Assembly: GCA_965223855.1 (NCBI GenBank)
Contig: CBDCXM010000009.1
Coordinates: 3,040,001 to 3,104,000, forward strand
Source: Candidatus Multivoradales bacterium
Lineage (GTDB): Bacteria > Acidobacteriota > Thermoanaerobaculia > Multivoradales > JAHEKO01
DNA: 64,000 bases
Direction: 5' to 3'
A program made the position numbers and the translations under genes. Positions 1 through 64,000 of the stretch are shown piece by piece; positions within the stretch are counted from its first letter, which is position 1; every line of letters begins with the position of its first letter. Under the pieces are notes generated by a model, which searched no databases, was not told where the DNA came from, and worked only from the letters and a program-made list of their open reading frames with translations.

Positions 1-304
1 GCTCCGCCGCCGTGTCCGCAGCCACGCCGTGGAGCCGGACCTGAGGCCTTCCGCGATCGGAGTGCGTGACTTCCACCTGCCGGAAGCCGAGTCCGCCGTC
101 CCATCCGGTGCCGAGCGCCTTGAGCACCGCCTCCTTGGCCGCGAACAGACCTCCGATGTGCTGAGCCCGAGCGCTTCCCTGACGCCGGTTCTCTTCTCCG
201 GGACGGCAGATCCTCTCCACGAACCGAGCCCCATGGCGCGCGAGCACGTGCTCCATCCGCTCGACGGCGACGACGTCGATGCCGATCCCGGCGAGTCCGT
301 TCAT
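1..304 (-). CDS. acpS: holo-[acyl-carrier-protein] synthase (runs off window edge)
   Basis: Manual translation: MNGLAGIGIDVVAVERMEHVLARHGARFVERIC...HIGGLFAAKEAVLKALGTG, containing the GIGID and FAAKEA motifs; ATG overlaps the upstream stop (ATGA). Confidence 0.9.
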   Translation of the reverse strand, partial: MNGLAGIGIDVVAVERMEHVLARHGARFVERICRPGEENRRQGSARAQHIGGLFAAKEAVLKALGTGWDGGLGFRQVEVTHSDRGRPQVRLHGVAADTAAE

Positions 305-963
305 TTCGGGGCGAAGCACTCGAGGGCGGTTGGCAAGCGGGAGCCGGCTGGCGGAGTGGAGCCGGACGGAGAGTCGAAAGAGGCGCTGGAAGAAGTGTCG
401 GAAGCGGGATCGAAGAGCGAGATGCCGGCGACCCCCGCCGCACCTGCCCCGGCAATCTCGGGAAGGCGCCCTATTGTAACGCCCCCCAGGGCGTAGACCG
501 GGATGTCGCGTCGACACGCCTCCGCGAGGCCGGCCAGGCCGAGCCCGGTTCGCTCCGCGGGCTTGCTGAGCGGCGCGAAGACCGGGGCGAGGAGGACATA
601 GTCGACCCCTTCCGACACCGCTCGATCCACCCCGTCGAGATCGTGCACCGAACGCCCGATCGTGAGCGCCACATCGACCTCCCGGGCGACTTGCGCCGGC
701 ACACCCCTCTCCGGCAGATGCACACCACCGGCCCCGCCGGCCGCCGCCAGATCGGCTCTACCCGTGATCGACAGCAACAGATCGGGCCAGCGCCGGCGGG
801 TCGCCACCGCCACCTCAGCGACCTCGCGATCCGTCCAGTGCGGCTCTCGCAGCCGAAGCCAGCGGCCACCGAGACGGCGCACTCCCTCGACCCAGCGCGC
901 CCAGTCGTCGATCCCGCCGAGATGCCCCGGCGAGATAGCCTGCGCAGGTGGAAGCGGCCTCAC
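301..963 (-). CDS. thiE: thiamine phosphate synthase family protein (ThiE/TenI)
   Basis: Motifs GVHL, GRSVH, DYVLLAPVF, PVYALGGV; start placed at GTG 963, just after the upstream gene. Confidence 0.75.
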   Translation of the reverse strand: MRPLPPAQAISPGHLGGIDDWARWVEGVRRLGGRWLRLREPHWTDREVAEVAVATRRRWPDLLLSITGRADLAAAGGAGGVHLPERGVPAQVAREVDVALTIGRSVHDLDGVDRAVSEGVDYVLLAPVFAPLSKPAERTGLGLAGLAEACRRDIPVYALGGVTIGRLPEIAGAGAAGVAGISLFDPASDTSSSASFDSPSGSTPPAGSRLPTALECFAPK

Positions 964-979
964 GGAAGGGTGCCCCAGG

Positions 980-1234
980 CTAGGACTTGCGGGCGCCGAA
1001 CCACTCGCCCAGCAGCAGTTCGAGATCGTGAACGCCCCACACGAGGTGGACCACTCCGAAGCCGGTGACCGCTCCACGCAGGAGGGGGTTCAGACCGATC
1101 GCCCGCAACCCCATCGCCGGCACTTCCAGGAGATGCCGCTCCCACAGCGCCGACCACGGCATCAGGGCGAGGAACACCCCTGCCTCGACGCAGTAGAGAA
1201 CGAAAAGGAGCCGGAAGAACGATCCGCGCGACAC
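980..1234 (-). CDS. small membrane protein, hypothetical
   Basis: 84 aa with two hydrophobic helices; fits between neighbouring genes on the same strand. Confidence 0.65.
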   Translation of the reverse strand: MSRGSFFRLLFVLYCVEAGVFLALMPWSALWERHLLEVPAMGLRAIGLNPLLRGAVTGFGVVHLVWGVHDLELLLGEWFGARKS

Positions 1235-1268
1235 CGACGGATCATAGACGAACGGCTACGCGCGCGCG

Positions 1269-3602
1269 TCAGTTAGCAGGTGGGCGGCGACTCGATCGGC
1301 GGGAGCTGGACGACGATTCCCGGCCACCCGACCGGCGGCTGCCGGAATCGCGGCTGCCACGTGCCGAGGATCGCCGGGAAGAGCGCTCAGAAGAAGAGGC
1401 TCGAGACTCCGAGCGCTCGCGCGTCGATCCACGATCGGACGAGGCACGCGGCGGCTCGCTGCGGCGAGTGCTCGAACGCGTCGTCGAGTCACTGCTCCGC
1501 GAAGAGCGCTCCCGCGACGGCTCCGAAGCGCGGTCGGAATCTCCGCGGCGAAGGCGGTCGATCACCCGCCTGCCGACCGATTCCCGCTTCGTTGTGTAGC
1601 GGCCGGTGTCGTGGCGACCGGCGTCGTAACGCTTCGGCTCGTACCTCCCGGAGTCGACACGGCCCGTCTCGGCACGATCGGAGTCTCGACCGTCGCTACC
1701 GCGAGTGCGCACGGTCTCCCGCAGCCGGGTGGAGGAGCGACCCGACGGGGGCGAAGCCTCCGACGCTTCGCCGCGCCCATAGCGCCGCAGGTCCATCCGA
1801 TCCCGCGTGTCCGTGCGGCTCCGCGTCTCTTCGCGGCGGCTCTCGATGTCCGTCGCTTCCGGGCGCCCATGCCGCACGCGCCCCGTCACCGACCGCCGCT
1901 CTTCCGAGCGCTCGACCCGGACCCTGCCTCGCTCCACGGAGGCTTTCTCTCGTGTCCCGGGAAGCGAGCGGGCGAGACTCCGCCGGCCCCGCTCCGATTC
2001 GCTTTCGCTCCCGCGCACGACCTCTGCGCGCTTGCGAATCTCGGATCGGCTGTCGGAAGACCGGGCACCTGCGATCGCATCGGGCCGACCCCGGCGTGCG
2101 GAGCGCATATCGACGAGGGCAGTCGCCTCCGCCGTTTCCCGCCGCATCTCACGACGAGCGACGAACTCCGACACGTCTCGCAGCTCGCTGCGGGTCGTCC
2201 GCGCGTGAACCGCCTTGAGGCTCTGTTCCACGCGTCGCGGGTCCCTCAGCACGGAACGGTCGAGAGAGCGGGTGTCCGTCGCAAGCACACCTCTGGGAAT
2301 CTCCCGGTACGGCGCGTGGCGCCCCAGGTCTCGGCCGGAGCGAAAGTGGTCGCGGTAGCGCCCGCGGCCGAAGTAGCGGGTCGGGCAGAAGGTCCACTCG
2401 GCGAAGACGTTCCAGCCGCCACCTACCCATCCGTGAACCCCGAACCGCGGACCGACGCGGTAGCGGTGGCCGTGAGGGGCGTAGTGGGCCGTGTAGTAAC
2501 CCGAAGGCACCCACGCCACGTGGCTCGGCCCCCAGTACCAGTAGACCCATGCCGGCGCGTAGGAAGCCCCGGCGAACCAGATCCAGCCGTGCCCCGGAAC
2601 GAGGTCCCAGGTGCCGTAGTGGTACGGCACCCAGCCCCACGGCTCGGAGGAGACCCAGGTCAGCCCGGCCGGAGTGTAGACCCAGGAGCCGAGAGAGTAC
2701 GGGCGCCAGTCCGAGCCTACCCAAGGCCTCCAACCACGGCGGCCGCCGACGTCGACCCAGGAGCCGTAGCGCTCCATGCGGGCCGCGCGGTAGCGCAGGT
2801 TCGGTTCGACCTCCGGCACCGAGGCGAGTCTCGCCTCGGCCTCGAGATCGCTTCCCCAGGCCTCGAGCCCGCTCAGACGAGGCGCCCGGTCACGGTCGAT
2901 CGAGAGCCACTCCCGCCCGGTGAGAGTCACGCTCTCACCCGCACGCAGCAGCATCGACCCCTCGTCGGTCAGCACTTCGGCCGACCCCTCGCGGACCACC
3001 AGCTCACTGCGGTCGGTACCCGAAACGGAAACCAGGTAGCGACCCGGCGCACGGAGAAAGAACACCGTGTTGGGTGCCTCGACCTCGAGTTCCGATCCCG
3101 TCGCCATGAACTCGCCCAGCACCCACTGAGCGTCGCCTCGATCGAGCCGCACGCGGCTTCGAGAATCCTGGGAGTCCGCCGTGCCGGCCAACTGGTCGAA
3201 GAGCACCTCGGCCGGGCCTTCGAGACGGGCGATCGTCCCGTCCGCCAGCACTGCCTCGACTCGACCGCTGCCGTGAACCGACATCCAGTCGCCGGGAGCA
3301 ATCGGCTGATTCTCCGTCAGCTCGAAGGTCTCACCGTCGTGTCCCGCCTCGATCGTGCCACTCGCTTCCACGGTGCGCAGATAGGAGTACGCGTCATCCT
3401 GCCCGGCCTGCCAGTCCTGTCCAGCCTGCCAGTCCTGTCCAGCCTGCCAGTCCTGCCCGGACGCAACGCTCCAGGCGGTGACGGCCAGCAGCCCTCCCAG
3501 CAGGAGTGCCAGGAGGGGGCGCGTCGCAGGCCGGATCGCCGCAACCGGCGAAGCCGGCGTCGGAAGAGGGTGCCGCGGTAGAGGGTCTCGGGTCGCTCGC
3601 AT
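1269..3602 (-). CDS. exported FecR-domain / DUF6600-like protein with Arg/Ser-rich tail
   Basis: Signal peptide, FecR-like beta region, Trp/Tyr/Pro-rich segment (WRPY, EPWGWVPYHYGTW), long low-complexity R/S tail. Confidence 0.8.
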   Translation of the reverse strand: MRATRDPLPRHPLPTPASPVAAIRPATRPLLALLLGGLLAVTAWSVASGQDWQAGQDWQAGQDWQAGQDDAYSYLRTVEASGTIEAGHDGETFELTENQPIAPGDWMSVHGSGRVEAVLADGTIARLEGPAEVLFDQLAGTADSQDSRSRVRLDRGDAQWVLGEFMATGSELEVEAPNTVFFLRAPGRYLVSVSGTDRSELVVREGSAEVLTDEGSMLLRAGESVTLTGREWLSIDRDRAPRLSGLEAWGSDLEAEARLASVPEVEPNLRYRAARMERYGSWVDVGGRRGWRPWVGSDWRPYSLGSWVYTPAGLTWVSSEPWGWVPYHYGTWDLVPGHGWIWFAGASYAPAWVYWYWGPSHVAWVPSGYYTAHYAPHGHRYRVGPRFGVHGWVGGGWNVFAEWTFCPTRYFGRGRYRDHFRSGRDLGRHAPYREIPRGVLATDTRSLDRSVLRDPRRVEQSLKAVHARTTRSELRDVSEFVARREMRRETAEATALVDMRSARRGRPDAIAGARSSDSRSEIRKRAEVVRGSESESERGRRSLARSLPGTREKASVERGRVRVERSEERRSVTGRVRHGRPEATDIESRREETRSRTDTRDRMDLRRYGRGEASEASPPSGRSSTRLRETVRTRGSDGRDSDRAETGRVDSGRYEPKRYDAGRHDTGRYTTKRESVGRRVIDRLRRGDSDRASEPSRERSSRSSDSTTRSSTRRSEPPRASSDRGSTRERSESRASSSERSSRRSSARGSRDSGSRRSGGRESSSSSRRSSRRPPAN
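3397..3460. repeat. 18-bp in-frame tandem repeat (about 3.5 copies, encodes GQDWQA)
   Basis: Unit tcctgYccRgcctgccag repeated directly. Confidence 0.9.
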
Positions 3603-3779
3603 GGCTGTCTCCCTTCAGGAGTCTCGCGGCTCGATGGTGCCGCACGCCAGGAGATACAGCAAGTTCGCTGCCAGCCGGCCCGCCCCCGCCCGACCGACGA
3701 CCCTGCCCGTCGCGACTGATACTCTGCGCCTGGCGGTGCGCCGAAGTTTCGGCGACCGTCCTCTCGAGAGAACACCCTG

Positions 3780-4652
3780 GTGAAGAACTGGCTGCGCAAG
3801 GGCACACGGGGCGGCAACGAGGCGTCCCGGGAGCTCACTGTCGACGAACTCGTCTCCCTAGGGCGTCTCGAGGATGCGAGGCAAATGCTGGAGGAGCGAG
3901 TCAAGGGCTCGAGCCGCGACCGGCGCTCGCTAGTCAAGCTGGCGGAGGTGCTGCTGGCGCTCGAACGCAAGGACGAGTCTCTGGAGCTCTACGAAGCCGC
4001 CGCCAAGAGCTACGCTGCGGACGGCTTTCACGACCGGGGCATCGCCGTCCTGAGGAAGATGCTGAAGATCGCTCCCGGCCACCCTCGCGCCGCGATCTCG
4101 ATCGACCAGCTCGAGCAGGCCAAGCGGCTCGAGGCGAAGCGTGCCATCGTCCACCGCAATCTGAGCCGCACCACAGACACCGGAGCGCGCGGCTTCGACT
4201 CCCTCCAACTGGCGCAGTCGTGGCGCAACCTCTCCAAGAGCCCGCTGGTCAGGAATCTGGAGACGAATCTCCTCGGTCGGCTCTTCGCCCAGTTGAAGCC
4301 GCGCGATTTCGACCCGCAGGAAGAAATCGTCGCCCGCAAGGACGAGTTGGAAGAGCTCTTCGTCGTCGCGGAGGGCAGCGTCGAGGTCATCGAGAAGCGT
4401 GCCGACGGCGCACCGATCGTCCTGCGCACCTACGAGGCGGGTGACGTCTTCGGCGAGTCGGCGCTGCTGGAACACCAACCGTGGGCAGCGGCGCATCGCG
4501 CGCAGGGCTCGACACGACTGCTGTGTCTCGACCGCGATGGGCTGACGAAGCTGCTCCCCGGGCTCGAGGATCCGAGGGGTTTCCTCGACAGCCTCCGCAC
4601 CCAGGGCAACGACGCCTCGCTCGCCGAGATGGTCGGGCAGCGCTCCTCCTGA
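3780..4652 (+). CDS. TPR-like plus cyclic-nucleotide-binding domain protein
   Basis: N-terminal helical repeats; C-terminal cNMP motif (LFVVAEGSVEV...GDVFGESALL). Confidence 0.8.
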   Translation: MKNWLRKGTRGGNEASRELTVDELVSLGRLEDARQMLEERVKGSSRDRRSLVKLAEVLLALERKDESLELYEAAAKSYAADGFHDRGIAVLRKMLKIAPGHPRAAISIDQLEQAKRLEAKRAIVHRNLSRTTDTGARGFDSLQLAQSWRNLSKSPLVRNLETNLLGRLFAQLKPRDFDPQEEIVARKDELEELFVVAEGSVEVIEKRADGAPIVLRTYEAGDVFGESALLEHQPWAAAHRAQGSTRLLCLDRDGLTKLLPGLEDPRGFLDSLRTQGNDASLAEMVGQRSS

Positions 4653-5173
4653 TGGCCGTCCTCCCGATCAGGCTCTACCCGGATCCGGTCCTGAGACAGG
4701 TCGTCGATCCGGTCTCGGAGTTCGACGACGAACTGCGCCGGCTCGCCCGCGACATGACAGAGACGATGTACGCCGCACCGGGCGTCGGTCTGGCGGCACC
4801 CCAGGTCGGCATCTCGAAGAGTCTCGCCGTCGTCGACGTGACGGTTGGCGAAGAGGAGGGCGCTCTGCTCGTCCTCGTCAATCCGGAGATCGTGGGCGAC
4901 GACGGCCGTGACACCGACCTCGAGGGGTGCCTGTCGATCCCTGACTACACCGAGAAGGTCGAGCGCCCGCTGCGCATCGGCGTGCGGTCACAGCGTCTCG
5001 ACGGCAGCCGCTTCGAGTTCGAGGCCGAGGGTTTCCTCGCCCGCGCGATCTGTCACGAGATCGACCACTTGCACGGTATTCTCTTCATCGATCGCCTTCG
5101 AGGACTGCGCAGGGAGAGGGGACGCAGAGTCCTCAAGCGCCTCAGGCGATCGTCCGCGGAGATCACGGCATGA
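4652..5173 (+). CDS. def: peptide deformylase
   Basis: GVGLAAPQVG, EGCLS and HEIDHLHG motifs. Confidence 0.97.
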   Translation: MAVLPIRLYPDPVLRQVVDPVSEFDDELRRLARDMTETMYAAPGVGLAAPQVGISKSLAVVDVTVGEEEGALLVLVNPEIVGDDGRDTDLEGCLSIPDYTEKVERPLRIGVRSQRLDGSRFEFEAEGFLARAICHEIDHLHGILFIDRLRGLRRERGRRVLKRLRRSSAEITA

Positions 5174-5745
5174 GACCACTTTCGAAAGCAGCAGCGGCGA
5201 TCCTCGGCGTGGCGGTGGCGATCGCCGCTCCCGGTTGCGGTGGCGGAGGCGGTGGCGGCGGCTCCACACCGCCGACCGACCCGCCACCGCCCACACGAAG
5301 CCTGATGTGGAGTTCGAACGCTCCTGGCAGCGGTCAGACGGTCTACCTCGACGTTCGCGATGTCAGCAACGTCGACCGCTTCGTGCTCCAGGTCCGCATC
5401 AGCGGAGGCGGAGACCTCTACGGGGTCGCCTTCGACATCGTCTTCCCGAGCGATCTCGTCTCGTTCGATGAGGCAGGAGTCGAAGAGGGCAACTTCCTTC
5501 CGGGGTCCTCGTTCGACACCGAGCTCCAGATCGCAGAGAGCCCGGCCGGCAACCTCGTCGTCGGCTACACCCGTGTCGGCGACGTCAGAGGGCGCAACGG
5601 CAACGGCCTGCTGCTCGAGCTCCCGTTCACCACCACACAGAGCGGAACGGCCGCCTTCCAACTCGATCCCGGTGGGGCGTTCGACAGCGGCGGCGGCGCT
5701 CAGCCCACCGACTGGCTCGGTGGCGAGCTCACCATCCGCCGCTGA
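5170..5745 (+). CDS. lipoprotein with cohesin-like beta-sandwich domain
   Basis: Lipobox-like APGC, Gly/Pro linker, then a YGVAFDIVFP...GLLLELPF beta-strand pattern. Confidence 0.65.
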   Translation: MRPLSKAAAAILGVAVAIAAPGCGGGGGGGGSTPPTDPPPPTRSLMWSSNAPGSGQTVYLDVRDVSNVDRFVLQVRISGGGDLYGVAFDIVFPSDLVSFDEAGVEEGNFLPGSSFDTELQIAESPAGNLVVGYTRVGDVRGRNGNGLLLELPFTTTQSGTAAFQLDPGGAFDSGGGAQPTDWLGGELTIRR

Positions 5746-5777
5746 ACCGGCGCCCGTCGTTACCTCTGGAGGCTCCG

Positions 5778-7201
<1,424 letters not shown>

Positions 7202-7205
<4 letters not shown>

Positions 7206-7585
7206 GCCGGCCACGCTGGCGGGGAAGCTCACACCAGCGCGGTCGCGCCGCCGAGGACGCCGCCACGCGCTGGCTCGAACGTCGCGGCTACCGGATCGTC
7301 GAGCGCAACGTCCGCACCGCAGCGGGAGAGATCGACCTCGTCGCCGTCGACGGCGAGACGCTGTGCTTCATCGAGGTCAAGGCCCGCCAGGGCGATCGGT
7401 ACGGGCGTGCGGTGGGGTCGCTCGGCTTGCGTCAGCAGGGGAGACTCGCGCGGGCCGCGGCGCTCTTCCTTGCCGGACACGATTGGGACGGACCCTGCCG
7501 CTTCGACGTCGTCGGCCTCGAAAGGGGCCCGCAGGGATGGTCGTTCGAGCTCGTCGCCGACGCCTTCGAAGCGCCCCCCGGGTAG
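7202..7585 (+). CDS. YraN family (UPF0102) protein
   Basis: GRAAE, GEIDLVA, FIEVKAR and RFDVV motifs. Confidence 0.9.
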
Positions 7586-7622
7586 AGGGCGCGGACGTCT
7601 CACGACCGCCGCCCGGGCGTTC

Positions 7623-7651
7623 TTGACACCCCGCTGGCGCCTCACTATCCT
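7623..7651 (+). promoter_or_regulatory. sigma70-type promoter of the tRNA-Gly/tRNA-Cys pair
   Basis: TTGACA (7623-7628), 17-bp spacer, TATCCT (7646-7651). Confidence 0.75.
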
Positions 7652-7663
7652 TACCAGCCGCGA

Positions 7664-7738
7664 GCGGGAATAGCTCAGTGGTAGAGCACAACCTTGCCAA
7701 GGTTGGGGTCGCGGGTTCAAATCCCGTTTCCCGCTCCA
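7664..7738 (+). tRNA. tRNA-Gly(GCC)
   Basis: GCGGGAATAGCTCAG...CTTGCCAAGG...GGTTCAAATCC...CTCCA cloverleaf with encoded CCA. Confidence 0.97.
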
Positions 7739-7786
7739 TTCACCGGACGCACCGGGGCCGCGAGGCGGCCCCGTTCTCTCGTTTCG

Positions 7787-7861
7787 GGCGACGTGGCCAA
7801 GTGGTAAGGCAAGGGTCTGCAAAACCCTCATTCGCCGGTTCGATTCCGGCCGTCGCCTCCA
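7787..7861 (+). tRNA. tRNA-Cys(GCA)
   Basis: GGCGACG acceptor stem, anticodon loop CTGCAAA, T-loop GGTTCGATTCC, CCA end. Confidence 0.97.
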
Positions 7862-7947
7862 TGCGACCGTCCGAGTCGTAAACCCCGGGAAGAGAGTACG
7901 AGCCCGGGCTTCTGATACCGTCTCCACCGTTCCCACGGAGACCGACC

Positions 7948-9399
7948 ATGCGCGTAGCCATGCTCAAGCCGCCGATCGGCGGCATCCTCGGCCTCGAGAT
8001 GCTCACGTTCGTCGAGCCGCTCGGCTTTCTTTGCATCGCCGGCGGGGTGGAGGAGCTCGGTCACGAGTGCAAGATCTTCGATCTGAGGATCGACGGCCTC
8101 GAGCCCGGACTCGAGGCGACGGTCGCGTTTGCTCCCGACGTCGTCGGGCTGCAGTGCAACTTCACCACCGAGCGGTTCCGCACCCTCGATCTGGCGCGCC
8201 GGGTTCGCGAACTGCTGCCCGAGGCGTTCGTCGTCGTCGGTGGCCATGACAGCTCGCGCGAGCCGGAGTGGTTCGAGCGCGAGGAGTTCGACGCCGTGGC
8301 GATCGGCGATGGGGAAGAGGTCTTCCCGCACCTGATCGACGCCCTCGAGCGCGGGAGCGACCCTGCAGAGGTCGCGGGCCTGCGCGTTCGCAGCGGCCGG
8401 GATTGGGTGACCACCGGGCCGGCGCCGGCGCGGCGCGACCTCGACACCCTGCCGATGCCGGCAAGGCACCTGATCCCGCACTACGCGCCCCACTATTACA
8501 TCAACTTCCGCAAGCCGCTCGCGTTGATGGAAACGGCGAGAGGCTGCCCCTTCAAGTGCAACTTCTGCTCGGTTTGGAAGTTCCACGAGAGCACATTCCG
8601 CGAGAAGTCGGCCGCCCGCGTGGTCGCCGAGCTCGAGCAGATCGAAGCGGACAACATCTTCATCACCGACGACATCTTCTGGCTCGATCGCAAGCGTGGG
8701 GAAGAGCTCGCCCTCGCCATCAAGGAAGCGGGAATCCGCAAGTACTTCACCGTTCAGACCCGGACCGACATCATCGTCAAGTTCCCGCACCTGATCGAGA
8801 TGTGGAAGGACTGCGGCGACCTGGCGATCTTCCTAGGCCTCGAAGCGGTGACCGACGAAGGGCTCGACTCGGTCAACAAGTCGAACACGGCGGACAACAA
8901 CGTCCGTGCGATCGAGATTCTCAAAGATCTCCAGGTCGGCTTCACTCCGAACTTCATCGTCGATCCCGGCTGGGAGCGCGAGGACTTCGCGCGGCTCAAG
9001 GACTGGATCTCGGACCAGGGGGCCTACAACAGCGGCTTCTCGGTGCTGACCCCGCTCCCTGGGACCGACCTCTGGGACGAAGCGAAAGCGCAGGTCACGA
9101 CTCACGACTGGGAGATGTACGACATCATCCACACCGTGCTGCCGACCAGGCTTCCGCTCGACGAGTTCTACGCTGAGTACTCGGCGCTGTGGCGGCACGC
9201 CCTCGACGTGCGCTACCGGATGCGGGGCAAAGCCCGCACCTACGTGCAGCTGGGCGCGGCGCTGGCGACCGGCAAGGTGAGCCTGGGCGCCGTGCGCAAG
9301 GGGATGAACATCGCCAAGGTGTTCAGCAAGCCCGAGACGTTCCTCGAAGCGCATCGTGAGCGCAACATCGGTACGGTGCCGCTCGGCGTTCAGGGCTGA
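7948..9399 (+). CDS. B12-binding radical SAM methyltransferase (HpnR-like)
   Basis: N-terminal cobalamin-binding domain (EPLG, VVVGGH) and CxxxCxxC motif (RGCPFKCNFC). Confidence 0.85.
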   Translation: MRVAMLKPPIGGILGLEMLTFVEPLGFLCIAGGVEELGHECKIFDLRIDGLEPGLEATVAFAPDVVGLQCNFTTERFRTLDLARRVRELLPEAFVVVGGHDSSREPEWFEREEFDAVAIGDGEEVFPHLIDALERGSDPAEVAGLRVRSGRDWVTTGPAPARRDLDTLPMPARHLIPHYAPHYYINFRKPLALMETARGCPFKCNFCSVWKFHESTFREKSAARVVAELEQIEADNIFITDDIFWLDRKRGEELALAIKEAGIRKYFTVQTRTDIIVKFPHLIEMWKDCGDLAIFLGLEAVTDEGLDSVNKSNTADNNVRAIEILKDLQVGFTPNFIVDPGWEREDFARLKDWISDQGAYNSGFSVLTPLPGTDLWDEAKAQVTTHDWEMYDIIHTVLPTRLPLDEFYAEYSALWRHALDVRYRMRGKARTYVQLGAALATGKVSLGAVRKGMNIAKVFSKPETFLEAHRERNIGTVPLGVQG

Positions 9400-9444
9400 G
9401 GCGTTCAGAGCCGAGGCGTTCAGGGCTCAAGCGCTCAGGGCTGA
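9385..9444. repeat. 15-bp tandem repeat, 4 copies, overlapping a stop codon
   Basis: ggcgttcagggctga / ggcgttcagagccga / ggcgttcagggctca / agcgctcagggctga. Confidence 0.85.
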
Positions 9445-9559
9445 GCGGTCGCGGCCGACTCGAGCACCGCGATCCTGACTGCAGTTTCTCTGGGTCGGCC
9501 TGACCCGGCCGAGTCCGATGCGCGGGCTTCGCAACGCCGGATGGGCAAGGCCCGGCAAG

Positions 9560-9590
9560 AAAAAGGGCGACCCCCGAGGGAGTCGCCCTG
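9560..9590 (-). terminator. intrinsic terminator after the peptidase gene
   Basis: Hairpin agggcgac..gtcgccct followed by a U-tract on the minus strand. Confidence 0.7.
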
Positions 9591-9612
9591 AAAGGAAGCA
9601 GTAGGGGAACGA

Positions 9613-11967
9613 TCAGTCGATCGTTTCGCTCCACTCGCTGGTGTCGCCGGACTCGAAGTCGTCCTCGAAGATGTCGGGACCCTGCGGCGTACCGCCGAGG
9701 GAGACACAGTCGCTCGCCGGGCCGAAGCACGACGGCTCGCTGTCGACCATCGGGATGACGATGTACGAGTACTCGCGCCCCTCCATGAGCTCCATGTCGG
9801 TGTAGGTCGTCCCACTGGTCGTGGTAATCAGCGTCTTGCCGAAGTCGCACTGGTGCTCACCGTCGGTCCGGTAGACGTTGTACTCGACGCTGCCCTCGGA
9901 AGTCGTCCAGCTCAGATCCGCACCCTGAACGAGGTCGGTCGCCATCAGCGTGGGAGCGGTGGTCGGGACGCCTGCGCAACCGGAGTCCTGCACCGTCGGG
10001 CCGCCGTTGCCGGCGGTGCAACCGATCTCATGGCGGTCGAAGGCCGAAGCGATCGCCTCCATGTGCGGCGTGCCGTCGGCGACATTACCGTTGTCGTCGT
10101 CGGCAGCGAGGTACTGCAGGTAGGCCTGGGTCGCACCGCAGGCCGCCGCCCCGGGGGCGGGACCGGTGCGGTCGAACCAACCCGACGCGTTGCCGGCACC
10201 GATGAAGGTCAGGCGCGTCGTCACCTCGAGGGCGGTGTTGTCGTCCATCGAGTAGAAGGTCGGCAGGTCGCGCTTGATGAGATCCCAGACGGTCTCCGAG
10301 TACGCTGCGCCGAGGCAATGTACCGTGGTGCCGCAGTTGGCCCGCACCCAGGTCAGGTCGTGCGGCACGCCGCTCGTGCGATCCGCAAAGTCTACCGAAC
10401 GGATGCCGGTGCAACCGGAAGCCGCCGTGCAGGGGTCGCCGTAGCCGCCACAGAGCTGGCCGTTCTGGAAGAACCCACGGCCGACGCACGCCTGGTTGAG
10501 GCGCAGCGCCGCGTAGATGTCGGCCATCCCTTCACCGCCACCCTGACTCGAACCGGGGATCGAGCCGTTGACGTCGAAGTCATCCATGCCGTGGCCCCAT
10601 TCGTGGTCGAAGACGCCGGCGAGCTGGCCCGTGTTGCCGCAGATGCCGGTCTCACGGAAGAACTGGATGACCGATCCGGTCCAGAACGCGTTGCACGTCT
10701 GGCTGATGTTCATCTGGGCCGTGAGCTTGTTCTGCAGCCAGGTGTTGGCCGGCAGCTGCGCGCGCGCCATCTCCTTGATGCGATTGACCTCGTAGAAGCC
10801 TGACCGCGCGGCGGCGGTGTTGCCGGCCGAACCGGCGTTCTGGCAGTCGGTGTCGCCGTCGGTGCCGCCGAGGTCTATGTCGCCGGTGTCGGTCTCGCTG
10901 ATCGCACCGCAGAACTCCTGAATGCGGACAAACTCACCGTTGAGGGTGGTCGTGACCGAGCCCGCGGCGTCGAAGTGCCCGCCCGAGTTCGTGAAGCCAC
11001 CCGTGCTCAGGTCGGCGTACGGCATCGGATAGTTCTGCACCATCGAGCCGTCCGGCGGGATACCGTCGTAGCTCACAGGATAGACGCCGCCGACGATCTT
11101 GCGATCGACGCCGTAGTGGTTGAGATCCTGGAAGGCCAGCATCTCGCCGGTGTGTGCGTCCACCAGCGCTTCCCACTGAGCGAGGTCGCCGGGGATCGAA
11201 GGATGGACCGCCCAGGCGAGGCGGTGGGCATAGCCGGCGCCCTTTCCGCTGCCCGGCAGGAGCACCAGCTCGGACGTCTGACGGAGGCTGTCGATGGAGA
11301 AGGGGCTCACGAAGCTGGTCACCGTCGCCAGGGCCGATTCGGCCGGCAGCGAAGGCGTGAGGCCGACAGCGATGTCGCCCCAGCTCTCAGCGCCGAAGAG
11401 GACGAGATTGCCGCTGTTGATCACGGCCGTGACCTTGGCGCCACGGACAGGGATGCCGGCGACGTAGCTCGATGGCATCGAGATCTGGATCAGCTCGCCG
11501 TCGTCGTGGACCGCGATGCGATGAGACAGCTCATCGACGTTGATCCGCAGCGAGTCCTTGTTGGCGGCGATGAACTCCCGCACGCGCGACCAGGCGATCT
11601 CCTCCCAGGCGGCGGTGTCGGCCGGAGCGCCAACGCCGAGACCGTCCCAGGTGAGGGCGTTGCCCACGCCGTTGCCGGGCAGGAGCGGGTGGCTCAGCAG
11701 CAACGTCCGCCAACGACCGCCGCGGCGATCGAGGAAGGCCGGAGCCGAGCCGACGCCGAGAGCATCCAGCTCGGCGCGGGCGACATTGGCGAGCGACAGC
11801 GGCAGATCGGCCACGCTGTCCGCCCGGGGCGTCGAATCCAACTCCGCCGCCACGAACGCGCGCGGCGCCAGCGGCGAGTCGTTCTCGTAGACGAACGCCC
11901 CGGCGGCACCCGCAACGGCGAGCATCAGGCCAAGGCTGACGAGAGTCCTGCTTCTTCCTACACCCAT
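9613..11967 (-). CDS. secreted thermolysin/fungalysin-like (M4/M36-type) zinc metallopeptidase with propeptide, FN3-like domain and C-terminal DIFEDDFESGD motif
   Basis: Signal peptide, PepSY-like VDAHTGE, NAFW, HEWGH plus downstream EGMAD; GGAGG 9 nt before ATG 11967. Confidence 0.8.
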   Translation of the reverse strand: MGVGRSRTLVSLGLMLAVAGAAGAFVYENDSPLAPRAFVAAELDSTPRADSVADLPLSLANVARAELDALGVGSAPAFLDRRGGRWRTLLLSHPLLPGNGVGNALTWDGLGVGAPADTAAWEEIAWSRVREFIAANKDSLRINVDELSHRIAVHDDGELIQISMPSSYVAGIPVRGAKVTAVINSGNLVLFGAESWGDIAVGLTPSLPAESALATVTSFVSPFSIDSLRQTSELVLLPGSGKGAGYAHRLAWAVHPSIPGDLAQWEALVDAHTGEMLAFQDLNHYGVDRKIVGGVYPVSYDGIPPDGSMVQNYPMPYADLSTGGFTNSGGHFDAAGSVTTTLNGEFVRIQEFCGAISETDTGDIDLGGTDGDTDCQNAGSAGNTAAARSGFYEVNRIKEMARAQLPANTWLQNKLTAQMNISQTCNAFWTGSVIQFFRETGICGNTGQLAGVFDHEWGHGMDDFDVNGSIPGSSQGGGEGMADIYAALRLNQACVGRGFFQNGQLCGGYGDPCTAASGCTGIRSVDFADRTSGVPHDLTWVRANCGTTVHCLGAAYSETVWDLIKRDLPTFYSMDDNTALEVTTRLTFIGAGNASGWFDRTGPAPGAAACGATQAYLQYLAADDDNGNVADGTPHMEAIASAFDRHEIGCTAGNGGPTVQDSGCAGVPTTAPTLMATDLVQGADLSWTTSEGSVEYNVYRTDGEHQCDFGKTLITTTSGTTYTDMELMEGREYSYIVIPMVDSEPSCFGPASDCVSLGGTPQGPDIFEDDFESGDTSEWSETID

Positions 11968-12318
11968 GTCGGGCATCCTCCAGTCTGCTTCTGGTTCGGG
12001 AAACGCGGACGACGTCGCGACGCCGCCGGCGATTCGGGTCGGTCTAGTGACTACTGGGGAGATTTGCACACGAGCCGACCGATTTCAAGGTAGCTGGCCA
12101 CTAGATATGGCCTCCTCCGCCTGGGACTGCCCCAAGGGATTGGGCTCGGGCGCTCCAGTAGGGTAGGCGCCAACCCCAAGCGCGCCGACCGGATCGAGCG
12201 TCGTTCGCACTCGCCACGGAATCGAGGAGCAGCACGTGTAGACTTACGCGACATTTCCATTAAGCACAACTAGCCAGCCGACGTATCTCCGCCACCGGGC
12301 TGGGAAGGGAGTTCCGGA

Positions 12319-12639
12319 ATGCCGAGCCAACCATCCTCCTCCTCAATCCGCCGGGTCGTAGGCCGTCTCGCCGTACTCGCCCTGCTGGCGGCGTTCGCCC
12401 CCCGGGCGCAGGCGCAGCCCGAAAGCGAGATCGGTGCCCGCGGCTTTCACGCCGACAAGGTGTACAACCTTTCCGGCATCGACAGCGTCAACCTCTTCAA
12501 CGGCAACCTCACCCTCGCCATCCCTCTCGGAATCGAGTACCCGGTCAGCGAGAAGCTGTCGTACCGCTTCCACCTGACCTACAACTCGTCGGCCTGGGAC
12601 TACGAGGACGTCGAGATCCCAGGAGAGGAGGTTCCGTGA
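12319..12639 (+). pseudogene. truncated N-terminus of a secreted RHS-repeat-type protein
   Basis: Signal peptide then IDSVNLFNGNLTLAIPLG...LTYNS, typical of RHS protein N-termini; ends after 106 aa at the edge of the repeat/transposase region. Confidence 0.6.
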
Positions 12640-12674
12640 ATCGTCGAAGGGACCTTGCACCCCCCAAAGTGGTT

Positions 12675-12960
12675 CCCCAAAGTGGTTCCGGGTGAATAGT
12701 CGAAAGCCGGCCGAACTCGTCGTGGATCGCTCGTTGTCCGCCTCATCCGATTCGAAGTTTCGGACGGTCCAGTCGTTTCCGCTGCTCCGAAGCGATGACG
12801 CGTAGGCATTTCAGGGCCCCCAAAGTGGTTCCGGGTGAATAGTCGAAAGCCGGCCGAACTCGTCGTGGATCGCTCGTTGTCCGCCTCATCCGATTCGAAG
12901 TTTCGGACGGTCCAGTCGTTTCCGCTGCTCCGAAGCGATGACGCGTAGGCATTTCAGGGC
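12675..12960. repeat. 143-bp perfect tandem duplication of the transposase-flanking end
   Basis: 12675-12817 matches 12818-12960; each copy contains GGTTCCGGGTGAATAGT. Confidence 0.9.
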
Positions 12961-14024
12961 CATCTCGCTCCTTCTCGGCACTCCGGAGACAAGGAGTTCC
13001 CGACGACCCAGGAACGGTCGTGGAGTACGACAATCGGGAGAAGTCGCTCTCGCTTACCCGGCGCGCGCTGTCACCGGCTGGTAGCACGGTGGGCGGAAGC
13101 AGCCTTCGGGAAAGCGCGCCTCTCGGCATCTGCGGAGGTTGTCCGAAGCAAGACGGTACTCGACTAGGAACCACCGGTACGCCTCTTCCATCGCCCGACG
13201 CACCTTGCCGTCACAGGCATGGAACCTCGGGGCAGGGGTGCGCTCGAAGTGTTCAGGCCGGTCGTGAGGATCCTGCGCCAGGATTGCCTGGCGCCCCAGC
13301 ACCGGCTTGCCGGTCTCTTCGTGGTCCTTCTCCACGGCCTTGACCATCTCGCGGACTCGCTTGCGATAGTCCGAGCTGTCGAGATGCTCCCAGCAAGGGA
13401 TTGGCGTCAGTTCGAGACGATGCTTGGAGGCGAAGCGTCGCGAAGGATTCGCCTCTCCGCGGCGGAATGCTCGATACTGCTCCGAACGGTCGATCCACTC
13501 GCCTTCCATCGTCTCTCCCGAGAGAAGCGCATGCGTACTCGTCGCTCCAGGCCAGTGGCGCGGTGAAGCAACGAGTCGCTCCTTGACGCCCTGCTCGAGG
13601 AGATAGCGGAGTCGCCGAACGTGATCCTCAGGCGTTTCGCTGACGACGACATCCGTGTAGCGACGGCCCCAGAAACGCTCCCTCCAGTCGTGCAGCCTTC
13701 CGATCTCGCGCGCGACATTGGAATTGACGTAGGCCATGAAGCTGGCCATCTGCTGAACGTCGGTAGGCCTCAGGAGCAGGTGAGCGTGGTTCGACAGGTA
13801 GACGAAGCCGCAGACCCGCATCCCGGTTCTCTCCTGAGCGCGCGCGAGAATCCCGACGACGCGGTCGCGCACCTTGGCTGAGGGTCGCAACAGATAGCGG
13901 CCCTGTTGGGTCCGGACCGTGATCTCGACCAGCGACTCTTCCGGCAGGTAGCGAAGCTTCCTAGACATTCCATGGAGAAGGACGCAACCGAGGCGGAGAA
14001 TCTTGCACTATTCACCCGGCACCT
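12827..14024 (-). mobile_element. RAYT-type element bounded by 17-18 bp inverted repeats
   Basis: Left GGTTCCGGGTGAATAGT (12827-12843) and right ACTATTCACCCGGCACC (14007-14023) match 16/17 in inverted orientation around a HUH transposase. Confidence 0.7.
13054..13968 (-). CDS. REP-associated tyrosine transposase (RAYT, Y1 HUH family)
   Basis: EITVRT, FVYLSNHAHLL (HUH motif), FWGRRY, RYLLEQGVK, and a VASPRHWP motif. Confidence 0.85.
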   Translation of the reverse strand: MSRKLRYLPEESLVEITVRTQQGRYLLRPSAKVRDRVVGILARAQERTGMRVCGFVYLSNHAHLLLRPTDVQQMASFMAYVNSNVAREIGRLHDWRERFWGRRYTDVVVSETPEDHVRRLRYLLEQGVKERLVASPRHWPGATSTHALLSGETMEGEWIDRSEQYRAFRRGEANPSRRFASKHRLELTPIPCWEHLDSSDYRKRVREMVKAVEKDHEETGKPVLGRQAILAQDPHDRPEHFERTPAPRFHACDGKVRRAMEEAYRWFLVEYRLASDNLRRCREARFPEGCFRPPCYQPVTARAG

Positions 14025-14164
14025 GTTCTCGGGGCGCACACCGTACCCGCACCGAACTCCGGACTCCTGGATCGGGCCCGCGCGCAAAGGCCATCAGAGA
14101 AGTCGCCTCGGGAATAGGATAGTCGCTGCAACAGACAACAACGCTCCCGGGAAGGAGTCGACGG

Positions 14165-15136
14165 ATGAAGAAGTACCGCAAGGACGGCAAGATCACCGGC
14201 GAGTACTACTCCCAGGCGCTGGGGCAACTCCAGGAAGAACTGGTGGAGCTCCAGGAATGGGTGAAGCTCAAGGGGCGCCGTGTGGTCGTGATCTTCGAGG
14301 GCCGCGACGCCGCCGGGAAGGGCGGCACCATCAAGCGCATCACGCAAAGGCTCAACCCCCGAGTGGTCCGCGTGGTCGCGCTGGGTGTGCCCACCGAGCG
14401 CGAACGCGGACAATGGTACTTCCAGCGCTATGTGCCCCACCTGCCGGCGAAGGGTGAGATCGTCCTCTTCGACCGCAGCTGGTACAACCGCGCCGGCGTC
14501 GAAAAGGTGATGGGCTTCTGTACCGACGACGAGTACCGGGAGTTCTTGAAGTCGTGCCCGCAGTTCGAGCGCATGCTGGTGCGCTCGGGGATCATTCTCA
14601 TCAAGTACTGGTTCTCGGTCAGCGCCGAGGAGCAGGAGCGGCGTTTCCAGGAGCGGATGAAGGACCCGCGCAAGCGCTGGAAGATCAGCCCGATGGACGA
14701 GGAGTCACGGCAAAGATGGGTGGACTACTCGAAGGCCAAGGACGCGATGTTGACCTACACCGACATTCAGCAGGCGCCCTGGTACCTGGTGGACGCGGAC
14801 GTCAAGAAGCACGCGCGGCTCAACTGCATCAGTCACCTGTTGGGCTTGATCCCCTACGAGAAGGCGCTCATTCCTGAGCGCGAGCTGGCCGCACGGCCGA
14901 TCACAAGTGACGATTACGATCGCCCGGATCCTACGACCCAGCACTGGGTGCCCGAGATCTTCGGAGGCGGTGATGAGAGCGAAGAGGAGCTTCAGAGGCT
15001 TCTCGAGGAGCGCCGCAAAGCGCTCAACAGAGTGAGCGAACTCGACGAGGAGCTCAAGAGCTCGGTCCACGTCGGCGAGAAGATCGCCAGGAAGGAGAAC
15101 GTGGAGGAGATCGCAACATCCGAGAAGCCAGAGTAG
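14165..15136 (+). CDS. ppk2: polyphosphate kinase 2
   Basis: FEGRDAAGKGG, FDRSWYNR and WKISPMD motifs. Confidence 0.95.
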   Translation: MKKYRKDGKITGEYYSQALGQLQEELVELQEWVKLKGRRVVVIFEGRDAAGKGGTIKRITQRLNPRVVRVVALGVPTERERGQWYFQRYVPHLPAKGEIVLFDRSWYNRAGVEKVMGFCTDDEYREFLKSCPQFERMLVRSGIILIKYWFSVSAEEQERRFQERMKDPRKRWKISPMDEESRQRWVDYSKAKDAMLTYTDIQQAPWYLVDADVKKHARLNCISHLLGLIPYEKALIPERELAARPITSDDYDRPDPTTQHWVPEIFGGGDESEEELQRLLEERRKALNRVSELDEELKSSVHVGEKIARKENVEEIATSEKPE

Positions 15137-15280
15137 TGGCCTCATCCTGCCGGTCGTGGTGCTGCTGGTCGTGGTGTCGGGCGAGTCGTCGGCAACGCCG
15201 CACACCAGGGTGCGCACCGAGCCCAGGCTCCTGAAATCGGGCAAGTCAAGTAGGCGAGATAGGCTGTCCCACCTGACCCA

Positions 15281-15367
15281 GCCGGAGTGGCGGAACTGGC
15301 AGACGCAGGGGACTTAAAATCCCTCGACCTCCGGGTCTTCCGGGTTCGAATCCCGGCTCCGGCACCA
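15281..15367 (+). tRNA. tRNA-Leu(TAA), copy 1
   Basis: GCCGGAGTGGCGGAACTGG, anticodon loop CTTAAAA, long variable arm, CCA end. Confidence 0.95.
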
Positions 15368-15411
15368 GCAGCATTCGGCTCCAGAACACCCGGCATCAGG
15401 AAGGGACCCTC

Positions 15412-16015
15412 TTGAAGCGCATCCTCGTCCTCTTCGCCCATCCCCGGCCCGACCGGTCGGAGGCCAACGTCGTACTGGCCGAGGTGGCCCGGCGGTCGGA
15501 GGCGGTGACGTTCGTCGATCTCTACGCCGAATACCCGACCTTCGAGATCGACGTCGATCGCGAGCAGGAGCGGCTGGTCGAGCCGACGTGATCGTCTTCC
15601 AGCACCCGGTCTACTGGTACTCGAGCCCCGATGCTCAAGGAGTGGCAGGACCTGGTGCTGGAGCACGGCGCCTACGGTTCGACCGGCCACGAGCTCGAGG
15701 GGAAGCTCTTCTTCAGCGCCGTCACCTGCGGCGGCCGTCGCGGCGTGTACTGCGAGACGGGGGCCAACCGCTACGAGTTGCGTGAGCTCTTCGCGCCGTT
15801 CGAGCAGACGTTCCTGCTGTGCCGCATGCGCTACCTGCCGCCGTTCGCGCTCTTCGCCGCCGGCCACCGTCGACGAGGGTCGACTGGAGGGGCATGCCGC
15901 CGACTACGATCGCCTGCTCGACGCCGTCGCTCACCCGCCTCGATCTGGACCGTGCCGAACAGGCGCTGACACCTCCGACGATCTCGACAGCCTGCTGCAG
16001 GCGGGGGAGGGGTGA
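15412..16015 (+). pseudogene. kefF: frameshifted copy of the Kef ancillary oxidoreductase
   Basis: Near-identical to 17998-18612 but with several 1-3 bp deletions. Confidence 0.75.
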
Positions 16016-16445
16016 TGGAGTTCCTGGCCGACGCCTTTCTCTACCTCCTCGCCGCCGTGATCGCGGTGCCGCGGTGCCGGTCGCTCAGCGCCTCGGGCTC
16101 GGCTCGGTCCTCGGCTATCTGCTGGCCGGCATCGTCATCGGCCCGCTCCTCGGCCTCGTCGGGGCGGAGACCAAGGAGGTCAAGCACTTCGCCGAGTTCG
16201 GCGTCGTGATGATGCTGTTCCTCGTCGGCCTCGAGCTGCAGCCGTCGATGCTCTGGCGCCTGCGGGACCGCCTCCTCGGCCTCGGCGGACTCCAGGTGCT
16301 CGTCACGACCGCCCTCGTCTTCGGGATCTGCCTCGCCCTCGGCGTCGCCTGGAAGCCGGCCCTCGCCATCGGCATGACGCTGGCTCTCTCCTCGACGGCG
16401 ATCGTCCTTCAGACACTGGAGGAGAAAAAGAGAGGTTCCGGGTGA
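16015..16445 (+). pseudogene. kefC: truncated, frameshifted 5' copy of the Kef antiporter
   Basis: Matches 18612-19015 with an 8-bp internal duplication; ends at the repeat motif. Confidence 0.75.
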
Positions 16446-17407
16446 GTAGTCGGAAGCGGCCCCCGGTTGGCCGAACCCGTCGTGGATCGCTCGTTGTCCG
16501 CTTCATCCGATTCGAACTTCCGGCGGTTCACTCGGTTCCACTTCTCCCAAGCGATGACGCCTAGGCCGTTTCAGGGCATCTTCCTCCTTCTCGGCACTCT
16601 GGAGGCAAGGAGTCCCCGACGACCCGGAAAAGGTCGTGGACGACTCCGGGGGAAGTCGTTCTGGCCTTCGTCATCACCGGCAGGTAGCACGGTGGGCGGA
16701 AGCAGCCTTCTCTGCGGAGTTTGTCGAAGCAACACGGTACTCGACTAAGAACCAGGCTTCTTCCATCGCCCGACGCACCTTGCCGTCACGGGCATGGAAT
16801 CTCGCGCGGGCGTGCGCTCGAAGTGCTCAGGCCGGTCGTGAGGATCCTGCGCCAGGATTGCCTGGCGCCCCAGCACGGGCTTACCCGTCTCCTCGTGCTC
16901 CTTCTCTACGGCCTTGACCATCTCGCGGACTCGCTTGCGGTAGTCCGAGCTGTCGAGGTGCTCCCAGCAAGGGATCGGCGTCAGCCCGATGCTTGGAAGA
17001 GAACCGGAAGATTCTCTCCGCGGCGAAACGCTCGATACTGCTCCGAACGGTCGATCCACTCGCCTTCCATCGTCTCTCCCGAGAGAAGGATGCGTGCTCG
17101 TCGCTCCAAGTGGCGCGGTGAAGCAACGAGGCTCCTTGACGCTCGAGGAGGTAGCGGAGTCGCCGAACGTGATCCTCAGGCGTTTCGCTGACGACCACAT
17201 CCGTGTAGCGGCGGCCCCAGAAGCGCTCCCTCCAGTCGTGCAGCCCGATCTCACGGGCTACATTGGAGTGACGTAGGCCATGAAACTGGTGGCTCGACAT
17301 CCGAAGGCCTCAGGACGTGAGCGTGGTTCGACAGGTAGACGAAGCCGCAGACCCGCATCCCGGTTCTTTCTTGAGCGCGGCGAGAATCCCGACGACGCGG
17401 TCGCGCA
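16433..17407 (-). mobile_element. degenerate second RAYT element (end motif, 3' flank and frameshifted transposase lacking its 5' end)
   Basis: Colinear with 12827-13871; peptide TPIPCWEHLDSSDYRKRVREMVKAVEK retained; many indels. Confidence 0.85.
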
Positions 17408-17722
17408 CTGCATCAGTCACCTGTTGGGCTTGATCCCCTACGAGAAGGCGCTCATTCCTGAGCGCGAGCACTGGCCGCTCGGCCGATCACAAGTGACGAT
17501 TACGATCGCCCGGATCCTACGACCCAGCACTGGGTGCCCGAGATCTTCGGAGGCGGTGATGAGAGCGAAGAGGAGCTTCAGAGGCTTCTCGAGGAGCGCC
17601 GCAAAGCGCTCAACAGAGTGAGCGAACTCGACGAGGAGCTCAAGAGCTCGGTCCACGTCGGCGAGAAGATCGCCAGGAAGGAGAACGTGGAGGAGATCGC
17701 AACATCCGAGAAGCCAGAGTAG
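17407..17722 (+). pseudogene. ppk2: 3' fragment of ppk2 (duplicate)
   Basis: Same sequence as 14823-15136 with a small indel. Confidence 0.8.
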
Positions 17723-17866
17723 TGGCCTCATCCTGCCGGTCGTGGTGCTGCTGGTCGTGGTGTCGGGCGAGTCGTCGGCAACGCCGCACACCAGGGTGCG
17801 CACCGAGCCCAGGCTCCTGAAATCGGGCAAGTCAAGTAGGCGAGATAGGCTGTCCCACCTGACCCA

Positions 17867-17953
17867 GCCGGAGTGGCGGAACTGGCAGACGCAGGGGACT
17901 TAAAATCCCTCGACCTCCGGGTCTTCCGGGTTCGAATCCCGGCTCCGGCACCA
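17867..17953 (+). tRNA. tRNA-Leu(TAA), copy 2
   Basis: Identical to 15281-15367. Confidence 0.93.
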
Positions 17954-17997
17954 GCAGCATCCGGCTCCAGAACACCCGGCATCAGGAAGGAACCCTC

Positions 17998-18612
17998 TTG
18001 AAGCGCATCCTCGTCCTCTTCGCCCATCCCCGGCCCGACCGGTCGGAGGCCAACGTCGTACTGGCCGAGGTGGCCCGGCGGTCGGAGGCGGTGACGTTCG
18101 TCGATCTCTACGCCGAATACCCGACCTTCGAGATCGACGTCGATCGCGAGCAGGAGCGGCTGGTCGAGCACGACGTGATCGTCTTCCAGCACCCGGTCTA
18201 CTGGTACTCGAGCCCGGCGATGCTCAAGGAGTGGCAGGACCTGGTGCTGGAGCACGGCTTCGCCTACGGTTCGACCGGCCACGAGCTCGAGGGGAAGCTC
18301 TTCTTCAGCGCCGTCACCTGCGGCGGCCGTCGCGGCGTGTACTGCGAGACGGGGGCCAACCGCTACGAGTTGCGTGAGCTCTTCGCGCCGTTCGAGCAGA
18401 CGTTCCTGCTGTGCCGCATGCGCTACCTGCCGCCGTTCGCGCTCTTCGCCGCCGGCCACGCCGTCGACGAGGGTCGACTGGAGGGGCATGCCGCCGACTA
18501 CGATCGCCTGCTCGACGCCGTCGCTCACGGCCGCCTCGATCTGGACCGTGCCGAACAGGCGCTGACACTCTCCGACGATCTCGACAGCCTGCTGCAGGCG
18601 GGGGAGGGGTGA
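17998..18612 (+). CDS. kefF: glutathione-regulated K+ efflux ancillary NAD(P)H oxidoreductase (KefF/KefG)
   Basis: Flavodoxin-2 fold motifs ILVLFAHP, DLYAEYP and FQHPVYWYSSPAMLKEWQD. Confidence 0.88.
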   Translation: MKRILVLFAHPRPDRSEANVVLAEVARRSEAVTFVDLYAEYPTFEIDVDREQERLVEHDVIVFQHPVYWYSSPAMLKEWQDLVLEHGFAYGSTGHELEGKLFFSAVTCGGRRGVYCETGANRYELRELFAPFEQTFLLCRMRYLPPFALFAAGHAVDEGRLEGHAADYDRLLDAVAHGRLDLDRAEQALTLSDDLDSLLQAGEG

Positions 18613-20480
18613 TGGAGTTCCTGGCCGACGCCTTCCTCTACCTCCTCGCCGCCGTGATCGCGGTGCCGGTCGCTCAGCGCCTCGGGCTCGGCTCGGTCCT
18701 CGGCTATCTGCTGGCCGGCATCGTCATCGGCCCGCTCCTCGGCCTCGTCGGGGCGGAGACCAAGGAGGTCAAGCACTTCGCCGAGTTCGGCGTCGTGATG
18801 ATGCTGTTCCTCGTCGGCCTCGAGCTGCAGCCGTCGATGCTCTGGCGCCTGCGGGACCGCCTCCTCGGCCTCGGCGGACTCCAGGTGCTCGTCACGACCG
18901 CCCTCGTCTTCGGGATCTGCCTCGCCCTCGGCGTCGCCTGGAAGCCGGCCCTCGCCATCGGCATGACGCTGGCTCTCTCCTCGACGGCGATCGTCCTTCA
19001 GACACTGGAGGAGAAGGGGTGGATGAAGTCGCCGCCGGGGCAGTCGGCGTTCTCGGTGCTGCTCTTCCAGGACATCGCGGTGATCCCGATGCTGGCGCTC
19101 CTGCCGCTGCTGGCGGTCGCCGGCCACGCCACAGGCGGCGCCGACGGCCACCACGGCGGTGCGCTCGACGGCCTGCCCGGCTGGGTACAGACGCTGGCGA
19201 TCCTCGGCGTCATCGCGGCGATCATCGTCGCCGGCCGCTACCTGATGCGACCGACCTTCCGCTTCATCGCGCAGTCGCGGCTGCGCGAGATCTTCACCGC
19301 CGCCGCCCTGGCGCTCGTCGTCGGCATCGCGCTGGCGATGGACCTCGTCGGCCTCTCACCCGCGCTCGGCACCTTCCTCGCCGGGGTGGTGCTCTCGGGT
19401 AGCGAGTACAGGCACGAGCTCGAGAGCGACATCGCGCCGTTCAAGGGGATCCTCCTCGGGCTGTTCTTCATCTCGGTCGGCGCGGGGATCGACTTCGAGC
19501 TCCTGGCCGACCGTCCGGCGCTGATCTTCGGAGCCGCCTTCGGCCTCATGGCGCTCAAACTGGCGGTGCTCCTCGCGCTGGCCACCGCGTTCCGGATGCG
19601 CGGCAGGCAGCGCTGGCTCTTCTCCCTGGCGCTCGCTCAGGCGGGGGAGTTCGCGTTCGTTCTCTTCGGTTTCGCCGAAGGCGCCGGCGTCATCGAGTCG
19701 GAACTCGTCACCAGCCTGACACTCTCGGTCGCCATCACGATGCTCCTGACACCGCTTCTCTTCATCGTCTACGAGCGCGTGCTCGCCCCCCGCATGGTGG
19801 AGAAGAGCTCACGCGAGGCCGACGAGATCGACGAGCGGGGGACCGCCATCGTCGCCGGTGTAGGCCGCTTCGGGCAGGCGGTGAGCCGAATCCTGATGAC
19901 CAACGGCTACCGGGTCGTCGGTCTCGACCACGACCCCGCCCTCATCGAGCTGTGGCGTCAGATCGACCTCAAGGCGTACTACGGAGATGCGACCCGGCCC
20001 GACCTCCTCCATGCCGCGGGCGCCGAGGAAGCGAAGCTCTTCGTCGCCGCCCTCGACGATCGGGAGAAGCAGACCGCGCTCGTCGAGTACGTGGCGCGCA
20101 ACCTCCCCGAGTGCCGGATCCTCGCCCGCGCCGCCGACCGCCACCATGTCTACGAGCTCGAGAAGGCGGGCGCCCACGTCGTCGAGCAGGAGCTCTTCGA
20201 GTCGGCCATCGCCGCCGGGCGGAGAGCGCTGATCGAGCTCGGCACTCATCCGTTCAAGGCCGAGCATCAGGCGCGAGCGTTCCGCCAGCACGACGGCGAC
20301 ATGCTCGACGACCTGCGCGAACGCTGGCACGAGAGCGGCGTCGATCGCCGCTACATCGACATCGCACGGGCGCGGGCCGGCGAGCTGTTCGACCTGATGC
20401 GAGGCGACCGCGCCGCCGAGCGGCACGACTCCTCAGAGCGCGGCTGGGTGCCGCCGCCGAAGGACGACGTGATCCAGTAG
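18612..20480 (+). CDS. kefC: CPA2 K+/H+ antiporter with TrkA-N domain (KefB/KefC)
   Basis: [29 protein letters not shown] and GVGRFG motifs. Confidence 0.92.
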   Translation: MEFLADAFLYLLAAVIAVPVAQRLGLGSVLGYLLAGIVIGPLLGLVGAETKEVKHFAEFGVVMMLFLVGLELQPSMLWRLRDRLLGLGGLQVLVTTALVFGICLALGVAWKPALAIGMTLALSSTAIVLQTLEEKGWMKSPPGQSAFSVLLFQDIAVIPMLALLPLLAVAGHATGGADGHHGGALDGLPGWVQTLAILGVIAAIIVAGRYLMRPTFRFIAQSRLREIFTAAALALVVGIALAMDLVGLSPALGTFLAGVVLSGSEYRHELESDIAPFKGILLGLFFISVGAGIDFELLADRPALIFGAAFGLMALKLAVLLALATAFRMRGRQRWLFSLALAQAGEFAFVLFGFAEGAGVIESELVTSLTLSVAITMLLTPLLFIVYERVLAPRMVEKSSREADEIDERGTAIVAGVGRFGQAVSRILMTNGYRVVGLDHDPALIELWRQIDLKAYYGDATRPDLLHAAGAEEAKLFVAALDDREKQTALVEYVARNLPECRILARAADRHHVYELEKAGAHVVEQELFESAIAAGRRALIELGTHPFKAEHQARAFRQHDGDMLDDLRERWHESGVDRRYIDIARARAGELFDLMRGDRAAERHDSSERGWVPPPKDDVIQ

Positions 20481-20546
20481 CGGCAGGATCGCGGGGCGGG
20501 CCGGAAGCACTAGAACCGTGCCTCCGGCCGCCCGGCAGAGACTCCT

Positions 20547-23000
20547 TCAGAAGCCGAGTCGCAGAACCAGCCCGACGTTCCGCCCCGGGAGCGGCACCCG
20601 GTCCTTGACGAACGAGGTGTGCGTCCGCGCTTCCTCGTCGGTCAGGTTTGAGCCCCTCAGCAGGACGTCGAGGAAGTAGGTGTCGAAGAAGAACCGATAC
20701 CCGAGGTTGGCGTTGACGAGGGTGTAGTTCGCCGTCGCCGTCTCGTTGACGGCCACACGATCCTGGCTGTCCACCCACCGCCCCTCGATGCCGCCGCGCA
20801 GCCGGTCGCCCCGGTAGTGGAGCCCGGCGCCGAAGCGCTGCGGCGGGATCCGGGGCAGGTTGCTGCCGTCGTCGAACTCGGCACGGACGAAGTCGTAGAG
20901 AAGATCGAGATCCCACGAGGCGTGCGCTCGTTGCGCGAGCAGCACCGAGAGATCGACCTCACCTCCCCAGAAGTCGGCGTCCTGCTGCGACCACTGGAGT
21001 ACCGGCAGCCCGTCCTCCTCCTCACCGGTGAAGGCCTGGAAGATGAAGTCCGAGAACTGGTTGCGGAAGAGGTTGACGGCACCGGTCACCCGGCCCTCGA
21101 CCTTGCGCAGCGTCAGGTCGAGCCCCAGGGCCGCCTCGACATCGAGGTTCGGGTCCCCGACCTCGAAGGAGGCGGTGGCGAAGTGCGCGCCGTCCGAGTA
21201 GAGCTCTTCGCCCGTCGGCATCTTCGACGAGCGAGCGAGCGACGCCCCCAGAGAGTAGGTGTCGGAAGGCTTCCACACCAGCCCGATCGAAGCCGAGAGG
21301 GCGTCGAAGTCCCGGTTCGGTGCGTCGGCGGCTCTCACCGTGGTGTCCTGGGTTTCGTAGCGCACACCGAACTGGTAGCTCCAGTTTCCGCGCTCGAACT
21401 CCTGGAAGGTGAAGAGGCCGAGACTCTCCGCCTTGACAGGCGGCAGGAACGCCTCCTCGCCGACAGCCTCGAGATCCCTCGACCGCAGCTGCACGCCGAA
21501 CGACCCCTTGTGGGCGCCACGCTGGCGCTGCAGGAACTCGGCGCGAGCCTCCCAGGCGTCGTTGAAGAAGGTCGTCCCGATCTCCCCCTCGCCCTCGAGT
21601 TCGTCGTGCTCGTAGTCGACGACGCCGAGCCGGAACTTCGCGGACTCGACCAGACCGGTAGCACGGTTGAAGCCGCCCTCGAGGTCGAGGCGCTGCTGCC
21701 GCATGTCGATACGGATGTTCTCCTCCTCCTCCTCGCCTTCGTCGTGGTCGCCGTCGTGATCCTCGTCGCCGTCGTGCCCTTCGTCTCCTTCGTCGCCGTG
21801 CTCCTCCTCGTGGCCATGCTCGACGCCGGGGATCCCGTACTGAGTGTCGTAGCCCCTGACGGCGATGCCGAAGAAGCCCCGGTCGCCGAACCGGCGGCTC
21901 ATGCCGACGCCGGCGCTCGACGTCTCGAGATCGCTGTTCGGCAGAATGCCGAAGGGGTTCTCTTCCTCGTGATCGTCGTCGTGGCCGTCGTCGTCGTGGC
22001 CGTCATCGTCATGACCATCATCGTCGTGGCCATCGTCGTCGTGCTCCTCTTCGAGCGCCGCGAAGCCGGGAATCTCGTACTCGTCCGTCTCTCGCTGCAG
22101 CATCTCGAGATGCCACGCCCAGCTCTCGTTCCCACCGTCGAGGGAAACTGCACCGGCCCGCTCGTCCGACACCGAGCCGATTCTCAGGTCCACGGTGCCG
22201 GCAAAGCCGTCCGCTGGAGCGCCGTCGGGAATCCTGTTGTCCAGCACGTTGACGACGCCGCCGATCGCGTTGCTGCCGTAGAGGAGTGTTGCGGGCCCTC
22301 GCACCACCTCGACGCTTTCGGCGAGCAGCGGATCCGCGCTGACGGCATGGTCCGGGCTGCTGGTCGCGGCATCGAGGGTGTCGAGGCCGTTCTCCATCGT
22401 CTTCACCCGGTCGCCACCGAGGCCACGGATGATGGGCCGGCTCGAGCCGGGGCCGAAGTAGGTCGACGACACGCCGGCCTCCTGCGCCAGCGATTCGCCG
22501 AGCGTCGCCTCGACCTTGGACGCGAGCTCCAGGCCGTCGAGCACGTTGATCGGCGAGGCGACGTCGAGCTCGCCGCGGGCGTCGGGCGATGCCGTGACGA
22601 CAATCCTCTCGGCGTGCACCTCCCGGAGCAGCACGATCTCGAGCGGTGCGGACTCGCCGGTGGTCGCCTCGACTCGCTCCAGGGTGCGGTCGTGGCGAGC
22701 ACTGTCGATCTCGAGCAGGTGCTCACCGGGTTCGAGGCCCGTCAGTTCGAAGCAGCCCTGTTCGTCGGCCTGGGTGCGGACTCCGGTGCCGATGACGGAC
22801 AGCACGGCATCGACGACCGGCGCGTCGTCGGCAGTCACGACACAGCCTCGTATCGATGCCGCCTCGGGAGACTCTCCGGTCTGGGCGGTTGTGGGTATGG
22901 GTAGGGACAGCAGAAGAACCGATGCGACGATCGCCAGTCCGGCGGGGAGGGAGTTCCCCGTGGCGTGCCGCCTCTTCTGGATGCAGGAAGCGAAGTTCAT
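20547..23000 (-). CDS. TonB-dependent receptor, ZnuD-like, with His/Asp-rich loops
   Basis: Plug motifs (SRPIIRG, RGPATLLYGSNAIGGVVN), HDDDG repeats, C-terminal Phe. Confidence 0.92.
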   Translation of the reverse strand: MNFASCIQKRRHATGNSLPAGLAIVASVLLLSLPIPTTAQTGESPEAASIRGCVVTADDAPVVDAVLSVIGTGVRTQADEQGCFELTGLEPGEHLLEIDSARHDRTLERVEATTGESAPLEIVLLREVHAERIVVTASPDARGELDVASPINVLDGLELASKVEATLGESLAQEAGVSSTYFGPGSSRPIIRGLGGDRVKTMENGLDTLDAATSSPDHAVSADPLLAESVEVVRGPATLLYGSNAIGGVVNVLDNRIPDGAPADGFAGTVDLRIGSVSDERAGAVSLDGGNESWAWHLEMLQRETDEYEIPGFAALEEEHDDDGHDDDGHDDDGHDDDGHDDDHEEENPFGILPNSDLETSSAGVGMSRRFGDRGFFGIAVRGYDTQYGIPGVEHGHEEEHGDEGDEGHDGDEDHDGDHDEGEEEEENIRIDMRQQRLDLEGGFNRATGLVESAKFRLGVVDYEHDELEGEGEIGTTFFNDAWEARAEFLQRQRGAHKGSFGVQLRSRDLEAVGEEAFLPPVKAESLGLFTFQEFERGNWSYQFGVRYETQDTTVRAADAPNRDFDALSASIGLVWKPSDTYSLGASLARSSKMPTGEELYSDGAHFATASFEVGDPNLDVEAALGLDLTLRKVEGRVTGAVNLFRNQFSDFIFQAFTGEEEDGLPVLQWSQQDADFWGGEVDLSVLLAQRAHASWDLDLLYDFVRAEFDDGSNLPRIPPQRFGAGLHYRGDRLRGGIEGRWVDSQDRVAVNETATANYTLVNANLGYRFFFDTYFLDVLLRGSNLTDEEARTHTSFVKDRVPLPGRNVGLVLRLGF

Positions 23001-23004
23001 GACA

Positions 23005-23061
23005 GACCTCTCTTGCGTGGGGATGACAGACAGTTCCTCGACCAATGCGGGTCGAGAGGTC
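23005..23061 (-). promoter_or_regulatory. anti-SD stem over the TonB receptor ribosome-binding site
   Basis: GACCTCTC (23005-23012) and GAGAGGTC (23054-23061) form a perfect inverted repeat; the proximal arm is the SD 4 nt before the ATG. Confidence 0.55.
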
Positions 23062-23129
23062 GCTCGGTCTCGTCGAAGAGACCGGCGGCCGCGGATCTGG
23101 GAGGGCGAGAGGATCCTCGCCCTGGCGGA

Positions 23130-23483
23130 TCAGGCGGCCGGCGGAGCGCGAGAGGTCGGTAGAGCGAAGGGCTGGTGTAGCTCCGGTCGCGCGAGGTCGG
23201 CCGGCCGGGACGCCCCGAGCAGCTCGACGCTGCCGGCGCGAACCCAGGACGGCTCGCCGATCGACTGGCGGGAAGCCTGCACGCAATCGACGCACGACGG
23301 CTCGCTCAGCTGATGAACCGCCTCGACGTGCGCCCGCTCTTCGAGCGTCTCGTGACCAGCCGAAACCGTCGGCAGGTGCTCGTGACCGAGCGATTCGTGG
23401 TCGTGCGACCAGCCGGTCCCGATCGCCGCCATTCCGACGGCGAGCGACAAGGCCAGCAGTGAGCGCAACGAGAAGCTCTTCAC
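23130..23483 (-). CDS. DUF2946/CruR-like leader peptide (signal peptide, His-rich, CxxC, C-terminal RAPP)
   Basis: HDHESLGHEH, SCVDC, ends SRAPPAA; directly upstream of the TonB receptor. Confidence 0.75.
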   Translation of the reverse strand: MKSFSLRSLLALSLAVGMAAIGTGWSHDHESLGHEHLPTVSAGHETLEERAHVEAVHQLSEPSCVDCVQASRQSIGEPSWVRAGSVELLGASRPADLARPELHQPFALPTSRAPPAA

Positions 23484-23593
23484 GAGCAGAAAGGTAGCAG
23501 GTGTGGGAGTTCCGCGACAAGATCGCCCGACGGCAGGTGTGAGGGCTCAGCGCAGCAGCGCCGGCCGGGCCGCTCGGCTAAGATGGCGCCGGA

Positions 23594-23932
23594 ATGATCG
23601 GGAAGCGCCTTTTCGCGACAACGCTCGCCGCGCTGCTCTTCGGCGCCGTGGCGGCACCCTGCATGACCATGGAGGGTTGCGAGCCGCCGCCGGCTCAGGA
23701 GTCGCATTGCGAGCCGACCGGGCCGACGCTCGATGTCGCCTGTTGCTGCGACGGTGCCGACTCGACCGCCACGGACGCGATGCGCCCCGCCGGCGCCCAT
23801 CAGGTGTCGCCCGCCGCTCCCGCTCTCGTCGCACGGACGAGCCACGGCCCGCGGGTCGATCGGCTTCCTGAGCCGCCGCCGCCCGCCCCGCCCGGCGCCC
23901 TGCAGACCTCGCTCTGCATCTCCCTGACCTGA
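23594..23932 (+). CDS. CutF-like Cys-rich, Pro-rich leader peptide
   Basis: Signal peptide, PCMTMEGC...HC...CCC, then PEPPPPAPP near the C-terminus; directly upstream of the multicopper oxidase. Confidence 0.7.
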   Translation: MIGKRLFATTLAALLFGAVAAPCMTMEGCEPPPAQESHCEPTGPTLDVACCCDGADSTATDAMRPAGAHQVSPAAPALVARTSHGPRVDRLPEPPPPAPPGALQTSLCISLT

Positions 23933-24061
23933 CCGCTTCTTCGGCGGCGCCTCGAGCGCCGCTCGATGTCGTTGCGGAAGAGCATCAGGTAGGACCGTCC
24001 TCGGAAGGTCGCAGCTCCAACACAGCTGCCCACCCGGGGATCAGCAACAGGCCGGGAGATG
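23917..24061 (+). promoter_or_regulatory. anti-SD stem over the copA ribosome-binding site/start
   Basis: CATCTCCC (23917-23924) is the exact reverse complement of GGGAGATG (24054-24061); pairing extends through cctg/cagg. Confidence 0.55.
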
Positions 24062-25999
24062 GGTATGAATCGCAGACAGTTCTTGAAGTTCGCATCGGCG
24101 CTCGGTGGCAGCGCCGTCGCACAAGCTCTCCTGCCGCCGTGGGCGCGATCGGCGTGGGCGGTCGGCAGCGACCCGACGGCCGATCCGCTCGCGCGGCCTT
24201 CCCTCGAGACGGCCGAGAGCTTCCTCCTGAAGGTGGCAGAGAGCTCCTGGGAGATCGAGGGCCGAACCGGCCGCGCCGTGACCCTCAACGGCACCATACC
24301 GGGGCCGCTCCTGCGGTGGCGCGAGGGCACCGAGGTGACCCTCGACGTCGACAACCGACTCGGCGAAGACACGTCGATCCACTGGCACGGCATCCTTCTG
24401 CCTCCCGAGATGGACGGAGTGCCGGGCGTGAGCTTCGCCGGCATCCCGGGTCGCGAGACCTTCCGCTACCGGTTCCCGGTGCTGCAGTCCGGTACCTACT
24501 GGTACCACAGCCATTCGGGATTCCAGGAGCAGTTGGGGCACTACGGGCCGCTACTCATTGATCCTGCGGGTGCCGACCCGATCGGGTCGGATCGCGAGAT
24601 CGTCATCGTCCTCGCTGATTGGACCTTCGAGAACCCCCGGCGGGTTTTCGCCAAGCTCAAGAAGGTCAGTCACGCGTACGACTATCAGAAGCTGACCGTG
24701 AGGGATCTCTTCCGCCGCGCCAGGAACGACGGTTGGGGCGAGGCACTGCGGGAGCGCGCCATGTGGGGATCGATGCGGATGAGCCCGACCGACCTCGCGG
24801 ACGTCACAGGAGCGACCTACACCTATCTGATCAACGGGCACGGGCCGGAGGACGACTGGACCGCGCTCTTCGAGCCGGGCGAGCGGCTCCGGCTGCGGAT
24901 CATCAACGCATCGGCGATGTCGATCTTCAACGTCCGTATCCCGGGTCTGCCGATGACGGTAGTGCAGTCCGACGGGCTGCCGGTGAGGCCGATGACGGTC
25001 GACGAGTTCCAGATCGGGACCGCGGAGACCTACGATGTCGTCGTCCAGACCTCGGAGCACCGCGCCTACACCCTGATGTGCGAGTCGATCGACCGCAGCG
25101 GCTTCGCGCGCGCCACGCTGACACCGGAGCTCGGCCTCCGCGCCGAGGTGCCCGAGCTGCGCGAGAGACCGCTGCTGACGATGGGCGACATGGGCATGGA
25201 GCACCACGGGGCGCACGGCGCCCACGATGGCGGAACCGAGGCGCCCGAGGAGCAGGGTGGGCATGGCTCTCACGAAGCCATGGATCACGGCAGCATGAAC
25301 CACGACGACAAGGATCACGGCGACATGGATCATGCCGGCATGCATCACGAAGGAATGAATCACGGCGCCATGGGTCACGCGGGCATGGACGCTCACGAGC
25401 ACGGCGAAGCGGCCGGCGGCGGCTCCGCATGGCCGACCGAGCCCACCGCCAGACAGCCGGTCGAGCGCGGCCCCGGGGTGGCCAACGTCGCCGAGACGCC
25501 GCGCAACAGACTTCACGAGCCCGGCATCGGGCTCGAGGACGTGGCTCATCGCACGCTGAGCTACGCGGATCTCGAGAGCCTCGACACCAACCCGGACACC
25601 CGGCCTCCGGAGCGGGAGCTCGAGTTGCATCTTACGAGCAACATGGAGCGCTACATGTGGTCGTTCGACGGCGTGAAGCTCTCCGAGAACCCCGAACCGA
25701 TCGTCTTCCACGAGGGGGAGCGCCTGCGCCTGACGATGGTGAACAACACCATGATGCCGCACCCGATCCACCTGCACGGGATGTTCTTCGAGGTGGTCAA
25801 CGGCAAGGGCTCCAGGCAGCCGCGCAAGCACACCATCATCGTGAAGCCGGCCGAGAAGCTGTCGCTCGACGTCACTGCCGACGCCGTCGGCGACTGGGCG
25901 TTCCACTGCCATCTGCTCTACCACATGCATGCCGGGATGATGCGGGTGGTGTCGGTCCGGCCTCGCACGTCGGAGCCGGCGGCGAGGGAGGAGGCATGA
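24059..25999 (+). CDS. copA: copper-resistance multicopper oxidase (CopA/PcoA type)
   Basis: Tat signal NRRQFLK; HWHG, WYHSH, HPIHLHG and HCHLLYHM motifs; His/Met-rich insert. Confidence 0.96.
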   Translation: MGMNRRQFLKFASALGGSAVAQALLPPWARSAWAVGSDPTADPLARPSLETAESFLLKVAESSWEIEGRTGRAVTLNGTIPGPLLRWREGTEVTLDVDNRLGEDTSIHWHGILLPPEMDGVPGVSFAGIPGRETFRYRFPVLQSGTYWYHSHSGFQEQLGHYGPLLIDPAGADPIGSDREIVIVLADWTFENPRRVFAKLKKVSHAYDYQKLTVRDLFRRARNDGWGEALRERAMWGSMRMSPTDLADVTGATYTYLINGHGPEDDWTALFEPGERLRLRIINASAMSIFNVRIPGLPMTVVQSDGLPVRPMTVDEFQIGTAETYDVVVQTSEHRAYTLMCESIDRSGFARATLTPELGLRAEVPELRERPLLTMGDMGMEHHGAHGAHDGGTEAPEEQGGHGSHEAMDHGSMNHDDKDHGDMDHAGMHHEGMNHGAMGHAGMDAHEHGEAAGGGSAWPTEPTARQPVERGPGVANVAETPRNRLHEPGIGLEDVAHRTLSYADLESLDTNPDTRPPERELELHLTSNMERYMWSFDGVKLSENPEPIVFHEGERLRLTMVNNTMMPHPIHLHGMFFEVVNGKGSRQPRKHTIIVKPAEKLSLDVTADAVGDWAFHCHLLYHMHAGMMRVVSVRPRTSEPAAREEA

Positions 26000-26814
26000 A
26001 GCTGTTGCGGAACGTCGCGATTGGCGGTTGGGCCGTCGCCTTCGCCCTCGCCATGGCGGTTCGAGCGGAGGCCTCCGGCAAGCATCCCGCCGATCATGAG
26101 GATGGAATGGAGAAGGCCCGCCACCACATGTTGCGCCACCATGGAGGGCTACCGCACTGGATGGTGATGGCGGATCGGCTCGAGTGGCGGGAGGACGAGG
26201 AGTTCCTCCTCTGGGATCTCCAGGGTTGGTACGGAGGCGATCGGCATCGGCTGTGGTTCAAGAGCGAGGCCGAGTACGAGCTCGATGGCTCTGATCCCGA
26301 CCGGCTCGTCACCGGCTCGATGAGCGAAAGCGACTTTCATGAGTTCGAGCTGCAGGCTCTCTACGGCCGGGCTGTGACCACCTACTTCGATGTCCTGCTC
26401 GGGCTGAGGCACGATTTCGAGCCGGATCCGGCGACGAGCTATGCCGTCGTCGGCCTGCACGGGCTCGCCCCCCAGATGTTCGAGATCGACGCCTCTCTCT
26501 TCGTCAGCGATGAAGGCGACCTCTCACTGCGCCTCGAAGCCGAGTACGAGCTCCTGCTGACCCAACGGCTGGTTCTCCAGCCTCGCATCGAGCTGGAGGC
26601 CTCGGCTCAGGAGGTCCCCGAACGAGAGCTCGGCAGCGGCCTCAGCTCGGCCGAGGGGGGACTGCGCCTGCGCTACGAGGTTCGGCGCGAGTTCGCCCCG
26701 TACATCGGCTGGAGCTGGGAGCGGAAGCTCGGTGCCACGGAGCGGCTCGCAACGGCGGCGGGGGAGGAGGCCTCGGCCTCGACGCTCGTTGTCGGACTGA
26801 GGCTCTGGTATTGA
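25996..26814 (+). CDS. copB: copper resistance protein B
   Basis: DRLEW, WYGGD, GLAP and GLRLRYEVRREFAPYIG motifs; ATGA overlap with copA. Confidence 0.93.
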   Translation: MKLLRNVAIGGWAVAFALAMAVRAEASGKHPADHEDGMEKARHHMLRHHGGLPHWMVMADRLEWREDEEFLLWDLQGWYGGDRHRLWFKSEAEYELDGSDPDRLVTGSMSESDFHEFELQALYGRAVTTYFDVLLGLRHDFEPDPATSYAVVGLHGLAPQMFEIDASLFVSDEGDLSLRLEAEYELLLTQRLVLQPRIELEASAQEVPERELGSGLSSAEGGLRLRYEVRREFAPYIGWSWERKLGATERLATAAGEEASASTLVVGLRLWY

Positions 26815-26928
26815 GGTCCTGCCCGATGCCCGACGGCCAAGTGGGCTGCGAGTTGCTGCATTCGCAACCGGCGGTCGATCGGGCTACCATGCGCGCCGAA
26901 CGCTCACCTGCGTAGAGGAGACCCGATC

Positions 26929-28146
26929 GTGTCGCCAAGCCGTAGATTCACCCTGTTCGCCGTCCTGCTCACTCTCGCTGCCCCCGTCGTCGCGCAGCCG
27001 CCGGGCGACCTCCAGATCGTCAACCTGGGCATCACGCCGAACTCGACGGTGCTGGGCGTTCGCCACGCCGGTGACGGTTCCGGCCGGCTCTTCCTGATCG
27101 AGCGCGACGGGACGATCAGCATCGTCGACGACGGGACACTGCTCCCGACGCCGTTCCTCGACATCGAGTCGGACGTCGACACCTTCTTCGAGGGCGGGCT
27201 CCTCGGCCTCGCCTTCCATCCCGACTATGCGACCAACGGCTACTTCTACGTCCACTACACGCGGGACGGCGCGCCACTGGTGTCGGTGATCGATCGCTTC
27301 ACCGTCTTGCCAGGCAACCCGAACGTGGCCGACCTCGGCAGCCGGGAGGAGATCTTCACCCTCGCGCAGCCGGCGGGCAATCACAACGGCGGCGACCTTC
27401 ACTTCAGCCCGGTCGACGGCTATCTCTACTTCGCCATCGGCGACGGCGGAGCGTCGAGCAGCACCTCGCAGAACCAGAACAACCTGCTCGGCAAGATCAT
27501 GCGGATCGACCCGTGCGACGACCCCGGGTGTGTCATCCCGTACGAGATCCCGGCCGACAATCCGAACGTCGGGCAGCCGGAGCCGGACGAGATCTGGGGG
27601 AGCGGGCTGCGCAACCCGTACCGCTTCAGCTTCGATCGCACGACGGGCGACATCTTCATCGCCGACGTCGGATCGGGTTCGCGCGAAGAGGTCTCGTTCC
27701 AGCCGTTCGACAGCGCAGGCGGGGAGAACTACGGCTGGAACTGCCGCGAGGGGGACATCGCCGGCCCGGGCGGCTGCAGCGGGACTTTCGTCGAGCCGGT
27801 GATGGTCTACACCCATGGCGGCGGCAACTGCTCGATCTCGGGCGGCTATCGCTACCGCGGCTGCATCGCCGGGTTCCAGGGCACCTACGTGTTCGGCGAC
27901 TTCTGCACCGGCAGAGTCTGGTTCGGCACCGAGGACACGCCCGGCAACTGGAGCTTCTCGGAGTGGGACGATCTCTCGGGCAGCGTCTACGGCTTCGGCG
28001 AGGACGAGGACGGCGAGCTCTACATAGCTCGCGGCAGCAGCGTCTACCGCTTCGAGAGCCCGTCGAGTTGCACCCTGCCGACCGAGATCTTCGAAGACGG
28101 CTTCGAGTCGGGCGACACCTCCGCCTGGAGCTCGACCCTGCCCTGA
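26929..28146 (+). CDS. secreted PQQ-dependent sugar dehydrogenase (GSDH family) with C-terminal EIFEDGFESGD motif
   Basis: GLLGLAFHP, NHNGG, GDGG, GLRNP and FGED motifs. Confidence 0.9.
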   Translation: MSPSRRFTLFAVLLTLAAPVVAQPPGDLQIVNLGITPNSTVLGVRHAGDGSGRLFLIERDGTISIVDDGTLLPTPFLDIESDVDTFFEGGLLGLAFHPDYATNGYFYVHYTRDGAPLVSVIDRFTVLPGNPNVADLGSREEIFTLAQPAGNHNGGDLHFSPVDGYLYFAIGDGGASSSTSQNQNNLLGKIMRIDPCDDPGCVIPYEIPADNPNVGQPEPDEIWGSGLRNPYRFSFDRTTGDIFIADVGSGSREEVSFQPFDSAGGENYGWNCREGDIAGPGGCSGTFVEPVMVYTHGGGNCSISGGYRYRGCIAGFQGTYVFGDFCTGRVWFGTEDTPGNWSFSEWDDLSGSVYGFGEDEDGELYIARGSSVYRFESPSSCTLPTEIFEDGFESGDTSAWSSTLP

Positions 28147-28275
28147 CCGCCGGTCGATCGACCTTCTCGACGCCGCCCGAGCTTGCAGCCGGGCGGCGTC
28201 TCTGTTGAAGTTGCAGAAACTTCGATAGATACGGCGCGTCAGTCGGCCCGCTCGACGCGGCGGCAGGAGGCACCC

Positions 28276-29016
28276 ATGATCGAGATTCCGAGCCTGCGGC
28301 CGGAGACCCGCTACGGCATCCCGTCGGCCGACAGGATGCTGTTCAATCGGCAGTACATCCTCGGCTACTCCTACCTCTTCCGGCAGCCACGGTGGGCGCT
28401 GGAGCTCATCGACCCCGAGGCTCAGCGGATGGAGGAGCCCGAGCTGGAACGGCTCGACAACTTCCGCGAGGACCTGCGGGTGCCGGAGAAGTTCCGCGCG
28501 ACGCTCGCCGACTACCGGGGCTCCGGTCTCGACCGCGGGCACCTGATCGCCAGCGCCGACCGGCTGCAGCGGGCGATCGTGAACTCCGAGACGTTCCTGA
28601 TGAGCAACATGACGCCGCAGCATCCGCAGCTCAATCGCAACGGCTGGCGGCGGCTGGAAGAGGCGGTCCGCGAGCTGGCGCGTACCGAAGAGTGGATCGA
28701 GGTGTACGCGATCTGCGGACCGCTCTTCAACATCGGCGACCCGATCGAGGTGATCGGCGACAACCGCGTGGTCGTCCCCGACGCCTACTTCAAGTCCGTG
28801 CTCGCCGAATCGGCGCGAGCCAACTCCAGCCGCAGCCAGCTGGCGCTGTGGACCTTCGTCATGCCCAACGCACCGGCTACCGAGCCTCTCGAGACCTACC
28901 TGCGCGAGACCTCAGCGGTCGAAGCGTGGGCCGGCCTCTCCCTGTGGGATCGACTCCAGGGGACCGAGTTCCAGGCGCAGAAGGACATGGTCAGGGTGAT
29001 GTGGGACGACAGCTGA
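28276..29016 (+). CDS. DNA/RNA non-specific endonuclease (NucA/EndoG family)
   Basis: DRGH active site, TFLMSNMTPQ..LN; GGAGG before ATG 28276; no evident signal peptide. Confidence 0.92.
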   Translation: MIEIPSLRPETRYGIPSADRMLFNRQYILGYSYLFRQPRWALELIDPEAQRMEEPELERLDNFREDLRVPEKFRATLADYRGSGLDRGHLIASADRLQRAIVNSETFLMSNMTPQHPQLNRNGWRRLEEAVRELARTEEWIEVYAICGPLFNIGDPIEVIGDNRVVVPDAYFKSVLAESARANSSRSQLALWTFVMPNAPATEPLETYLRETSAVEAWAGLSLWDRLQGTEFQAQKDMVRVMWDDS

Positions 29017-29064
29017 GGCAGCTCCTGCCAGACCCTTCTTCTCGCGTCGACTCACCCAGCTGTC

Positions 29065-29412
29065 TACTCGTCTGGCACCTGCTCGAGGGCGGGAGAGATG
29101 CCCGCTGGCTACTGGCTCGGTAGCCGATTCTACAGGACCGGCACTATTCACCTGGCACCTGGCGGCGGGCCACCTGGCGGCGGGGCAGGCGCGGTGGATG
29201 CGTCGGTGCGAAGGCCCCCCAAGTACGGCAGAGGCCCGACGCGGTCTGAGCCACCGTTCACCCGGTACCTGGGAAGCGACCATTCACCTGGCACCTGGTC
29301 GAAGGGCGGGAAGTGACCATTCACCTGGCACCTGGTCGAGGGCGGGAGAGAAGCCTGCTGGCTATTGACTCGGCGGCCGGTTCGACAGGAGCACTCTATT
29401 CACCTGGCACCT
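29065..29412. repeat. array of six same-orientation copies of the RAYT-end motif (ACYATTCACCTGGCACCT)
   Basis: Copies near 29065 (degenerate), 29143, 29253, 29279, 29316 and 29395; same motif as 14007-14024. Confidence 0.85.
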
Positions 29413-29971
29413 GATCGAGCCACTTGTACATGACGAGGCAGTCGACGTCGCCTTGGGTGGGGTGGGCGAAGGCGCGGGGGAGGCGGCCGACGACTTCGAA
29501 GCCGAGGCTCTGCCAGAGGCGGATGGCGCCGGTGTTGGTGGCGACGACGGAGTTGAACTGCATCGCCCGGTAGCCGAGGTCGATCGCGACCTGCTGGGAG
29601 TGGCGGCACATCGCGGTCGCCACGCCGCGGCCGCGGGCGGCCGCCGAGACCATGTAGCCGCAATTGCAGACATGGGCGCCCGGCCCCAGGGCGTTGGGCT
29701 TGAGGTAGTAGGTGCCGAGGATCTCGCCCTCGGTGGACTCGCCGACGAAAGTCCGTTGCGGTGCGCGAAGCCACAGTTCCACGGCCTCGCCACGGTCGAG
29801 GTCTCGCGGCAGGGCGTAGGTCTCCCCGGCGCCGACGATCTCGCGGAAGAACGGCCAGATCTGCTCGAAGTCCGCTTCGGTCGCTTCGCGCAGATGAAAG
29901 TCACGCTCAGGGATCGGTGCGCACCTGCGGGGTCGAGCCGACGGTCGAGGCCGAGGCACCGCGTCCGACAC
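29396..29971 (-). CDS. GNAT family N-acetyltransferase (start uncertain)
   Basis: GETYA, HVCNCGYMV, ARGRGVA and QFNSVVATN motifs. Confidence 0.88.
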   Translation of the reverse strand: MSDAVPRPRPSARPRRCAPIPERDFHLREATEADFEQIWPFFREIVGAGETYALPRDLDRGEAVELWLRAPQRTFVGESTEGEILGTYYLKPNALGPGAHVCNCGYMVSAAARGRGVATAMCRHSQQVAIDLGYRAMQFNSVVATNTGAIRLWQSLGFEVVGRLPRAFAHPTQGDVDCLVMYKWLDQVPGE

Positions 29972-32900
29972 GCGCCCAGAGCCGCGTGAAGATCTCTCTC
30001 AGATCGTCGAAGAGGGTGTAGAACACCGGCACCACGAGCAGGGTCAACAGCGTCGCACTCGTCAGCCCGCCAATGAGGGTCAGGCCGAAGCTCCGGTAAC
30101 TGAGTCCGATGCTCGAGGCTCCCTGGATCGTCAGCGGGATCATCCCGGCGATCGTCGTCAGGGCAGTCATCATGATCGGCCGGAAGCGCCGCTCGGCAGC
30201 CAGTGTCACCGCCTGGGCCCGCGGGGTCCCCTCACCGCGAAGCCGGTTGACGTAGTCGATCAGCACGATGCCGTTGTTGACGACGACACCGACCAGGAGG
30301 ATCAGCCCGACGACGCCGAGAAAGTCGATGTCGAGGCCGAAGAACAGGTGCGCCCAGTAGACCCCGAGCCCGGCCAGCGGGATGGTCCACAGGATCGACA
30401 GCGGCAGGATGAAGCTCTCGAAAAGGAAGCCCATCAGGAGGTAGATGAAGACGATCGAGATGACCGCGGCGAAGAGCATGCTCTTGACGTCCTCGTCGAG
30501 CCCGGCCTCGCGGTTGCCGCGCGAGAAGGAGATCCCCTCCGGCAGGTCGATCTGCGACGACAGGGCGATCAGCCGGGCACGGGTCTCTTCTTCCTTGCCC
30601 TCCTCGAGCTCCAGGGTCACGTTGCGCGAGGTCTTCTTGTTGTTGCGCGCGATCGATGCCGCGGAGGCGAGGAAGCGCGGCTCGGTGAGAGACGACAACG
30701 GCACGGTGGCCCCGTGCTCTCCCGCGGGCACTTCGAAGTCGGCGATTTCGTCGAGCGAGTCGCGGTCCTCTTCGCGGAAGCGCACCGTCACCGGGATCTC
30801 CTTACCCTCGTACCGATAGCGGCGCAGCGACTGACCGCGCAACGCGTAGCCGACGATGGTCGAGACGATCGTCGGGTTGATCCCCTGCGACTGCGCCCGA
30901 TCCCGATCGACGACCAGGGCGAGTTCGCTCGGCGACTGATCGTCGACCTTCTGCACCCCGAGCACCCCTTCGACCGAGGTGAAGAGTTCCTCGAGGTCGT
31001 CCGCCACCGCCTCGAGCGCGTCGGAATCCTCGCCCTCGAGCACGAAGGCGTGGAGATTCTGGGTCTTCTTGTCGTCCGTCTGATCGTCGTTGCCGGTATA
31101 GACCGTCACCCCGGCCTTCTCGGGCAGCGCTTCCTTGACCCGGGTCGTCGCCTCGCGCGGGCTCACCTTGTTGGTGCGGGGGTTCTTGAACCACCCCTGG
31201 AACTCGCCGAAGGTTGCGCGGTGGAAGAGGAACCAGCCGTCGAGATCGAGCTCCTCGGCCAGCCCTTCGATCACCTTCTCGCCGGCGAGGAAATACTCCT
31301 CGGCCTCCTGGAGCGTGGTGTTGTTCGGCATCTGCACGCTCAGGAAGAAGCCCCCTCGGTCCTCCTCCTGGGCATCGACGATCTTGACCTTCTGACACGC
31401 CGTCGCCAGGGTCAGCACCGTCACCAGCATCAGGCCGACCACCAGATCGAAACGGCGTCGGAGGAAGAAGCCCAGGAGCGCAACGTAGCGGCTGTTCAGC
31501 CAGCCGAAGGTGCCGTCGTACCCCTTCTTGAGCGCCGCGGAGACGGGATGCGGCTTCTCCTCGTCGTGGTCTTCCTCCTTCGGCAGGCTGAGGTAGACGC
31601 TCAACGGGATGAAGATGAGCGCCACCAGCAGCGACCCCAGCAGCGCCACCGAGATCGGGATCGACAACCGCAGCAGGAAGAACTGCCCCATGCCGTCGAC
31701 CAGCGACACCGGCAGGAAGACGATGATCGTGGTCAGGGTCGCCATGACGATCGCCAGCGCGATCTCGCCGGCACCACGGATGCAGGCCTGCCGGCGGTCG
31801 AGCCCGTCGCGATGGAAGCGAAAGATGTTCTCAGCCACCACCACCGAGTTGTCGACCAGCAGGCCGACCGAGATCATCAACGCCAGCAGGGTGAGGATGT
31901 TGAGCGACTCGCCGACGAAGTACATGACGGTCAGCGCGATGAGGATCGACAGCGGGATCGACAGCGTCACGATGACCGTCATGCGGAACCGGCGCAGGAA
32001 GAAGAACAGCACCATCAGCGCGATGATCCCGCCGACCCTGCCGGAAGCGAGAAGCGTCGCCAGCGACTCCTTGATCACGTCGCCCTGGTCCCACAGCTCG
32101 GTGACGTCGATCACGTTGAGCCGGGGGTTGGCCTCGAGCTGCTCGACCACCTCGTTGACCCGCGCCGCTACGTCCAGGGTGTTGGCATCCCCCTCCTTGA
32201 CGACGGCAATCGCCACCGCCGGTCGACTCATGGCGCGAACCCTGAACTTCTGCTCGGGCAGCGCGTAGCGCACCGTGGCGATGTCCCTGAGGCGAGCGGT
32301 GTCGCTGACCAGCCGGTTCTCGAGCTCCTCGACCGAACCGTAGCGCGCCATCGAGCGCAGCGTCAGCTTGCGGCTGCCGTCGAGGACGTGCCCCGACGAC
32401 ATCGTGAAGTTGTCGGTGCCGAGCTCCTGCGCCAGCTCGAAGATGTTGAGCCCCGCGGCCGCCGTCTTGTCGCGGTCGAGCTCGATCAGGATTTCCTTCT
32501 CGAGCAGTCCCTGCGGGTCGACCGAGGCGACGCCGTCGATCCGCGACAGCGGCAGCACGACCTCGTCCTGCACGAGGTTGTAGACGTCGATCACCGCCGG
32601 GTCGATCGCCAGCCCGAGGAAGTAGATCGGGATGCCGGCAGCATCGTGTTTCTGCAGGAAGACCTGCTCGATGTCCTCCGGCATCCGTGCGCGGGCGCGC
32701 TCGACCCGGTCACGGACCTCGCGGTAGGCGACGTCCATGTCGACGCCGTGCTTGAAGGTGAGCCACACCTGACCACGGCCGGTTCGGGCATGCGAGAAGA
32801 CGTTGTCGATGCCGTTGACCGTCGAAAGCTCCTCTTCGAGCGGCCTCACGACCTTGTCGAGCGTCTCCTCGGCCGGAGCGTCGCGCCACGGCACGATGAT

Positions 32901-33059
32901 GCCGAGCTCCGGCGCCTCGAAGCCCGACGGGAAGAGCTCGAGCGGAATGCCGACGGTCGCCACCGTGCCGAGCACGAGCATGGTGACGAGAGTCACCAGG
33001 ACGGTGATCCGCCGATGCAGGGAGAAGCGGGGGAGCCGGTCTTCCAGTCGCGACTTCAT
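29907..33059 (-). CDS. RND efflux transporter permease (AcrB family)
   Basis: GLLVDNSVVVAENI, GVVVNNGIVL and RFRPIMMT motifs; ATG overlaps the upstream stop. Confidence 0.92.
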   Translation of the reverse strand: MKSRLEDRLPRFSLHRRITVLVTLVTMLVLGTVATVGIPLELFPSGFEAPELGIIVPWRDAPAEETLDKVVRPLEEELSTVNGIDNVFSHARTGRGQVWLTFKHGVDMDVAYREVRDRVERARARMPEDIEQVFLQKHDAAGIPIYFLGLAIDPAVIDVYNLVQDEVVLPLSRIDGVASVDPQGLLEKEILIELDRDKTAAAGLNIFELAQELGTDNFTMSSGHVLDGSRKLTLRSMARYGSVEELENRLVSDTARLRDIATVRYALPEQKFRVRAMSRPAVAIAVVKEGDANTLDVAARVNEVVEQLEANPRLNVIDVTELWDQGDVIKESLATLLASGRVGGIIALMVLFFFLRRFRMTVIVTLSIPLSILIALTVMYFVGESLNILTLLALMISVGLLVDNSVVVAENIFRFHRDGLDRRQACIRGAGEIALAIVMATLTTIIVFLPVSLVDGMGQFFLLRLSIPISVALLGSLLVALIFIPLSVYLSLPKEEDHDEEKPHPVSAALKKGYDGTFGWLNSRYVALLGFFLRRRFDLVVGLMLVTVLTLATACQKVKIVDAQEEDRGGFFLSVQMPNNTTLQEAEEYFLAGEKVIEGLAEELDLDGWFLFHRATFGEFQGWFKNPRTNKVSPREATTRVKEALPEKAGVTVYTGNDDQTDDKKTQNLHAFVLEGEDSDALEAVADDLEELFTSVEGVLGVQKVDDQSPSELALVVDRDRAQSQGINPTIVSTIVGYALRGQSLRRYRYEGKEIPVTVRFREEDRDSLDEIADFEVPAGEHGATVPLSSLTEPRFLASAASIARNNKKTSRNVTLELEEGKEEETRARLIALSSQIDLPEGISFSRGNREAGLDEDVKSMLFAAVISIVFIYLLMGFLFESFILPLSILWTIPLAGLGVYWAHLFFGLDIDFLGVVGLILLVGVVVNNGIVLIDYVNRLRGEGTPRAQAVTLAAERRFRPIMMTALTTIAGMIPLTIQGASSIGLSYRSFGLTLIGGLTSATLLTLLVVPVFYTLFDDLREIFTRLWARVGRGASASTVGSTPQVRTDP

Positions 33060-36000
33060 GGCGTGTCTCCGAGAAGGGGTTGGCCGCTGCCTCCGGTCGG
33101 GGCTTCCGGGGAGCCGTCGGCGAGGTCGGAATCCGCGAAGGAGCGTTCGCGCCCGGTCAGCCGATAGCGGGTGCGCTCCAGCAGCGAGTAGAGCACCGGG
33201 ATGGCGAAGAGCGTCAGCAGGGTGGAGACCACAAGGCCGCTGATCACGGCGATCGCCATCGGCGTCCGCAGCTCCGCACCGTCGCCGAGCCCGAGCGCCA
33301 TCGGCAGCAGCCCGAGGGTCGTCGTCGCCGTCGTCATCAGGATCGGCCGCAGACGGGCGCTCCCCGCTGCCTCGAGCGCCTGCAGGTAGTCGAGCCCGCG
33401 GCGGCGCAGCGTGTTGACGTAGTCGACCAGCACGATGGCGTTGTTCACCACGATGCCGGCGAGCATGATCATGCCGAGGAAGACGACGATCGAGAGGGTG
33501 ATCCCCAGGAGCTTCAGCGTCAGCACGGTGCCGAGAAAGGCGAGCGGGATGGAGAAGAGGATCACCAGCGGGTGGAGCAGCGACTCGAACTGCGCCGCCA
33601 TGATCACGTAGACGAGGAAGATCGACAGCGCCATGACGAGCCACAGGCTGTTCTTGCTGCGCTCCCACTCCTCGTTCTGACCGGCGATGTAGAAGGTGGT
33701 CCCCGACGGCCAGGTCATCCGGTCGAGTCGCCCGCGGATCGCCGTCACGGCACCGCCCATCGAGCCCTCGGCGATGTTGGCGGTGACGAGCGCCACCCGC
33801 CGGCCGTCGACGCGGCGCACCTCACTCGGACCCTCCCCGAGCTCGACGCGGGCGACCGCCTCGAGCGGGATCGGCCGCTCCCCGCCGGGATTGACGATCA
33901 GGTCGCGGACGTCGTCGACCGTCTCGCGATCGGACTCCATCAACCTCGCGACGATCGGGATCCGCCGATCTTCGAGATTGAAGCGCGTCGCCTCGAAGCC
34001 CTGCACCTTGTCGCGGACCAGCCGCGCCACCACGTTGGGGTTGAGGCCGTAGCGCGCCAGCAGGTCGCGGTCGTAGACCACCTGGACCTCGGGGGCGCCG
34101 CGACGCAGCGTCGTCTCGACGTCGGCGAGCTCGGGCATCGCCCCCATCGCGCTCGACACCACCTCGGCCTGGCGGCGCAGCTCGACGAGGTCCTCGCCGT
34201 GCACCTCGACCTCGATCGGAGCCTTGAAGCTGAAGAGCACCGGCCTCACCACCTGGGCGTCGAGGTCGGGGATCTCCTCGAAGCGCCGCCGCAGACGCGC
34301 CACGACGGCGTCCTCGATGCGCGGGTCGGCGCGGTCGAGCAGCACCTTGAAACGTGCGGTGTGCTCTCCCTCGTCGGAGCGGTTGGAGTTCGCGGCGTCA
34401 TAGCCCACCGTGAGGAGCAGCGAGTCGATGTGCTCGCGTTCCTCGAGGATCGCTCTCTCGACCGGCGCGACCGTCGCCTCGGTCTCCTCCAGCGGGGTGC
34501 CGACCGGGAGGGTCACCTCAACGGTGAACTCGCCCTGCCTCACTTCCGGCAGCAGCTCGGTGTCGAGAGTGACGAGCACTCCGGCCGTCAGGGTGAAGGA
34601 GAGCGCGACGATCAGGATGACGAGTCCCGGACTGGCGAGAGCGCGACGAAGCGCCGGTGGGTAGGCCCGCTGGACCGCGCCCAGGAACACCTCCGCTCCT
34701 CGGAGCGGCCACTTCATCAGCACCGAGAACACCCGGGTGAGGGCGGGCCGCAGCAGCTTCCGCCAGCTGAAGAGGACTCCGGCGACGACCAGCAGGATCA
34801 GCTTGCCGAGCGTCTCCAGCACCAGCGCGAGGACGCCGCGCAGCGCCAGATACAGCCACAGCGGCAGCAGGGCGACCCTCTTCACCCAGGAGCTTCGGCT
34901 CCAGGCAGATCGGAAATCGTCGAGCACCGCTCGGAGGAGCGGGAAGCGCTTCCAGTTTCGGGAAACCGGCTGGCCGCCGACGTCCGAGAACGGATCGCCC
35001 TTGCGGCTCGCCAGCATCGGAATGAGGAAGAGAGCGACGACCAGTGCCGCCAGGAGTGACATGACGACCGCAAAGCCGAGATCGCCGAACGCCTGCCCGG
35101 CGACCCCTTCGACGAACACCATGGGGAAAGAACACCGCGATGGTGGTCAGGGTCGAGGCGATCACCGCGCCCCGCACCTCCGAGGTGCCTCTGACGGCCG
35201 CTGCATCGACGCTGTCCCCCTCCTCGCGGCAGCGGAAGATCGACTCGAGGACGACGATCGACGAGTCGACCAGCATGCCGATACCGAGAGCGAGACCGCC
35301 CAGGGACATCACGTTGAGGGTCACGCCGAGCAGATTGAGTGGCGCGAAGGTCACCATCAGCGACACCGGAATCGACACGCCGACGATCAGCGTCGTCCGC
35401 AGGTCGCGGAGGAAGAGGAACAGCACGACGATCGCCAGCAGGCCACCGAGGACCGCCGTCTGGATGACTTCGCTGATGCTGCTCTCGATGAAGAGAGACC
35501 GGTCGGCCGCGATCGTCAGCTCGACCTCCTCCTCGCGAAACAGCCGCGCCACGAGACCCTCCGGCTCGCCCCCGCCTGCGGCACCCCGACCTGGGGCGCC
35601 CGCCTGAGGCTTCTTCTCCTCTGGCTGGTCAGGATCGAACTCGCCCAGCTCGTCCCGGACCCGCTTGGCCAGGGCGACGATGTTGGCGTCGGCCTCCTTG
35701 AAGAGGTCGATCTGGACGCTCTCGCTCGAGTCGGTGCGGGTGAGGATCTGGCGCTCCTTGTGGCCACGCCGGACCTCGCCGAGGTCGCGGATCCGGACCT
35801 CGCGCCCTTCGAACGAGGCGACGACGGTGTCGCCGATCTGCTCGAGGTTCTCGTACTCGTTGAGCGTGCGGACCATGTACTCGGTCCGCCCCTCGGTGAG
35901 CGTGCCGCCGGCGAGGTTGATGTTCTCCTGGGCGAGGCGGTCGATCACCTGCTGGATCGAGACCCCGGTGCGCCGCAGTTGCTCCTCGTCGAGCAGGACG

Positions 36001-36683
36001 TGGATCTCCTCCTCGAGACCGCCGCGGACTCTCACCGCGGCGACTCCCTTGATCGGCTCGAGAGCCCTCTTGATCTGCAGATCGGCCAGCCGGCGAAGGC
36101 GGCGGAGCCCTTCTTCGCCCTCGAAGCGCTCGCCGCGACCCGACAGCGACAATTCCATCACCGGGTCGAGCGACGGGTCGAAGCGCAGGATGAGAGGCCG
36201 CTCCGCCTCTTCGGGCAACAGGATCAGGTCGAGCTTCTCGAGCGAGTCCTGAATCGCATCCGCCATCGGCGTGTCCCAGGTGAACTCGAGGATCACGTCG
36301 CTGACTCCGGCACGGGAGACGCTCGAGATCCGGCGCAGACCGCCGACGACGCCGAGCGCCTCCTCGACCGGGCGGCTGACGTCGTTCTCCACTTCTTCGG
36401 GCGCCGCTCCGGGGTACTCCGTCCTCACCGTCAGGGTGGGGTAGGAGAGCTCCGGCATCAGCGTCACCGGAAGGCGGCCGTAGGAGAAGAAGCCGAAGAC
36501 GACCGCGGCGACGAACACCATGGTGATCGCCACCGGGCGGCTGGTCATGAAGCTGGCCGCTGCCCCCAGTGGCCCCGGTGACGCCGGCGCTTCGGCCGGA
36601 ACCGTCTCCCGCTCTACCGCGTCGTGCTTCTCGTCGTTTCCTTCCGAGGCCGGCTTCGACGCCTCGGAGCGCTCTTCGCTCAA
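33056..36683 (-). CDS. RND efflux transporter permease, split by a 1-bp frameshift near 35123-35126
   Basis: N-half (GMLVDSSIVVLESI...AVFFP) and C-half (MVFVEG...RLRPILMT) join if one G is removed from a GGGG run. Confidence 0.85.
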
Positions 36684-37831
36684 GTGGACTCTCCCACAAT
36701 CCTGACCGGTGCCTGATTCTTGAGCCCGGCCTGGCCCGCGACGACGATCCGGTCTCCCGCCTCGACGACGCCGGCGGGCTCGATGTTCTGCCGGTCTTCG
36801 AGCGCTGCGGTGATCTGAAGCCGCTCGACCGCCCATTCGACGTCGTCCTCACCTTCGACGAGACGGAAGACGTAGATCTGATCGTCGTCGTAGACGAGCG
36901 CCTTCTTCGGCAGCAGGACCGCGTCCTCGCGCACCGCCGTCACCAGCTCGACCGAGACGTACATTCCCGGCAACAGCTCCTGGCTACGAGGGATGGCCAC
37001 CGTCACCTTGACCGTGCCGGTCCGCGAGTCGACCACCGGAGCGATGCGCTCGACCGCTCCCTCGCGCCGGTCGTCACCGAAGGCGTCGGCGAAGAGGTTC
37101 GCCTGCTGACCGACCTCGAGCCGCGGCAGCACCTTTTCGGGCACGTAGATGCGCGCGACGATCGAGTCGAAATCGACGAGGTCGAAGAGGTGCTGGTTGA
37201 CGGTGACCTGGTCGCCGACGTTGACCAGCCTCCGGGTCACGGTGCCGGTGATCGGAGCTCTCACCTGGGTGTAGGAGAGCTCGCGCTGAGCATCGGCGAG
37301 AGAGAGCTCGAGCTGCTCGAGCTCGTAGGTCGCCTCGTTGAACACCTGCTCGCTGATCAACTGCTGCCCGTAGAGCCGCTCCTGACGCTCGTACTCGCGG
37401 CGCGCCTTGGCGAGCTGGCTCTGGACCCGCGAGAGCTGGGTCCGCTGCTGGTCGTCTTCCAACTCGAGCAGCACCGTCCCCTTGCGCACGTCGTCCCCTT
37501 CCTCGACCAGCAGGCGCTTCACCAGCCGCGCCGCCTGCGAGAAGACCTGCACCTCGCTCTCCGCCTCTAGATTGGTGGAGAAGCGAAGGACCTCGGCAAT
37601 CCGGCCGCGTCCGATCTGTGCCACCTCGACCGGCACCCGGTCGTCGGCCTCTTCCTCTTCGCCTTCGGCCTTGTCCCGCCCTCGACGCGAGGAGTCCTTC
37701 GTCTCCTCGCTCGACTCGGCCGTCTCGTCTCCCGCCGGAGCCTCACTGTCGGCGGACGAGCAGCCCGCCCCCACGGCGATCACCAACATCATCACGGACC
37801 CGAGGGCCCATCGCTGCCATCCACGCGTCAT
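36680..37831 (-). CDS. RND periplasmic adaptor (membrane fusion) lipoprotein
   Basis: Lipobox AGC; VEEGDDVRKG, RAPITG and LLPGMYV motifs. Confidence 0.92.
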   Translation of the reverse strand: MTRGWQRWALGSVMMLVIAVGAGCSSADSEAPAGDETAESSEETKDSSRRGRDKAEGEEEEADDRVPVEVAQIGRGRIAEVLRFSTNLEAESEVQVFSQAARLVKRLLVEEGDDVRKGTVLLELEDDQQRTQLSRVQSQLAKARREYERQERLYGQQLISEQVFNEATYELEQLELSLADAQRELSYTQVRAPITGTVTRRLVNVGDQVTVNQHLFDLVDFDSIVARIYVPEKVLPRLEVGQQANLFADAFGDDRREGAVERIAPVVDSRTGTVKVTVAIPRSQELLPGMYVSVELVTAVREDAVLLPKKALVYDDDQIYVFRLVEGEDDVEWAVERLQITAALEDRQNIEPAGVVEAGDRIVVAGQAGLKNQAPVRIVGEST

Positions 37832-38024
37832 CTGCGTCTCCAAACGGGGTAGAGGAAGGCCGACCGCTCGATCCGAGTCCGCCCTCCATTCGATCTCCGG
37901 TGAACACCCTCACTAGAACCCTACGCTGGGCCGAGCGGGTTGTTTCTTACCGGCTTGTGAACCGAGTCTACAATCAGCGCATGGTTCGACCCACGTCGGC
38001 GACGCGACCCGAGCGAGTCTCGCG

Positions 38025-38504
38025 GTGAGCTGGGTCTTCGGGCTCGGCATCCTGATCCTCGTCGTCGGCGTAGCTGGCACCGTCCTGCCGGTCCTTCCCG
38101 GACCGCCGTTCGTCTTCCTCGGCATGCTGATCGCGGCGTGGGCCGACGGGTTCGCGCGGATCGGCTGGCCCACCCTCGCAGTGCTGGGCCTCCTCACCCT
38201 CGCTACCGTCGCGATCGATCTGCTTTCGGCGGCCTGGGGCAGTCAACGCGCTCAGGCGAGCCGCCAGGCGTTCTTCGGCGCCGCGATCGGCTCGATCGTC
38301 GGGCTCTTCTTCGGCATCCCCGGCCTGATCCTCGGCCCCTTCATCGGGGCGGTCGCCGGCGAGTACGTCGCCCATCGGGAACTGCGTCGCGCCGGCAAGG
38401 TCGGCCTCGCCGCCTGGCTCGGCATGCTCGTAGGGGGCGCCGCTCGCGTCGCCATCGTGATGGCGATGCTCGCCGTGTTCGTCGTCTCCTACCTCTGGAT
38501 CTAG
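38025..38504 (+). CDS. DUF456 family membrane protein
   Basis: GTVLPVLPG and GLILGPFIGAVAGEY motifs. Confidence 0.85.
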   Translation: MSWVFGLGILILVVGVAGTVLPVLPGPPFVFLGMLIAAWADGFARIGWPTLAVLGLLTLATVAIDLLSAAWGSQRAQASRQAFFGAAIGSIVGLFFGIPGLILGPFIGAVAGEYVAHRELRRAGKVGLAAWLGMLVGGAARVAIVMAMLAVFVVSYLWI

Positions 38505-38512
38505 TCCGAACT

Positions 38513-39184
38513 TCAGGGGCTGCCGGTGTCGGCCGCTCCCGCAGGCATCGGGCAGCTGACCCCCGTGCCCCCGAGACCACAGTAGCCACCCGGATTCTTG
38601 TGGAGGTACTGCTGGTGGTACTCCTCGGCGAAGTAGAAGTCCCGCGCCGGCGCGATCTCCGTCGTCACCTCACCGAAGCCGCTCTCCGCGAGCTTCGCGG
38701 CGTAGCGGTCGCGGGACGCGCGGACGGTCCCCTCCTGAGCCGGCTCGGTGAAGTAGACCGCCGAGCGGTATTGGGTCCCACGGTCGTTACCCTGACGCAT
38801 CCCCTGCGTCGGATCATGCCCCTCCCAGAACGCAGAGAGCACGGTCTCGAGCGGTAGACGCTCCGGGAAGAACACGACACGCACCACCTCGGTATGACCG
38901 GTCGCTCCCGTGCACACCTCTTCGTAGGTCGGATTCGGTGTCAGGCCTCCCGCGTATCCGACCGCGGTGGTGTGGACTCCCTCGAGCCGCCAGAACAGCC
39001 GCTCGGCCCCCCAGAAGCACCCCAGCCCGAGCCAGATCTCCTCGCTTCCCTCGGGGTAGGGAGGGACGAGCGTCGTTCCCAACACCGGGTGGACGGCTTG
39101 CGGGACGAGCGGCGTGTCGCGCCCGGGAAGAGCCGAGCCCAGATCCGGGAGCTGCTGCGTGTCGAGCTTCCACCATGCGGTCAT
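38513..39184 (-). CDS. msrA: peptide-methionine (S)-S-oxide reductase
   Basis: [13 protein letters not shown] and AEEYHQQYL motifs. Confidence 0.97.
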
Positions 39185-39387
39185 CGTTCCGATCTCCTTC
39201 GTCCATACGGGTGAGTGGCCCGTTTCTGAATCCTATGGGATGGCCACGGGCTCCCGGGGGCGGGGCCTGCGCCCCTGAGTACTCCCTGATAGGGTCTCGC
39301 GCGCCCTCGGGGAGCGTGCGGCCTGCGAAAGGCCCGAGCACCATCCCTCGGACGCGATACGGCCACCCCTGGCGAAGACCCGGTCTC

Positions 39388-40140
39388 ATGGAACCTTCCT
39401 CAGCCTCGCAGCCACTGTCCGCATGGCTGTTCCGCTGGAGGAGCCTGCTGCCGCTCGGGGCCGTTTCACTGCTGGCATTCGGCGCCGCATCCGGTCGCGC
39501 CTCCGCCGACACCCTGGAGATACGGATCGCCGTCGTCGTTGGATGCCTACTGGCCGCCCTCGGGCTCGCGGTGCGGCTCTACACAGTCGGCTTCGCCCCC
39601 GAGGGAACTTCGGGGCGGCATCGTCGCCAGCACGCCTCGCAGCTCAACACCTTCGGCATCTATTCCGCGGTGAGGCACCCTCTCTACCTGGGCAATCTCC
39701 TCGTCTGGGCCGGAGTCTCACTGACCTCCGGCTGGTGGCTCGGCACCGCCGCGAGTCTGCTTCTCGGAGCGATCCTCTTCGTTGCCATCCTCCGGCACGA
39801 GGACCGCTTCCTGCGCGACAGCTTCGGCGCTGTCTGGGAGGAGTGGGCCGCCGCCACGCCGGCGCTCGTGCCCCGGCTCTCGCTGTGGCGTACGGCCCGC
39901 AGGCCGTGGGACCTCCTCAAGGCCGTCCACTCCGAGTACTCCACACTCCACTCGATCGTGCTGCTGGTGACGCTCTTTTCGATGCTGCGCCGGTGGTCGT
40001 GGGAGGGGTTGCCCCCCTCAACGACCCAGTGGCTCGTCGTCGGCGTCAACTTCGCCGTCTACGCGACCCTGCGTCGATTGCGACGGCGCAGCCGCGAGGC
40101 CCGGTTGCCCCGCGCGACGCATCGGAACGCCGGCCGCTAG
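39388..40140 (+). CDS. membrane methyltransferase (ICMT/PEMT family)
   Basis: GIYSAVRHPLYLG and E-D-x-F-L-x-x-x-FG motifs. Confidence 0.82.
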   Translation: MEPSSASQPLSAWLFRWRSLLPLGAVSLLAFGAASGRASADTLEIRIAVVVGCLLAALGLAVRLYTVGFAPEGTSGRHRRQHASQLNTFGIYSAVRHPLYLGNLLVWAGVSLTSGWWLGTAASLLLGAILFVAILRHEDRFLRDSFGAVWEEWAAATPALVPRLSLWRTARRPWDLLKAVHSEYSTLHSIVLLVTLFSMLRRWSWEGLPPSTTQWLVVGVNFAVYATLRRLRRRSREARLPRATHRNAGR

Positions 40141-40544
40141 CGCGACGCGGCCAGCGCCTGGAGCAGGTTCCTGCCCTCGGTGCCGAGGTCCGAGAACTCG
40201 AAGAGCACGGAGTAGAGGCCGTCCGGGCGGACCTGCACGTGCAGGACTTCGCCCGATCCTTCGATGAGCCTCGACTCGACGGCCATCTCCAGGCGCAGCT
40301 TGTCGCCTGTGTGAAGCGGGCAGTCGGTCTCGAACAGAAGGCCCGAAGCGAGCACCTCCATCGTGCGGCCGAGCCAGGAACGGTTCTCGACGATCAGCTC
40401 GTCCGCGAGGGTTCGCGAGAGGCAGACCAGATAGTTGAGTTCTCCCGCGACCGGCTCGAGATCGACGAACCGCCGATCTGTGAGGTGTTCGGTCTCGGTT
40501 TCGGTGATGCGGGTCTCGGAGAACAGCGACGCGAGTAAGGACAT
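40137..40544 (-). CDS. PilZ-like domain protein
   Basis: DRRFV, TMEVLASGLLF and GEVLHV...LFEF pattern. Confidence 0.6.
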   Translation of the reverse strand: MSLLASLFSETRITETETEHLTDRRFVDLEPVAGELNYLVCLSRTLADELIVENRSWLGRTMEVLASGLLFETDCPLHTGDKLRLEMAVESRLIEGSGEVLHVQVRPDGLYSVLFEFSDLGTEGRNLLQALAASR

Positions 40545-40559
40545 GAGGTTCCTCCTTGT

Positions 40560-41180
40560 TCAGTCCTGGTCGAGACGGACGACCGCGGGTTCCAACGCGG
40601 TCATCGCCTCCCGAACCAACGTCCCGAGAGAGGGGCTTCGCGGTGAGCGATGCCACCGTCTCAGTGCGGCCATCAGGCAGGCGGTCACGGCGGCCGCCAA
40701 TACCTCGGCCCGCCAGGGGCGCGAGGCCCCCGGTGCCAGCCGCCGAGTGAAGACTTTGGCCAGTCGAGTCTCGGCGGCGTGGAATCGGTGAACGAGCTGG
40801 CCCAGCAGGGCCGGCTCGGTCAAAGCATGGGGGAGGCGGGGGAGCAGCTCTTCGCTCCTCGCCTCGATCGCCTCGGCGAAAGCCTCGAACGCCTGGGCCA
40901 GCACGGTCGGCAGGTCCCCCTCGAGGCGGGCGCGGCTCAGGACCGCCTCGAAGGCGGGGAAGCCGTGGAAGAACGCGTCTTCCTTGGCGGGGAAGTAGCG
41001 GTAGAAGGTCCGCGGTGACACCAGAGCCCTGGCTGCGATCTCGTCGACCAGCGTGTCGCCGTAGCCCTTGTGCTGAATCAGATCGAGAGCTGCACGGGCG
41101 ATCTCGTCACGAGTGCGCTCACGACGAAGGCTCCGGAGGGAGGGCGTCGCGGGAGCTGTCTGGGCGGATCCGGTCGGCAT
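40560..41180 (-). CDS. TetR family transcriptional regulator
   Basis: HTH TLVDEIAARALVSPRTFYRYFPAKED. Confidence 0.92.
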   Translation of the reverse strand: MPTGSAQTAPATPSLRSLRRERTRDEIARAALDLIQHKGYGDTLVDEIAARALVSPRTFYRYFPAKEDAFFHGFPAFEAVLSRARLEGDLPTVLAQAFEAFAEAIEARSEELLPRLPHALTEPALLGQLVHRFHAAETRLAKVFTRRLAPGASRPWRAEVLAAAVTACLMAALRRWHRSPRSPSLGTLVREAMTALEPAVVRLDQD

Positions 41181-41235
41181 GTGACTTAGCTCGAAGAGGC
41201 CTAACTTCGATGGATAAACGCACAATACGCACAAA

Positions 41236-41250
41236 TGACAGTCTCTGTCA
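41236..41250. promoter_or_regulatory. palindromic putative TetR operator
   Basis: TGACAG-TCT-CTGTCA, about 55 bp upstream of the tetR start in an AT-richer spacer. Confidence 0.6.
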
Positions 41251-41418
41251 AGTCGACAGGGAACGTCATTTGGACAGGCCTTGTCTCCACAGTGACGCCC
41301 TTGCCTCCGGAGGGAGGCGGGCGGTAGGTTCACGACCGCCGGAGACGGGGTGCGGCGGCGAGAGCCGCCGGCGCCAGCCGGCACCCTCCCCGAGAACCGA
41401 CCACCCCGGAGCTCCAAG

Positions 41419-42480
41419 ATGCAGATGGGAATTCTCGGCCTGCCGAAGGCGGGCAAGACAACGCTCTTCAATCTCCTGACGGCCTCGAGTGAGACGACCG
41501 ACAAGTTCGCTCGCTCGAAGGACGCCAACGTCGGCGTCGCCAAGGTGCCCGACCGACGACTGGAACAGCTTCGCGATCTCTTCCAGCCGAAGCGCTACGT
41601 TCCGGCGACGGTGCAGTTCGTCGACATCCCCGGTGTGGAGCGAGGGCAGGGAAGCGCCAACCTCGATCTGGTCAAGCTCAGGGAGGTCGACGCCCTGGTG
41701 CATGTCGTGCGAGCCTTCGACGACCCGGAGATCCCCCATCCGGACGGGTCGGTCGATCCCGTCCGCGACCTCGAGAGCCTCGACCTCGAGCTCGTGTTCG
41801 CCGACCTCGAGTTGATCGAGAGGCGACTCGAGAAACTGACCGCCGCCCAGAAGCGAGGCCTCAAACCGCACGAGGTCAGAGAGCGGGAGCTGCTGGAGGG
41901 CACCCTGCTCCCTGCGCTGGAGTCCGAGACACCGTTGCGGGAGGTCGAGCTCGACGACGACCAGGAGAAGCTCCTGCGCGGCTTCCAGCTGCTCTCCGCG
42001 AAGCCGTTGCTGGTGGCGGTGAATCTCGACGAGGATGCGCTCGGCGGCGGCAGCGAGGAGACGCTCTCCGGCATGCCGGCATCGGCGATCGCCACCAGTC
42101 TGCCGATCGAGGAGGAGATTTCCCGTCTGCCGAACGAAGAGGCGGAGGAGTTCCTCGCCGACCTCGGCCTCGAAGAGCCGAGCGTCGACCGGATCATCCG
42201 TGCCAGCTACGAGCTGCTCGGCCGGATTTCATTCTTCACGGTAGGAGAGGACGAGGTCAGGGCCTGGACCATCCGCGACCACACGGCGGCACGCGAGGCC
42301 GCGGGTGCGATCCACTCCGACATCGAGCGCGGCTTCATCCGTGCCGAGGTCGTGGCCTGGGACCGGCTCCTCGAACGCGGCAGCCTCGCCGCCTGCAGGG
42401 AGCAGGGGGAGCTTCGCCTCGAAGGGAAGGACTATCCCGTTTCCGACGGCGAAGTGGTGCATTTCCGCTTCAACGTGTAG
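41419..42480 (+). CDS. ychF: redox-regulated ATPase YchF
   Basis: GLPKAGKTTLFN, FVDIPG, FFTVGEDEVRAW and IHSDIERGFIRAE motifs. Confidence 0.95.
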   Translation: MQMGILGLPKAGKTTLFNLLTASSETTDKFARSKDANVGVAKVPDRRLEQLRDLFQPKRYVPATVQFVDIPGVERGQGSANLDLVKLREVDALVHVVRAFDDPEIPHPDGSVDPVRDLESLDLELVFADLELIERRLEKLTAAQKRGLKPHEVRERELLEGTLLPALESETPLREVELDDDQEKLLRGFQLLSAKPLLVAVNLDEDALGGGSEETLSGMPASAIATSLPIEEEISRLPNEEAEEFLADLGLEEPSVDRIIRASYELLGRISFFTVGEDEVRAWTIRDHTAAREAAGAIHSDIERGFIRAEVVAWDRLLERGSLAACREQGELRLEGKDYPVSDGEVVHFRFNV

Positions 42481-42555
42481 CGGTCCGCCTCGCGCTCCTC
42501 AGCCTCCCTCAGACCTCCGGGGGAGGGCGGCGGTTGAGGTAAGGTTGGCGGTCCG

Positions 42556-43908
42556 ATGACCGAGCCTCTGGCCGCACAGAAGAGCCTCCCTCACAGCGAG
42601 GAATCGGAACGCGCCGTTCTCGCCGGAGTCCTGCTCGACCCGGGGAGGCTGCCGGCCGTCTCCGAGCGCCTGACCGCGGAGGATTTCTACTCCGATCGCC
42701 ATCGCCGGCTCTATCAGGTGATGCTCGATCTGCAGCACGCGAGCACGACGATCGACCTCAGGACCGTCCAGGCGAGCCTCGAACAGGCGGAGCTGCTCGA
42801 CGCCGTCGGCGGTGTCGCCTACCTCGCCAGCCTCGATCTCGACCTGCCCGACCTCGCCCGGCTCGATACCTATGTCGAGCTGATCAAGGAGCGCTCGGTC
42901 CGCCGCCGGCTGATCGCCGCCTGCGGTGAGATCACCCGGCTCTCGTTCGACGGCGGCGTCGAGGCGGCCGAGGCACTCGACCAGGCGGAGCGCGTCGTGC
43001 TCGAACTGGGGGAGGAGGCGATCCGCCGCGGCTTCGTGCCGCTGGGCGAAGTCTTCACCTCGACCCTCGCCGAGCTCGAGGACAAGCCGGAGCGGATCCT
43101 CGCCGGCGTACCGACCGGCTACACCGACCTCGACCGCATCACTCTCGGCTTCCACCCCGGCAATCTCGTCATCCTCGCTGCCCGGCCCGGGATGGGTAAA
43201 ACCAGCCTCGCACTCAACATCGCCCAGCACGTCGCCTTCCGCGAGGGCCGCTCGGTCGGTGTCTTCTCGCTCGAGATGAGCCGCGAAGAGCTGACCCTGC
43301 GCATCCTGTCGGCCGAGGCCAACGTCGAGTTCCACCGCCTGCGCTCGGGCCACCTGTCGCAGAACCACTGGAGCCGCATCCTCCGCACGGTCAAGACCAT
43401 GTCGGACAAGCAGCTTTTCATCGACGACACCGCAAACCCGAGCCTGCTCGAGGTCGCATCCAAGACCCGCCGTCTCAAGGCGGAGCGCGGCCTCGACCTG
43501 CTGGTGATCGACTACCTCCAACTGATGGAGGCGGGCGGCCGCTACGAGAACCGCAACCTCGAGATCGCGGCGATCACGAGGCACTTCAAGCAGCTCGCCA
43601 AGGAACTCGACCTGCCGATCCTCTGCCTGTCGCAGCTCTCCCGCCGTCCCGAGCAGCGGGGCAAGGACCATCGCCCGCAGCTCTCGGATCTGCGTGAGTC
43701 AGGGTCGATCGAGCAGGACGCCGACCTCGTGATGTTCATCTACCGCGACGACATGTACAACGAGAACAGTGAGTTTCCCGGCGAAGCCGAGCTGATTCTC
43801 GGCAAGCATCGCAACGGCCAGACGGGCACGGTGAGACTCGTCTTCCTCGGCGAGATGACGAAGTTCCTCAACCTGTCGCGCGACCAGCCGCCGCCTGAAG
43901 CGTTCTGA
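42556..43908 (+). CDS. dnaB: replicative DNA helicase
   Basis: AARPGMGKT, IDYLQL and SDLRESGSIEQDAD motifs; no intein seen. Confidence 0.98.
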   Translation: MTEPLAAQKSLPHSEESERAVLAGVLLDPGRLPAVSERLTAEDFYSDRHRRLYQVMLDLQHASTTIDLRTVQASLEQAELLDAVGGVAYLASLDLDLPDLARLDTYVELIKERSVRRRLIAACGEITRLSFDGGVEAAEALDQAERVVLELGEEAIRRGFVPLGEVFTSTLAELEDKPERILAGVPTGYTDLDRITLGFHPGNLVILAARPGMGKTSLALNIAQHVAFREGRSVGVFSLEMSREELTLRILSAEANVEFHRLRSGHLSQNHWSRILRTVKTMSDKQLFIDDTANPSLLEVASKTRRLKAERGLDLLVIDYLQLMEAGGRYENRNLEIAAITRHFKQLAKELDLPILCLSQLSRRPEQRGKDHRPQLSDLRESGSIEQDADLVMFIYRDDMYNENSEFPGEAELILGKHRNGQTGTVRLVFLGEMTKFLNLSRDQPPPEAF

Positions 43909-44344
43909 TCGGACCTGCTCGGGAAAGGCTCCCTGCTGCGAGTTCCTCCAGCTCCATCAGAATGGAGTTACGCCAGGGCGGAGAAGACTTCAGGTAGGCA
44001 GGAGGCCTGCGGTGCTCGACTGCGAAGCCCGGGGTCGGGGATCAGCGAAGGCCGGGCTGAAGGACCTCTGGCCGTCCTGCCAGGCGAACGGCGAGCCGGC
44101 CTGTGCAAGTCTCGGCAGGCCGAAGCGCCGCCGTCGAGCTGGAGACGCACGGCGGGGCAGAAGTGAGTCGCGACGAGGTGCGACACCCGCATGCGGTCGT
44201 CCCTGTTGCCGCACCCGGAAGAGCGGCCTCTCGCGAAGGCTGCACCGTCGCCCGCCGGGAGCACGAGCCGGCCGCCTGCGAGGAACTCGAGGAAAGGAGA
44301 CAACGGCGCCGGCCTGCGAGCGCCCGACGCCGTCCTCCCTCCGC

Positions 44345-45238
44345 TCAGAGCTGAGGATCGCTACCGGTGATCCGCTGGAACGCCTCGACGTAGCGGTTGA
44401 GCGTTCCGAGCACGACCTCGTCGGGAAGGCTGGGTGCCGGAGCCTCGTGGTCCCAGCCGGACTCGTCGAGCCAGTTGCGGACGAACTGCTTGTCGAGCGA
44501 CACCGGCTCGGTGCCCGGTGACCACTGGTCTTTCTCCCAGAAGCGCGACGAATCCGGGGTGAGCACTTCGTCGATGAGGATCAGCTCGTCGTCGATGACG
44601 CCGAACTCGAACTTGGTGTCGGCCAAAAGGATCCCCTTCTCGGCGGCCATGTCGGCGCCGCCCTCGTAGAGGTCGAGCGTCAACTGGCGCAGTTCGCGCG
44701 ACACCGCTTCGCCCGCCCCTTCGCACATGACGTCGAAGCTGACGTTCTCGTCGTGCCCCGTCTCCGCCTTGGTGGCCGGAGTGAAGATCGCCTGCGGCAG
44801 CTTGTCGGCGCGCACAAGGCCGGGCGGCAGCGGGATGCCGCAGACCTCGCCCGTCTCCGTGTACTCGCGAAAGCCGCTACCGGCCAGATAGCCGCGCGCC
44901 ACGCACTCGAACGGCACGACCTCCGCCTTGCGAACGATCACGGAGCGCCCGCGAAGCTGGTCCGCGTACGGATCCAGCTCGCGAGGGAAGTCCTCGACGT
45001 CGGTCGCGAGGAGATGATTGGACACACGGTCCGAGAAGTAGTCGAACCAGAAGTTCGTCAACTGGCTGAGGATCTTCCCTTTGCCCGGAATCCCCGGATG
45101 AAGCACGTGATCGTAGGCCGAGATCCGGTCGCAGGCGACGATGAGCAACTCGTCGCCGAGGTCGTAGATATCGCGTACCTTGCCGCGCTTCGGCTTGCCG
45201 AAGCCCTCGAGGTCCGTCTGCCACACCACATCGGTCAT
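44345..45238 (-). CDS. purC: phosphoribosylaminoimidazolesuccinocarboxamide synthase
   Basis: GKVRDIY, DRISAYD, ADTKFEFG and DEVLTPDSSRFW motifs. Confidence 0.97.
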   Translation of the reverse strand: MTDVVWQTDLEGFGKPKRGKVRDIYDLGDELLIVACDRISAYDHVLHPGIPGKGKILSQLTNFWFDYFSDRVSNHLLATDVEDFPRELDPYADQLRGRSVIVRKAEVVPFECVARGYLAGSGFREYTETGEVCGIPLPPGLVRADKLPQAIFTPATKAETGHDENVSFDVMCEGAGEAVSRELRQLTLDLYEGGADMAAEKGILLADTKFEFGVIDDELILIDEVLTPDSSRFWEKDQWSPGTEPVSLDKQFVRNWLDESGWDHEAPAPSLPDEVVLGTLNRYVEAFQRITGSDPQL

Positions 45239-47329
45239 TCAGACTGTCTCCCTGGTCTCTGAGATCGGTTCCTGGTCTGCACCGGGAGCTTCCGCCGGCG
45301 GAGTCTCCGCCCCGGCCTGCCGGAGAAACGTCTCCGAGCGGGCGATCGTGTCGAGCGCCGCCGTCAGGCGCGGCGACCTCAAGGTCATCATCGCCCCCAG
45401 CTCCCAGTCTGCGCCGTCAACAATCTCATAAATCGACGAAGATTCGATCCCCTTGAGATTGGGTGTCCCGAGCCTACGGATACCGACGGGCACGCGGCCG
45501 CCCGCCTCGTCGATCTCGAGCGCCACGTACTTGCGCGAGCCCTCGACCGCCAGGCGATAGGGGGCGAGCTGCCCCTCCGGATCGATCTCTGCGAGGAACC
45601 GATCGGTCGCGACGATCCCCTCGTTGATCAGCTCGCCGGTCTCATTGATGTAGGCGTAGAGGTCGCGATCCTCCTCCCCCCTGTCGACCAGATCGACCCG
45701 GCGCTCCAGCAAAGGCCGGAAGAACGTCTCCACCTCGTCGGCGCCGTAGCCGAGGGAAAGCAGCATCCGCTTGACCGTCTCGAGAGCGTGGCTCGCCTTG
45801 CCGGTGACGAGCCTCGAGAGCTCGATGATGCCGTGACCGAAGAACTCGTAGCGCCGCTCGGCGTCGCGCTTGCCCTCTTCGATCGGCAGCAGCCGGTACT
45901 GGCCATAGTTGAGCGCCATCCGGATTCCCCGGTCGAAGGGGAAGCGCTCGCGAATCGCCTTGCGGTAGAAGCGCTGGACGTGGATCGCCGTGACGAGCAG
46001 GCGTCTCGGGTCGCGCCCGGAGTAGAGGGCGCCGTCGCCGAGGTACTTCTCGAGCTTGAGGTGATGGAGTCGCGCCATCTGGTTGACCCGTCGCTGGAAG
46101 CGGAAGATCGACCGGTACGACTGGTCTTCGTCGCGGCGCCCGCTGTACTTGAGCAGCGACACGATCGACGAGAACTCCGCGATGTCGTAGATCAGGCCGA
46201 AGCGACGCACCAGCGGATCGACCACCCACGGCGTCAGGAACTCGAACGGGCGCGTGCTGTCCGACAGCGTGACCGTCCGCGAAAGGAGCCCTCCGCTGCG
46301 CGGATTCGGAGCCTGGCATACCAGCGTGTCGCCCTCCCGGCGCACAGGGATCACCAGCTTACGCAGCGACAGCAGCAGCTCGTACTCGCGGAGGCGCTCC
46401 ATGAGGCTCGCCCACAGGTCCCTCTCGCGCGGGTCGGGCAGGCGCTCGTGGTCGTAGCCGCGATGATCGGCCAGGAACGCGATGTATCCCGGACGCCGGA
46501 GCAGTTGATCGGGGTCCTCCATCGGGTCGAGACCGGTCATGTGGCGCGACAGCGATCTCAGCGACTTGTCGGCCTCGAGCATCGCGCGGTGCCAGTGGTG
46601 GAGGTAGTCGACCCGGCGCAGGAAGGTCTCGCCGTCGATGTCCAGGCAGCCGCGAAAGTACGCCTTGAGCTCGCTCAGGTCCGGGCTGATGTGATCCTCG
46701 GTGAGGATCAGCAGGTTGTCGCGCATCTTGTCGAGAATCGCCGGAAAGAGACCGCGCTGCTCTTCCTCGGTCTCGGTCGCCACCCGGTGCACCGTGTCGT
46801 AGGTCGTGGCGAGAACGTGGTCGAGATACTTCTCGAAGACCTGGTACTTGATCTGGTACCCGTGGCGCCGGCCCGCCTCGGCGTCCAGCCGACTGACGCG
46901 GCGCGGCAGCTCACGGAAGAGTCGCGACACGGCGATCGAGTGATAGAGCCAGAAGATGTCGGTGTAGCGGCGCCCGAAACTCGATCTCGTCGTGCTTTCG
47001 GTGATGCGGACGAGAAACTCGCGATAGGCGTGCCACGCCTTGTCGCGCTCGCGCACATCGACCGCTTCGGTGCCGAACATCGCCGTCTGTACCCGGGTCT
47101 CCTGATCCAGGTAGGTCTCGAGCACGTCCCGCAACTGCTCGCTCTTCTCGTCGGTCAGGATCGGGAACCCGACCAGCGGCGTCGCCTCCTCGTCCTCGAG
47201 GAAGATGCGCTGCGGCTCCGGCAGGACCTCGGTCGCGTCGGGCATCACCCGGCGCAGCTCTTCCTGACTACGCCGCAGGAAGGTCGAAGATCCCCCCACG
47301 TGGTCGAGGAACGAGAATAGGCTGGTCAC
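45239..47329 (-). CDS. large hypothetical protein with C-terminal class III nucleotidyl-cyclase-like domain
   Basis: LIYDIAEFS, EKYLGDG, IRMALNYG and FFGHGIIELSRL align with the cyclase motif order; start uncertain. Confidence 0.6.
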   Translation of the reverse strand: MTSLFSFLDHVGGSSTFLRRSQEELRRVMPDATEVLPEPQRIFLEDEEATPLVGFPILTDEKSEQLRDVLETYLDQETRVQTAMFGTEAVDVRERDKAWHAYREFLVRITESTTRSSFGRRYTDIFWLYHSIAVSRLFRELPRRVSRLDAEAGRRHGYQIKYQVFEKYLDHVLATTYDTVHRVATETEEEQRGLFPAILDKMRDNLLILTEDHISPDLSELKAYFRGCLDIDGETFLRRVDYLHHWHRAMLEADKSLRSLSRHMTGLDPMEDPDQLLRRPGYIAFLADHRGYDHERLPDPRERDLWASLMERLREYELLLSLRKLVIPVRREGDTLVCQAPNPRSGGLLSRTVTLSDSTRPFEFLTPWVVDPLVRRFGLIYDIAEFSSIVSLLKYSGRRDEDQSYRSIFRFQRRVNQMARLHHLKLEKYLGDGALYSGRDPRRLLVTAIHVQRFYRKAIRERFPFDRGIRMALNYGQYRLLPIEEGKRDAERRYEFFGHGIIELSRLVTGKASHALETVKRMLLSLGYGADEVETFFRPLLERRVDLVDRGEEDRDLYAYINETGELINEGIVATDRFLAEIDPEGQLAPYRLAVEGSRKYVALEIDEAGGRVPVGIRRLGTPNLKGIESSSIYEIVDGADWELGAMMTLRSPRLTAALDTIARSETFLRQAGAETPPAEAPGADQEPISETRETV

Positions 47330-47417
47330 GCGCTCACCGGCGATGCGCTCCGGACGGGCCCGCCGAAGCTGAGATCGGAGGCAGTCTATCCCGCAGCCGC
47401 TGCTAGACTCCCGCGCC

Positions 47418-48893
47418 GTGGTTCGATTGCTCCAGCCCACCGTCGCCAGAAACGGCCTTCTCAAGGCCGGCACACTCGCCATCGGCTGCTTCGAGGACCG
47501 GCCGGTGCCGATCGGCGCTCTCGAGCCCGCCGTCGGACGGCGCCTGCGCAAGGCGGCGCGAGGACGGGCGTGGCGTGCGAGTGCGGAGCGCCGTCTGGAG
47601 CTGCCGGTCGGTCCCAACGACCGCGTCCAGACCGTGCTCTACGGCCTGGGTCCTGCCGAAGACTTCGACCTGCACGGCCTCAACGGCTGGATCGATCGAC
47701 TGCGGCTCGACCTCGAGGCGACGGCGCCCTCGGAGTTGCTCTTCGCCGTGCCGCGTCACCGTGCCCTGCACTCGAAGGAGGGGGCGGAGACGGTGCTCAG
47801 GCGCCTCGCGCTGCTCGGCTACCGCTTCGACACCTTCCGCGAGACCCAGCCGGCCACGCTCAAGCGGGTCCGGGTACTGCCGCCTGCCGGTGCGGAGGCG
47901 GCCTATCGCGCAGCGAGGGCAGGGGCGCTTGCCGTTGCTCGCGGAACCGCGCTCGCCAGGGAGCTCGCCGACACGCCGCCCAATCGCGCCACCCCGGCCT
48001 GGATGGCCGCACGGGCGAGAAGCGTCGCCCGCGACCTCGGTGCCAGAGCCAGGGTGCTCGAGCCCAAGGAGCTCGGCCGCCTCGGGCTCCACGCCCTCCT
48101 GGCCGTAGGACGCGGCTCTTCCAACACGCCGCGTCTCGTGAGGCTCGAGCACGGCACACGAGGGCCGGTCGTCACCCTCGTCGGCAAGGGCATCACCTTC
48201 GACACAGGAGGCATCTCGCTCAAGCCGGGAGCCGCGATGGACGAGATGAAGTACGACAAGTCGGGCGCCTGCGCGGTACTGGGAGCGTTCGCCGCCGCCG
48301 TCGAGCTCGACCTGCCGCTGCGACTGCGCGCCTACCTCGCGCTGGCCGAGAACATGCCCGACGGAGCCTCCTACCGGCCAGGCGACATCATCCAGACGCG
48401 CTCCGGCAAGACGGTGGAGATCCTCAACACCGATGCCGAGGGGCGTCTCGTGCTCGCCGACGCCCTCGCCCTGGCCGCCGAGGAGGAGCCTTCGGCGATC
48501 GTCGAGCTGTCGACCCTTACCGGCGCCACCGTCGTCGCCCTCGGCCACCACGGTGCGGCGCTCTACTCACCGGACGACGGCCTGGCGCGCGACCTCCTGA
48601 CCGCGGCGGAGCAGGGCGCCGAGCGGCTCTGGCGGATGCCGTTGTGGCCTGAGTTCCGCGGTGAGATGAAGGGACGCCACGCCGACCTGAGGAACCTCGG
48701 GATCCGCTGGGGCGGCGCCAACTCGGCGGCCGCCTTCGTCGGCGAGTTCATGGGGGAGTGCAAGCGCTGGGCGCACCTCGACATCGCCGGAACGGCGTGG
48801 CGCCCGGCCGAAGCGGGACCCGATTTCGGCGCCACCGGATACGGCGTCGCCACGGTGACCCGCTGGCTGGTGAACGAGGCGGCGAAGGGTTAG
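47418..48893 (+). CDS. pepA: leucyl aminopeptidase (M17)
   Basis: GKGITFDTGG, MKYDKSG, NTDAEGRL and WAHLDIAG motifs. Confidence 0.95.
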   Translation: MVRLLQPTVARNGLLKAGTLAIGCFEDRPVPIGALEPAVGRRLRKAARGRAWRASAERRLELPVGPNDRVQTVLYGLGPAEDFDLHGLNGWIDRLRLDLEATAPSELLFAVPRHRALHSKEGAETVLRRLALLGYRFDTFRETQPATLKRVRVLPPAGAEAAYRAARAGALAVARGTALARELADTPPNRATPAWMAARARSVARDLGARARVLEPKELGRLGLHALLAVGRGSSNTPRLVRLEHGTRGPVVTLVGKGITFDTGGISLKPGAAMDEMKYDKSGACAVLGAFAAAVELDLPLRLRAYLALAENMPDGASYRPGDIIQTRSGKTVEILNTDAEGRLVLADALALAAEEEPSAIVELSTLTGATVVALGHHGAALYSPDDGLARDLLTAAEQGAERLWRMPLWPEFRGEMKGRHADLRNLGIRWGGANSAAAFVGEFMGECKRWAHLDIAGTAWRPAEAGPDFGATGYGVATVTRWLVNEAAKG

Positions 48894-49052
48894 AGTCCAT
48901 CGCGGTTGCGGCGCGGCCGCGGAACTTTCCCAGGGACTCTGCGTAAGAGGAGACAACCCGGTGAACACCGCCCTCGCGGCGTCCCGACCAGTCGGCACCG
49001 GCGATCTCCACCATCCCGACATCACGCTGTGTTGAACACGAGGCCTTCTCTC

Positions 49053-50684
49053 ATGAGCGATCGTCCCAGCACCCTTCCACCCCTGAATCTCTGGCTCGTC
49101 GCCATCGCCGTCCTGCTGACGGCCGGTACTCCCGGCATCGTCGCTCAGGTCGAGGTTTCGGCAGCGATTCCGACCGCCGACACCGAGCTCCCGGTCGCGG
49201 TGGCGGACGGCGAACTGCCGCTGACCATCGAGGACGCGATTCAGATCGCTCTCGGGCAGAACCTCGGCCTCATCGTCCAGCGCTACAACCAGGAGGAGAG
49301 TCGCCTCAACCTCGCTCAGTCGATGGGCATCTACGACCTGATGACGACCGCCTTCCTGTCCTCGTCCGACGAGACGACTCCCTCAGCGAGCAACCTCGAC
49401 GGTGCCGACATTCAGACGAGCAACAGGCAAGGGTGGAACTTCGGCCTCGACCAGCTCGTCAAGACGGGCGCCACGTTCTCCCTCGACTTCAACAATTCGC
49501 GGCGCGAGACCAACTCGACCTTCTCGACCCTCAATCCGGCGTACAGCACCGACTTCGATCTTTCGCTCACCCAGCCGCTGCTCAGAGGGCTCGGACAGCG
49601 CAACACCGAGCGCAACATCCTGCTGGCTCGGACCAACCTCGAGATCTCGAGAGAGCAGTTCGAGCAGCAGGTCAACTCGACCATTCAGCAGGTGGTCGAC
49701 GCCTACTGGCTGCTGGTCGGCAACCGCAACCAGTTGACCGTCGCCGAGCGCAGCCTCGCGCTGGCCGAACAGCTCCACGAGCAGAACCAGGTGCGGGTCG
49801 AGGTCGGAACGCTGGCGCCGCTCGAGCTGGTCCAGAGCGAAGCCGGAATCGCCACCCGCAAGGAAGAGATCATCCTCGCCCGGGCGGCGGCCGAAGACGC
49901 GCAGGACACCCTGCGGCAGTTGCTCAACCTGGACCGGTCGTCCTTGTGGGACGTGACGATCGCCACGACGACCTCGGGGGAAACCGAGCGCCCGACGGTC
50001 GATCTCGACGAGGCGATCTCAACCGCGCTCGCCGAGCGCCCGGACGTCGTGCAGCAGCGCCTGACCCTCGACAACCTCGAGCTCGACGTCGGCTACTTCT
50101 CCAACCAGCAGCTCCCGCAGCTCGACTTCACCGCCACCTACGGCTACAACGGCCTCGGCGGTCCGGTGACCGAACGCGACTTCTTCACCGGTCAGATCCT
50201 CTTCCAGGCGCCGGGCGACTACGGTGACGCGCTCTCCCAGATCACGGACGGGGAGTTCGCCGGCTGGAACGTCGGTCTGAACTTCGCCTACCCGCTGCAG
50301 AACCGGGCGGCGGAGGCGCAGACTGCGAAGGCGGAAGTGGCCCTCGAGCGTGGTCAGGCACGGATGCGCGACCTCGAGCTCGCGGTGATCACCGAGGTTC
50401 GCAAGGCGGCTCGCGCCCTCGACACGGCAGCGCAGGCGATCGACTCGGCAAGGGTCTCGCTGCGGCTCGCCGAGCGCAATCTCGAGGCCGAGCAGAAGCG
50501 CTACGACAACGGGCTGTCGACGAGCTATCGCGTGCTCGAGATTCAGCGCGACCTGACGAACGCTCAGAGCCGAGAGGTCGCGGCCAGTACCGGCTACCGG
50601 AGAGCGCTGGCATCCTTCTACCGTTCGACGGGCACGCTGGCCGAGCAGAGCGGCGTCTCCATCTCGCACCCGGAAGGCGAATAG
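49053..50684 (+). CDS. TolC family outer-membrane efflux protein
   Basis: Signal peptide, two OEP-like helical repeats, first gene of the exporter operon. Confidence 0.9.
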   Translation: MSDRPSTLPPLNLWLVAIAVLLTAGTPGIVAQVEVSAAIPTADTELPVAVADGELPLTIEDAIQIALGQNLGLIVQRYNQEESRLNLAQSMGIYDLMTTAFLSSSDETTPSASNLDGADIQTSNRQGWNFGLDQLVKTGATFSLDFNNSRRETNSTFSTLNPAYSTDFDLSLTQPLLRGLGQRNTERNILLARTNLEISREQFEQQVNSTIQQVVDAYWLLVGNRNQLTVAERSLALAEQLHEQNQVRVEVGTLAPLELVQSEAGIATRKEEIILARAAAEDAQDTLRQLLNLDRSSLWDVTIATTTSGETERPTVDLDEAISTALAERPDVVQQRLTLDNLELDVGYFSNQQLPQLDFTATYGYNGLGGPVTERDFFTGQILFQAPGDYGDALSQITDGEFAGWNVGLNFAYPLQNRAAEAQTAKAEVALERGQARMRDLELAVITEVRKAARALDTAAQAIDSARVSLRLAERNLEAEQKRYDNGLSTSYRVLEIQRDLTNAQSREVAASTGYRRALASFYRSTGTLAEQSGVSISHPEGE

Positions 50685-50734
50685 ACTGGCGAGCGGCCCC
50701 GTAGGCCGCAAGGCAGGACAACAGAGGAGGGAAC

Positions 50735-51439
50735 GTGATGGATTCGGGAATCGGTCGTGTCGTAGGAGTCCTCACCTCACCGGGCCGCGCCTTCGAGTCG
50801 CTCAGGGAGCGACCCGCCTGGGTGCTGCCGCTGGTGCTGCTGATCGTCGCCGGGCTGGCGAGTTACACCATGATCAGCGGCAAGCTCGACTTCGAGGACG
50901 TCGTCCGCGAGTCCATTCTGCGCAGCAAGCCGGACGCCGCAGAAGACGAGATCCAGCAGGCGATCGACGTCTACGAGAAGGTCGGCAAGCCGGTCAGCTA
51001 CGTCTTCCTGCTCGTCGGCACGCCGATCTTCCTGTTGCTGGGAGCCCTCGGTGTTCATGTCGCCGGCCGCCTCGTGGCGGGGGAGGCGACCTTCCGCCAG
51101 ACGTGGGCGGTCTTCACCCATGCCCAGATGCCTCAGGTCGTGGCGGCGCTGCTGTCGTTGCCGAAGATCCTGACGACGGACGAGTTCGACTACGAGAGCG
51201 TGCAGACGGGTAGCGTCCTCCCCTCCAATCTCGGCATCTTCGCGCCGGAGGAGGTGGGCGCCGGCATGCTCTCGCTCTTGTCGAGCATCGACGTCTTCAG
51301 CCTGTGGACCGTAGCCCTGCTCGCGATCGGCTGCGCGGTCGTCGGCCGGATCAAGACCGGCACCGCGGCCACGGCCGTCGGTGTCCTGTGGCTGCTCTAC
51401 ATCGGCGGCAAGGCCGGCTGGGCGGCGCTCTTCGGCTGA
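50735..51439 (+). CDS. Yip1 family membrane protein
   Basis: SPGRAFESL..RPAW motif and several transmembrane helices. Confidence 0.8.
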   Translation: MMDSGIGRVVGVLTSPGRAFESLRERPAWVLPLVLLIVAGLASYTMISGKLDFEDVVRESILRSKPDAAEDEIQQAIDVYEKVGKPVSYVFLLVGTPIFLLLGALGVHVAGRLVAGEATFRQTWAVFTHAQMPQVVAALLSLPKILTTDEFDYESVQTGSVLPSNLGIFAPEEVGAGMLSLLSSIDVFSLWTVALLAIGCAVVGRIKTGTAATAVGVLWLLYIGGKAGWAALFG

Positions 51440-51458
51440 TCTCAGGGAGACTGCAACC

Positions 51459-52682
51459 GTGAAACGGATATGGATCGGCGCCATCGTCGTGCTGGTGCTC
51501 GGCGCGATCGTCGTCGGCAGCCTGCTCGGCGGCAGTCGCGAGAAGGGCGCGCGGGTCTACGTCGAAGCGGCGGAGCGCCGCGACATCGCGCGCGTGGTCA
51601 AGGCGACCGGCGAGATCGACCCGCGAGTCAAGGTCAATCTCTCCGCCCACGTGATCGGCAAGATCGAGCATCTCCATGTCGAGGAAGGACAGAGCATCGA
51701 GGCGGGGCAGCCGGTCCTGCAACTCGAGCGCGAGGCGTTCCAGGCGACCCGCGACCGCGCCGCCGCCGAGCTCGAGATCGCCCGCTCCCGCGCCCGGCAG
51801 GCCGACATCAACGTCGAGGACGCGGCGATCCAGCTCCGCCGCACCGAGCGCCTGCGGGGCGAGCAGATCGCCTCCGACTCCGATCTCGAGGCGTCGCAGC
51901 TGCGCCACCGCTCGCAGGAGCTGGCCGCCGAGCAGGCTCGCGAGGCGGTGCTCCAGGCGAAGGCGTCGCTAGACAAGGCCGAGGACGACCTCTACAAGAC
52001 GACGATCTACGCGCCGCTGACGGGGCGCGTCACCGCGCTCAATGCAGAGGAAGGGGAGGTGGTCGTCTCGGGGACCATGAACAACCCCGGTTCGGTGATC
52101 GGCACGATCTCGGACCTTTCGGAGATCCTCGCCGAGGTCGACGTCGACGAAACCGAGGTCGCCTTGCTCGAGGTCGGGCAGCAGGCCACGGTGCATGTAG
52201 AGGCGCTGCTCGACCGCGAGTTCAGCGGTCGGGTGGTGGAGATCGGCAGCTCCGGATTTCAGCGCGCCGGCAATCCCGACGTCACCTTCTTCAAGGCCAA
52301 GGTCCTTCTCGACGCCCCGGACGCGACCCTGCGGCCGGGCATGTCGACTCGGGTGGAGATCGTCACCGCCGAGTCGGCGAACGCGCTTGTCGTGCCCGTC
52401 CAGTCGGTCGTCGAGCGCCATCCGCTCGGTGAGGACGGCGAAGCGGACGACGACGCGGAAGAGGTCGATGTCGTGTTCGTCGTCGAGGACGCCCGCAGCG
52501 TCCAGCGGCCGGTCGAGACCGGGCTCGCCGACATCACCCACATCGAGGTGCTCTCGGGTCTCGAGGAGGGCGACTCGGTCGTCATGGGCCCCTACCGGTC
52601 GCTCAAGGACCTCGAGCACGACGAACCGGTACGCGTGCGCAGTCGCGCCGACGAGGATGGGGACGACTCCGAGGACGACTGA
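51459..52682 (+). CDS. MacA-like periplasmic adaptor subunit
   Basis: TM anchor, VEEGQ, IYAPLTG and LRPGMS motifs. Confidence 0.9.
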   Translation: MKRIWIGAIVVLVLGAIVVGSLLGGSREKGARVYVEAAERRDIARVVKATGEIDPRVKVNLSAHVIGKIEHLHVEEGQSIEAGQPVLQLEREAFQATRDRAAAELEIARSRARQADINVEDAAIQLRRTERLRGEQIASDSDLEASQLRHRSQELAAEQAREAVLQAKASLDKAEDDLYKTTIYAPLTGRVTALNAEEGEVVVSGTMNNPGSVIGTISDLSEILAEVDVDETEVALLEVGQQATVHVEALLDREFSGRVVEIGSSGFQRAGNPDVTFFKAKVLLDAPDATLRPGMSTRVEIVTAESANALVVPVQSVVERHPLGEDGEADDDAEEVDVVFVVEDARSVQRPVETGLADITHIEVLSGLEEGDSVVMGPYRSLKDLEHDEPVRVRSRADEDGDDSEDD

Positions 52683-53390
52683 GTGGCGCTGATCGAGCTC
52701 CGCGGGATCCGCAAGATCTACGAGGTGGGGGCCGAGCTCGTCCACGCCCTCGACGGCGTCGATCTCGACCTCGCACGCGGCGAGTACGTCGCCATCATGG
52801 GCGCGTCCGGCAGCGGCAAGTCGACGCTCATGAACGTGATTGGCTGCCTCGACCGGCCGTCGGAGGGGACCTACGTCCTCAACGGCAACGCGGTCGAGGA
52901 GTTGAGCGAGGACGAGCTCGCGACCGTGCGCAACCGGGAGATCGGTTTCGTGTTCCAGACCTTCAACCTCCTGGCCCGGACGACGGCGCTGGCCAACGTC
53001 GAGCTGCCGCTGACCTACGCCGGCGTGTCGCGCAAGGAGCGCCGCGAGCGGGCGCAGACGGCGCTCGAACGGGTCGGTCTCGGCGACCGGATGCTGCACC
53101 TCACGAACGAGCTCTCCGGTGGCCAGCGCCAGCGGGTCGCGGTCGCCCGGGCGCTCGTCAACGGTCCGTCGATCCTGCTCGCCGACGAGCCGACGGGCAA
53201 CCTCGACAGCGCGACCTCGCACGAGATCATGGAGCTCTTCGACGCGCTGCACTCCGCCGGCAACACGGTGATCCTCGTCACCCACGAGGACGACATCGCC
53301 GCCCACGCGCTCCGGCGGATCGTGCTGCGCGACGGCAGGATCGTGAGTGACGTAGCCACGACGAAGGTCGGCGCAGGAGCGCGGACATGA
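52683..53390 (+). CDS. ABC transporter ATP-binding protein (MacB/LolD type)
   Basis: [17 protein letters not shown] and ADEPTGNLD motifs. Confidence 0.95.
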
Positions 53391-54607
53391 TCTTCACCGA
53401 GAACTTTCGCATCGCCCTGCGCGCCCTGTGGGCGAACAAGATGCGTTCGGTGCTCACCACCCTCGGCATCATCATCGGCGTCGCCGGGGTGATCGCGGTG
53501 GTGTCGATCGTCCAGGGGCTGCAGGCGCTGATTACCAATCAGGTCGCCGGCCTCGGCGCCAACTTCATGATCATCCAGCCGCGGCAGCAGGCGTTCTCAG
53601 GGCCGGGCATGGTGCAGAAGCCGGTGCGACTGACCTGGGAGGACGGACAGGCGATCCGCGACACGATCGCCGGCATCGACATGATCACGCCGCAGATGTT
53701 CGGCGCCAGCCAGGCGAAGTACAAGGAGCGGGTGCACAACACCTTCATCATCGGCGTCAATCAGGACTGGCCGGAGGTGCACGACTTCTCGGTCGACAGC
53801 GGCCGGTTCTTCAACAAGATCGACCTCGACACACGGCAGAAGGTCGCGGTGCTGGGGCTCGACGTGATCGACGAGCTGAGGCTCGACGACCCGGTCGGCA
53901 AGGAGATCACCCTCGGCACCCTGCCGGTGACGATCGTCGGCGTGATGGAGGAGAAGGGGCAGTCGCTCGGCCAGAACCTCGACGACCTGGTGTTCGTGCC
54001 GTTCGACACCGCCCTCGGCGTCTTCGGCCGCCGCGCGGCCGAGCAGGTGCAGCTGCGCCTGCGCACCACCTCGACCGACAACGTCGATCAGGTGCGCGAG
54101 GAGATCCGGCAGCTGCTGCGCAATCGCCACAAGATCGTCGGCGACGACCCGGACGACTTCCAGATCGTCGTCCAGGACGAGATCCTGGAGCAGACCAACG
54201 CCCTGCTGGGCGGCGTCACCGCGGTCGTCGGCGGCGTCGTCTCGATCGCACTGATCGTCGGCGGCATCGGCATCATGAACATCATGCTCGTGTCCGTGAC
54301 GGAGAGGACGCGCGAGATCGGCATCCGCAAGTCGGTCGGCGCGCGGCGCCAGGACATCCTGCTGCAGTTCCTGATCGAGGCGGTGACGCTGTCGCTGCTG
54401 GGAGGGGCGATCGGTCTTCTGCTCGGTTTCGGCATTGGAAGAGGCGCTACCGCGCTCATCCCCGGGGATCTGCCGCCGGCCGTCGTCCCGTTGTGGGCGA
54501 TCCTGCTTTCGTTCGGCTTCTCGACCGCGGTCGGGGTGGTGTTCGGCATCTACCCGGCGAGCAAGGCGGCGCGGCTCGATCCGATCGAAGCGCTGCGCTA
54601 CGAGTAG
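53387..54607 (+). CDS. ABC transporter permease (MacB/FtsX type)
   Basis: [33 protein letters not shown] and DPIEALRYE motifs. Confidence 0.95.
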
Positions 54608-54624
54608 CCCGGCAGCGGCGCCAC

Positions 54625-55815
54625 TCAGCCGAAGTCGCGCAGCATCCGCCTGGCGAGGGCGATCTTGTGGACCTCGTCCGGGCCGTCGTAGATCCGCGCC
54701 GCACGCTCTTCGCGAAAGAACCAGGCGATCGGCGTGTCGTCCGACATGCCGAGCGAACCGTGGACCTGGAGGGCACGGTCGAGCACCCGGCCGAGCATCG
54801 CGGCGACGTGGAACTTGATCGCCGAGATCTCGCCCCGCGCCGCCCGCCAACCGTCGCGCTCGATCCGCCAGGCGGTGGCGAGGGTCATCCAGCGCGACGC
54901 CAGCCGGTCCGCCTCGCACTCGGCGATCCAGGCGCGGACGATGTCCCTGTCGCCCAGCACCTCGCCCTCGGCGATCCGCCGTGTCGCCGCCCGCTCGCAC
55001 ATCAGATCGAGCACCCGGCGGGCGATGCCGAGCCAGCGCATGCAGTGGTGGATCCGTCCCGGTCCGAGGCGATCCTGGGCCAGCTGGAAGCCGGCACTCT
55101 CTTCGCCGATGCGGTGGTTGAGCGGCACCCGGCACTGCCGGTAGCGGATCTCGGAGTGACTCGCCCAGCCGTCGCCGGCGTGCCCCATCACCGGGATGTT
55201 GCGCACGATCTCGAAGCCCGGCGTGCCGGTCGGCACGATCAGCATCGAGGCACGCCGGTGAGGGGCCGCGTCGGGATCGGTGACCGCCATCACCACCGCG
55301 AACGCGGCGCCGTCGGCAGCGGTGGTGTACCACTTCTCGCCGTTGATGACGTAGCCGTTACCGTCACGCTCGGCCGTCGTCGCAAGATCGACCGGGTTCG
55401 AGCCCGGCCGCTCGCGCTCTGTCATCGAGAAGCAGCTCCGCAGTTCGCCGGCGGCCAGCGGTCGCAGCCAGCGCTCCTTCTGCTCGCCGCTGCCGTGCTC
55501 CCACAGCAGCTCGAGGTTGCCGGCGTCGGGCGCCTGAGCGCCGACCGCGTAGTGGCCGAGCGGACTCGCGCCGACGACCTCGGAAACGAGCGCGTAGTCG
55601 ACCAGCCCGAGCCCCAGGCCGCCCAGTTCCTCGGGGATCTGCGGCCCCCAGAGGCCGAGCGACCGCGCCGCGGCGCGCGCCTCCTCGAGGGCAGACTCGG
55701 CGGCGGTGAAGGAGCGCCCGAGGGTGGTCGCTTCGAGCGGCAGCACGTGCCGCTCCAGGAACTCGCCGTAGCGGGTCAGCAGATCCTCGGTGGTCGCTGA
55801 GAGGCCGAAGTCCAT
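54625..55815 (-). CDS. acyl-CoA dehydrogenase
   Basis: APDAGN, FSMTE, RLGPGRIHHCMR and RIYDGPDEVH motifs. Confidence 0.94.
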   Translation of the reverse strand: MDFGLSATTEDLLTRYGEFLERHVLPLEATTLGRSFTAAESALEEARAAARSLGLWGPQIPEELGGLGLGLVDYALVSEVVGASPLGHYAVGAQAPDAGNLELLWEHGSGEQKERWLRPLAAGELRSCFSMTERERPGSNPVDLATTAERDGNGYVINGEKWYTTAADGAAFAVVMAVTDPDAAPHRRASMLIVPTGTPGFEIVRNIPVMGHAGDGWASHSEIRYRQCRVPLNHRIGEESAGFQLAQDRLGPGRIHHCMRWLGIARRVLDLMCERAATRRIAEGEVLGDRDIVRAWIAECEADRLASRWMTLATAWRIERDGWRAARGEISAIKFHVAAMLGRVLDRALQVHGSLGMSDDTPIAWFFREERAARIYDGPDEVHKIALARRMLRDFG

Positions 55816-55881
55816 CAGCGGGATCTTACGGCAGAGCTCGTCGGGGCGAGACGCTCGGGTCCGCGCCTGTATGCTCGCCTC

Positions 55882-56964
55882 ATGTCCTCTGTCGATCGTC
55901 CGACCGCGCCAAGGGCCGGTGAAGCTCTCGACGCAGAGGCACTCGGCGCCTACCTCGAGGCGACGCTGGGCGGAGCCTCGGAGCCACCCGTCGTGCGTCA
56001 GTTCCCCTCGGGTTTCTCCAACCTCACCTATGCGGTGCGATGGGGCGAGCACGACCTGGTTCTGCGACGGCCGCCGGTCGGATCGAAGGTCGCCTCCGCT
56101 CACGACATGGCGCGCGAGTACCGCATCCTCTCGGCGCTCGCCCCCGTCTACCCGAAGGCGCCGCGACCGATCGCACTGTGCGACGACCCGGCGGTCCTGG
56201 GCGCCACCTTCTACCTGATGGAGCGGCGCCGCGGAGTGATCCTGCGCGGTGCGATGACCGGCACGGGTACTCCGGCCCCGGAGTCCATGCAGGCGGCCGC
56301 ACGCGGCTGGCTCGACACTCTCGTCGACCTCCACGCCCTCGACCCCGAGGCCCTCGGCCTCGCCGACCTCGACCGCGGCGACGGCTACGTTGAGCGCCAG
56401 ATCGGCGGGTGGACGCGGCGCTGGGAGGGATCGCGGCTCGACGGGCAGGACGAACCACGGGTCGACGAGGTCGCAGCCTGGCTCGGCGCCAACCTGCCGC
56501 CGGAAGCGGCCCATCGCCTGGTGCACAACGACTTCAAGTACGACAACGTCGTCTACGACCCCGAAGATCCGGGGCGGGTGACCGCCGTGCTCGACTGGGA
56601 GATGGCGACGATCGGTGACCCGTGGATGGATCTCGGCACCTCGCTCGGCTACTGGGTCGATCCGGACGACGATCCCGCGTTGCTGGCGCTGGCGCTCAGC
56701 CCGACCGCGCTGCCGGGCAACCCGAGCCGACTCGAAATCGCGCGCAGCTACGAGGAGGCGAGGGGAGAGGAGTGCCCGGCGCTCGTCTTCCACTTTGTCT
56801 ACGGCCTCTTCAAGATCGCCGTCATCGTGCAGCAGATCTTCTTCCGCTATCGTCGCGGCCTGACCCGCGACCCGCGGTTCGCGAAGCTCGACCTGGCGGT
56901 CGCCGCACTCGGCCGCACCGCCGGCCACGCGATCGACCGCGGCCGCATCGATCGACTCCACTGA
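55882..56964 (+). CDS. APH-like phosphotransferase (ACAD10/11 N-terminal type)
   Basis: GFSNLTY, AHDMARE, HNDFKYDN and LDWEMATIGDP motifs. Confidence 0.92.
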   Translation: MSSVDRPTAPRAGEALDAEALGAYLEATLGGASEPPVVRQFPSGFSNLTYAVRWGEHDLVLRRPPVGSKVASAHDMAREYRILSALAPVYPKAPRPIALCDDPAVLGATFYLMERRRGVILRGAMTGTGTPAPESMQAAARGWLDTLVDLHALDPEALGLADLDRGDGYVERQIGGWTRRWEGSRLDGQDEPRVDEVAAWLGANLPPEAAHRLVHNDFKYDNVVYDPEDPGRVTAVLDWEMATIGDPWMDLGTSLGYWVDPDDDPALLALALSPTALPGNPSRLEIARSYEEARGEECPALVFHFVYGLFKIAVIVQQIFFRYRRGLTRDPRFAKLDLAVAALGRTAGHAIDRGRIDRLH

Positions 56965-57008
56965 AGCGCCCACTGATGGAAGCTGAGAGCGAGGAAGGCC
57001 GGACCACC

Positions 57009-57497
57009 ATGCAGACCGTCACCATCGAAGAGCTCCGCGCCCTCGTCGGAGCCGAGGCCGAGCTCGGACCGTGGCTCGAGATCGATCAGGCTCGGGTCGA
57101 TCGCTTCGCCGACGCGACCGACGACCACCAGTTCATCCACGTCGATCCGGAGAAGGCGGCGGCGACCCCGTTCGGCGGCACGATCGCCCACGGGTTTCTC
57201 ACCCTCTCACTGGTGCCGCACCTCGTCGCCCCGATCACCCGGGTGCCGGAGCGGCTCGAGATGGGAATCAACTACGGCCTCGAGAAGGTGCGCTTCGTCC
57301 AGCCGGTGCCGGTCGGCAGCCGCATCCGCGCGGCGGCGAAGCTGCTCGACGTCTCCGCAAAGGGCCCGGGGCGGATCCTCGTCCGCAGCGAAGTCGAGGT
57401 CGAGATCGACGGCGAGCGCCGGCCGGCGATGATCGCCGAGGCACTCACCCTCTTCATCGTCCGCCCTCAGCAAGGCGACACGGAGGCAACCTCATGA
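57009..57497 (+). CDS. MaoC family dehydratase
   Basis: FADATDDHQFIHVD and TIAHGFLTLS motifs. Confidence 0.92.
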   Translation: MQTVTIEELRALVGAEAELGPWLEIDQARVDRFADATDDHQFIHVDPEKAAATPFGGTIAHGFLTLSLVPHLVAPITRVPERLEMGINYGLEKVRFVQPVPVGSRIRAAAKLLDVSAKGPGRILVRSEVEVEIDGERRPAMIAEALTLFIVRPQQGDTEATS

Positions 57498-58414
57498 CCC
57501 TCGATCTTTCCGGACAGGTCGCGATCGTCACCGGCGCCGGCCACGGGCTCGGGCGCTCGCACGCCCTCGGGCTGGCGGCACACGGTGCGCGGGTGGTCGT
57601 CAACGACTTCGGCGGTGCGCGCGACGGCACAGGCGGCTCGTCAGCGGCTGCCGAGCGGGTCGCCGCGGAGATCGAGCAGGCCGGCGGACAGGCGCTCGCC
57701 AACGACGCCGACGTCACCGAACTCGCCGAGGTCGAGGCGATGGCGGCAGCGGCGCTCGAGTGCTGGGGCCGGATCGACATCCTCGTCAACAACGCCGGCA
57801 TCCTGCGCGACAAGACGTTCGCCAAGGTGACGATGGAAGACTTCTGGAAGGTGGTCGACGTCCACTTCCGCGGCAGCGTCCATTGCACCCGCGCCGTCTG
57901 GGCGTCGATGTGCGAGGCGGGCTACGGCCGGGTCGTGATGACGACATCCTCGACCGGGCTGTTCGGCAACTTCGGTCAGGCCTCCTACGGCGCCGCGAAG
58001 ATGGCGGTCGTCGGCTTGATGAACACGCTGGCGCTCGAAGGGGCGAAGTACGACGTCAGGATCAACACCCTGGCTCCGTGCGCCGCCACCCGCATGACCG
58101 AGGACCTGCTGCCACAGCCGGTGCTCGATCTCATCGCCCCCGAAAAAGTCACCGCCGGCCTGCTCCACCTGGTCGGCCCCGATGCGCCGACCCGGACCAT
58201 CCTCTCTGCCGGGGCCGGCGTCTTCAGCCGGGTCCAGATCCGCGAGTCGCCGGGTGTCTTCCTGGCGGGCGACGACTGCTCGGCCGAAGGGGTCGCCGAG
58301 CACTGGGAGGCGATTGCCGGCGGCGAGCCGGTGGAGGAGCCGGCCAACGGCCCCGCGGAGACCCGTCTGCTGCTCGAAACCGCAGCGCGGCAGCTCGGCA
58401 TCGACTTCGGCTAG
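57494..58414 (+). CDS. SDR oxidoreductase (3-hydroxyacyl-CoA dehydrogenase, MFE-2 type)
   Basis: TGAGHGLG, NNAGILRD and YGAAK motifs. Confidence 0.93.
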   Translation: MTLDLSGQVAIVTGAGHGLGRSHALGLAAHGARVVVNDFGGARDGTGGSSAAAERVAAEIEQAGGQALANDADVTELAEVEAMAAAALECWGRIDILVNNAGILRDKTFAKVTMEDFWKVVDVHFRGSVHCTRAVWASMCEAGYGRVVMTTSSTGLFGNFGQASYGAAKMAVVGLMNTLALEGAKYDVRINTLAPCAATRMTEDLLPQPVLDLIAPEKVTAGLLHLVGPDAPTRTILSAGAGVFSRVQIRESPGVFLAGDDCSAEGVAEHWEAIAGGEPVEEPANGPAETRLLLETAARQLGIDFG

Positions 58415-58447
58415 GGCCGTTCCCGCGCCCGGCTCGTCGGCACCCGG

Positions 58448-59235
58448 TCAGTCGCGCCGCGGTCCGAGAAGGTCCCACCGATTGCCGGCCAGGTCGACAA
58501 ACACGGCCACCTTGCCGTAGGGCTCGTCACGCGGCGGACGGACGATCTCGACGCCGGCCGCCTCGAGCCTCGCGAACGCGCGGTCGAAGTCGTCCGTCCG
58601 CAGGAAGAGTCCCACGCGTCCGGCAAACTGCGCCCCGACCGCCAGCTCCTGCGTGTCACCGTCGGCCTTGGCCAGCAGCAGTCCGGTGCCGCCATCCGGC
58701 GGCGTCACGACCACCCAGCGCTTCGGCCGTCCGTCCGTGGTCAGAGAAGGGGAGTCCTCCGCAAGGTCGAAGCCGAGCACGTCGGTGAAGAAGCGGATCG
58801 CCTCGTCGTAGTCCTCGACGATCAGAGTCACCAGTTCCAGCCGAGACCCTCCGCGTGCGGGCGAAATCGTTCCGGGAACCTCCTCGACGACCGAGGAACC
58901 CGAGCCCTCCCGCCCACCGGTCCAGTGCCACTCCTCGTGGAGCCGCAGCCGTCCGTCGGCCAGCACCTCGGGGGTCGAGCGACAACGACCGGTGCACAGC
59001 TCACCGTCGACGCCTACGTGCTGGTAGCGCATGTCGAGCCGCCCCTCGCCGTCGGCGACGGCCATCAGCTCGAGCCGCCCTGTTCGGCGGCCATCACTCC
59101 GCCGCCCGAGTAACTCGCCTGGACGACCTCGCCCTGCTGGCGGTAGTCGAAGGTCGTCTCCGCCGATACGTCGCCGCCGGGACTGTTCGAGACGCTGCGA
59201 AAGCGCCTGCCGTCGTAGTCGATCTTCGTCGCCAT
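58448..59235 (-). CDS. apparent fusion of a small beta-rich domain with a C-terminal VOC/glyoxalase domain; frameshift near 59070-59095
   Basis: ATG 59235 gives MATKIDYDGRRFRSVSNS...YSGGGV and then stops; another frame continues LDMRYQH...LHEEWHW into VTLIVEDYDEAIRFF...DLAGNRWDL. Confidence 0.65.
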
Positions 59236-59446
59236 GCCGCCAGCATCTCATCCGAAGCGTTGCCGAGCTGCCGCGCGAACGCCGCACGATTGTCGAAGGA
59301 TCGTCACACGAGCCCGCCACGATGTGCACGACCCGAAGGAGCAGCGCGCGTCCTGCGCCTGCCCAACCACGTGGAATCTTGTCTTCACCGAGCCCTGGCT
59401 CGATCCGATCGAAGCCCGGGGCAACGAAAGCTGGAGGAGTAACGAC

Positions 59447-60556
59447 ATGAAGAACAGCTACACCTTCCGGGCGTTGATCGTCCTCGCCGCCGTGGCGATC
59501 GCGGGCGTCGGCTGCTCGAGCCCGTCGCAGGAACCGGCGGCCGAATCGAGCGCCGCGAGTTCGACCGGCACCGTCAGCGGCGGCGGTCGCGACCAGATCC
59601 GCATCGTCGGATCCTCGACCGTCTACCCGTTCGCCACCAAGGTCGCCGAGAGCTTCGGCCGCAAGACCGAGTTCAAGACCCCCGTCATCGAGTCGACCGG
59701 CTCAGGCGGCGGCATCAAGCTCTTCTGCGCCGGCATCGGCGTCGACCACCCCGACATCACCAACGCCTCGCGGGCGATCAAAAGCTCCGAGGTCGAGATG
59801 TGCGCCGCCAACGGCGTTGAGCAAGTCACCGAGGTCAAGATCGGCTACGACGGCATCGTACTCGCGAACGCCCGCTCGACCGACGTCCTCACCATCACCC
59901 TGCAGCAGCTCTGGCTGGCTCTCGCCAAGGACGTTCCCGGCGACGCCGAGGGCGAGCTCAAGCCCAACCCCTACCAGCGGTGGAGCGAGATCGACCCGTC
60001 GCTGCCGGATGCCCGCATCGAGGTGCTCGGCCCGCCGCCGACCTCCGGCACCCGCGACGCCTTCGCCGAGCTGGCGCTCGAGGGCGGCTGCAAGAGCTTC
60101 GACTGGATCAAGGCCGTCAAGGACGAGGACGGCGACCGCTACAAGGCTATCTGCCACTCGATCCGCGAGGACGGCGCCTACGTCGAGGCCGGTGAGAACG
60201 ACAACCTCATCGTCCAGAAGCTCGAAGCCAACCCGGCCGCCTTCGGTGTCTTCGGCTTCAGCTTCCTCGACCAGAACTCCGACAAGGTCCAGGGCTCCGT
60301 CGTCAACGGCGTCGAGCCGACCTTCGACACCATCGCCGCCGGCGACTACCCGGTGTCGCGCCCGCTCTTCTTCTACGTCAAGGGTGCGCATGCCGACGTC
60401 ATCCCCGGCATCCGTGAGTACCTCGCCGAGTTCACCAGTGATGCGGCCTGGGGGGACGACGGCTACCTCGGCGACGCCGGCCTGATCCCCCTTCCCGTCG
60501 AGGAGCGCGCCGCCGTCGGCGAAGCCGCGCGGTCGCTCGCCAGCAACGTAGGCTGA
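59447..60556 (+). CDS. pstS: phosphate ABC transporter substrate-binding lipoprotein
   Basis: IVGSSTVYP, STGSGGG, GPPPTSGTRD and YPVSRPLFFY motifs; GGAGG RBS. Confidence 0.93.
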   Translation: MKNSYTFRALIVLAAVAIAGVGCSSPSQEPAAESSAASSTGTVSGGGRDQIRIVGSSTVYPFATKVAESFGRKTEFKTPVIESTGSGGGIKLFCAGIGVDHPDITNASRAIKSSEVEMCAANGVEQVTEVKIGYDGIVLANARSTDVLTITLQQLWLALAKDVPGDAEGELKPNPYQRWSEIDPSLPDARIEVLGPPPTSGTRDAFAELALEGGCKSFDWIKAVKDEDGDRYKAICHSIREDGAYVEAGENDNLIVQKLEANPAAFGVFGFSFLDQNSDKVQGSVVNGVEPTFDTIAAGDYPVSRPLFFYVKGAHADVIPGIREYLAEFTSDAAWGDDGYLGDAGLIPLPVEERAAVGEAARSLASNVG

Positions 60557-60608
60557 ACGCGACGACCTCCGTCCCTCCCCGGAGAGAGGTCTCGCAGTCC
60601 CAACCGAG

Positions 60609-60638
60609 GCCCCGCCGCCAACGCGGCGGGGTCGTTTT
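60609..60638 (+). terminator. probable intrinsic terminator after pstS
   Basis: ccccgccgc-caac-gcggcgggg hairpin followed by tcgtttt. Confidence 0.6.
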
Positions 60639-60671
60639 GCGTCTGCGCATGGAAGTCCCTACCGGCCCCGA

Positions 60672-60700
60672 TTGACAGCCCGCCGGGCGCTGCCTACGAT
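60672..60700 (+). promoter_or_regulatory. sigma70-type promoter of tRNA-Leu(CAA)
   Basis: TTGACA (60672-60677), 17-bp spacer, TACGAT (60695-60700). Confidence 0.75.
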
Positions 60701-60716
60701 GCACGACGCCCACCAG

Positions 60717-60803
60717 GCCGGAGTGGCGGAATTGGCAGACGCGACGGGCTCAAAATCCGTTTCCCATTAGGGAGTGGGGGTTCGAGTCCCCCCTCCGGCA
60801 CCA
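60717..60803 (+). tRNA. tRNA-Leu(CAA)
   Basis: Anticodon arm ACGGG-CTCAAAA-TCCGT, variable arm, GGTTCGAGTCC, CCA end. Confidence 0.96.
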
Positions 60804-60934
60804 GGTGGCGTCGCCACCTGGTGGTGGAGGGGGGACTCTGACGGCGGTCCGCGTCTCGCGACGCGAACCGGCGGCGAGTCCCCTTGCGCGGGCATACGGT
60901 CTAGAGTAGGGCTTAGATCCGGCGTCATCGCCCC

Positions 60935-61705
60935 ATGCCCGACGACCGTCAACCAACCGAGAACGAGACACCCTACCTCCGATACTTCGGCTTTGTTGGT
61001 GCCGCAGTGCTCGTGGTGGCGGTAGGGTGGGGTACGGCTCCGTGGTGGGCGCCCAGTACGCTTGAGGGCCGCGGGCAGTTTGGCGACTGGTTCGGAGCCG
61101 TCAACGCTCTATTCTCAGGGCTGGCGTTGGCCGGGGTGATCGTCGCGCTCGTGATGCAACGCAAGGAACTCGGCTACCAAAGGAAGGAGCTGAGTCTCAC
61201 TCGCGCGGAGATGGAACTCAGTCGCGGAGAGCTAAGGAGGCAAGCCGAGTCGTCGGAACGCCGCCTTCAGTTCGAGAGCAATCTGGCTATCGCTAACGTC
61301 CAACCGTACTTCCAGCTACGGCTCTGGCAGAGAAGCGACCTGCTCCTGCGCCTCCGACTAAGCAACCACGGAGAGAAGGTCTTCAATCTAGAGGTCAGAG
61401 TCCTAGACGGGCACGCCAAGGCCCGCGACTTGCGCGCGCCAGTGGTGACAAAGGACGAGGTAGTTCTCGAGCTGGAGTGGCCCAGTGACGTTGGTTTCGG
61501 ACCAACCACACTTGGCTTGGTCTACACCGACCTCCTAGGCAAGGAGAAATTCCAGTTGCTTCGGATCGAGAACCCCGTAGGCCACGAGCCCTGGAGGCGC
61601 TTGGACCCCGAATCTGACGAGGAACTCACAGAGGCAGCCCTGGCTCGCAAGCTCGACTGGGCTAGGCGGGCAAGCCTCTTTCCGCCACCTAGCATCGAGC
61701 GCTAG
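60935..61705 (+). CDS. hypothetical two-TM protein with atypical codon usage
   Basis: GQFGDWFGAVNALFSGLALAGVIVALVMQRKEL followed by a coiled coil; many A/T-ending codons (cta, gta, caa). Confidence 0.75.
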   Translation: MPDDRQPTENETPYLRYFGFVGAAVLVVAVGWGTAPWWAPSTLEGRGQFGDWFGAVNALFSGLALAGVIVALVMQRKELGYQRKELSLTRAEMELSRGELRRQAESSERRLQFESNLAIANVQPYFQLRLWQRSDLLLRLRLSNHGEKVFNLEVRVLDGHAKARDLRAPVVTKDEVVLELEWPSDVGFGPTTLGLVYTDLLGKEKFQLLRIENPVGHEPWRRLDPESDEELTEAALARKLDWARRASLFPPPSIER

Positions 61706-61729
61706 GTCTCCGTGCTGGACTAGGGCTCT

Positions 61730-61769
61730 GTTCCCGCTGGAGTGGGGATTCGAGTCCACGCCCGCGACA
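61730..61769 (+). repeat. degenerate copy of the tRNA-Leu(CAA) 3' half (att-like scar)
   Basis: gttcccgctggagtggggattcgagtcc resembles tRNA tttcccattagggagtgggggttcgagtcc. Confidence 0.6.
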
Positions 61770-61911
61770 GGCAAGGGACTCAACTAGCTTGTCCGCACAG
61801 TGCTCTCAAGGTAGGAAGTCAGTATCCGAGAGCAGGAAGGGGCAAATTAGGCGTAAACCGTCCTCATAGAAGGCCAAAGCCGCCAAAGTGGCGCAGTTAG
61901 GGTACTAAATC

Positions 61912-61940
61912 TTGACAATCGGCCGCAATTCTGCTACCTT
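61912..61940 (+). promoter_or_regulatory. sigma70-type promoter upstream of carD
   Basis: TTGACA, 17-bp spacer ending TGc, then TACCTT. Confidence 0.65.
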
Positions 61941-62076
61941 CCGCTAGCTAAGTACTGGGTTCTAAAGCGGTTTCCGCTCTTCAGCCGCCCCCGCCGGAAC
62001 CCTGCCGCCATCCCGCCCAGCCTGCCAGAGAGCCGCAAAGCGAGCTGTCAGAGAGCCTTCAGAGAGGAAGTTGCCT

Positions 62077-62598
62077 GTGCCCTTCAAGATCGGTCAGAAA
62101 GTCGTGTACCCGAACCACGGGGTTTCCCTCATCGAGAAGATCGAGGCCGCCACGTTCGACGACGTGGAGCAGACCTTCTACCACCTGCGGCTGTTCTCCA
62201 ACGAGTCGAAGGTGATGATCCCGAAGGAGAATCTCGATCTGGTCGGCCTGCGGCCGCTCAATGCGCAGAAGGAGATCAACAAGCTCTTCCGGGTGCTGCG
62301 CAACGACACGTTCGAGACCTACAAGGACTGGAAGGGTCGCTACAAGCAGAACCTCGACAAGATGAAGACCGGGGAACTGGGCGAGGTCGCCAAGGTGCTC
62401 AAGAACCTCGAGCTGGTGAGCTCCAAGAAGAGCCTGTCGTTCCGCGAGAAGAAGATGTACGAGCGGGCGAAGTACTTCATCGTCAGCGAGGTGGCGCACG
62501 TCAAGGACATCGACGAGCCGGACGCCGAGAAGCAGGTCGACAAGGCGCTCGCCACGGGGATGTCGAAGCTGATGGCGGCGAACGCCGAAGAGAACTGA
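62077..62598 (+). CDS. carD: CarD family transcriptional regulator
   Basis: FKIGQKVVYPNHGV, VGLR and WKGRYKQN motifs. Confidence 0.93.
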   Translation: MPFKIGQKVVYPNHGVSLIEKIEAATFDDVEQTFYHLRLFSNESKVMIPKENLDLVGLRPLNAQKEINKLFRVLRNDTFETYKDWKGRYKQNLDKMKTGELGEVAKVLKNLELVSSKKSLSFREKKMYERAKYFIVSEVAHVKDIDEPDAEKQVDKALATGMSKLMAANAEEN

Positions 62599-62758
62599 CG
62601 GCTGCGCCGCGATAGCGGCAACAGAGTTCCAGTTCCCAACGGTTGCGGCCTGAGCTCTCTCCAGGCAACGCGGGGAGAGCAGGCGCCGACGGTATCCGTG
62701 CGCTCGCTCCTCCGACATCCATCGGCCTGGGTCGCTGCGGAGTAGGATCTCGACTCTC

Positions 62759-64000
62759 GTGGATGCGCCGATCTTCGTCGATGTCGCCGTTCCGCTGCCG
62801 CTCCCGGAGCCGCTCGCCTACAGCGTCTCGCCGGAGTTCGCGGCGCTCGCCCGGCCCGGAGCGCGGGTGCGGGTGCAGGTCGGCGCCCGCCGTGTCGTCG
62901 GGCTGATCGTCGCCCTCAGGGACGAAGCTCCCGAGGGTGTGCGGCTGCGTCCGGTCGACTCGGTGCTCGACCGCATCCCCGTGCTGCCGGAGGAGCTGCT
63001 CGAGCTGGCGCGCTTCGTCGCCGAGTACTACATGGCACCGATCGGCGAGGTCGTGCGGACGATGCTGCCGGCGAAGCTGCCGCCGTGGGGAGACCAGCGA
63101 GTCTGGCTGACGGATGCTGGCGCGCTCGGGAGGCCGGCGGACGACGACGAGGCGCGGGTGCTCGAGGCGCTCTCGGACGGCGCCCGGCGCTCCCTCGCCG
63201 AGCTGCTGGAACAGACCGGGCTCGACACCCTGCACGAGGTGGTCGAACGGCTGCGCGAGCGCGGCCGGGTGGCGATCGCCGAGCGTCGCACCACCGGGAC
63301 GCGCTACGCCCAGGCGGTCGAGCTCGCCTCGGGCCCGCGCGACGAGCTTCTCGAGCGCTGCGGCCGCTCGAAGCCGGGCCGCGCCGTCGTCGAGCTCCTG
63401 GCCGAGCTCGGGCGGCCGGCGACCACCCGCGAACTCGAGGACCGTGTCGGCTGCGGACCGGGTGTCGTCCGCCGCCTCGTCTCGCTGGGCGTGTTGCGCA
63501 AGTTCACGCAGATCGAACGGCTCGACCTCGACGCACACCGCACCCGTCCGCGGCGCTCGGGCGACGCGATCGTGCTGCGACCGGGGCAGGAGCGAGCGGT
63601 GCGCCGCCTCACCGAGAGCCTCGACGCCGGTGCCTACCGCGGTTTCCTGATGCGCGGCGTGACGAGCTCCGGCAAGACCGAGGTCTACCTGCGGGCGGCG
63701 AGTCATGCGCTCGACGCCGACCGCGGCGTCATCCTGCTGGTGCCGGAGATCGCGCTCGTGCCGGCGCTGGCGAGCGCGGTGCGCCAGCGCTTCGGCGACC
63801 GGGTGGCGATCCTCCATTCCGGCCTCTCGGCCGGCGAGCGGCACCAGGAGTGGGAGCGGATCCGCAGCGGCACCGCACGGGTCGTCCTCGGGCCGCGCTC
63901 GGCGCTCTTCGCTCCGGTGCGCTCGCTCGGCCTGATCGTTGTCGACGAGGAGCACGACGGCTCCTTCAAGCAGGACGCGGTGCCGCGCTACCACGGCCGC
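62759..64000 (+). CDS. priA: primosomal protein N' (runs off window edge)
   Basis: Manual translation: VDVAVPLP...PGARVRV, GVTSSGKTEVY, LVPEIAL, IVVDEEHDGSFKQ, PRYHGR. Confidence 0.95.
   Translation, partial: MDAPIFVDVAVPLPLPEPLAYSVSPEFAALARPGARVRVQVGARRVVGLIVALRDEAPEGVRLRPVDSVLDRIPVLPEELLELARFVAEYYMAPIGEVVRTMLPAKLPPWGDQRVWLTDAGALGRPADDDEARVLEALSDGARRSLAELLEQTGLDTLHEVVERLRERGRVAIAERRTTGTRYAQAVELASGPRDELLERCGRSKPGRAVVELLAELGRPATTRELEDRVGCGPGVVRRLVSLGVLRKFTQIERLDLDAHRTRPRRSGDAIVLRPGQERAVRRLTESLDAGAYRGFLMRGVTSSGKTEVYLRAASHALDADRGVILLVPEIALVPALASAVRQRFGDRVAILHSGLSAGERHQEWERIRSGTARVVLGPRSALFAPVRSLGLIVVDEEHDGSFKQDAVPRYHGR

Follow-up and report, generated by a model that had tools for sequence, protein, structure and literature searches.

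The window, the whole 64,000-nucleotide stretch of DNA that was analysed, carries two small divergent open reading frames (ORFs) whose starts lie 110 bp apart: a left ORF on the minus strand (23130..23483, 117 aa, GTG start) and a right ORF on the plus strand (23594..23932, 112 aa). The size of about 115 aa and the spacing given in the preliminary description were thus borne out. By a hydropathy heuristic, both N-termini are basic and then hydrophobic. The left ORF holds 8 His residues, a CxxC motif (C64-x-x-C67; 23283-23294, minus strand) and, separated from it by 44 residues, RAPP at residues 112-115 (23139-23150, minus strand), followed by two more residues and the stop. It is the first gene of its operon, and next, after a long spacer, comes the gene for an 817-aa ZnuD-like TonB-dependent receptor (20547..23000, minus strand) with two His/acidic tracts (residues 317-347 and 394-427). 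The right ORF contains seven Cys (positions 23, 29, 39, 50-52 and 108), with CCC at 23741-23749 and PEPPPPAPP (residues 92-100) at 23867-23893, both on the plus strand, and 12 further residues before the stop. Downstream on the same strand are copA (24065..25999), encoding a Tat-exported copper-resistance multicopper oxidase (TIGR01480 793 bits, cut-off 479; Tat signal; Pfam Cu-oxidase domains; alternative in-frame ATG start at 24059), and copB (25996..26814), encoding an outer-membrane copper resistance protein (PF05275, 270 bits). The motifs and downstream genes named for both sides beforehand were all found. Such ORFs, motifs, spacings and gene order are read directly from the DNA, as are the base complementarities and the conservation of the left architecture reported below. 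The two back-to-back genes probably belong to a known kind of leader, one that senses metal through ribosome stalling.

Coding status of the two small ORFs

Codon-usage fit to the genome was -0.02 (left) and +0.01 (right) bits per codon, the best among the 8 overlapping frames scored; the frames compared with the two ORFs gave -0.24 to -0.83. GC3 was 0.84 and 0.86. Short-read contigs from one sample, sequenced in two runs, cover the entire leader pair, so that its junction is not an assembly join. The alternative that both ORFs are untranslated and their motifs by-products of GC-rich DNA draws on two observations: both codon scores fall below those of ordinary genes (5th percentile 0.19), and frames rich in Pro, Ala and Arg are common at 68% GC. 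We consider it highly improbable, given that the left leader is present at fixed spacing in 33 of 34 relatives' loci, which places its architecture above chance, that RAPP is about ninefold depleted according to supplement rows on Acidobacteriota proteomes, and that Atlas recognition of the two ORFs was 2881 and 2565.

The left leader and its receptor

CruR (Bp2923, DUF2946/PF11162) lies upstream of the TonB receptor BfrG in Bordetella pertussis (PMC9426467), and its arrest has been demonstrated in vitro (PMC12992588); its mode of action comprises an arrest at RAPP that copper relieves and termination by Rho. The left ORF shares with it the position as first gene of the operon, an N-terminus that is export-like by hydropathy, CxxC, a near-terminal RAPP and a TonB receptor downstream. 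CxxC and RAPP are 45 residues apart in CruR, where spacing matters, compared with 44 here, and the spacers measure 162 and 129 nt, respectively. Differences are a His cluster ahead of CxxC, a ZnuD-like rather than copper-type receptor, the lack of a PepSY gene behind it, a probably leaderless transcript and a DUF2946 score under the cut-off. The proposed membership in DUF2946 could therefore be upheld only as a weak, full-length match (13.3 bits, gathering cut-off 23.7, E 0.14), and a DUF2946 search of the ORF's own genome did not recover it. Similarly weak matches were obtained for 10 of 32 members of the left-leader family (best E 0.0011), and some DUF2946 appeared in 9 of 30 Atlas neighbours, which lay at 0.97.

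A RAPP/RGPP leader precedes the receptor homolog in 33 of the 34 relatives' loci, so the expected synteny holds for the left ORF, in contrast to the right one, which has no detectable homolog. M1, both Cys of CxxC, the R and both Pro are invariant in 32 aligned rows, and the distance from CxxC to the motif is 41-45 residues in all 33 leaders with CxxC (43-44 in 29). Judged from sequence, the left ORF looks like one that works as CruR (DUF2946) does, with all of the sequence hallmarks of CruR. Separately, at one relative's locus (L168) a RAPP/CxxC leader sits ahead of an efflux channel; motif type thus does not fix the direction of control.

The best NCBIfam match of the receptor was ZnuD (NF038289, 391 bits, below the cut-off of 950), while a copper-receptor model gave only 53 bits, and ZnuD (4rdr) was its sole solved relative at E<=1e-10. 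Because the receptor is ZnuD-like, zinc appears likelier than copper as the metal of the left sensor. The 129-nt left spacer (23001..23129, minus strand) is structured and C-rich (49 C, 36 G), making it a candidate Rho-loading region. C exceeds G after the leader stop in 31 of 33 relatives compared with 154 of 304 ordinary spacers, and a Rho gene is present in the genome; by analogy with CruR, we infer a role for Rho at this spacer. An anti-RBS translational switch was considered as well. The ribosome-binding site region of the receptor gene (GAGAGGTC, 23005..23012, minus strand) has an 8-nt complement at left codons 109-112 (23150..23157, minus strand; synonymous-shuffle p 0.01), beneath a ribosome stalled at RAPP, and a second one inside the spacer (23054-23061, minus strand). 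The former is partly conserved (p<=0.1 in 8 of 33 left leaders). A footprint scan showed no change at the receptor RBS, with values of 0.22-0.28 throughout, and the switch was rejected.

The right leader and copAB

Among known layouts, the right half comes nearest to copL-copA-copB of Xanthomonas (CopL, NCBIfam NF033807; PMC9973294), which the preliminary description did not mention and in which a small Cys-rich exported ORF with a CC motif also lies directly ahead of copA (TIGR01480) and copB, with spacers of 115-132 nt across the two systems. Unlike CopL, which ends two residues past PP, the right ORF extends 12 residues past its prolines, and sequence similarity is lacking: NF033807 gave no match at E<=1 (a real CopL, as positive control, scored 112 bits) and pairwise comparison with CopL gave E 1.5. 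A homolog search among 227 candidates returned only the right ORF itself, a profile built from 18 leaders of own-phylum copA loci failed to retrieve it, and an NCBIfam search on its alignment yielded nothing useful. On a profile of 149 tailed leaders it scored 5.7 bits, which does not set it apart from shuffled versions (3 of 200 when fully shuffled, 24 of 200 when the N-terminus was left intact). Comparison of the left and right leader profiles gave a probability of 3%; Atlas neighbours of the right ORF lay at 0.96.

The right ORF nevertheless passes the four published CutF-like filters, being shorter than 150 aa (112), with PP in its last 15 residues (P99-P100, within the last 14) and the next gene on the same strand within 1000 nt (132 nt). 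The survey of the CutF-like superfamily describes 5,334 proteins in 29 clusters, including CruR, CopL and CzcI (PMC9973294), and a RAPP/RGPP uORF survey exists as well (PMC12992588); TonB receptors and copper genes are listed there among the common downstream neighbours. Both ORFs fit the filters of these surveys. With CutF of Rhodobacter capsulatus cutFOG (PMC9973294; bioRxiv 10.1101/2025.02.05.636593) the right ORF shares a Cys motif, a PEP-initiated proline tract and a downstream multicopper oxidase gene whose ribosome-binding site is masked (here by prediction); its N-terminus resembles a signal peptide by hydropathy. The motifs of CutF proper are absent: CCC and spaced Cys replace CxxxC, and 12 residues rather than 2 follow the last PP.

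The predicted masking sequence differs too, being the leader's own last codons here and an intergenic stem-loop in CutF. Right codons 108-111 (CATCTCCC, 23917..23924, plus strand) are a perfect 8-nt complement of the copA ribosome-binding region (GGGAGATG, 24054..24061, plus strand), a pairing that exceeds synonymous shuffles only slightly (p 0.06-0.08 for this leader; median 0.22 across 22 leaders). In folding calculations, the copA RBS had an unpaired probability of 0.04-0.14 with a ribosome at codons 96-104 and of 0.48-0.60 at codons 105-112. Because the last codons pair with this site, opening is predicted near the stop and not at a proline stall. Such an opening step was also seen in 16 of 25 and 7 of 15 tailed leaders compared with 12 of 110 control gene pairs, and CopL, unlike the right ORF, showed no RBS step near its stop.

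These calculations bear on the alternative that the right leader is exactly CutF-like, with a copper-induced stall at PPPP opening the copA RBS. PEPPPP resembles PEPEGPPP of CutF, C52 lies 42-45 residues before P94-P97 (41-43 in CutF, a derived value), EF-P is present and the downstream enzyme class is identical. However, CutF, CopL and CruR run only 2-3 residues past their prolines, compared with 12-15 here, and the RBS is predicted to be most closed with the ribosome at P96-P100, so that the modelled effect of a stall differs in direction from that in CutF. Further, among own-phylum copA loci, where by our judgement 18 of 31 operons are headed by a leader-like ORF, several leaders have missing or displaced prolines while keeping a hydrophobic C-terminal tail. 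An exact CutF copy is thus possible yet doubtful, and the CutF-type proline stall put forward for the right ORF found no support. Leaders with a tail after the prolines fall into at least 340 clusters.

A secreted copper-binding peptide that is not a ribosome sensor, with copAB under a distant transcription factor and plain translational coupling, appears unlikely. This possibility gains from the right ORF belonging to no sequence family, from CsoR-, MerR- and Fur-family genes in the genome and from the non-significant tail-RBS pairing test; it has to contend with an architecture and position matching cis-acting CutF and CopL, with the structured 132-nt spacer between leader and copA and with the 110-bp region, in which no palindrome beyond chance was found.

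Promoters and the pairing

Each ORF has its own putative -10 box: TACCTT (23491..23496, minus strand) 7 nt ahead of the left start, predicting a leaderless transcript, and TAAGAT (23579..23584, plus strand) 9 nt ahead of the right start, predicting a leaderless or nearly leaderless one. The left layout is common to 17 of 34 leaders of its family, the present one included, and the right layout was found in 14 of the 17 leaders that head copA operons in the order and phylum. Since the two leaderless-type boxes are 83 nt apart, a single shared bidirectional promoter, as first envisaged, is unsupported. A sigma-70 and terminator scan found neither. We discarded a 9-nt direct repeat within the 110 bp as a candidate operator, since 11% of 3000 random windows have one and 1 of 33 relatives carries it in a relaxed form. 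In the stretch inspected (14-34 kb), the statement that no transcription factor is adjacent proved correct, with Fur-, CsoR- and MerR-family genes elsewhere in the genome.

Back-to-back leaders recur in 4 of 62 RAPP loci, 2 of 31 own-phylum copA loci and 1 of 21 proteobacterial copA loci, with other partners each time and never as an import/detoxification pair. Stop-to-stop spans of such pairs are 771-957 nt, compared with 803 here. No further import/copAB pair was seen in the loci compared. In line with independent modules, copA was found in none of 4 genomes from the genus and in 2 of 36 from the family. A metagenome scan returned only distant receptors (30-40% identity) with an opposite-strand RAPP leader in 0 of 28 loci. 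The compared loci include no close relative with both modules, so the absence of the pair elsewhere is a weak test. A paired leader layout was not found in print: the word "divergent" does not occur in the CutF and CruR papers, head-to-head pairs were not seen in the portions of them that were consulted, and paired leaders are absent from a Zur-regulon paper and a metallostasis review.

Could the pair be one coupled, selected switch, in which a shared bidirectional promoter region drives two sensors and these adjust uptake and detoxification of a single metal reciprocally? The 110-bp distance, the recurrence of leader pairs with similar spans and the plausibility of opposite outputs would fit. 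We regard this as quite unlikely, as the import/copAB combination was found once and the three other copA leader pairs face efflux channels, the -10 boxes are separate, the receptor is zinc-type and the oxidase copper-type, and the sole spacer repeat is at chance level and not conserved. Neither a conserved or selected pairing (0 other cases among the loci compared) nor tuning of both sides by one metal, given the ZnuD-like receptor, is supported. Two independent modules have probably just come to lie next to each other here.

Discussion

The explanation that we consider fairly probable is that of two independent leaderless mini-operons, each headed by a peptide sensing metal on the ribosome, CruR-like on the left and of the tailed type on the right, with no need to communicate. 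Translation, stalling, metal identity and direction of control all enter this account by inference. Each of the two adjoining, divergent mini-operons is likely to have a promoter of its own, and their small exported peptides would likely sense metal before leaving the ribosome. On the left, as for CruR, a stall at RAPP under metal scarcity would shield the C-rich spacer from Rho so that the receptor is made; binding of metal, probably zinc, to the His residues and to the CxxC that lies 44 residues upstream would free the ribosome and shut import down. On the right, more weakly, the Cys-rich peptide may respond to copper, and copAB may be translated when a ribosome past the proline tract dwells over the last codons and the stop. 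The pairing itself would be one instance of head-to-head clustering of such metal modules. The proposal that both ORFs are nascent-chain metal sensors thus retains the CruR hallmarks on the left and the CutF-like filters on the right, minus a CutF-type stall site. Reciprocal tuning survives as plausible opposite outputs (import down, detoxification up), with a shared metal or promoter unsupported.

A broader and tentative idea is that one sensing chemistry gives opposite outputs via mRNA geometry. When metal frees an arrested ribosome, a RAPP-led importer would be turned off and copAB on, since in leaders with a 12-13-residue tail past the prolines the masking sequence is the last codons. Tailed leaders would then be a class of their own whose action takes place at the stop codon or close to it, and leader pairs arranged head to head would be a recurrent, factor-free wiring of metal operons in Acidobacteriota.

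Surprise is limited, because each half is a divergent relative of a system already described and the pairing lacks conservation. Copper acts in opposite directions on CruR and CutF, which belong to one family, and a locus that combines the two types offers a compact test bed. A zinc-responsive member, if true, would extend a mechanism so far demonstrated for copper only, and the tailed leaders point to a third kind of wiring.

Results and Discussion

Two divergent small ORFs are present as the preliminary description had stated: the left leader at 23130-23483 on the minus strand (117 aa) and the right leader at 23594-23932 on the plus strand (112 aa), separated by 110 bp. Among eight overlapping frames scored, both showed the best codon-usage fit to the genome, at a level below that of ordinary genes. 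Two runs of a single sample yielded contigs covering 22251-25667 and 22622-25918. They bridge the junction of both leaders, which is therefore real, while the two runs may be the assembly's own source and add no independent support. The Atlas clusters nearest to the genome are mostly Acidobacteriota, and a C-terminal motif in neighbouring proteins suggests the class Thermoanaerobaculia. A four-codon ORF at 23583-23597, whose stop overlaps the ATG of the right leader, is probably a chance occurrence since it starts within the putative -10 box. Elsewhere in the window, the end of ppk2, a tRNA-Leu gene and the start of kefF/kefB-like genes are found in near-identical duplicate at about 14.8-16.4 kb and 17.3-18.9 kb. 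The kef genes of the first copy carry several small indels. The duplication may stem from a recent insertion or be an artefact of long-read assembly.

The left leader precedes a ZnuD-like TonB receptor (20547-23000) with two His/acidic tracts. Its closest model is ZnuD, with 391 bits against a required 950, while the copper-receptor model reached 53 bits. ZnuD is also the only relative of the receptor with a solved structure at E<=1e-10. Together this points to zinc as the likeliest substrate. A receptor match was found in 33 of 60 relatives, and upstream DNA was retrieved for 34 receptor places. At 33 of these 34 places, a same-strand small ORF ending in RAPP or RGPP lies upstream of the receptor, 32 of them with CxxC. 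A 32-row alignment, from which two relatives were omitted (one without CxxC, one near-duplicate), has a mean identity of about 24% and shows no variation at the two Cys, the Arg or the two Pro. The CxxC-to-motif distance is 41-45 residues in all 33 CxxC leaders, the left leader included; the spacing in CruR, which CruR requires, is 45 residues (PMC9426467). The DUF2946 search suggested earlier gave a weak, full-length match of the left leader that remains below cut-off; 10 of 32 family members also match, none above cut-off. A profile of the left-leader family itself gave matches in 49 of 60 relatives.

A -10-like TAnnnT box lies 5-9 nt ahead of a start in 17 of 34 left-type leaders, several starts being tried for each ORF, compared with 76 among the 6654 start codons that these loci contain. 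C exceeds G in the 80 nt past the leader stop in 31 of 33 relatives (ordinary spacers of the own genome: 154 of 304) and Rho is encoded in the genome, which by analogy is consistent with a CruR-type mechanism. A translational switch at the receptor RBS was considered but not retained: left leader codons 109-112 are complementary to this RBS (p 0.01 against synonymous shuffles; p<=0.1 in 8 of 33 left-type leaders), but a footprint scan by folding saw no change in its accessibility. We read the left leader as CruR-like, though divergent in sequence, and as serving what is probably a zinc importer. Four further small ORFs of the genome have hydrophobic N-termini and end in RAPP or RGPP; they are located on contigs C6 (3755-4114, minus strand, preceding a paralog of the receptor), C8 (353378-353800, minus strand) and C9 (640002-640472, plus strand; 1853355-1853771, minus strand).

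The right leader is followed by copA (TIGR01480 above cut-off, Tat signal) and copB, matching the copL-copA-copB order of Xanthomonas. It satisfies the CutF-like filters published in PMC9973294, which is also our source for CopL. Model and pairwise comparison gave no CopL or DUF2946 match, a homolog search returned no homolog, and profiles of own-phylum and proteobacterial copA leaders gave no significant score; its Atlas neighbours at 0.96 are unnamed clusters of equal length. The copA operon is headed by a leader-like ORF in 18 of 31 own-phylum loci, as counted by reading and with one locus scoring under the family cut-off. A leaderless-type box is carried by 14 of the 17 copA-operon leaders examined. 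A tail-leader profile built from the right leader and 21 copA-locus leaders matched at least 340 clusters at E<=0.001. In 87 of the best 149 matches (right leader excluded), 12-13 residues follow the last PP and the hydrophobic tail is conserved. CutF, CopL and CruR have 2-3 residues at this place. The right leader thus resembles CutF and CopL in kind but belongs to no established class, and the geometry of its tail differs from theirs. The 149 matches represent a large unnamed leader family with strong conservation of the 12-13 residue tail; 97 of 99 members with a Cys motif have 64-71 residues from it to the C-terminus, and none of four members tested had an NCBIfam match.

Over 8 nt, codons 108-111 of the right leader are perfectly complementary to the copA RBS region. 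Folding predicted an RBS accessibility of 0.04-0.14 with a ribosome at codons 96-104, 0.48-0.60 at codons 105-112 and about 0.3-0.4 without a ribosome. Accessibility rose near the stop in 16 of 25 leaders (the right leader and 24 hand-picked out of 38 candidates) and fell in 2; for own-phylum leaders it rose in 7 of 15 and fell in none, while among 110 control gene pairs (from 156) 12 went up and 13 down. The p values for this rise are overstated because the sets are related and not length-matched and the step also takes out a few bases past the stop. Tail-RBS pairing gave p 0.06-0.08 against synonymous shuffles for the right leader; across 22 leaders the median was 0.22. On these models, a ribosome released to the stop, or pausing there, would be modestly favoured over a CutF-type stall at the prolines. 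Such a stall is a somewhat weaker but serious contender, given a Cys-to-proline distance of 42-45 compared with 41-43 derived for CutF, and an EF-P encoded in the genome.

The preliminary description had further suggested that one bidirectional promoter region may drive two opposite sensors for import and detoxification. A single shared promoter is not supported, since a separate -10-like box lies ahead of each leader, and an importer faces copAB in no other locus examined. The one repeat within the 110 bp, considered as a regulatory element, is at chance level. In the genomes sampled, which are partly incomplete, copA occurs in 0 of 4 of the same genus, 2 of 36 of the same family and 12 of 400 of the class, and CopB in 22 of 400 of the phylum. 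After setting aside 3 of 65 RAPP-leader loci without a leader, a divergent second RAPP/RGPP leader was seen in 4 of 62 (L006, L015, L034, L168), variously heading a DUF4198 gene plus second receptor, an ABC transporter, a protein without a name or an efflux channel; our weak detector found a tailed leader opposite a RAPP leader in 0 of 62. In L006, a third His-rich RAPP ORF follows further down the divergent operon. The RAPP/CxxC leader at L168:2086-2568 (minus strand) precedes an outer-membrane efflux gene, which does not fit the general expectation that leaders of the RAPP type control import. Back-to-back leaders also occur at 2 of 31 own-phylum and 1 of 21 proteobacterial copA loci, all three facing an outer-membrane efflux gene (L097 judged from sequence); in these loci (L037, L135, L097), head-to-head leaders connect the copA operon with an operon for RND efflux. 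Head-to-head leaders therefore recur with other partners, while the present locus is the only one among those examined in which an importer faces copAB. Fur, CsoR and MerR family genes are encoded elsewhere in the genome, away from the locus, and control in trans by such a factor may thus operate.

The openly searchable literature, in the parts consulted, contains no such paired layout; it covers CruR (PMC9426467), CutF (PMC9973294, bioRxiv 10.1101/2025.02.05.636593) and RAPP surveys (including PMC12992588), and PMC8456105, PMC4176598 and PMC11672702 were consulted as well. The leader pairing is undescribed in this literature but not conserved, and the locus itself is real and consists of two probable leaders of known regulatory kind.
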